32,000 nucleotides of DNA, taken from NCBI RefSeq assembly GCF_000010625.1, contig NC_010296.1, positions 4,980,001 through 5,012,000 of the forward strand, in the 5' to 3' direction. Position 1 is the stretch's first letter. The number at the start of each line of letters is the position of its first letter. Source of the stretch: Microcystis aeruginosa NIES-843. Lineage in GTDB: Bacteria > Cyanobacteriota > Cyanobacteriia > Cyanobacteriales > Microcystaceae. This document shows, in pieces, positions 1 to 32,000 of this stretch. Under the pieces are notes generated by a model. The model worked only from the letters and a program-made list of their open reading frames with translations. It had not been told where the DNA came from and made no database searches. The position numbers were made by a program, and so were the translations under genes.

Positions 1-603
1 GAGAAAAAAGAGACAAGAAAACAAAAACAAACCAAAGAATCGCCTCAAGAAAATATAATATCTCTTGAAGATATTCAAATAACTCTTGATGACTTTATTA
101 CAAAATATTCAGAATCAATAAAAAGAAATGAGACAGAAAAACAAAAAGGATTAAGAGAATCTGTTCTTGCTATTGACGCTCACGCTCAAAAAGTTTACCC
201 AGAATTAGCCGATAAAGCTGATGCGCTATTGAGTGAACCAGTGGTTAAACCAGAATCAGAAGAAAAGTTAGGGGATTTGTGGGTGGTTAAACCAGAATCA
301 GAAGAAAAGTTAGGGGATTTGTGGGCTGTTATTTTCGGGAGCTATAGGTCGAAGGAAATTCCAGAAAAAGACATCAAAAAACTAGAGGCAACATTAGGGA
401 AGGAGAGCTTAGGTATTAGAGTATATCAGCGTGACGGAAAATATAGACTTGTTTCGGTGTACAGAGATCAGGCAACAGCCAGAAATGCTCTCGATAAAGC
501 CCAAAAGGAGAGACCAAGTTCCTATCTTAGAAATTTAGAGGATTGGTGTAACCAGAAGAAGTGTACTCCCATCCCCCCTAAACGAGACGATACTAATAAT
601 TAA
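1..603 (+). CDS. hypothetical protein, 5'-truncated by the window edge; charged low-complexity N-part, possible SPOR-like C-terminal domain
   Basis: Frame 1 has no stop from base 1 to TAA 601-603. The track ORF 229..603 (TTG) is therefore only the tail of a longer CDS. The last ~75 aa (WAVIFGSYRSKE...GKYRLVSVYRDQATARNALDKAQ) resemble a SPOR-type pattern by eye only. Confidence 0.55.
   Translation, partial: EKKETRKQKQTKESPQENIISLEDIQITLDDFITKYSESIKRNETEKQKGLRESVLAIDAHAQKVYPELADKADALLSEPVVKPESEEKLGDLWVVKPESEEKLGDLWAVIFGSYRSKEIPEKDIKKLEATLGKESLGIRVYQRDGKYRLVSVYRDQATARNALDKAQKERPSSYLRNLEDWCNQKKCTPIPPKRDDTNN
241..324 (+). repeat. perfect 42-bp in-frame tandem duplication (2 x VVKPESEEKLGDLW)
   Basis: 241-282 and 283-324 are identical (gtggttaaaccagaatcagaagaaaagttaggggatttgtgg). 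Confidence 0.95.
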
Positions 604-1252
604 CCCCTCCCAGCGTGCATCTATACCCCGAACTTGCCCAACCTGCTCCCACTAGGACTCGCCCTCCCCAACCTGAAAGTATATTACTCTTTTCTTCTTT
701 TCTGGGAGAGGGATTGGGGTTGAGGGCAATTAACCATCTCTGCCATTACTTTTGAAAAATGGCATTAGAGAGCGTTAGGCAGGGACAGTGACCGCCGAAA
801 TCAGCAAAGACCGTTCAATTCCCCCAAAACAGCCTGATGTTTCTGCCGCGCTGACCTTTCCTCGGTCGATGTGCGCTGGTTGCCGATAGTCGATAGGTGG
901 ATTTCGATAATCTCGTCAATTCTTTCGCTCGATGGCATCGAGTTCCCGACATATTTCGGCGGCCAGCCGATAATCCAGACTTCCCGTTAAAGTAGCTCCG
1001 TCATAGTGGCTGCCAGCATAGCAGCCGGGGTTATGGCCGCGGGGCAGTTTATCCCGGTTAAAAGTTTGAAAACAAGGGAAGCACAAGGTAAACTAATTAT
1101 GATAAAACATTAATATAGAGGTTCTCACACCTGTATGGCACAGTTAAACCTTTGCTGATTAAGCTTTTTAACATTGATAATGTACCTCCTGCGAACAGGA
1201 AATACTATAAATAAGCGGTAAAAATGAAATAAAATTAAGGGGAAAATTAATT

Positions 1253-1579
1253 ATGCAACTAGAAGATTATTTCTTATTTATCTCCGAAGATGATATTAGA
1301 ATCAAAGGTCATCGGCTCGGAATTGACAACGTACTCTTTTATTTCTTGGAAGGCTATACCCCAGAAGAAATAAATGCTATCTATCCCGATCTAAGTTTAG
1401 AGAAAATCTACGCAACTATTACTTATTATTTACAGAATCGGCAAAAAATTGATGCCTATTTATTGCGCCTCCAGAATTGGCGAGAGACTCGCTACCATGA
1501 AGCACTGAAAAATCCTTCGCCTCAACGAGAAAAGATGAGAAGAATTAAACAGCAAAGGCAAGATTCTGTCAAGGTATGA
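1253..1579 (+). CDS. DUF433-family antitoxin-like protein
   Basis: 108 aa. The IRIKGHRLGIDNVLFYFLEGYTPEEINAIYPDLSLEKIYATITYY pattern matches DUF433. AAGGGGA lies upstream of the ATG. The stop overlaps the next start (ATGA at 1576-1579). Confidence 0.8.
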   Translation: MQLEDYFLFISEDDIRIKGHRLGIDNVLFYFLEGYTPEEINAIYPDLSLEKIYATITYYLQNRQKIDAYLLRLQNWRETRYHEALKNPSPQREKMRRIKQQRQDSVKV

Positions 1580-1935
1580 AAATCAAGTTTTTACTCGATG
1601 AAACCTTATCCCCCCGCTTGAAAGTCGCTGTCTTAAGGTTAAATCCAGAGATAGATATTTTACGCATTGGAGAGCCGAATACACCACCGTTAGGAACTCT
1701 TGACCCTGATGTTTTACAGTATTTAGGATTATCTCAACGACTCTTGGTGACAGATAATCGTACCAGTATGACTGAACATTTAGAAGAATATTGGCAAAAA
1801 AATCAACAAATCTGGGGACTGTTTTAGATACGTCCCACAACAACAACGGGAAAACTAGCCGAAGAATTAATTATGATTTGGGAAACTACCGAAGCAGAAG
1901 AATGGATCGATATTGTCGATTGGATTCCTTTTTAA
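1576..1935 (+). pseudogene. DUF5615 (PIN-like, Mut7-C-related) toxin-like gene interrupted by an in-frame TAG at 1825-1827
   Basis: MKIKFLLDETLSPRL...LLVTDN is typical of DUF5615. After TAG the same frame stays open for 35 more codons (IRPTTTTGKLAEELIMIWETTEAEEWIDIVDWIPF) up to TAA 1933-1935. Confidence 0.6.
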
Positions 1936-1989
1936 TTAATGATATAATAAAATTATTACCGTCCTTTTTATGCTTGATTATTAATTTGA

Positions 1990-2892
1990 ATGACTCGCCA
2001 AATTCATGACCAATTTGCTAAGGAATATCTGGAGGAATTACTAACACCTCTAGGGACGATTAAAAAGAGTAAGAAAGTCAAAAGTGAGGTTCAAGAAATC
2101 GATGTCTGGTTTGAACCATTTAGCTCACCTCCTCCCACTGAGTTACCTTTAGGATTACTTGGAAAAATGGCGGCTACTTCCTGTTTGTTTGAACCTTTCC
2201 GCAATCCCCCGACCGAGGTAGAGATTCGCAGTTGTTTGTCAAAGTTATACACGGTTCATGGGGATGTCTTGAGAAAAGCGAAACGGTCAAACAAAACTCT
2301 GACGGTCGCAGAATTGCCTTTCTTATGGATTCTAACGCCCACCTTTTCAGCTAGAATGATTGAAGATTTCGGGACTCACAGCGATGAGAGTAATTGGTTA
2401 ACAGGGGTTTACTTTTTAGCGAAGTCTCTCAAAGCGGGCATCATTGTCATTCATCAATTACCAGTAAATGAAGACACCTTATGGTTGAGGGTATTAGGTA
2501 AAGGAGGGACACAGAAACGAGCAGTTGAAGAGTTAGTTGAACTGCCAGAACGCAATCCTTTTCGAGAGAATTTATTAGAAATTCTGGCCAACTGGCGCAA
2601 GAACTTAGAGTTGAGAGATAATTTAAGTACCGAAGAACAGGAGGACATCATGAACTTATCACCAGCTTATTTACAACAAAGGGAAGAGTGGAAGCAAGAA
2701 GGGATACAACAAGGTAGTTTAGAAGAACGGTATTCCCTGATAACCAGTCTTCTGGAAGGACGCTTTGGCCCCCTAGATTCGGAATTATTCAGTCTAGTAG
2801 AAAAGATGGCCCAACTTCCCATCTCGGAACGCACCGCTTTACTTCTTTCTTTAGCGAATTTATCCCGCGAGGAATTGTTGGAAAGATTGTAA
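1990..2892 (+). CDS. DUF4351-containing, Rpn/YhgA-like (PD-(D/E)XK nuclease family) protein
   Basis: 300 aa. The N-terminus (HDQFAKEYLEELL...SEVQEIDVWFEP) and C-terminal tail (LLEGRFGPLDSEL...LSREELLERL) match the abundant cyanobacterial DUF4351/Rpn-like family by eye. Confidence 0.6.
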   Translation: MTRQIHDQFAKEYLEELLTPLGTIKKSKKVKSEVQEIDVWFEPFSSPPPTELPLGLLGKMAATSCLFEPFRNPPTEVEIRSCLSKLYTVHGDVLRKAKRSNKTLTVAELPFLWILTPTFSARMIEDFGTHSDESNWLTGVYFLAKSLKAGIIVIHQLPVNEDTLWLRVLGKGGTQKRAVEELVELPERNPFRENLLEILANWRKNLELRDNLSTEEQEDIMNLSPAYLQQREEWKQEGIQQGSLEERYSLITSLLEGRFGPLDSELFSLVEKMAQLPISERTALLLSLANLSREELLERL

Positions 2893-2921
2893 ATTTCGTT
2901 TCTCGCTCTTCTTACAGTCGT

Positions 2922-3422
2922 TCAACGATAATTGTTTTCCTTTTGTTTTTGCCGATAAGCTTCAAATTCGGGGTTACTGGCAAGAATTTGACGAACGCGC
3001 TCGCGACTTATGCCGTATTTATCCCCTATTTGCTGATAGCTTAATCCTTGTCTATGGAGTTCTAAAAAATCGTAGCTTTTTTGCAGTTTTTCCTTTCTCT
3101 GTGCATCCCGTCTTGGGGTTGGACTCTTATCGCTAAGGTGTCCTACTATTTCCCTTCCCAACTCAGTCAAAGAATATTGAGAATCGTGGAAACTAACCAA
3201 TCCTTGTTTTTCCAATTCTTTAAGTATTTTATGTACTCTGGTTAAATTATGAGCAGTTGTTGCCAATTGCCGAGATGGTTCCGAAAGTATCCGAATTGCC
3301 GAATCGATCTCAATCGGATAATCTAACATCCCTTTCAGAATCTGTTTCTGTTTTGCTTGGAGATTAGCGATCATCTCCTCTAAATGTTGAAAGTCTTCAT
3401 TTTTATCCATCGGAATTATCAT
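2922..3422 (-). CDS. putative DNA-binding protein: MarR-like winged helix plus sigma-70 region-4-like HTH
   Basis: 166 aa. The central part (LTRVHKILKELEKQGLVSF...LTELGREIV) looks like a winged helix. The C-terminal LSYQQIGDKYGISRERVRQILA looks like a region-4 HTH. The gene is divergent from the oxidoreductase gene. Confidence 0.55.
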   Translation of the reverse strand: MIIPMDKNEDFQHLEEMIANLQAKQKQILKGMLDYPIEIDSAIRILSEPSRQLATTAHNLTRVHKILKELEKQGLVSFHDSQYSLTELGREIVGHLSDKSPTPRRDAQRKEKLQKSYDFLELHRQGLSYQQIGDKYGISRERVRQILASNPEFEAYRQKQKENNYR

Positions 3423-3573
3423 TTTAATAGACCTCTCCCTAGTTTGATAAAATCACAATCAGGGGATATTGTCAACAACTAACCGTAGCTTACCCAGTCG
3501 TTTATGCATTGCTGATGCACTTTTTAAAAAATGGTGATAAACTCAACTGTACTGGGTACACTCTCCCTATCGG

Positions 3574-5844
3574 ATGAATTTGAGAAAAAATCGAGAGAAA
3601 AAAACGATGAACGAACGAGAAACATCCAACAAAATTGAGGCGGGCGGGGGTTTTCCCGTATTGCAATATTGGGCAGAAAAAACTCTCTCTCCTCAAGGGG
3701 TTAAACTCTGGCAAACCTTGAATCATAAAAGTGCCTGTTTAGCTTGCGCTTGGGGAACGGGAGGACAAAAGGGCGGTTTTGTCAACGAAGCGGGGGAAAG
3801 TCTGCAACGTTGTCTCAAAAGTGTCGAGGCAGTTACTTCCGAATTAATGCCAGGTATTAAAACTGATTTTTTTCAGACCTATCATCTCGCTCAATTACAG
3901 TCCTTAACCTCCCTAGAATGCGATCGCTTGGGTCGTTTTAGTTATCCCGTCCTCTTAAAAGCCGGAGAAAGTCACTATCAACGTATTAGCTGGGAAGAAG
4001 TTTATCGATTAGCTGAACAAGCTTTTCATCAACCGTCCGAGACCATTGCCTCCTATAGTTCGGGACGTTCTTCTAATGAAGCCGCCTATCTCTTACAATT
4101 GTTTTTCCGGGCATTAGGAAGTAATAATTTAGCCGATTGTTCCGATCTCTGTCATGCCGCCTCGACCGTAGGCTTAAAACAGGTTTTCGGAACCGGAACT
4201 TCGATGGTCAGTCTGGAAAGTTTAAAACAAGCCGATTGTGTGGTGTTAATCGGTTCTAACGCTCCGGCTAATCATCCTCGCCTGATGAATGAATTAATTC
4301 AAATTCGTGATCGCGGCGGTAAAATTATTATTATTAACCCGCAAATTGAAGTCGGATTGGTCAAATTCTCCTCACCCGCTTTTCCGATTAAATCTTTATT
4401 GCGGGGCGGTTCCGATATTTCTACTCTCTACCTACAGCCGATTCCGGGTAGCGATACCGCCCTATTCGTCGGATTACAAAAATCTTTAATTGAACAAAAT
4501 TTAGTGCGGTGGGATTATCTCAAATCCCGTACAGAAAATTGGCAATCTGTTATAGATTATGCCCGACAAACACCATGGGAAACCATTACTAAAACCTGCG
4601 GTTTGTCCCGAGAAGAAATTGAAGCAACCGCCGCCCTTTTCGGCAATTTAGAGCGTGTGGTTTTCGCTTGGGCGATGGGGGTTACACAACAGGAAAATGG
4701 GGTAGATAATATTATCAGTATTGCCAATACCGCTTTAATGACGGGAAATGCTGGCAAAATCGGAGCCGGAACCATGCCAATCAGAGGTCATTCTAATGTA
4801 CAGGGCTTCGGTTCTATGGGCGTTACGGTGAGATTACGTCAGGAAATCGCCGAGGCACTTGCTCAACTTTTAGGAAAGCCATTAAATATAACCGGCGGTT
4901 ATGATACCAGGGCATTAATTGAAGCTGCCGAACGGGGAAAAATTAACACTCTTTTCTGTTTGGGAGGTAATCTTTATGGAGCAAATCCAGATTTAACTCA
5001 AGCCAAAAAAGCCTTAGCTCAAATTGATACGATTTTTTATGTAGCTACTAAGCCAAATTTAGGACATTTTCAGGGATTAGCCCGACAAAATACGGTAATT
5101 TTACCCGTCTTCGCTCGTTTTGAAAATCCTCACCCGACAACCACCGAATCGGGCAATAATTTTGTCCGTTTTAACGAGCGGGGAAGCAGTCATCTACAGG
5201 GTTCCCATGTGGATATCATCTCGGAAGTAGAACTGTTAACAAATATTGCCGTCAAGGTTTTAGGCACAAACCCGATTGATTGGTCGAGATTACACGATAC
5301 CGCCTATATTCGTCAGTTAATCGCCAAAACGATTCCGGGTTATGAAAAGATCGGGCAATTAGATCAAACCCAAACAGAATTTACCATTAGCGGACGGATT
5401 TTTACCGAACCCCATTTTCCAACATCGACCGGAAAAGCGCAAATGTCTGTCACGCTTTTACCCACTTTAAAAGCACCGCAAAAGCAAGATTTCAATCAAC
5501 CAGAAAATGCACCCGGAATTGCTCTGATTCTCGGAACAGGACGCAGTTATGGACAACATAATACCGTCGTTTATCAAGTGGGCGATAAATATCGGGGAAT
5601 GCCTCACCGTCATTGTTTATTGATCAACGCCGAAGATGCCAAAAAAGCGGGCTTTCAAGAACATCAACGAGTCACCGTTCAAGGAGATGCCGGCAAATTA
5701 GAAAATATCGAACTTATTTTCGGTCCGATTCGCGAAGGTGTTGGCTTTATGTTCTATCCCGAAGCCAATGTTTTATTCAAGGCTAAAATCGACCCTCGCT
5801 GTGGAACCCCCGCTTATAAACGAGTTCCCGTCTGGGTTTTTTAG
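3574..5844 (+). CDS. molybdopterin-dependent oxidoreductase alpha subunit, FdhF/YdeP family
   Basis: 756 aa. It has an N-terminal Cys cluster (CLACAWGTGG), a CSDLCHAAS Mo-ligand region, molybdopterin oxidoreductase core motifs and a C-terminal dinucleotide-binding barrel. An alternative start is ATG 3607. Confidence 0.85.
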   Translation: MNLRKNREKKTMNERETSNKIEAGGGFPVLQYWAEKTLSPQGVKLWQTLNHKSACLACAWGTGGQKGGFVNEAGESLQRCLKSVEAVTSELMPGIKTDFFQTYHLAQLQSLTSLECDRLGRFSYPVLLKAGESHYQRISWEEVYRLAEQAFHQPSETIASYSSGRSSNEAAYLLQLFFRALGSNNLADCSDLCHAASTVGLKQVFGTGTSMVSLESLKQADCVVLIGSNAPANHPRLMNELIQIRDRGGKIIIINPQIEVGLVKFSSPAFPIKSLLRGGSDISTLYLQPIPGSDTALFVGLQKSLIEQNLVRWDYLKSRTENWQSVIDYARQTPWETITKTCGLSREEIEATAALFGNLERVVFAWAMGVTQQENGVDNIISIANTALMTGNAGKIGAGTMPIRGHSNVQGFGSMGVTVRLRQEIAEALAQLLGKPLNITGGYDTRALIEAAERGKINTLFCLGGNLYGANPDLTQAKKALAQIDTIFYVATKPNLGHFQGLARQNTVILPVFARFENPHPTTTESGNNFVRFNERGSSHLQGSHVDIISEVELLTNIAVKVLGTNPIDWSRLHDTAYIRQLIAKTIPGYEKIGQLDQTQTEFTISGRIFTEPHFPTSTGKAQMSVTLLPTLKAPQKQDFNQPENAPGIALILGTGRSYGQHNTVVYQVGDKYRGMPHRHCLLINAEDAKKAGFQEHQRVTVQGDAGKLENIELIFGPIREGVGFMFYPEANVLFKAKIDPRCGTPAYKRVPVWVF

Positions 5845-5919
5845 TTATCAACTCCTCTGATTTTCTTTTTTGGAAATAATGAAATAGGGTTAAGCAGGTA
5901 GGCGTTAAAAATTATCAGA

Positions 5920-6073
5920 CACCCCCCTTATCAAGGGGGGCAGGGGGGATCCCCCCGCCTATCGGCACCCCCCTTATCAAGGGGGGCAGGGGGGATCCCC
6001 CCGCCTATCGGCACCCCCCTTATTAAGGGAGGCAGGGGGGATCCCCCCGCCTATCGGCACCCCCCTTATTAAG
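5920..6073. repeat. 46-bp tandem repeat, 3 full units plus a 4th unit split by the IS (continues 7661-7690)
   Basis: Units start at 5920, 5966, 6012 and 6058. The consensus is CACCCCCCTTATCAAGGGGGGCAGGGGGGATCCCCCCGCCTATCGG, which contains C6/G6 hairpin arms and the palindrome GGGGGGATCCCCCC. Confidence 0.9.
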
Positions 6074-7660
6074 CTATCCATTAGTCGGATCTTTCTTAAC
6101 AAAAAGAGAAGAAACTTAAAAAAAGGGGAAACGATTGATAGGTATAGTTTTGAAAGAAGGAATTAAGGTGGAGGTAAGCAAAAAAATGGAGAAATGGGCA
6201 GCCCAAGAATTACAGTATGCAGACCTAGGGGACACCAGAAGAAAGAAAAGGTTAATCAGTATCGTAGAAAACTTGGCCAGCCAACCTAGTACAAGTGTGC
6301 CACAAGCCTCGGGAAATCTAGCCGCAGCGAGTGCCACCTACGACTTTTGGAATTCCCCCTATTTTCACCCGTCAGATATAATTGCCGCCCAAGCTAAAAG
6401 TACAGTAGAAAGAATCAAAGAACATCCAATAGTTTTGGCAGTGCAAGACACAACAAGTTTAGACTTTACGACCCAAAAAGCCAAAAAAGGAATGGGTTAT
6501 CTAGATTATAAAAAATCCTTTGGTCTCAAAGTTCATACCACATTAGGAGTGTCAGCGCAAGGAATACCTTTAGGACTGATTAATCAATATGTCTGGGCAA
6601 GAGAAGAAAAGAATTTAGGGATTGCCAAGCAACGCAAAAAAAGAGAAACCCAAGAAAAAGAAAGTCAAAGATGGTTAGATTCTTTGTCAGAAACACAACA
6701 ACAGATACCCGAAGATATTCAAGTAGTAACAATCGGAGATTGTGAGGCAGACATATTTGATTTATTTGCCCAATCAAGAAGTCCTAACTCTCATTTATTA
6801 ATTCGAGGAACTCATAACCGAAAAGTTAACTATCTCGAAGACAAGCAAAGGTCAGGGCATTCAGAGCCTAAATATTTACATCAATCCATCAGAGAAATAA
6901 AAGCCTGTGGGACCTTAGATGTGCAAGTAAAACGCAATCCTAATCACGAGGCTAGACTAGCTAAACTAACAGTTAGATTTGCCAGTTTTGAAATACAAGT
7001 ACCTAGCCATCACTCCAAGGCGACCCCTCGTCAACCGGTCAAATTACAGGTAATTTTAGCTGAAGAAGAAAATCCGCATAGCGGAGTTAATCCTATCAGT
7101 TGGCTGCTCTTAACTAGCCTAGACATTAGTAGCTTTGAATCAGCGATAACCTGTGTGCGCTGGTATAGTTATCGCTGGTTAATAGAACGCTATCATTTTG
7201 TTTTAAAAAGTGGTTGTGGATTAGAAAAACTGCAATTAGAAACGGGTCGTAGAATTGAGATGGCCTTAGCTACCTATTCAATTGTAGCTTGGAGATTACT
7301 TTGGTTAACCTATCAAGCACGCTTACACGGAGAGGAGAGTTGTGAAAGTTTTTTGGAAGAACATGAATGGCAATCTTTGTGTGCCACTATTCATAAAAAG
7401 AGTCCGCCACCTGAAAAGCCGCCCTCCTTTCGAGAAGCGGTCAGAATGATTGCTTCTCTTGGGGGGTTTTTAGGTAGAAAAGGTGACGGTGAACCAGGTG
7501 TTAAAACTATTTGGTTGGGACTGCGAAGGTTACATGATATCAGCCAGACTTGGAAACTATCTCATCAAATTAGTCCCCCCATAGAACCCCCTTGAGCCAT
7601 CTTGCACACTTTTCTCTTTTTGTCAAATTTTATGTTAAGAAAGATGTGACTAATGGATAG
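6074..7660 (+). mobile_element. IS4-family (IS50/Tn5-like) insertion sequence, 1587 bp, apparently intact
   Basis: The terminal inverted repeats are CTATCCATTAGTCGGATCTTTCTTAACA (left) and CTATCCATTAGTCACATCTTTCTTAACA (reverse complement of the right end). A 9-bp direct duplication CTTATTAAG lies at 6065-6073 and 7661-7669. Confidence 0.9.
6186..7595 (+). CDS. IS4-family DDE transposase (Tn5 Tnp-like)
   Basis: The N-terminus (LGDTRRKKRLISIVENLA...LAVQDTTSLDF) parallels Tn5 Tnp. DDE candidates are QDTTS and GDCEADIF. The Y-x2-R-x3-E-x6-K motif is YSYRWLIERYHFVLK. The track ORF starts at TTG 6135, but ATG 6186 follows AAGGTGGAGG. Confidence 0.9.
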   Translation: MEKWAAQELQYADLGDTRRKKRLISIVENLASQPSTSVPQASGNLAAASATYDFWNSPYFHPSDIIAAQAKSTVERIKEHPIVLAVQDTTSLDFTTQKAKKGMGYLDYKKSFGLKVHTTLGVSAQGIPLGLINQYVWAREEKNLGIAKQRKKRETQEKESQRWLDSLSETQQQIPEDIQVVTIGDCEADIFDLFAQSRSPNSHLLIRGTHNRKVNYLEDKQRSGHSEPKYLHQSIREIKACGTLDVQVKRNPNHEARLAKLTVRFASFEIQVPSHHSKATPRQPVKLQVILAEEENPHSGVNPISWLLLTSLDISSFESAITCVRWYSYRWLIERYHFVLKSGCGLEKLQLETGRRIEMALATYSIVAWRLLWLTYQARLHGEESCESFLEEHEWQSLCATIHKKSPPPEKPPSFREAVRMIASLGGFLGRKGDGEPGVKTIWLGLRRLHDISQTWKLSHQISPPIEPP

Positions 7661-7950
7661 CTTATTAAGGGGGGCAGGGGGGATCGAACCTAAAATCCAT
7701 TTTTAATTTAATTAGAACTCTTGCAAATTAATTATATGTTATAATGATGGGTTAACTAATTTTCCCCAAAAAATTAGTTAATCAGTACATTCGTCCTGAA
7801 TGAAAACTTGAAGTTTAACTTTTAACTCAAAACTCTTTAGAGCTGCTTTAATTTGGTTATCAAAACCTCTTTATTTAAGCGGCACAAACTATCTCAATTT
7901 TTATAATTGAGAATAAATTCTCCTTGACTTGATTAATCTTTAGGCAACTT

Positions 7951-8129
7951 TTAAGAAGCTGCTATACCTATCCCTAACTCACAGTTATAAATAGCCGCCA
8001 ACAAGTTAACTCTTAAACTATATCTTCGACGACGATTCCGATATTTACAGGATAAGATTTTAAAGATTTTGAGTTTCCTATTTATAGGTTCAATGATAAT
8101 CCTTTCTTTAGCTAAAGCCTTGTTATACT
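7951..8129 (-). pseudogene. C-terminal fragment of the outer-copy transposase
   Basis: This is the reverse complement of the 3' end of the inner-copy gene (..YNKALAKERIIIE.INRKLKIFKIL...GIGIAAS*), with a few SNPs. Confidence 0.8.
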
Positions 8130-8270
8130 AGACCTCTTGCATAATTTTTTTATGGTATAATATAAGGTTTTGCTTTTTTCTCAATTCTTAGATTGAAGTG
8201 GAAAAAAGAATAAAATGTGATCTTAGGTCAGGAAATCATCTATAATTTTGCTATGTTTATTAGCAAAATT

Positions 8271-9199
8271 ATGGATTATCAAAACTTATCAGATGAACAA
8301 TTCAAACGCCGTTTCGGTGTGTATAAACAAACATATAGAAAGATGGTAGAATCAGTAAAAAGTGTTGAAGCCGACTCTAATTCACCATCTAAAAGGGGAC
8401 CGAAACCTAAACTATCTATAGAAGAACAAGTTTTAGTAACGTTAGAATATTGGCGAGAATATAGAACATATTTTCACATTGGTACAAGCTGGGAACTATC
8501 AGAATCAACTATATGTCGGATTGTAAATAAGACGGAAAAAATGCTTTTACAATCGGGAAACTTCCGTTTAAAAGGAAAAAAAGCTTTACTCAATCAAGCA
8601 GAGATACCGGTCATAACGGTAATGGATGTAACGGAAACTCCCATTGAACGCCCCCAAAAGAAACAGAAAGATTTTTTGGGGGGTAAAAGAGGTTATCATA
8701 CTTTAAAATCCCAATTAGTAGCTGATCAAAATACAGAGGAAATTATCTGTGTCTTCTGTGGGAAAGGTAGAGGTCATGATTTTAGTTTATTTAAAAAAAG
8801 TCGAGTTCGTTTTCATCCTTTAACTACCAGCATAGAAGACAGTGGTTATCAGGGAATAAGCTTAGACGCACTTACATTGCACTTTAATATCCTGGAACGC
8901 CTTGTAGATAGGGATACGAGTAGGAAACTTAAATGCGTCTAAGCTTAGCTGCATACCATAGTAATAGTTATACACCGAAAAAGAAATCGAAAAATAGAAA
9001 ATTAACAGAGTTAGAAAAAGAGTATAACAAGGCTTTAGCCAAAGAAAGGATTATCATTGAACATATAAATAGGAAACTCAAAATCTTTAAAATCTTATCC
9101 TGTAAATATCGGAATCGTCGTCGAAGATATAGTTTAAGAGTTAACTTGTTGGCGGCTATTTATAACTGTGAGTTAGGGATAGGTATAGCAGCTTCTTAA
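8271..9199 (+). pseudogene. DDE_Tnp_4-type transposase of the inner copy, disrupted by a MITE
   Basis: Track ORFs 8217..8942 and 8933..9199 are one gene. The outer copy reads ..SGYQGIAAYHSNSYTPKKK.. without interruption, whereas here 89 bp intervene after GI. DDE candidates are VMDVTE, SIEDSGYQG and IIIEHINRKLK. Confidence 0.8.
8859..8945. mobile_element. 87-bp MITE inside the inner transposase gene
   Basis: The terminal inverted repeats are AGCTTAGACGCA ... TGCGTCTAAGCT, flanked by TA at 8857-8858 and 8946-8947. The element is absent from the otherwise collinear outer copy. Confidence 0.75.
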
Positions 9200-9436
9200 A
9201 AGTTGCCTAAAGATTAATCAAGTCAAGGAGAATTTATTCTCAATTTTTATAATTGAGATAGTTTGTGCCGCTTAAATAAAGAGGTTTTGATAACCAAATT
9301 AAAGCAGCTCTAAAGAGTTTTGAGTTAAAAGTTAAACTTCAAGTTTTCATTCAGGACAAATGTACTGATTAACTAATTTTTTGGGGAAAATTAGTTAACC
9401 CATCATTATAACATATAATTAATTTGCAAGAGTTCT

Positions 9437-10100
9437 ACTCTTTTTCTAACTCTGTTAATTTTCTATTTTTCGATTTCTTTTTCGGTGTATAACTATTACT
9501 ATGGTATGCAGCTATTCCCTGATAACCACTGTCTTCTATGCTGGTAGTTAAAGGATGAAAACGAACTCGACTTTTTTTAAATAAACTAAAATCATGACCT
9601 CTACCTTTCCCACAGAAGACACAGATAATTTCCTCTGTATTTTGATCAGCTACTAATTGGGATTTTAAAGTATGATAACCTCTTTTACCCGAAAAAAAAT
9701 CTTTCTGTTTCTTTTGGGGGCGTTCAATGGGAGTTTCCGTTACATCCATTACCGTTATGACCGGTATCTCTGCTTGATTGAGTAAAGCTTTTTTTCCTTT
9801 TAAACGGAAGTTTCCCGATTGTAAAAGCATTTTTTCCGTCTTATTTACAATCCGACATATAGTTGATTCTGATAGTTCCCAGCTTGTACCAATGTGAAAA
9901 TATGTTCTATATTCTCGCCAATATTCTAACGTTACTAAAACTTGTTCTTCTATAGATAGTTTAGGTTTCGGTCCCCTTTTAGATGGTGAATTAGAGTCGG
10001 CTTCAACACTTTTTACTGATTCTACCATCTTTCTATATGTTTGTTTGTACACACCGAAACGGCGTTTGAATTGTTCATCTGATAAGTTTTGATAATCCAT
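9437..10100 (-). pseudogene. N-terminal fragment of the outer-copy transposase
   Basis: The sequence MDYQNLSDEQFKRRFG... through ...KLTELEKE is cut at the inner-copy insertion. The track ORF is 9435..10154. Confidence 0.8.
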
Positions 10101-10356
10101 AATTTTGCTAATAAACATAGCAAAATTATAGATGATTTCCTGACCTAAGATCACATTTTATTCTTTTTTCCACTTCAATCTAAGAATTGAGAAAAAAGCA
10201 AAACCTTATATTATACCATAAAAAAATTATGCAAGAGGTCTATTATAACCAGCTACTTAAGCAAGCCAACCAACGAATTGAGCAGAATGAAAAAGCTATA
10301 GTCGCTTTGATCGCATTTCTGTTATCTTCTTCTTACCCTCATTAAAATAAGTAGCC

Positions 10357-10782
10357 ATGGGTAAGTTTTTACTAACCGTATTAAGCATAGCAAGTTTGTT
10401 TGCTGTCGGGATGGCTACCCCTAGCATTGCCAGTCCCACATCTGCAGCGACAAACTTGCAACTAGCTCAACGTCCTAACTGTAACAATCCCCAGACTCAA
10501 AGCCAAATGAACATTTGCGCCAGCATCGCTTATCAAAACGCCGATCGCAAGTTAAATCAAGTTTATCGACAACTACTGCCAAAACTGTCAGCTGCTCGCA
10601 AACAAAAATTAATTACCGCCCAACAAGCTTGGATTAAGTTTAGAGACAGCAGTTGCGAATTTGAAAGAAGCGCCTATGAGGGAGGCTCTATAGCTCCCAT
10701 GATTTACGGTAATTGTTTGGCAGCTGTCACCGAGCAGCGTACCAAAGATTTGCGGAGATATTTAGAAGATAGCGATCTCTAA
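10357..10782 (+). CDS. secreted DUF1311/LprI-family (lysozyme-inhibitor-like) protein
   Basis: 141 aa with a signal peptide. The pattern C..PQTQSQMNIC...ADRKLNQVY...QQAWIKFRDSSC...GGS...C...R matches DUF1311. Confidence 0.8.
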   Translation: MGKFLLTVLSIASLFAVGMATPSIASPTSAATNLQLAQRPNCNNPQTQSQMNICASIAYQNADRKLNQVYRQLLPKLSAARKQKLITAQQAWIKFRDSSCEFERSAYEGGSIAPMIYGNCLAAVTEQRTKDLRRYLEDSDL

Positions 10783-10841
10783 GTCAGAATCGCCGTTGAT
10801 ATTACCGATAATTCCTTAGACGTTTACTGCACAACAGCCTA

Positions 10842-10912
10842 AGCGGGTGAGGGGAATCGAACCCCTATCATTAGCTTGGAAGGCTAGGGTTTTACCACTA
10901 AACTACACCCGC
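10842..10912 (-). tRNA. tRNA-Gly (anticodon UCC)
   Basis: The cloverleaf was read by eye on the minus strand. Acceptor stem is GCGGGTG/CACCCGC, D arm GTTT-AGTGGTA-AAAC, anticodon loop CTTCCAA, and T arm AGGGG-TTCGATT-CCCCT. CCA is not encoded. Confidence 0.9.
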
Positions 10913-10997
10913 ATTTTCTTAGCACTTTCGTTAGTATAACACGAATTGCCGATTTTTGCAAGTAGGGATTTTCAGCTTGTGAATCGCCCCTAGATGG

Positions 10998-11735
10998 TCA
11001 TAGATTGCCTAAAAATCCCGATCGCTCGGTTATTTCCCCGATTTGGCTAAAAGTTTTCTCCACGCGATCGAGGTCTAGTTGGGAGAAATTATCGATCGCC
11101 CAGTTGGACACTCTCTGCATAAAATGGAAGGGATAGGTATGAGCGATTCCCACCACCTGCATTCCCGCTCTTTTTGCCGCTTCGCAACCGGCAAAAGTAT
11201 CTTCAATCACCAGACATTCCCAGGGTTGCAACTGTAGATTAAAATTCCAACGATTGAATCTTTCTACGGCCAGTAAATAACCATCCGGTTGAGGTTTACT
11301 GGTGCTAATCTCATCACCGGTGACAATGACACTAAAGTAATCCCCAAGGCCCGTCTGTTGCAAGATCGATTCTACTTCCGAGCGTATTGCTCCCGTCACC
11401 AAACCGATTTGTAGATCCCTGGCCTTAACCCGTTTTAAAAAAGAGTATATCTCTTCATAAATAGGAAGTTTCTCTAATTTTCCTAATCTTTCTCGGTATA
11501 AACTCGCTTTTTTGTTAATTAACTTGGTCAGATACTCCTCGGTTACTTGACGACCGCGACGGGTGAGAACATTACGCAAACAGACGCGATCGCTTCTTCC
11601 CAGACATAACTCCGCAAATTCCGACCCTAGGTGCAGTAAATTTTCTCCGAGCAAGATTTCATTGATTAACTCTTGATGGATCGGTTCATCATTGATGATC
11701 ACCCCATTAAAATCGAACAGAACAGCCTTTAACAT
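10998..11735 (-). CDS. HAD-superfamily hydrolase (beta-phosphoglucomutase/CbbY-like subfamily IA)
   Basis: Motif I is the variant VLFDFNGVI. Also present are GLVTGA, a K, and a late EDTFAGCEAAKRAGM motif. ATG 11735 is preferred over the track's TTG 11738. Confidence 0.8.
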   Translation of the reverse strand: MLKAVLFDFNGVIINDEPIHQELINEILLGENLLHLGSEFAELCLGRSDRVCLRNVLTRRGRQVTEEYLTKLINKKASLYRERLGKLEKLPIYEEIYSFLKRVKARDLQIGLVTGAIRSEVESILQQTGLGDYFSVIVTGDEISTSKPQPDGYLLAVERFNRWNFNLQLQPWECLVIEDTFAGCEAAKRAGMQVVGIAHTYPFHFMQRVSNWAIDNFSQLDLDRVEKTFSQIGEITERSGFLGNL

Positions 11736-11847
11736 CAATCTTAGACAGAAAAGCTAATAAATACTCACTGTTCTTGATTATACTAAAGTTTTTCGTTGGG
11801 GCCAGGTGTGGGTAAGCTAAGACCCATTTTCCCCCAATCCCCAACTC

Positions 11848-11942
11848 CCCACCCCCCCGACATCGGGGGGGTCGGGGGGGTGGGTAGGGTTGATTCATGA
11901 ATCAACCCTACCTTGAATCAACCCTACTATGAATCAACCCTA
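11848..11942. repeat. G/C-run hairpin plus palindrome block (TAGGGTTGATTCA|TGAATCAACCCTA with extra GAATCAACCCTA half-sites)
   Basis: CCCACCCCCCCGA (11848-11860) pairs perfectly with TCGGGGGGGTGGG (11872-11884). A 26-bp perfect palindrome at 11885-11910 is followed by two more half-sites. A related block lies at 13828-13869. Confidence 0.85.
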
Positions 11943-12001
11943 GGGGCAGGGGGGGGGAGATTCGGCTAATCTAAGAATAAGCGGTTTAAATGCGTCTTAG
12001 C

Positions 12002-13681
12002 TTACAAGCTAGAAGAACAGCAAGTTTTCCATTTTTGGGCGATAGAAAGGATTAATGCTTTTTCTGCTAGGGGTAAATTGGCAGCCTGTCGGTCGATTAT
12101 ATCCCTTAATTCCCCGATAATCCGATCTCTAGTCCCTCGGGAGTCACTTCTCTGGACTAAAGCCATTTCTGTGATAACTCGATTTAAACTGCTGATAGCT
12201 TGCCAAGTTTGCGGACGTAATGACGGTTCTGCGGCAATGGGGGCAACTTTCAGGGAAGCGATACTATCGAGAGTTGCAGCCTGACTAAATCGGTGTAAAG
12301 TTTGGGCGAGGCTATACATTTCTTCCCCGTAGGCGAGGGAACGTACCACAGCAAAGGCTTTTTCGGCTTTTTCGGTGTCCCGTTGGCGAAGATCCCAAAA
12401 ACCAGCGGCGGCGGCGCGAGCAGGAGTGTCTAGACGGATTTGGCTGTCACGAAGAGAAAACGGTTTCGCCGACGCATATTTTAACAATTGCCAATCGGAG
12501 GGATTTTCTGCCAGACGGGAGACGCGATAGATAATTTCTGCCTCTGGGAATTGCGGTAAAACGCGATTAACGGCGGCAAGGACAGGAATAAACTGGCGGC
12601 TGTACCGAAGGTATTGATTGAGGTTATTAATAGCTGTTTCCCAGTCTTGCTGTAACCATTGTTGTAGAGTCGAGGTTAACCCCGGCAGCGGTAGAAGGGT
12701 AATACGGGGAAAAAGTCGCCCTTGGGGGCCTGCCAAAAGCCCGATTAGCCAATTATCAAGACGGAAAAAGGCGAATATAAACACCACGCCCAACACCCCG
12801 CCCGACACCCCGCCCCACACCACGCCCGACACCACGCCCAACACCACGCCCCGCACCCCGCCCGACATCACGCCCAACACCACGCCCCACATCACGCCCG
12901 ACATCACGCCCCACATCACGCCCGACATCACGCCCGACATCACGCCCGACATCACGCCCCACACCCCGCCCCACACACCGCTCCACACACCGCCCAACAC
13001 CACGATCAACACCCCGCCCAACACCACGCCCGACATCACGCCCAACACCCCGCCCGACACCACGCCCCACACACCGCCCCACACACCGCCCAACACCACG
13101 ATCAACACCACGATCAACACCCCGCCCAACACCACGCCCGACATCACGCCCAACACCCCGCCCCACACCACGCCCCACACACCGCCCCACACACCGCCCG
13201 ACACCACGATCAACACCCCGCCCAACACCACGCCCCACACCCCGCCCAACACCCCGCCCGACATCACGCCCAACACCACGCCCAACACCACGCCCAACAC
13301 CACGCCCAACGCCACGCCCAACGCCACGCCCGACACCACGCCCAACGCCACGCCCGACACCACGCCCAACGCCACGCCCCACACCACGCCCGACGCCACG
13401 CCCGACAGCACGCCCACCCAATTAACAGAAAGTCCTAAATTTGCTGCTATGCTACAGATAATCAGAGGGGTAATTACAGTTAAGAGAAGACCCTGAATCC
13501 TTAGACGCAATTGTACGGGATGGTTATCGCCGCCGCCTCTCGTTTCCACATACCAGCGCACTGCTTGGGGAAAATAAAACACCCAGTACAACAGCAAAAG
13601 ATAATCAAAAGGATTCCATAAAGATAAATTGCGTCTGAGTTTAGGGGCGAGATTAATGGTGGGGACGGTGCTTTCCTTCAT
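12002..13681 (-). CDS. membrane protein with a ~215-residue minisatellite-encoded GxxxG (glycine-zipper-like) array; family unknown
   Basis: A single 559-codon ORF runs from ATG 13681 to TAA 12002. It has a non-repetitive hydrophobic N-terminus, ~54 tetrapeptide units (GVVL/GVMS/GGVW/IVVL...), and a ~250-aa non-repetitive C-terminal domain that stays in frame. Confidence 0.7.
   Translation of the reverse strand: MKESTVPTINLAPKLRRNLSLWNPFDYLLLLYWVFYFPQAVRWYVETRGGGDNHPVQLRLRIQGLLLTVITPLIICSIAANLGLSVNWVGVLSGVASGVVWGVALGVVSGVALGVVSGVALGVALGVVLGVVLGVVLGVMSGGVLGGVWGVVLGGVLIVVSGGVWGGVWGVVWGGVLGVMSGVVLGGVLIVVLIVVLGGVWGGVWGVVSGGVLGVMSGVVLGGVLIVVLGGVWSGVWGGVWGVMSGVMSGVMSGVMWGVMSGVMWGVVLGVMSGGVRGVVLGVVSGVVWGGVSGGVLGVVFIFAFFRLDNWLIGLLAGPQGRLFPRITLLPLPGLTSTLQQWLQQDWETAINNLNQYLRYSRQFIPVLAAVNRVLPQFPEAEIIYRVSRLAENPSDWQLLKYASAKPFSLRDSQIRLDTPARAAAAGFWDLRQRDTEKAEKAFAVVRSLAYGEEMYSLAQTLHRFSQAATLDSIASLKVAPIAAEPSLRPQTWQAISSLNRVITEMALVQRSDSRGTRDRIIGELRDIIDRQAANLPLAEKALILSIAQKWKTCCSSSL
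12781..13426 (-). repeat. 12-nt periodic minisatellite, about 54 units (plus strand NACAYCMCGCCC)
   Basis: The periodicity is direct and strict. All six frames are open across it, which explains the overlapping track ORFs 12618..13496(+) and 12756..13421(-). Confidence 0.95.
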
Positions 13682-13745
13682 AATTTCTATCTCTAGCTAT
13701 TTACCCGGTGATGGTTTATTAAGTAGGTAGGTGTTAACTGTCAAA

Positions 13746-13821
13746 CACCCCCCTTATCAAGGGGGGATTAAGGGGGGATCAAACCCCCCTTATCAAGGGG
13801 GGCAGGGGGGATCAAACCCCC
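13746..13821. repeat. second locus of the G6/C6 palindromic repeat family
   Basis: CACCCCCCTTATCAAGGGGGG..GGGGGGATC occurs twice. The leader TTAAGTAGGTAGGTGTTAA (13720s) matches TTAAGCAGGTAGGCGTTAA at 5890-5908. Confidence 0.85.
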
Positions 13822-13827
13822 TCAAGG

Positions 13828-13869
13828 TAGGGTTGATTCATGAATCAACCCTACTATGAATCAACCCTA
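13828..13869. repeat. palindrome block, same orientation as 11885-11942
   Basis: TAGGGTTGATTCATGAATCAACCCTA plus CTATGAATCAACCCTA. It lacks one 16-bp half-site unit that is present in the left block. Confidence 0.85.
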
Positions 13870-13932
13870 GGGGGCAAGGGGATCAAAGACAAAATCTATC
13901 TTCTATTTAATCAGAACCACTTAATTATCGGA

Positions 13933-14078
13933 ACTAAAAAAGGCTTATATATATTTAGGCACGGATTCCCATTATAATAAAAAGTATAGGTCAAATCGAG
14001 GGATTTTGTCAAGTCTTTTTTAGCATTAATCTATATAATTGTCGGGTTGCTTACCAGTCATTGTCCTGAAAAAAATTA
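13933..14078 (+). repeat. direct repeat copy 1 (~146 bp)
   Basis: About 94% identical by eye to 14942-15086 (8 mismatches and 1 indel). Confidence 0.9.
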
Positions 14079-14220
14079 GGTTCTTCTATTTGTGTTATCC
14101 AATGGAGGGGGTTATAAGGAATGAAACCCCGATAGAGACAGACATTACTGCGATTTTTGTCAATTGTTTTCGCTCTAGAACGAACTAATCAATTAAGTCT
14201 CTTGCCAGATCAGGATTTAG

Positions 14221-14472
14221 TCAATTTATGCCCCTATATCGAACCATACCAAGTAACGAAGAACCTTCTTTTTCCTCTTCTTGAATCGCCGATTTCGGGA
14301 CAATGACGACGTTAACCGATTCTTCTACTTCGTTGAATAGTTCTAAAACATATCCTTCCTCACCCCCCTTCGGATGGGCAACTATATCGACAAGAATCGC
14401 CGAATCACCCTGCTTAAGATTGTATTCGGGAACGTCGCGGGCTAGGGTCACTTCTTCGTATAGTTGCGCCAT
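14221..14472 (-). CDS. DUF4926 domain protein (antitoxin-like partner)
   Basis: 83 aa. LYEEVTLARDVPEYNLKQGDSAILVDIV...GYVLELFN...VVIVPKSAI matches the DUF4926 pattern. It starts 3 nt after the DUF6883 stop. Confidence 0.75.
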   Translation of the reverse strand: MAQLYEEVTLARDVPEYNLKQGDSAILVDIVAHPKGGEEGYVLELFNEVEESVNVVIVPKSAIQEEEKEGSSLLGMVRYRGIN

Positions 14473-14475
14473 GGT

Positions 14476-14805
14476 TTATTTTTCCTTTCGAGGTTTGAGG
14501 GTGATAAATTGAAATTGATGATCTAGATTTCGTTTTAGCCAAATCGTGACAACGGATAGGGGAACTTGATTACTGCTGATTAATTCCCCCTCGACTCGAT
14601 AGAAGGTTCCGTATTCGTTGGTAAGATCTTCGATGGCGGGATTGGTTTGAATTAGTTGGATGAGGGCGGTTTTTAGTGCATCGGGATTAGCGAGGGTAAA
14701 GCCAGCGCGGGCGAGGTATTTTGATTTGTCATCTTTGGGGCGAAATTTGAGGAGATATTTAGTTATTTTATCATCGGGAATTAGGGAGTCGCTAGGCAGG
14801 TACAT
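14476..14805 (-). CDS. DUF6883 domain protein
   Basis: 109 aa. IPDDKITKYLL...KSKYLARAGFTLANPDALKTAL...YGTFYRVEGEL...VVTIWL matches the DUF6883 pattern. This family commonly pairs with DUF4926. Confidence 0.7.
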   Translation of the reverse strand: MYLPSDSLIPDDKITKYLLKFRPKDDKSKYLARAGFTLANPDALKTALIQLIQTNPAIEDLTNEYGTFYRVEGELISSNQVPLSVVTIWLKRNLDHQFQFITLKPRKEK

Positions 14806-14941
14806 CGGATCGAGAGAATTTTGTTTGATTTTACCTTGAATTGAAGTTTTAATATCGATTAACTGATCAAGTGTATTAATTGATATTGTTTCAAGTTTTT
14901 TTTGGGGTTGTAATTGCAGAAAGTTTTTTGAAATAGTCCGG

Positions 14942-15086
14942 ACTAAAAAGGCTTATATATATTTCGGCACGGATTACCATTATACTAGAAAGTATAGGTC
15001 AAATCGAGGGATTTTGTCAAGTCTTTTTTGCCATTAATCTATATAATTGTCGGGTTGCTTACCGGTCATTGTCCTGAAAAAAATTA
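14942..15086 (+). repeat. direct repeat copy 2 (~145 bp)
   Basis: See 13933-14078. This copy abuts the ATG (15086) of the YciI-like remnant, so the repeat unit is that gene's upstream region. Confidence 0.9.
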
Positions 15087-15351
15087 TGCCCTGGTTTGTC
15101 AAACAAGCATATATGCAGCGTTTAATCAAGTCAGTCCCGATGAAAAAATTTTCACCCCCACAGATGAAAGAGGTTTCTTTCCCTACACCCCACACCCCAC
15201 ACCCTCTTTCAAGTCAGGACGGGAGACAAAAACGAGTTATTGGCTAGAAAGAGGCGATGGGATGTTATTATTTAAAACCGATTCCCTGGAAGCAGCCGAA
15301 TCGATCATCGGGCAGCATCCCCTGGCGAATAGTAGTGGAATAGGCTATTAA
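15086..15351 (+). pseudogene. YciI-like protein gene, apparently frameshifted and C-terminally short
   Basis: ATG 15086 gives MPWFVK..., an N-terminus I associate with cyanobacterial YciI-like proteins, and that frame stops at 15247. The conserved-looking C-part SYWLERGDGMLLFKTDSLEAAESIIGQHPL lies in another frame, that of track ORF 15028..15351. Confidence 0.4.
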
Positions 15352-15355
15352 AGGA

Positions 15356-16906
15356 GTGAACCCTGTGCAAATATTCACAACAATCCCCGGTTTACGCACT
15401 TTTTTGGCTGATTATCGCCATGATCATAGTATTGCCCTCGTGCCAACCATGGGCGCTCTCCATAAAGGTCATGCTAGTCTAATTCGACGCGCAGTGACGG
15501 AAGCGGAGGTAACTGTGGTCAGTATTTTTGTTAATCCTCTACAATTTGCCCCCACAGAGGATTTTTCTCGCTATCCCCGCAGCCTTGACAGCGATCGCCA
15601 ACTGTGTGAATCTTTGGGAGTTGCTGCTATTTTTGCTCCCAGTGCGGAAACTTTAGGAATTGGTAATTCTGAGGAGATAACCGCAGTTGTTCCCCCGATT
15701 TCTCTGACTAGCGGGTTATGTGGTGCTTTTCGTCCGGGACATTTTCAGGGAGTAGCCACAATTGTCACGCGGTTGTTTAATATTATTGCACCGACGATCG
15801 CCTATTTTGGCGAAAAGGATGCTCAACAGTTAGCGATTATCCGGCAATTAGTCAGGGATTTAAATTTAGCGATCGAGATTCGCGCTTGTGCTACAGTGCG
15901 AGAAACATCGGGATTAGCAGTTAGTTCTCGCAATCAGTATCTATCGGCCACAGAAAAGGAAAAAGCGACAATTATCGCCCAAAGTTTGCAATTAGCCCTC
16001 GAAAGTTTTCGTTTAGGGGAAAGACAAAGGGAAAAACTACTGGCTATTGTCCAAAAAAATCTGGACAGAGTACCAGAATTTCGCCCTCAGTATCTGGATT
16101 TAGTCCATCCCCAGAGTTTACAACCGATCGAGCAGATCGAGACAGGGGGCTTATTAGCGATCGCCGGATCGATCGGTCAAACCCGTTTAATTGATAATAT
16201 TATCTTGCGTCAACGTCGGGCAGTTATCGCTATTGATGGGCCTGCTGGAGCGGGAAAATCGACGGTAACGCGCTTAGTAGCGGAAAAATTGGGGTTAACC
16301 TATCTCGATACCGGTGCGATGTATCGCGCGGTGACATGGTTAGTGGTGAATTCCGGTCTGGATTTGTCCGCAGAAGCGGCCATCGCCGAGTTATTATCTT
16401 TAGCGAAGATAGCAATAATTCCGGCCGATAGTCCCGAAAATGTGACTATAGTGAAGATTAACGGGCAAGATGTGACTTTAGAGATTCGCTCTCCCGCAAT
16501 TACCTCGCAAGTGTCCAGAATTGCCGCTCAAAAAGCGGTGCGACAGCAGTTAGTCACCCTGCAAAGACAGCTGGGAATGTCGGGGGGAATAGTTGTGGAA
16601 GGTCGGGATATTGGTACTAATGTTTTTCCAGAAGCGGAATTAAAGATTTTCTTGACAGCGACACCCGAAGAAAGAGCGAGAAGGAGATTAAAAGACTTAG
16701 AAGCGCAGGGAAATGGAGGTATTAGTCTCGCAGAATTAACCCAAGAGATTGAAAAAAGGGATTATTTGGATAGTAATCGCTCCCTAGCACCCCTGCGAAA
16801 AGCCGCAGATGCGATCGAAGTTAATACCGATCATCTCAGTATTACAGAAGTCACGGAAAAAATCATTGCTCTTTATCATCTTAACTCAGGTAATTTAGGG
16901 AGATAA
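15356..16906 (+). CDS. panC: bifunctional pantoate--beta-alanine ligase / cytidylate kinase
   Basis: PanC motifs are VPTMGALHKGHASL and FGEKDAQQ. The Cmk half has the P-loop IAIDGPAGAGKSTV and LDTGAMYRA. The GTG at 15365 (8 nt after AAGGAG) may be the true start. Confidence 0.9.
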   Translation: MNPVQIFTTIPGLRTFLADYRHDHSIALVPTMGALHKGHASLIRRAVTEAEVTVVSIFVNPLQFAPTEDFSRYPRSLDSDRQLCESLGVAAIFAPSAETLGIGNSEEITAVVPPISLTSGLCGAFRPGHFQGVATIVTRLFNIIAPTIAYFGEKDAQQLAIIRQLVRDLNLAIEIRACATVRETSGLAVSSRNQYLSATEKEKATIIAQSLQLALESFRLGERQREKLLAIVQKNLDRVPEFRPQYLDLVHPQSLQPIEQIETGGLLAIAGSIGQTRLIDNIILRQRRAVIAIDGPAGAGKSTVTRLVAEKLGLTYLDTGAMYRAVTWLVVNSGLDLSAEAAIAELLSLAKIAIIPADSPENVTIVKINGQDVTLEIRSPAITSQVSRIAAQKAVRQQLVTLQRQLGMSGGIVVEGRDIGTNVFPEAELKIFLTATPEERARRRLKDLEAQGNGGISLAELTQEIEKRDYLDSNRSLAPLRKAADAIEVNTDHLSITEVTEKIIALYHLNSGNLGR

Positions 16907-16908
16907 TT

Positions 16909-18732
16909 ATGCAGTTAAATTATCTGAATTTATCATCTATCTGTGTAACGGTAACTTCCTTGATAATTCTTGGCAGTCCAGCTATATCTTTAGCCGATCA
17001 TAGATCACCAATAACTTTAGCTTCTAGGGATTTATCGAACCAGCAACAGGGACGAACAATTATTCTTAATGGTCGTTCTTTGTCCGTACCTTGGCGACAG
17101 TGGACAGCAGCAAATAATACCAGAATCGCCATGGGTGACACGGGAGCAAGACAATTATTCGGCATGGATTTTCTTAGCACAAATGATCCGAAAAAGCAAC
17201 CGATCAACTGGTTTAATTTACAAACTTTATCAGCTAATTTGATCAATTCCGATCGCTGGCTAGACGTTACGGATATTTTACTAACCATGGGGGCAACAAC
17301 CACTATTAATGGCGATAGTTTAACTATTAACTTTGCTGCTCCCCAGATGCAAGATATTCAGCTAGAAAATTATGGAGCAGTACAAAGGATTATTATTCAA
17401 CTCGATCGCCCGACCTTTTGGCAAGTTAGTCAGGCAAAAAATCAAGCAGTGATTACCCTAGAAGGAAATGCCCAACAATCCCTTATCTCTAGGTTTCAAC
17501 CCCAAACTATCAGCAACAGTAACCAAAATAACGATGAAGATGATCTAGGTAACTCCAATAATAACTTACCCACTCAGATCACTTCCTTAGAAAATAATGG
17601 AGTGATCAGTCGTTTAAAAATTAACCTTCCCACTGCCTACGGATTACAGATCAGCAGTGTGGATAATCCTCCCCGAATTATCATTGATTCTCGTCCCGAC
17701 GCTATGGATGAAAAGCGCATTGTTTGGCAACCAGGGTTAATCTGGAATCAAAAATATATCCAGTTAGATCAAGATTGGTTTCCCGTGACTTGGTTAGAAA
17801 TCGATCCCAGAAATCCTCAGATAACTATTAAACCAATCACCGCTAATTCCACCTCAATGCGCGGCACTAATCCCCTGATCACGATTAATAGCGAAAGTAA
17901 TGCAGTAGCGATGATTAATGGCGGCTTTTTTAATCGTAATAATCAGTTACCTTTGGGGGCAATTCGTGTGGATGGCAAATGGTTATCCGGACCAATTTTA
18001 AACCGAGGAGCGATCGCATGGGATAATCGTGGTAAAATCAGGATCGATCGCCTCAGTTTAGAGGAAACTCTCATTACTGCCACCGGACAACGTTTTCCCC
18101 TAACCCAGTTAAATAGTGCCTTCCTAACAGCCGGCTGCAGTCGTTATACTCGTGATTGGGGAAGTAATTATCATCCCCTCACCGAGCGGGAAACCGGGTT
18201 AGTCGTCCAAGGCGATCGCGTGACGGAGAAATTAAATAATCTTTTCCCACAGGATAGTATAAAAATACCGGAAAACGGCTATTTAGTCATCTGCCGAAAG
18301 ACAGATATTAGTTTAAATATTGGTGAAAGAGTCAACCTCGATAGCGTCACCCTACCGGGAGATTTTGCTAATTATCCCCAGATTTTAGGTGCAGGTCCCC
18401 TATTATTGCAGAATGGACGCATAGTTTTAGATGGAAATGCCGAAAAATTTAGTCCTGCATTCCAAAATCAACAAGCTTCCCGCAGTGCGATCGCAGTCAG
18501 CCGAGAAGGAAAAATTTTGCTAGTGGCTATCCATAATCGCGTCGGGGGACGGGGGGCAACTTTAGGCGAATTAGCCCGAATTTTGCTGTTAATGGCGGCA
18601 AAGGACGGTTTAAACCTAGATGGGGGTAGTTCCACTGGGATAGCCTTGGCGGGTTATCTACTCGATCGCTCTGCCGTTACCGCCGCAAAAGTCCATAATG
18701 GAATAGGGATATTTTTGTCCCCGTCTCCTTGA
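16909..18732 (+). CDS. phosphodiester glycosidase (DUF2233/NAGPA-like) family protein, secreted
   Basis: 607 aa with an N-terminal hydrophobic signal. The C-terminal part (AMINGGFFN...PLGAIRVDGKW...SAIAVSREGK...LNLDGGSST) is typical of the family. Confidence 0.75.
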   Translation: MQLNYLNLSSICVTVTSLIILGSPAISLADHRSPITLASRDLSNQQQGRTIILNGRSLSVPWRQWTAANNTRIAMGDTGARQLFGMDFLSTNDPKKQPINWFNLQTLSANLINSDRWLDVTDILLTMGATTTINGDSLTINFAAPQMQDIQLENYGAVQRIIIQLDRPTFWQVSQAKNQAVITLEGNAQQSLISRFQPQTISNSNQNNDEDDLGNSNNNLPTQITSLENNGVISRLKINLPTAYGLQISSVDNPPRIIIDSRPDAMDEKRIVWQPGLIWNQKYIQLDQDWFPVTWLEIDPRNPQITIKPITANSTSMRGTNPLITINSESNAVAMINGGFFNRNNQLPLGAIRVDGKWLSGPILNRGAIAWDNRGKIRIDRLSLEETLITATGQRFPLTQLNSAFLTAGCSRYTRDWGSNYHPLTERETGLVVQGDRVTEKLNNLFPQDSIKIPENGYLVICRKTDISLNIGERVNLDSVTLPGDFANYPQILGAGPLLLQNGRIVLDGNAEKFSPAFQNQQASRSAIAVSREGKILLVAIHNRVGGRGATLGELARILLLMAAKDGLNLDGGSSTGIALAGYLLDRSAVTAAKVHNGIGIFLSPSP

Positions 18733-18746
18733 AAAGTGTGAAAACA

Positions 18747-19070
18747 ATGGATAATAGCGACTGGATTAAACAATTGCTGCTGATGGGTATTGGCACTACT
18801 TCCATGGTGGCAGAAAAGATCAAAGAAGTGAGCGACGAATTAGTAAAAGACGGTAAAATCAATTCCGATCAGGCTAAAAACTTTGTCGATGATCTGATGA
18901 CACAGATGAAGTCCGAACAAGGGAGCTTCGAGAATAACTTAGAACGCTATGTCCGCAATATCTTGCAGGATTTAGGGGTTCCCCGACAATCGGAAATGGA
19001 CGAACTGCGGGGAAGGATTGATAGATTAGAACGGCAGGTGAGAGACTTAGAGAATAAACTCTGGCGTTAG
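18747..19070 (+). CDS. phasin-family / coiled-coil protein (COG3937-like)
   Basis: The sequence MDNSDWIKQLLLMGIGTTSMVAEKIKEVSDELVKDGK...ELRGRIDRLERQVRDLE points to this family. The track starts at TTG 18729, but ATG 18747 is preferred. Confidence 0.5.
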   Translation: MDNSDWIKQLLLMGIGTTSMVAEKIKEVSDELVKDGKINSDQAKNFVDDLMTQMKSEQGSFENNLERYVRNILQDLGVPRQSEMDELRGRIDRLERQVRDLENKLWR

Positions 19071-19076
19071 GGAACT

Positions 19077-19595
19077 ATGAAATCAATGCGCGAAATCTTG
19101 CTCAGTTTTGCTATTATTGCGGTTTGTGGCTTATTTTTAATCGTTGCTTCCCTCTTTGGTGGAGGGGAAAAAACCAATGCGATCGCCGCAGAAACCAATC
19201 CACCCGCTATCACTCAAACTATTAATAAGGAAATCATCTCCATGGATTTAGATCAAGCAGTCACCACCGATTCGGGACTAAAATACATCGATATCGTGGA
19301 AGGAACCGGAGAAACTCCCCAAAAAGGTCAAAAAGTGACTGTTCACTATACGGGAACCCTGACAGACGGCAAAAAATTCGATAGTTCCAAGGATCGCAAT
19401 CAACCTTTTACCTTTACCATTGGAGTTGGTCAAGTGATCAAAGGATGGGATGAGGGAGTCGCATCGATGAAAGTCGGTGGGCAGCGTACCTTAATTATCC
19501 CCCCAGAATTGGGTTATGGTGCGCGGGGTGCCGGTGGGGTAATTCCTGCCAACGCGACTTTACTTTTCGATGTGGAATTGTTGGCAGTTAAATAG
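19077..19595 (+). CDS. FKBP-type peptidyl-prolyl cis-trans isomerase with N-terminal membrane/signal segment
   Basis: The FKBP_C domain is present: KVTVHYTGTLTDGKKFDSS...FTIGVGQVIKGWDEGV...LIIPPELGYGARGAGGVIPANATLLFDVELL. Confidence 0.9.
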   Translation: MKSMREILLSFAIIAVCGLFLIVASLFGGGEKTNAIAAETNPPAITQTINKEIISMDLDQAVTTDSGLKYIDIVEGTGETPQKGQKVTVHYTGTLTDGKKFDSSKDRNQPFTFTIGVGQVIKGWDEGVASMKVGGQRTLIIPPELGYGARGAGGVIPANATLLFDVELLAVK

Positions 19596-19620
19596 GTTTT
19601 TCCTCTGATTTTTCACTTTT

Positions 19621-19650
19621 ACCCGCATCGATCCCGAATGCGGGTTTTTT
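19621..19650 (+). terminator. rho-independent terminator after the FKBP gene
   Basis: The stem ACCCGCAT/ATGCGGGT has a 9-nt loop and is followed by a T run (19645-19650). Confidence 0.7.
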
Positions 19651-19678
19651 GACAAATTGCCAGAAGCTAAGGGCCAAA

Positions 19679-20017
19679 TCAGGAAGATTTAGTAAATTCT
19701 AGACCGTTTTCGCTACCGTAACGTTCCATAAAACGCATAAAACGATCCCACTCTGCGGGAGAATTGAAAATAACCGTAGCTTCGATCGCCATGGGTTTAC
19801 CGTTGATAAATTTGCCTTTTACTTTCGTGGTGACGATTTCCCCTTCCTCATCGATGAGATACATCCCCGTGATTTCCTCGGTTTGTTGATCTCCGAGGAT
19901 AGTCGGTTGCTTAAAATAAAATTCTGCCGATCCCTTCTCTCCCGTTTTAGTGCGACTTAAGCGGATATCGGGAACAACAGGTTCTTTTAACCCCTTGGAA
20001 AACTGAATTTCTGCCAT
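19679..20017 (-). CDS. psb28: photosystem II protein Psb28
   Basis: 112 aa. MAEIQFSKG...SAEFYF...[11 protein letters not shown]...[27 protein letters not shown] matches Psb28. Confidence 0.9.
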
Positions 20018-20150
20018 TACTTTTCTTTATCCTTGTCATGAAATACACATTTCTAGATCATCTCACACCAAGTCGCAAGTAAAAAGCAGATGGGACAGCA
20101 TAAGCTCAAAATATCAATACCAATATCATTTTTCCTTATTCGTAGCAGGC

Positions 20151-20400
20151 CTATCCATTAGTCATACTAAATCCTATTTAAAAGGTATAGGAGAGTGGAG
20201 AGTGGGGAGTGGGGAGCAGGGAGCGGGGAGCAGGGAAAAACAATCCATAACTTGGGAGTTAATCACACTATTAAAAACGGATTCGGTGTCACATCTTTCT
20301 TAACACAAAATTTGACAAAAAGACAAAAGTATGCAAAGTGGCTCAAGTTGGTTCTCTGGAAGTAACTAATTTGATGGAATAGTTCCGGCGTTCTAGTCGG
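20151..20400 (-). mobile_element. relic of the right end of a related IS4-family element (no transposase), itself hit by a MITE
   Basis: With 20165-20291 removed, CTATCCATTAGTCACATCTTTCTTAACACAAAATTTGACAAAAAGAC...CTAATTTGATGG aligns at ~85% by eye to the reverse complement of 7560-7660. Similarity fades beyond ~20400. Confidence 0.65.
20165..20288. mobile_element. 124-bp MITE (TACTAAATCC type) carrying an internal GGGGAGY heptamer tract
   Basis: Ends are TACTAAATCC ... GGATTCGGTG. A TCA duplication lies at 20162-20164 and 20289-20291. The element interrupts the IS relic's terminal repeat. A sister copy lies at 25580-25686. Confidence 0.65.
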
Positions 20401-20864
20401 TCGTTAATTTCCATGCCCTCTATAATACAGCCCCTGTCAGGGTTCTGTCCCTTCTCAATTAAAACTTTTTATTGCGCTGACTAATTACGCGTGTTTTAGC
20501 TTACTTGTGTCCTTAAATACTTCTTTTACTGCGTCAAATCACACAAGTCTTTGTATAAAAGTTGTACGATCATAGTCAGACTAAATTAAATTGTTGCCAT
20601 TGCTTCCCGTTTCTCATCCAGACTGTGTTGAGATTTGTCAAAGCTAATTGCAAAAGTAATCTTTTACATCCAATGGTTTTTAAGTCTGTTAGCACGCTAT
20701 GTCTATCCTAAACAAAGAAAATCTTAAGCTGGAAGCTCTCAACCTGTCTCAAAAATACCAAAAAACAGCCTTCTGGCAGAGGGGTTGGGGGTGAGGGCAA
20801 TTAACCATCTCTGCCATTACCTTTGAAAAATTTGACTTAAACAAATTATGAATAGATATGCAGT

Positions 20865-21001
20865 AGACCTCTTGCAAAAGTCTTAAGTCGATCCTTGTAC
20901 AGCAACATTTTTGAAGATTATCAACTACTAATAAATAATTAACTGAAAGTCCCTCCTATTATTGTTTCTATCGTTTGTTTTCGGATTTATGCAAGAGGTC
21001 T
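20865..21001. mobile_element. 137-bp MITE derived from the IS5-superfamily element
   Basis: Its termini AGACCTCTTGCA ... TGCAAGAGGTCT are identical to the IS ends at 8130 and 10241. A 3-bp duplication AGT lies at 20862-20864 and 21002-21004. It has no coding capacity. Confidence 0.8.
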
Positions 21002-21164
21002 AGTCTATTAGCAGTTATCTTAACAGTGAGATACGAAGTTTCTGGTTTTAGAGAACGACGGAACGGCGGAACCTCGGAATATTATCTGATCGTCCAGAGA
21101 TGATGACAAATACCGCCACACTCCATCTTCATGATAAACGCTATAATCTGAAAGTTGTTGCCAG

Positions 21165-22190
21165 TTGCTCATCATGAAAAAACTTGCTTATTCATTGCTC
21201 CCCCTAGGGATTACTTTTGGACTTTGCCTAAACATTGCCCCTGCTTCCGCTGGTTTCATAGTACGAGAAGTCATTCCCGACGCTGCTCTTTCTATTGACG
21301 GCTTCGGAAGCACCTCCAACAACGGAGTTATTAAAGCCAATATACCCACAGGTTCTACTATTCAGAGGGCTTATCTCTATGCCGCTTCCGTCTGGAAGAA
21401 CCCAGTTAACGGAGTAAATTTTCATGGGAATGCACTTTCCGTGGGTTCGGGAATTACTCTTGCTCCCCAATGGGACAACAAGGCTACTACTGTTCTTTGG
21501 GATGTTACTGATATCATCAAGTCCAGTGTTACGGGAGGACTCCAAAACTTTAATATCGTTGAGGAGGGGCAGAATGATGGTGCGGTTCTTGTCGTTGCCT
21601 ATAGCAATTCTTCTACCCGAGGTTTGACCTCCGTTATCTTAGACGGGGAACGGTCCACCGGGGGAGACACAAGTCAGTTTGATTTTGCCAGTCCTTACAC
21701 TGGGGGAGATTTTCTGGTTTCACTCGCCTCTAGTTACAGCAGTCAACCGAGTGATCAAGCCACTGAGATTGACGTAACCACTAATTCGACCAATGATCGA
21801 CGTTTGACCAGTAGCGCAGGAGGGGCGGATGACCGCACTCCTGGTGAGTCCTCAGAAAATGGAAACTTAATAACTGTTGGGGGAATAGGTGATAACCCTA
21901 CTAACCCCAGCCCATTCGATTCCCCCTCCCTTGGACCGCGAATCGATGATGAATACTATAATCTCGCTCTTGGCAACAGCGCTAATTCTGCCCCTTTTAT
22001 CTCACCGGGAGATACCTTCCTGCGCTTAAAAACAGTGAACCAAAGCCATGATGATAACGTTTTCGGAATGTTTATCACCAGTGGATTTAAGATCACTGCC
22101 ACTCCCGTCCCCGAGCCATCCATGACACTGGGCATTTTTGGTATCGGTGCTATCGGAGCCTTAATATCTCGTCGTGGTAAAAAATCCTAA
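21165..22190 (+). CDS. PEP-CTERM sorting-domain protein with uncharacterised secreted N-terminal domain
   Basis: It has a signal peptide (..LNIAPASA) and the C-terminal VPEPSMTLGIFGIGAIGALISRRGKKS, i.e. the PEP motif, a TM helix and a basic tail. Confidence 0.8.
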   Translation: MLIMKKLAYSLLPLGITFGLCLNIAPASAGFIVREVIPDAALSIDGFGSTSNNGVIKANIPTGSTIQRAYLYAASVWKNPVNGVNFHGNALSVGSGITLAPQWDNKATTVLWDVTDIIKSSVTGGLQNFNIVEEGQNDGAVLVVAYSNSSTRGLTSVILDGERSTGGDTSQFDFASPYTGGDFLVSLASSYSSQPSDQATEIDVTTNSTNDRRLTSSAGGADDRTPGESSENGNLITVGGIGDNPTNPSPFDSPSLGPRIDDEYYNLALGNSANSAPFISPGDTFLRLKTVNQSHDDNVFGMFITSGFKITATPVPEPSMTLGIFGIGAIGALISRRGKKS

Positions 22191-22223
22191 CAGAAAATAA
22201 ACCTGACAATTTAAGGCTGTAAA

Positions 22224-22282
22224 TTGCGGTAAAAATTGATAAAATTTTCGATTGTGGTTTTTTATCGCTTTTTTTACCGCAA
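22224..22282 (+). terminator. long hairpin downstream of the PEP-CTERM gene (possible terminator)
   Basis: TTGCGGTAAAAA (22224-22235) pairs with TTTTTACCGCAA (22271-22282). The loop is ~35 nt and there is no clean U tract. Confidence 0.35.
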
Positions 22283-22427
22283 AATCACATTTACCTAGTT
22301 CTAGGTTTTTATCGTTCCAAGATGGAATTTGAACTTCAACCTAAATCACCGTAAGAGAGTCTCGGAGTGCAATCAGTGGCAAAATCAAGGCTATGATCGA
22401 TCACTGATAACCAATAACTGAGATGAG

Positions 22428-23936
22428 ATGGTTTTATTAGAAGCAGCGGTTCATTCTTCCCTACGCGCTTTTTTACGGGAACAAGGGCGCTTTTACTGGT
22501 CTCATCATCTCACTATGGGGCGACTGGTGGCTAGAGCTTTACGCCTAAAACGTTCCTCTCTCATACAAACTGGAACTACTCTCATCCGTTATTGTCTCAG
22601 TTATCTCACCCCAGCTCTTTTAGCTGATACACCCGTTCTAATTGTTGCCCCGGAGTCAGAAGTAAACCTACTGTTAGAAGTGGAAATCCCCCATCTGCAA
22701 GCATGGTTACAAACTCAGCGAGATATCCTCAAAAGTGATCGCTTTCCCGCTAATTTTACCGGTTTACTCCTCACCACACCCCAACAATGGTTAGAGGATA
22801 AATTGGACAATCTCGGTCATTTTCCCCAGAATATCCCCACGATAATCGATCGAGCCGAAGATTTAGAAACTTGTCTAGTAGATTATCTCACCGTCACCAT
22901 TACTCCCGAACAGTGGTTCGCTTTAGGGTCAGCATATCCCCAGCATAGAGAGGTTATAGACTTAATTAAAGCACAACTTAGCCAAAGTATTCTTGGTCAT
23001 CCAATTAATCCCTATAATTGCTATCTTATCGATGCCAAAGAAAAAGAATATATAATTGCTCTCCTGCAACGCTTGGATCAAGACTTAGCCACTGATTCTG
23101 CTTGGCAACTTTTAGCGGCAAAAATCCCCGAGCATAATTATCTCCTCTGGACATCAGTAGATCGAGATCGAGAAGAATTTACCCTAAAAATCAGTCCTTT
23201 GGAGGTGGCTAGTTTTTTCAAACCGATTTGGCAGCAGCAACCCTTTGTTTTAATCGGCAGTTTTTTAGATAGCGAAAAATCAGCTAATTTATACCGTCAA
23301 AATCAGGGTATCGGAGAAATTTTAACTCTAAAGTTTGCAGCTGATCGCGAAAGTGAATATATTCATTTATATCTACCCGATCGCATCAGCGCCCCCAACA
23401 CACCCGAATTTCAACCGATGTTATTAAAGCAAGTGCGAGAATTAGTTAGCGCTAATCATACCAGTGAACAACCGATCGTGATCCTGATTGAAGATGTTCC
23501 CCTCAAGGCACAAATTGCCACCCAAATGGCAGCCGATTACGGTTCGCGAGTGCAAGTGGAAAAAACTGAGATTAATAATAATACTATTCTGGTTTGTGGT
23601 TGGCAATTCTGGCAAACCCATCAAGAAAAATTTCCGACTCCCAGTTTATTAATTATCGCTACTTTACCCTTACCATCCCCCGAAAATCCTCTCGTTGCTG
23701 GCAAAATTGCTTACTACAAACGACAACATCTCGACTGGTTTCGTGCCTATCTTTTACCCACAGCAGTGAGGGAAATTCAGAAATCTGTCCAGTCTCTCCG
23801 GGAGTGTCAAGGTTGTGTGGCTGTCCTCGATAATCGTGTCAATGCCCGCAGTTATGGCAGACAAATTCTCTCCGCTTTAGAACCCTATGCTAAAGTTAAT
23901 TATCTCGATCAACAATTTTTTCAAGATAAAGATTAA
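22428..23936 (+). CDS. DinG/YoaA-family helicase-like protein with degenerate ATPase motifs
   Basis: The C-terminus (LLIIATLPLPSPENPLV...GCVAVLDNRVNARSYGRQILSALEP) parallels DinG/YoaA. LIQTGTTLIRYCLSYL stands in the Walker A position and IIDRAEDLE in the DEAH position. Confidence 0.6.
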   Translation: MVLLEAAVHSSLRAFLREQGRFYWSHHLTMGRLVARALRLKRSSLIQTGTTLIRYCLSYLTPALLADTPVLIVAPESEVNLLLEVEIPHLQAWLQTQRDILKSDRFPANFTGLLLTTPQQWLEDKLDNLGHFPQNIPTIIDRAEDLETCLVDYLTVTITPEQWFALGSAYPQHREVIDLIKAQLSQSILGHPINPYNCYLIDAKEKEYIIALLQRLDQDLATDSAWQLLAAKIPEHNYLLWTSVDRDREEFTLKISPLEVASFFKPIWQQQPFVLIGSFLDSEKSANLYRQNQGIGEILTLKFAADRESEYIHLYLPDRISAPNTPEFQPMLLKQVRELVSANHTSEQPIVILIEDVPLKAQIATQMAADYGSRVQVEKTEINNNTILVCGWQFWQTHQEKFPTPSLLIIATLPLPSPENPLVAGKIAYYKRQHLDWFRAYLLPTAVREIQKSVQSLRECQGCVAVLDNRVNARSYGRQILSALEPYAKVNYLDQQFFQDKD

Positions 23937-23978
23937 ATCAGTTATCAGTTATCAGTTATCAGTTATCAGTTTACTGTT
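23937..23978. repeat. heptamer array (ATCAGTT x4, TACTGTT, TACTGAT)
   Basis: These are direct tandem heptamers filling the 34-bp gap between convergent genes. They overlap the last codons and the stop of the cruP-like gene. Confidence 0.9.
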
Positions 23979-25518
23979 TACTGATAAAATCTCCCCCGGA
24001 GCCATATTTCCAACTGTCTAAATAACGATGGTAAAGATATTTTTGCTTGTCGGGTAACTTTTCTAAAACAGGTTTTAAGGTGGCTGCCAAGGGATATAAA
24101 CCACTATACAAAGCTAAATTCAAATAATGTCCCGTCCAATCGATAAAAGGACTGATACCCACTTGCGGAATCATCGGTAAAACTAATTGAGGATTAACCA
24201 AAGGCAAAGTTTTTGAGAGGGAAGAAAACTGCACCACATCCTGTAAAAATGGTTTTAATACCTCATCTCCCAACTTGTCCATTACCCGAAAAACTCCACT
24301 CATTAAGTCATTAATTTGATTGGGATTAGGGTTAGCATATATCTGGACACTCATGGTTTTTTGAAATAGCCACGTTACCGATATATTAGGTTGATATGGT
24401 TGTAAAAGGGCTAAATCTTCTCGGTTTAAAGCATCGATTTGTAAAGCTTCCTCGATGGCGAAAGTTAGCCTTTTTAAATGCCTGACCATTGCCCCAAAAC
24501 CACCAAAACTTACCGGAGATTGACTACCACTACTATCTCCCACTGCCAGAATTCTTGACCAAGGCATCTTTAAAGGACTTTGACGATAGGCAGGGAAAAA
24601 ACCCGCTAGAAAACGCTGAAATTTTACCGCTTCTAAATCCACCTTTTGATACTCCGGCAGTAATCTTAAATACTCCTCCATCAAAAATTCTAAACTAAAG
24701 CGATCGGGATGGGTATCGAGATAAGTAAATAAATAAGTTGTCCGACCATCCCTAGCGGGAAATGCTTCCCAAAAGTATTGACATTGGTGCAAGATTGGGG
24801 TAAAAGAATAAATCAAATCACCAGTTTCATTACTGGGAAACCCCTGACCGCAACTACCCACCACTAAACAAACTCCATCGGGTTTTTCTCCTTTTCTTGC
24901 CTGTTTTGCAATTGCTGAAAAATGACCCATGGCATCGATTAATAAACGGGTTTTTAAAGTCACTTCTCCCGTTTTAACCATTACTCCATCGGGATGAATA
25001 ATCGCCCCACTAAACCCCGAATTTTCTAATAACTTTCCTCCCGCTTCTAAAAACTTAGTTTTTAAAGTCTCTAGCAAATAAACCGGATCAACACCGATAT
25101 TTAAAATATCTCTGACCCAAAGCTCATAACCTTGATAAAATCCCACCCTAGCAGGATTATATTCCGTCGCTATCGCTTGATTTAATTCAGCTTCGGTCAA
25201 TAAATCTAACTCTAAAAAACTGCTTAATTCTAAACGGGAAATATTCCACTCCTGCTCACGACCGCGCAGAATACCTCTTTCTAATAATGCCACACGCCAG
25301 CCCCTAGTTTGCAAAGCAGCCCCGATGAAAATTCCCAAAGTTCCCCCCGCAATAACTAGATCAAAATCCGTCTCTCCTAAAGATTCTTGACTTTGATTAA
25401 TTACCGCAGGAATAACTGGATTTTCTAAACGCAAAGCTTGCCAAGCTCGATCGCTGGCTCGCAATTGTTGTAAATTCTGAGGAGATACTCGATCGAGTAA
25501 AGATGCAACTAAAGACAT
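23971..25518 (-). CDS. cruP: CruP/CruA-family lycopene-cyclase-like FAD-dependent oxidoreductase
   Basis: 515 aa. DLVIAGGTLGIFIG is a dinucleotide-binding fold. GREQEWNISR and KPDGVCLVVGSCGQGF match the motifs I recall for CruP homologues. Confidence 0.65.
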   Translation of the reverse strand: MSLVASLLDRVSPQNLQQLRASDRAWQALRLENPVIPAVINQSQESLGETDFDLVIAGGTLGIFIGAALQTRGWRVALLERGILRGREQEWNISRLELSSFLELDLLTEAELNQAIATEYNPARVGFYQGYELWVRDILNIGVDPVYLLETLKTKFLEAGGKLLENSGFSGAIIHPDGVMVKTGEVTLKTRLLIDAMGHFSAIAKQARKGEKPDGVCLVVGSCGQGFPSNETGDLIYSFTPILHQCQYFWEAFPARDGRTTYLFTYLDTHPDRFSLEFLMEEYLRLLPEYQKVDLEAVKFQRFLAGFFPAYRQSPLKMPWSRILAVGDSSGSQSPVSFGGFGAMVRHLKRLTFAIEEALQIDALNREDLALLQPYQPNISVTWLFQKTMSVQIYANPNPNQINDLMSGVFRVMDKLGDEVLKPFLQDVVQFSSLSKTLPLVNPQLVLPMIPQVGISPFIDWTGHYLNLALYSGLYPLAATLKPVLEKLPDKQKYLYHRYLDSWKYGSGGDFISKQ

Positions 25519-25526
25519 AATCTTAT

Positions 25527-25579
25527 ATCAGTTATCAGTTATCAGTTTTCAGTTATCAGATGTGAGTTTTCAGTTATCA
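25527..25579. repeat. heptamer array (ATCAGTT and variants), continued after the MITE at 25687-25715
   Basis: ATCAGTT ATCAGTT ATCAGTT TTCAGTT ATCAGAT GTGAGTT TTCAGTT lies immediately upstream of the cruP-like start. Confidence 0.85.
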
Positions 25580-25686
25580 TACTAAATCCGTTGAGTATAG
25601 GTTACTTATGAGGACAGGCACTCAGGCAAGAGGCACTCATGCAAAGGGGAGAATAAATAATCAGTTTTTAATAACTGGATTTAGTA
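25580..25686. mobile_element. 107-bp MITE (TACTAAATCC type)
   Basis: It has perfect 10-bp terminal inverted repeats TACTAAATCC/GGATTTAGTA. A TCA duplication lies at 25577-25579 and 25687-25689. It is inserted inside the heptamer array. Confidence 0.75.
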
Positions 25687-25799
25687 TCAGTTCACTGTTT
25701 ACTGACTGATCACTGAAAAAAGCCCCCTTCTAGCCCTTTCCTAACAGCAGAGACTGGCCACCGCACCATTAAGATCACTGCTATACCCAGAGGAGAAAA

Positions 25800-26210
25800 C
25801 TATTTAGATTGGAAAAACTTTTTCCCTTCTTCAATAAGTTTATTAATATCCTTGAGAGAAACTCCGAAAATTGCTAAAACTCCCGTAAAGACTAACAAAA
25901 AACCGATAAAACTATTCCGATCATAGAGAAATAAACCCACCAAAACGATAAAATAGGGAGAGAGAATTTTACTAATATTTTCAACTACAGTAACCACCTC
26001 TGGAGTAGGAGTCTCAACAAGATTAATATCGGTTTTATCCTGATCCGGTTCGAGATTTTGCTTAATCGAAAACATCACCTCCTGTAGGTCTTTTACCTCC
26101 GGTGGGTTCGGTTCTTTCGCTGGTTTGCCAAACATTTTTAACTCCCTCGCCAATTTATCCATATCCTCTATGGTAGCCAAAAAAAGGGCAAGCAGGAAAA
26201 GCGCGAGCAA
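25800..26210 (-). CDS. hypothetical small membrane protein (two C-terminal TM helices)
   Basis: 136 aa from TTG 26210. ATG 26162 (MDKLARELK) is an alternative start. The C-terminal hydrophobic pair is YFIVLVGLFLY / FIGFLLVFTGVLAIFGV. I recognise no family. Confidence 0.5.
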   Translation of the reverse strand: MLALFLLALFLATIEDMDKLARELKMFGKPAKEPNPPEVKDLQEVMFSIKQNLEPDQDKTDINLVETPTPEVVTVVENISKILSPYFIVLVGLFLYDRNSFIGFLLVFTGVLAIFGVSLKDINKLIEEGKKFFQSK

Positions 26211-26311
26211 GTCGAGAAATTCTCAGCGCAATTTTCCTTAACAACCCCCTCGGCCTGGGCTGCTATAATCAGAGGAACAACTCCCAAGTTCGTTAACGGT
26301 ACAAAAAAACT

Positions 26312-27913
26312 ATGAATACCAGTCCAGATCGTGTGATTATCTTCGATACCACCCTTCGAGATGGGGAACAGTCCCCGGGTGCCGCTTTAAATGTGGATGA
26401 GAAGCTAACCATAGCGCGCGCACTGGCAAGACTGGGAGTTGATGTCATTGAAGCGGGTTTTCCCCACGCTAGTCCGGGGGACTTTGATGCGGTGCAGAAA
26501 ATTGCCGCCAGCGTCGGCAGCGAAGCTGATAGCCCGATTATTTGCGGATTAGCCCGCACTACTCAAAAAGATATCAAATCAGCAGCCGATGCGCTCAGAC
26601 CCGCCGCCAAGCCCAGAATTCACACCTTCCTAGCCACATCTGATATCCACCTCCAATACAAACTTAAGAAGACTCGTCAGGAAGTTCTTGAGATTGTGCC
26701 GGAAATGGTGGCCTATGCCAAATCCTTCGTTGATGATGTGGAATTTTCCCCCGAAGATGCCGGCCGCAGCGATCCGGACTTCCTCTATCAAGTCCTCGAA
26801 AGAGCGATCGCCGCAGGAGCCACCACCGTTAACATTCCCGATACCGTCGGTTACACCACCCCCAGCGAATTTGGGGCTTTAATCCGGGGAATTAAGGAAA
26901 ATGTCCCCAATATCGACCAAGCGATTATCTCCGTCCATGGTCACGATGATTTAGGGTTAGCGGTGGCTAATTTCCTCGAAGCAGTTAAAAATGGCGCTCG
27001 ACAGTTGGAATGTACCATTAACGGTATCGGTGAGCGTGCCGGTAATGCTTCCCTAGAAGAGTTGGTGATGGCCCTTCATGTGCGGCGCTCCTATTTTAAT
27101 CCTTTCCTTGGTCGTCCAGCAGAGTCCACGGAACCTTTAACCAAGATCAACACCAAGGAAATCTATCGCACTTCTCGCCTAGTTTCTAATCTTACCGGCA
27201 TGATCGTGCAACCGAATAAGGCGATCGTCGGTGCTAACGCTTTCGCACACGAGTCGGGAATCCATCAGGACGGGGTGTTAAAACATAAACTCACCTATGA
27301 GATTATGGATGCAGAATCGATCGGTTTAACCCATAATCAGATCGTTCTCGGTAAACTCTCTGGCCGCAACGCTTTTCGCTCTCGGTTACAGGAATTGGGT
27401 TTTGAACTTTCGGAAACGGAACTTAATAACGCTTTTATCCAGTTTAAGGAAATGGCTGATCGCAAAAAGGAAATCACCGATCGCGATCTGGAAGCGATTG
27501 TTAACGATGAAATCGATACGGTTCCCGATCACTTCCGCCTTGAATTAGTACAAGTGTCCTGCGGAAATAGCGCCCGGCCCACGGCCACGGTAACGATTCG
27601 CACTCCTGACGGTAGCGAGTTATCCGATGCGGCCATTGGGACAGGTCCGGTGGATGCTCTCTGCAAAGCGATCGATCGAGTGGTGAAGATTCCTAACGAA
27701 TTAATCTCTTTCTCGGTGCGAGAAGTTACCGAGGGAATCGATGCTTTAGGAGAAGTGACCATCCGTCTCCGTTACGAAGGACGCACCTACTCCGCTCACG
27801 CGGCCGATACCGATATTATTGTCGCCTCCGCTCGCGCCTACGTCAGTGCCTTAAACCGTCTCCACGTCGCACTGCAGCAGAAGGAAAAAACCCCAGAAAT
27901 GCTACAAGTCTAG
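26312..27913 (+). CDS. leuA: 2-isopropylmalate synthase
   Basis: 533 aa. Present are [37 protein letters not shown] and the C-terminal LeuA regulatory domain. Confidence 0.95.
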
Positions 27914-27950
27914 ATAGGGTTTGCTGAACAAGTTGGTCGGTGGGGTTAGC

Positions 27951-28025
27951 AGTCAGGATTCAGGAGACAGGAGTTAGGAGTCAGTAGCCGGTCGTCAGGA
28001 GTCAGGAGTCAGGAGACAGGAGACT
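27951..28025. repeat. heptamer array (CAGGAGT/CAGGAGA variants)
   Basis: AGTCAGGATTCAGGAGACAGGAGTTAGGAGTCAG...CAGGAGTCAGGAGTCAGGAGACAGGAGAC. Confidence 0.85.
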
Positions 28026-28040
28026 ATTTTTATTTATTCT

Positions 28041-28243
28041 CCCCACACCCCACACCCCACACCCCACACCCCACACCCCACCACCCTACCACCCCACCAC
28101 CCTACCACCCCACACCCCACACCCCACACCCCACACCCCACACCCCACACCCCACACCCCACACCCCACACCCCACACCCCACACCCCACACCCCACACC
28201 CCACCACCCCACCACCCCACTTCCCCACTTCCCCACACCCCAC
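28041..28243. repeat. (CCCCACA)n heptamer array, ~29 units with CCCCACC/ACCCTAC variants
   Basis: The tandem repeat is direct and the minus strand reads (TGTGGGG)n. Track ORF 28034..28279(-) is its translation shadow. Confidence 0.95.
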
Positions 28244-28808
28244 GTCGCTGTTGGAGAAAATCTTAAATTTGTCTCGCAAATTTCTAAAATGTTGCTAAGT
28301 TAATAGTATGAGCTTGCACCCTAATTATCATGGTGCAAGTGTACTAAAACAAGATTCCCCTAAAAGCAATGAGGGATAAAATTTATCCGCAAGAATCCGA
28401 TCAAATTAAATACAATAGCTAAGGACTAAAGGAATTAGCAAGGGCCAATAGGGATGCTGTTCCCCTTGCCAATGGGAACAGTTGACCCGTTCAATAATTC
28501 CTTTGATTGTTAGCTATCTGGTCAACACCGCAGACAAACCGGTGATCGGATTTCAGTCCTCCAGCCATTTACCCAATTTTTGCAGGAGCCAGATTATGAG
28601 TTGACCGAGCTAAAACAGTATTCCGTGTCGCTAAAATCGCATCGACACAAGAGAATTTAAGCAAAGATATTCTCCCATTTGTTGTAATTAAAGCTACAAT
28701 CGGAAAAGTCTTTCCCCGTCTCGGATTTGAGACACAAATTTGTTCAGTATCACCTAGATTGAGATTCGATCTTCTAGTTTTGCACAGAAGGAGCAAGAGG
28801 AAAACGGC

Positions 28809-30059
28809 ATGATGCAGGCCCACGATGTACTAACCCTTACCGAGCCGCCATTGGATTTAGATTTGATTGACCTAGACGAAGACTTCGATGATGAGGATAT
28901 CGAGTTAGAGCTAGAAGAAGTCAGCGATAGCAACGATGGCAAAAAAACCCGCCGCCTTGCCAGCGCTCGTCGTCGCGACGCCGCTAGAAAAAAACCCTAT
29001 ACAGAAGATTCGATTCGGATTTATCTGCAAGAGATCGGCAGGATTCGGTTATTGAGAGCGGAGGAGGAGATCGAATTAGCGAGAAAAATCGCCGATCTAC
29101 TGAAATTAGAACGCATTCGCGAAGATTTTTGCCTCTATAGCGATGCTGAATGGGGAAAACAGGTTTTCTTGTTCGAGCGCATCGAAAAAATTATCGCCGA
29201 AAAATCGGAAAAAGAACCGAAATTATCGGATATTAAGGCTTATTTAGGTAAGACGGAGCTAATGGCTCCCCTGGTGGAAGAATGGCTGGCGAAATCAAAG
29301 GAATACTTATCGGCCTTTAAGCGTCGATTGTACCATGGTCGTCGCGCTAAGGAAAAAATGGTACAATCGAACCTGCGTTTAGTGGTTTCCATCGCCAAGA
29401 AATACATGAACCGCGGTCTTTCCTTCCAAGATTTAATTCAAGAAGGTTCTCTCGGTTTGATCCGCGCCGCCGAAAAATTCGACCACGAAAAGGGTTATAA
29501 ATTCTCCACCTATGCCACTTGGTGGATTCGTCAAGCCATCACCCGGGCGATCGCCGATCAATCCCGCACCATTAGACTTCCCGTCCACCTCTACGAAACC
29601 ATCTCCCGGATCAAAAAAACCACCAAGATTCTTTCTCAGGAAATGCGTCGCAAACCCACCGAGGAAGAAATCGCCACCAAGATGGAGATGACCATTGAAA
29701 AACTGCGTTTTATTGCTAAATCTGCCCAATTACCTATTTCTCTAGAGACTCCCATCGGTAAAGAAGAAGATTCCCGTTTAGGAGACTTTATCGAAGCGGA
29801 TGGGGAAACCCCAGAAGATGAAGTTTCTAAAAATTTATTACGCGAGGATTTAGAAAACGTCCTCGATACCCTTAGTCCTCGCGAACGCGATGTGCTGCGT
29901 CTGCGCTACGGTTTAGATGACGGCCGGATGAAAACACTCGAAGAAATCGGCCAGATTTTCAACGTCACTCGCGAGCGCATTCGTCAAATAGAAGCCAAGG
30001 CCCTGCGGAAACTGCGTCACCCCAACCGTAATAGTATCCTCAAAGAGTACATTCGTTAA
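28809..30059 (+). CDS. rpoD: RNA polymerase primary (group 1) sigma factor
   Basis: It has an acidic region 1.1, region 2 ([26 protein letters not shown]) and region 4.2 ([30 protein letters not shown]). Confidence 0.95.
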
Positions 30060-30084
30060 CTTCCCGTCCTTAAAAAACTAGCAA

Positions 30085-30109
30085 CTGAGTCTCCTTGAGG
30101 CTCAGTTTT
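30085..30109 (+). terminator. rho-independent terminator after rpoD
   Basis: CTGAGTCTC-CTT-GAGGCTCAG forms a 9-bp stem including one G-U pair, followed by TTTT. Confidence 0.6.
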
Positions 30110-30191
30110 ACTGTCATCTACACTTCCCCATCTGTGGGAACCTAATCCTGAAAATATCTCTGGGGTTGCCCCAATCTTGTCCAGAAAACTC

Positions 30192-30221
30192 TTGCAACAA
30201 ATAGCACAAATCTGTTATTAT
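30192..30221 (+). promoter_or_regulatory. candidate sigma-70-type promoter for rpsT
   Basis: TTGCAA (30192-30197), an 18-nt spacer, then TATTAT (30216-30221), about 50 nt upstream of the GTG start. This is pattern only. Confidence 0.3.
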
Positions 30222-30273
30222 GGTTTGTCTGTGTCCCGATTAACCATACCAGTATTGAGAACAAGAAACGACT

Positions 30274-30567
30274 GTGGCTAATACAAAGTCTGCACTCAAA
30301 CGAGTCCAAATCTCCGAAAGAAATCGTCTCCGCAACAAAGCGTACAAGTCAGCCGTAAGAACCCTGATCAAAAAATGTCTTGTCGCTGTCTCGGCCTACG
30401 GAGCCAACCCCAGCCCAGAAGGGCTAGAAAGCGCCCAACAAGCTCTATCGGAAGCTTACAGTAAAATCGATAAAGCCGTCAAGCGCAACGTCCTGCACCG
30501 GAACAACGGCGCTAGAAAAAAAGCCGGTTTAGCCAAAGCTTTGCAAAAAGTTAGCCAAGCTTCCTAA
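30274..30567 (+). CDS. rpsT: 30S ribosomal protein S20
   Basis: 97 aa with a GTG start. [29 protein letters not shown] is typical of S20. Confidence 0.95.
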
Positions 30568-30617
30568 GAAACGAGTAAGCTGTAATCAGGACAGACGCAA
30601 CAAGCGATCGGGGGTCG

Positions 30618-31397
30618 ATGCAATTAATAGATACGCACGTTCATTTGAACTTTGACGTTTTGCAAGCCGACTTGCCCGCTATCTCCGAACGTTGGCGAAG
30701 TGTGGGAGTCGTTCATCTGGTTCACTCCTGTGTCGAACCGGAGGAGTTTGCAGCGATTAAAGCCATTGCCGATCAATTTGAGGAAATTTCCTTCGCCGTC
30801 GGTTTACATCCCCTAGATGCCCAAAAATGGCGAGATAATAGTGCCGATCAGATCGAATCCCTAGCCCGATCTGATCGGCGCGTCGTGGCGATCGGGGAAA
30901 TGGGTTTAGACTTCTATAAAGCGGATAATCAAGAGCAGCAAAAACAGGTCTTTTGGACGCAATTAGAAATCGCCCATCGTCTCGATAAACCCGTGATTAT
31001 CCATTGTCGAGATGCGGCCCCGGTCATGCGGGAGGAAATCAGCGCCTTTCGGCAACAAGTGGGCAAAATTCGCGGCGTGATGCACTGCTGGACTGGCAAC
31101 CCCGAAGAAACTCAATGGTTTTTAGATTTGGGTTTTTACATCAGCTTTAGCGGCATTGTCACCTTCAAAAACAGTAAAACTGTGCAAGCTGCCGCCCAAA
31201 TTGTCCCCAGCGATCGCCTACTGATCGAAACCGATTGCCCCTTTCTCTCCCCCAATCCCCACCGCGGTAAACCTTGTGAACCCTCCTTCGTCTTCCACGT
31301 GGCCGAAACCGTCGCCCGTCTGCGCGGCTATCCGGTCGAAACCCTAGCCGAACAAACCACCCAGAACGCCCGCAACTTATTTCAACTCCCCAGTTAA
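30618..31397 (+). CDS. tatD: TatD-family metal-dependent hydrolase/DNase
   Basis: 259 aa. Present are IDTHVHLN (HxH), [21 protein letters not shown] and [10 protein letters not shown]. Confidence 0.9.
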
Positions 31398-31463
31398 AAA
31401 ACATAGTTTATTAGCACAGAGCAGGGGACGGGGAAATGGGGAAATGGGGGAATTCAACTAAAA

Positions 31464-31530
31464 CCCTAAAACCCCAACACCCTAAAACCCCAACACCCTA
31501 AAACCCCAACACCCAACCCCTAAAAACCCC
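31464..31530. repeat. 16-nt tandem repeat CCCTAAAACCCCAACA x3 plus a partial unit
   Basis: Units start at 31464, 31480 and 31496. A G-run tract (GGGGACGGGGAAATGGGGAAATGGGGG, 31424-31449) precedes the array. Confidence 0.85.
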
Positions 31531-31587
31531 GATCTCCGAGAGCAATTCCCGACCGTCGCTATCGTGTCATCAGCCCTTGTAACCATA

Positions 31588-32000
31588 ATGAACAATCTTA
31601 CCTTTAACCTCTTACCCGACCTCATCGAAATCCAACACTCCAGTTTTCGGTGGTTTTTGGAAGAAGGACTAATCGAGGAACTGAATAGCTTTTCCCCCAT
31701 CAGCGACTATACAGGTAAATTAGAACTACATTTTCTCGGCCAGGACTACAGACTCAAAGAACCGAAATACAACGTCGATGAAGCCAAACGACGCGATAGC
31801 ACCTATTCCGTTCAGATGTACGTTCCCACCCGTCTAATCAACAAAGAAACGGGAGAAAACATCGAACAGGAAGTCTTTATCGGCGATTTACCCCTGATGA
31901 CCGAACGGGGAACCTTTATCATTAACGGGGCCGAACGAGTCATCGTCAATCAGATCGTCCGTTCCCCCGGTGTTTACTACAAAGCCGAAATCGACAAAAA
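31588..32000 (+). CDS. rpoB: DNA-directed RNA polymerase beta subunit, 5' part (continues past the window end)
   Basis: The gene is not in the ORF track because no stop occurs in the window. My own translation from ATG 31588 gives [32 protein letters not shown]...[26 protein letters not shown], an unmistakable RpoB N-terminus. Confidence 0.9.

Follow-up and report, generated by a model that had tools for sequence, protein, structure and literature searches.

The window analysed here is a stretch of 32,000 nucleotides (32 kb) of Microcystis aeruginosa NIES-843, and on its minus strand lies a gene whose core is an unbroken array of glycine-containing tetrapeptides. The question raised by this locus is whether such a gene represents an effector in its own right. 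A first-pass annotation had proposed the product as a candidate for a length-variable, membrane-active effector of an undescribed type. Our analysis points in another direction: we put the probability at roughly three in four that the window ORF descends from the third gene of a cyanobacterial NTPase conflict system, as a derived allele that has been orphaned. Judged by homology, it corresponds to the first two-thirds of a membrane-anchored ATPase of about 860 aa that belongs to this three-gene system, and comparison with intact alleles indicates that two deletions in the window removed both partner genes and the ATPase-winged-helix half of the gene, leaving aa 1-551 and eight foreign codons.

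Table 1. Features of the repeat ORF and its surroundings, in window coordinates
Feature	Position	Strand	Remarks
Whole ORF	12002..13681	-	559 aa, ATG start; by homology an allele of the membrane-anchored ATPase gene that lacks the 3' part
N-terminal module, conserved	13415..13681	-	aa 1-89
GxxxG array	12782..13414	-	aa 90-300; 53 units, 12-nt coding minisatellite GGC GTG GTG TNG
All-helical middle ('linker') domain	12029..12781	-	aa 301-551
Foreign tail KTCCSSSL, 8 codons and stop codon	12002..12028	-	homology to intact alleles ends after ...IAQKW
Downstream deletion scar	11814..12001		~190 bp, repeat-rich; replaces ~1.5 kb of L006 (6766-8281; ATPase and winged helix)
Upstream deletion scar	13786..14084		~300 bp; replaces ~1.8 kb of L006 (3461-5263; Trypco1 and trypsin-nSTAND1)
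Promoter-like site TTGACA-18-TATACT	13983..14012	-	11/12 consensus matches only; inside the upstream scar, facing the ORF

Anatomy of the window ORF

The ORF listing of the window gives one 559-aa ORF for the entire feature, and the three-part in-frame anatomy that had been described for it (a non-repetitive N-terminus, the array and a helical domain of 250 aa) was found to be correct (Table 1). Further long ORFs run over the array (12618-13496 on the plus strand and 12756-13421 on the minus strand), which are by-products because the repeat unit has no stop codon in any frame. The conserved N- and C-terminal parts are joined by the GVxx frame only, and the same parts are joined elsewhere as well: one open frame passes through the array in all 67 related ORFs that could be recovered (a script retrieved the enclosing ORF for 67 of 80 retained loci). 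In addition, TAG, the fourth possible T-N-G codon, is absent at position 4 throughout the 53 units, which fits a translated frame.

The N-terminal module starts with a basic stretch (LAPKLRRNLSLWNP) and continues with two helices, of which the first (aa 24-48) is aromatic and hydrophobic and the second (aa 55-81) is transmembrane-like. Its motif LAPKLxRxLSLWNPxDYLxLLYWVFYFPQA (window aa 10-40) was found in all full-length relatives examined.

The array itself, announced as about 54 units of 12 nt, was recovered by Tandem Repeats Finder at 12780-13416 (period 12, 53.1 copies, 84% matches, no indels, score 721). Read unit by unit, its 211 residues are 52 full tetrapeptides followed by GVV. Among the full units, position 1 is G in 47, I in 4 and S in 1; position 2 is V in 35 and G in 17; position 3 is V in 36, M in 10, A in 5 and L in 1; and position 4 is L in 22, S in 16, W in 13 and R in 1. 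With G at position 1 in 47/52, the hydrophobic segment carries the GxxxGxxxG motif of transmembrane glycine zippers. The codons vary exactly as the first-pass annotation had listed (codon 4 TTG/TCG/TGG/CGG, codon 3 GTG/ATG/GCG, codon 2 GTG/GGG/GGT), and its other observations on the array also stood: R277, within the GGVR unit, is the sole charged residue, and units 22-29 and 31-38 have an order in common (GGVL GVMS GVVL GGVL IVVL .. GGVW.GVW). A search of the whole ORF against Pfam-A (hmmscan, E<=1) gave no match to the glycine-zipper families (Gly-zipper_Omp, Gly-zipper_YMGG, Rick_17kDa_Anti). In the AlphaFold model of the full ORF the array is predicted to be helical, at a confidence too low to be informative (pLDDT 32-58). 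Two other identities were considered for the array and set aside: amyloid-signalling motifs of bacterial NLR-like proteins have a polar N/Q pattern, which is lacking here, and diversity-generating retroelements mutate adenines, of which the array has almost none.

The array is a length-variable coding minisatellite

Within Microcystis we found arrays of 6.9, 8.7, 24.9, 26.5, 30.7, 33.9, 48, 53 and 73.8 copies, a ten-fold spread (7 to 74) in steps of whole 12-nt units. For instance, the arrays of the related loci L005 and L006 are 18 units apart at a flank dS of ~0.03-0.04. The suggestion that the tract can change in length without breaking the frame is thereby borne out: the period is 12, the copy number varies among close relatives and all 67 recovered ORFs are open. 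Most genera carry a 12-nt repeat of about 20-40 copies, and across genera the nucleotides of its unit, GGC-GTG-GCG/GTG-NNN, are conserved. The array has a GC content of 67% against 44% for the remainder of the gene, and GGC, GTG and GCG make up 64, 76 and 69% of its Gly, Val and Ala codons versus 16, 26 and 13% elsewhere in the same genes. Across genera the family has retained the GxxxG tract as a coding minisatellite whose copy number shifts by whole units. A regular array is not required for the function of the family, since 31 of 71 full-length cluster representatives have fewer than 5 periodic glycines. This is a rare case of a minisatellite that encodes a transmembrane-type segment and of which the DNA unit, and not the peptide alone, is conserved across genera; it raises the question how a polytopic membrane region tolerates or exploits the gain and loss of four-residue units.

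Arrays of this kind may collapse or expand upon assembly, and the length or exact unit order in the window could in principle be such an artefact. An exact-sequence look-up found no entry identical to the window protein in the public collection, and many metagenome-derived Microcystis alleles have 4-16 units and may be collapsed. We nevertheless regard an artefact as very improbable: the divergence between units suffices to anchor an assembly, the frame of the array is preserved, arrays of 25-35 units occur in complete or chromosome-level records (L006, L007 and FACHB-1757 (P0061)), and locus L001 has a 48-unit array that is clearly homologous to that of the window, sharing its rare units and its 3' end.

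The ORF is part of a larger, widespread ATPase

Relatives are encoded at 168 loci in species-representative cyanobacterial genomes (at least 168 genomes). In these proteins an N-terminal membrane module and a GxxxG-rich transmembrane region come first, followed by the helical middle domain, the P-loop ATPase (ATPase_2/AAA_16) and, at the C-terminus, a winged helix; the full-length gene encodes 782-1055 aa in Microcystis and typically about 850-950 aa elsewhere. Among the 67 recovered ORFs, 64 are continuous with a Walker A motif (GHRRMGKTS in this family) about 300 aa past the middle-domain motif; the three exceptions are truncated Microcystis alleles. No genome was found in which the 559-aa form would be ancestral, such as an outgroup without the ATPase. 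A profile search at E<=1e-30 gave 267 cluster representatives (50% identity), of which many are 850-1000 aa long. Homologues of the middle domain are named 'ATP-binding protein, partial', one of them carrying PF13191, and the ATPase half matches ATPase_2 (4e-10) and AAA_16 (2e-10) in Pfam, with a weak match to a winged helix. The best match of the L006 ATPase half among PDB sequences had an E of 0.27.

The part that had been called a C-terminal domain of about 250 aa is in fact the middle domain of this longer, widespread protein, in which it lies between the array and the ATPase_2/AAA_16 and winged-helix domains. That it could not be placed in any family was confirmed. The window ORF matched no family in Pfam, NCBIfam or PADLOC (a FliH match at E=0.14 is meaningless), the middle domain had a best E of 0.28 against PDB sequences, and Foldseek, run on a confident AlphaFold model (pLDDT 85.8), returned generic helical-repeat likeness alone (PDB, best E=0.25, TM 0.33; BFVD, E=0.27). 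The window domain is clearly homologous to non-Microcystis proteins (E=1e-63 to 1e-34), keeps all 35 of the family-invariant columns (35/35) and contains the motifs WLxQDWE, RLDTPARAAAAGFW and YGEEM, but it lacks the LALN of the conserved family motif ALNRAxGEL.

Among cyanobacteria the distribution of the family is patchy, with enrichment in filamentous or colonial forms. It is a widespread cyanobacterial module without a domain model, under the NCBI product name 'ATP-binding protein', and text searches of the literature turned up no earlier account of a cyanobacterial NTPase with a GxxxG array, which is not proof of absence. EACC1, whose conserved single transmembrane helix bears a glycine patch, was considered and rejected, being a small caspase-paired protein of different architecture.

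Two deletion scars in the window

Window positions 10257-11806 and 12029-13100 are colinear with L006, the locus on the complete chromosome of Microcystis ichthyoblabe, and the part of L006 in which the ATPase and winged helix are encoded is missing (Table 1). A tblastn search of the 32 kb with the L006 protein found nothing beyond 12029, so the C-terminal half is absent from the window altogether. The junction lies directly past QKW and is common to the window, L001 and L002. Likewise, the Trypco1 gene that adjoins the trypsin-like protease gene in L004-L009 is absent from the window, and neither Trypco1 nor trypsin-nSTAND1 is present in the window or in L002. The feature of a STAND-type conflict system, a conserved operon with an NTPase gene whose effector or adaptor domain is exchangeable, is found in the intact relatives and not in the window, where the nSTAND1 partner and the ATPase were deleted.

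The downstream scar holds three copies of GGGTTGATTCA..., poly-C/poly-G hairpins and a palindrome, and the same palindromic element is found in the upstream scar. The claim that the gene is bracketed by repeats thus holds: GGGTTGATTCATGAATCAACCC occurs at 11887-11908 and 13830-13851 and nowhere else in the 32 kb, with 0 occurrences expected by chance. The neighbouring DUF6883/DUF4926 pair also lies beside intact alleles and is unlinked to the gene.

The truncated allele is common and is an open reading frame in many independent Microcystis sequences. This bears on the alternative that the protein still works by itself in the membrane after the loss of the ATPase, and that the gene was kept, or moved as a cassette between the repeats, because its N-module and array are useful alone. 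The many distinct truncated alleles with open frames and an identical junction, the retention of every invariant middle-domain residue, the promoter-like site, the absence of TAG from the variable codon and the occurrence of the cassette with the same bounding repeats in a different neighbourhood in L001 and L002 would all agree with it. However, dS between truncated alleles is only 0.02-0.06, and after such a recent truncation open frames and retained residues are to be expected even without selection. The ratio dN/dS is 0.36-1.16 for pairs of truncated alleles and 0.26-0.89 for intact pairs (a weak contrast that lies in the direction expected of decay but is too noisy to be decisive and comes from non-independent pairs), several of the truncated pairs being near 1. 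Moreover, conserved segments were deleted in frame (LALN, and in the N-module a 16-aa charged loop, KLTEQKTWRD..FLRD, that the intact alleles have), the foreign tails differ between alleles by a frameshift (CCSSSL vs CLFF), and L003 is disrupted further, with the 5' end of the gene replaced as well. Taken together we find a working stand-alone protein unlikely. It might then serve as a toxin acting on membranes, as a decoy or to inhibit intact systems, which is a modified form of the earlier effector idea.

As the partner genes and the ATPase half have been replaced by scars, the window ORF is a remnant whose current function is doubtful. It is most likely a decaying one, which may still be made as a membrane protein. 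The idea of a self-contained effector does not agree with homologues that, in at least 168 species genomes, continue into an ATPase, and with a window copy that is derived and has lost its partners. The annotation of the locus is corrected accordingly: in our reading the repeat ORF is a truncated remnant of a larger gene and not a new stand-alone effector. The locus is ordinary; the family is moderately interesting.

Partner genes of intact loci and a possible circuit

The family connects a membrane protein with the immune circuitry of nSTAND1 and Pepco proteases. Of about 60 loci outside Microcystis, 48 have a co-directional nSTAND1 gene upstream (median gap 182 bp). The N-terminal domain of its product varies, being a trypsin, a CHAT or a helical domain without assignment. 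In the intact operon of Microcystis and Pannus the order is Trypco1/Pepco, trypsin-nSTAND1 and the membrane ATPase gene: in L004-L008 and in the Pannus locus L009, Trypco1 (PF19493, 6.6e-17; NF041216, 69 bits) and Trypsin_2+nSTAND1 are encoded immediately upstream. Most loci outside these two genera have no protease or Pepco partner. The usual C-terminal repeat sensor is missing from both NTPases of the pair.

In Nostocaceae the two genes lie between genes for oligopeptide transport and not next to a defence island. This stable position, together with a PADLOC search that gave weak P-loop matches alone and no significant system match, would suit a housekeeping cyanobacterial membrane ATPase (e.g. 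for envelope or thylakoid biogenesis) that has no role in conflict and that was dispensable, and lost, in the window. Such a role appears improbable given the patchy distribution of the family, the loss of the whole system from some Microcystis strains and the tight coupling both to an nSTAND1 with a swapped N-terminal domain (trypsin, CHAT, others) and to Trypco1/Pepco, which is the signature of conflict systems such as those of PMC7159879 and PMC8195603.

For the intact conflict system we infer the following circuit. The protein would reside in the inner membrane, its middle domain and ATPase would be cytoplasmic, and it would pair with the sensor-less nSTAND1 protein; ATP-dependent assembly might then license the protease to activate the Pepco pore, and where the protease is absent the glycine-zipper array itself may disturb the membrane. 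The window copy, without ATPase and partners, would be unable to run this circuit.

The array may serve as an anchor, as a sensor or as an effector that disrupts the membrane. In the last case it would be the killing part throughout the family: ATPase-driven oligomerisation could pack the glycine-zipper helices of several subunits into a pore or otherwise disrupt the inner membrane, much as STAND proteins act through N-terminal effector domains, a possibility that we regard as tentative. The array is N-terminal to the NTPase, the usual effector position; most loci beyond Microcystis and Pannus have no protease or Pepco and need another effector; and glycine zippers underlie the toxicity of TelE (PMC10434224) and of CdzC/CdzD (PMC5380434). 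Yet an effector is already present where Pepco and trypsin occur, so that with its better-documented Trypco1/Pepco pore former intact Microcystis need not have the array as killing part. The full-length representatives with few periodic glycines, the low-confidence model of the array and the 7 to 74 units with which intact Microcystis alleles presumably work, ill-suited to a defined pore geometry, also argue against it.

A further reading combines these elements: the array would be an unstable transmembrane module through which recombination re-sizes the sensor or pore of an undescribed nSTAND1 and membrane-ATPase immune system, with the window cassette as a mobile, still-active derivative. 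Such a derivative might act, for instance, as a membrane toxin or a dominant-negative regulator. We consider this combination somewhat unlikely.

Comparison with known systems

In-frame coding minisatellites encode length-variable repeat proteins, such as the repeats of bacterial surface proteins. The present array is alike in that its period is a multiple of three, its copy number differs between close strains of which the flanks barely differ, and its units are homogenised within one genome. It differs in that it encodes a transmembrane-type segment instead of an exposed surface domain, and in that the nucleotide unit itself is common across cyanobacterial orders.

Glycine zippers are found in membrane-active proteins like Caulobacter CdzC/CdzD (PMC5380434) and the T7SS effector TelE (PMC10434224), and a transmembrane glycine zipper is ascribed to VacA (Kim et al. 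2005, as cited in PMC5380434 and PMC10434224). With GxxxG repeated and almost only hydrophobic residues in between, the array would be expected to support helix-helix packing, oligomerisation or aggregation in membranes as well. Known zippers, however, span about 12-25 residues (24-25 in CdzC/CdzD; PMC5380434), whereas the window array, encoded by a DNA minisatellite, extends over 53 units and 211 residues and matches no glycine-zipper family in Pfam, and in the family the array belongs to an intracellular NTPase and not to a secreted toxin.

Pepco (Trypco1/2)-protease modules are protease-activated beta-barrel pores, and the sensors listed for Pepco proteases include 'transmembrane STAND ATPases' (Evans et al. 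2025, bioRxiv 10.1101/2025.11.14.688446). The family may correspond to this class, mentioned merely in passing in that recent work. The intact Microcystis and Pannus operons agree with such modules in that Trypco1 comes first and precedes a fusion of trypsin-like protease and STAND-type NTPase, but here the gene for the transmembrane ATPase stands apart as the third in the operon, unfused to the protease, and most family members have no Pepco or protease, both of which the window has lost.

The STAND / ORC-Cdc6-like NTPase conflict systems of multicellular bacteria include nSTAND1 and two-NTPase gene pairs (Kaur et al. 2020, PMC7159879; 2021, PMC8195603). The N-module, GxxxG minisatellite and middle domain of our family have no Pfam or NCBIfam model, and text searches of PMC7159879 and PMC8195603 gave no description of them; furthermore, the family NTPases differ from those systems in having no usual C-terminal repeat sensor, and the window copy has no NTPase at all. 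The intact relatives nevertheless share with these systems the architecture of an N-terminal module, a P-loop NTPase (ATPase_2/AAA_16) and a winged helix, the pairing with an nSTAND1 protein that has an exchangeable N-terminal domain, and the enrichment in filamentous or colonial cyanobacteria.

The window ORF and its repeat array

The ORF listing, the repeat analysis and a unit-by-unit reading bore out in full the 559-aa ORF with an in-frame 12-nt array described in the first-pass annotation (see the table). Residues 90-300 consist of 52 tetrapeptides and a terminal GVV, with G (47 units), I (4) or S (1) at the first position, V or G at the second, V, M, A or L at the third and L, S, W or, once, R at the fourth; R277 is the only charged residue among the 211 of the array. 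The codon positions of variation are those named earlier, and the reported higher-order duplication is real (units 22-29 and 31-38 have the same order). The fourth codon is TTG, TCG or TGG and TAG is never seen, as expected if the frame is translated. Long ORFs in other frames that also cross the array are by-products of a repeat unit without stop codons; the GVxx frame alone joins the conserved flanks, here and in every related locus with a recovered ORF.

Features of the window discussed in the text
Feature	Position	Strand	Remarks
IS-rich insertion	5897-10256		about 4.4 kb without counterpart in L006, near the decayed operon
Tn5-type transposase	6135-7595		inside the insertion
DDE_Tnp_4 transposase ORF, partial	8217-8942	+	opposite orientation to the next
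DDE_Tnp_4 transposase ORF, partial	9435-10154	-	opposite orientation to the previous
Palindrome, downstream scar	11887-11908		GGGTTGATTCATGAATCAACCC
Window ORF	12002-13681	-	559 aa, single ORF
Tandem array	12780-13416		period 12, 53.1 copies, 84% matches, zero indels
Palindrome, upstream scar	13830-13851		GGGTTGATTCATGAATCAACCC
DUF4926 (83 aa) and DUF6883 (109 aa) gene pair	14221-14805	-	TA-like cassette of the first-pass annotation
Fused pantoate-beta-alanine ligase and cytidylate kinase ORF	15356-16906	+	PF02569 and PF02224; also in L006

The parent family

The window ORF had no matches in Pfam, NCBIfam or PADLOC. Homologues of its C-terminal 259 aa occur in many Microcystis sequences (about 90% identity) and in other cyanobacteria (35-54% identity), several being named 'ATP-binding protein, partial' and one carrying PF13191. 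A scan of one genome per species gave 168 loci encoding a relative, the best 80 of which include Nostoc, Fischerella, Tolypothrix, Scytonema, Microcoleus, Oscillatoria, Coleofasciculus, Symploca, Rivularia, Pannus and eight Microcystis genomes. The enclosing ORF was recovered by script in 67 of these 80, and in 64 of the 67 it is a long stop-to-stop ORF (roughly 670-1055 aa, the shortest ending at contig ends) with a Walker A motif about 300 aa after the motif of the middle domain, the helical part that follows the array; the other three are truncated Microcystis alleles. The full-length relatives match ATPase_2 (4e-10), AAA_16 (2e-10), AAA_22 and AAA_35 and, weakly, a winged helix at the C-terminus. 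The family architecture comprises a conserved N-terminal module (LAPKLxRxLSLWNPxDYLxLLYWVFYFPQA.RWY, a charged loop and one transmembrane-like helix), a hydrophobic GxxxG-rich region, the middle domain of about 250-300 aa, a P-loop ATPase and a winged helix. A profile search covering 1.84 billion cluster representatives yielded 1189 matches at E<=1e-3, 622 at E<=1e-10 and 267 at E<=1e-30, many of them 850-1000 aa in length.

Two individual matches stand apart. P0064 of Microseira wollei NIES-4236 (UniRef label 'DUF4013 domain-containing') carries an in-frame deletion that joins a five-unit array directly to the middle part of the helical domain, and is an independent case of decay of this gene. 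P0055, on a 3189-nt NCBI contig, is a RelA/SpoT-like protein (PF04607 and PF02824) whose C-terminus continues into about 45 residues 89% identical to the middle domain (AETAFAVVRSLAYGEEMYSLAQTLHRFSQAATLDS...); this tail looks like another stray fragment of the gene in some Microcystis.

AlphaFold modelled window residues 296-559 as twelve helices (mean pLDDT 85.8, pTM 0.81, 31-sequence alignment). Foldseek searches with this model found nothing significant in the PDB (best E=0.25, TM 0.33; all matches were generic helical-repeat proteins, e.g. Sec17, CSN1 and TPR proteins) or in BFVD (best E=0.27); the middle domain is, as modelled, a real, folded domain without an assigned fold. The model of the full ORF has helices all through the array, at a pLDDT (32-58) too low for reliable topology. 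The N-terminus of the window ORF is basic, in intact proteins a K/R-rich loop follows the first hydrophobic helix, and the ATPase of the intact protein must be cytoplasmic, which together suggest that the protein crosses the membrane an odd number of times beyond the helix at aa 55-81.

Conservation and turnover of the array

The array is a family trait and a true minisatellite. At 47 non-Microcystis loci, a region of typically 85-150 aa, in which G recurs every four residues, precedes the middle domain, and the DNA of these arrays is a 12-nt tandem repeat (about 20-40 copies, 65-95% matches) of the unit GGC GTG GCG NNN, versus GGC GTG GTG NNN in Microcystis. The unit is conserved at synonymous sites: in the arrays of 47 loci (L009-L079), GGC, GTG and GCG make up 64, 76 and 69% of the Gly, Val and Ala codons, compared with 16, 26 and 13% outside the arrays of the same genes, and GC content is 67% in the arrays, 44% in the rest of the genes and 42.5% in the loci. 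The arrays thus invert the codon preference of their own genes, in a genomic background of about 42% GC. Across cyanobacterial orders the 12-nt unit is kept as DNA, for which continual re-amplification, gene conversion and a DNA- or RNA-level role are candidate causes.

Copy number turns over fast. Microcystis arrays count 6.9, 8.7, 24.9, 26.5, 30.7, 33.9, 48, 53 and 73.8 units, intact alleles spanning the same range as truncated ones, and the intact alleles L005 and L006 are 18 units apart at a flank dS of only about 0.03-0.04. The arrays of the window and of the truncated allele L001 have a common 3' end and the rare units IVVL, GGVW, GVMS and GGVR, and differ internally by whole-unit gaps. 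Where metagenome assemblies show short arrays, these may be collapsed; deposited records of complete or chromosome-level genomes have 25-35 units. In L007, a chromosome-level and otherwise intact allele, units 17-25 show a one-residue register shift (GLVS SCVG FGVS LGVD ...), so 3-nt insertions occur in the array besides 12-nt ones. At least 10 consecutive period-4 glycines were present in 14 of 71 full-length cluster representatives and fewer than five in 31 of the 71, which makes the regular array not a requirement of the whole family but one large sub-clade's elaboration of a glycine-rich polytopic membrane region.

Operon context

A co-directional upstream gene of about 350 aa was found in 48 of about 60 non-Microcystis loci (median gap 182 bp). 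Its product is an nSTAND1 NTPase (PF20703, up to 1.6e-11) whose N-terminal domain is swappable: Microcystis and Pannus have trypsin, Heteroscytonema has CHAT and most Nostocales have an unassigned helical domain; the two NTPases of the operon are alike around the P-loop only. In most partners (L009-L080) this domain spans about 120 aa (e.g. MDSQEALAFINKL...LFLGIWEG.TY..IA....YSEQYLRE.G..L..KI...LGIKV.K.NFKN) and had no Pfam or NCBIfam matches; a further unassigned domain of the system, it resembles a helix-turn-helix-type adaptor. The definitions of nSTAND1 and Trypco1 come from conflict-system surveys (Kaur et al., PMC7159879, PMC8195603). Pepco (Trypco1/2) is a beta-barrel pore former activated through C-terminal cleavage by a neighbouring protease, and 'transmembrane STAND ATPases' are among the Pepco-associated sensors (Evans et al., bioRxiv 10.1101/2025.11.14.688446). 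On the reading we favour, the intact protein would reside in the membrane as the partner of an nSTAND1 protein that has no sensor, and their ATP-dependent co-assembly there would license the protease to activate Pepco; at loci without a protease, the glycine-zipper region itself would act on the membrane. The array may be the effector, although this is less likely than not, or it may be a sensor or anchor.

Truncation of the window copy

Gene order in the window follows that of Microcystis ichthyoblabe FBCC-A1114 (L006, a complete chromosome), and two L006 blocks are absent from it, the anchors being a HAD hydrolase gene downstream and the DUF6883/DUF4926 pair and panC-cmk fusion upstream; the fusion is ordinary and serves as synteny anchor only. 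Downstream, homology stops at window 12029, directly after the ...IAQKW codons, and starts again near 11813: in place of about 1.5 kb coding for the ATPase and winged helix, the window has eight foreign codons (KTCCSSSL) with a stop, followed by about 190 bp of repeat-rich DNA. The ...IAQKW junction is common to the window and the truncated alleles L001 and L002, and a one-base insertion in L002 and L003 gives the tail KTCLFF. Upstream, L006 3461-5263 is exchanged for about 300 bp; the L006 block encodes a 101-aa Trypco1 (PF19493, 6.6e-17; NF041216 69 bits, cut-off 23) and a 431-aa Trypsin_2-nSTAND1 NTPase. The three-gene order occurs in all five intact Microcystis loci and in the outgroup Pannus, and both partner genes are absent at the locus in the window and L002. 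The ATPase is present in all the other genera, so the short form is derived, and the window copy is, judged by sequence comparison, a truncated, orphaned allele. Without ATPase, partner NTPase, protease and Pepco, the proposed circuit cannot run; the window locus is an ordinary, decayed defence operon.

The palindrome GGGTTGATTCATGAATCAACCC occurs once in each scar and nowhere else in the 32 kb, which confirms and explains the 'repeat-bracketed patch' noted earlier. In the window and L003, the truncated gene that it bounds adjoins the HAD hydrolase gene; in L001 and L002 the surroundings of the cassette are different, both having an amidotransferase-like gene downstream of it, and threonine synthase was seen upstream in L002. 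This reflects either movement of the cassette or rearrangements with breakpoints at the palindromic repeats. The DUF4926/DUF6883 pair also sits beside the intact allele of L006 (2740-3324) and is therefore a neighbour, not a part of the system.

A retained stand-alone role of the truncated form seems unlikely. Decay is indicated by the absence of the 16-aa charged loop from the window N-terminal module and of LALN from the near-invariant ALNRAxGEL motif, by the replacement of the 5' end of the gene, too, in L003 and by a middle-domain dN/dS of 0.36-1.16 among truncated versus 0.26-0.89 among intact alleles. Retention would fit the open frame kept in many distinct truncated alleles, the presence of all 35 family-invariant middle-domain residues in the window copy and a promoter-like site (TTGACA-18-TATACT, by consensus match) inside the upstream scar and directed at the ORF. 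With a dS of 0.02-0.06 between truncated alleles the truncation is young, so that this evidence is not decisive either way.

Comparison with known systems

No prior description of the N-terminal module, array or middle domain was found in the searchable literature texts. The closest known kinds are STAND/ORC-like conflict systems, Pepco-protease modules, glycine-zipper membrane toxins like CdzC/CdzD, whose zippers are of 24-25 residues (PMC5380434), and TelE (PMC10434224), and in-frame coding minisatellites. Having neither an NTPase nor partners, the window ORF lacks the defining features of the first two. It shares only the sequence definition of a glycine zipper with the third kind, and it fits the definition of a coding minisatellite. 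Unlike the ordinary window locus, the parent family carries an unusual and testable feature.
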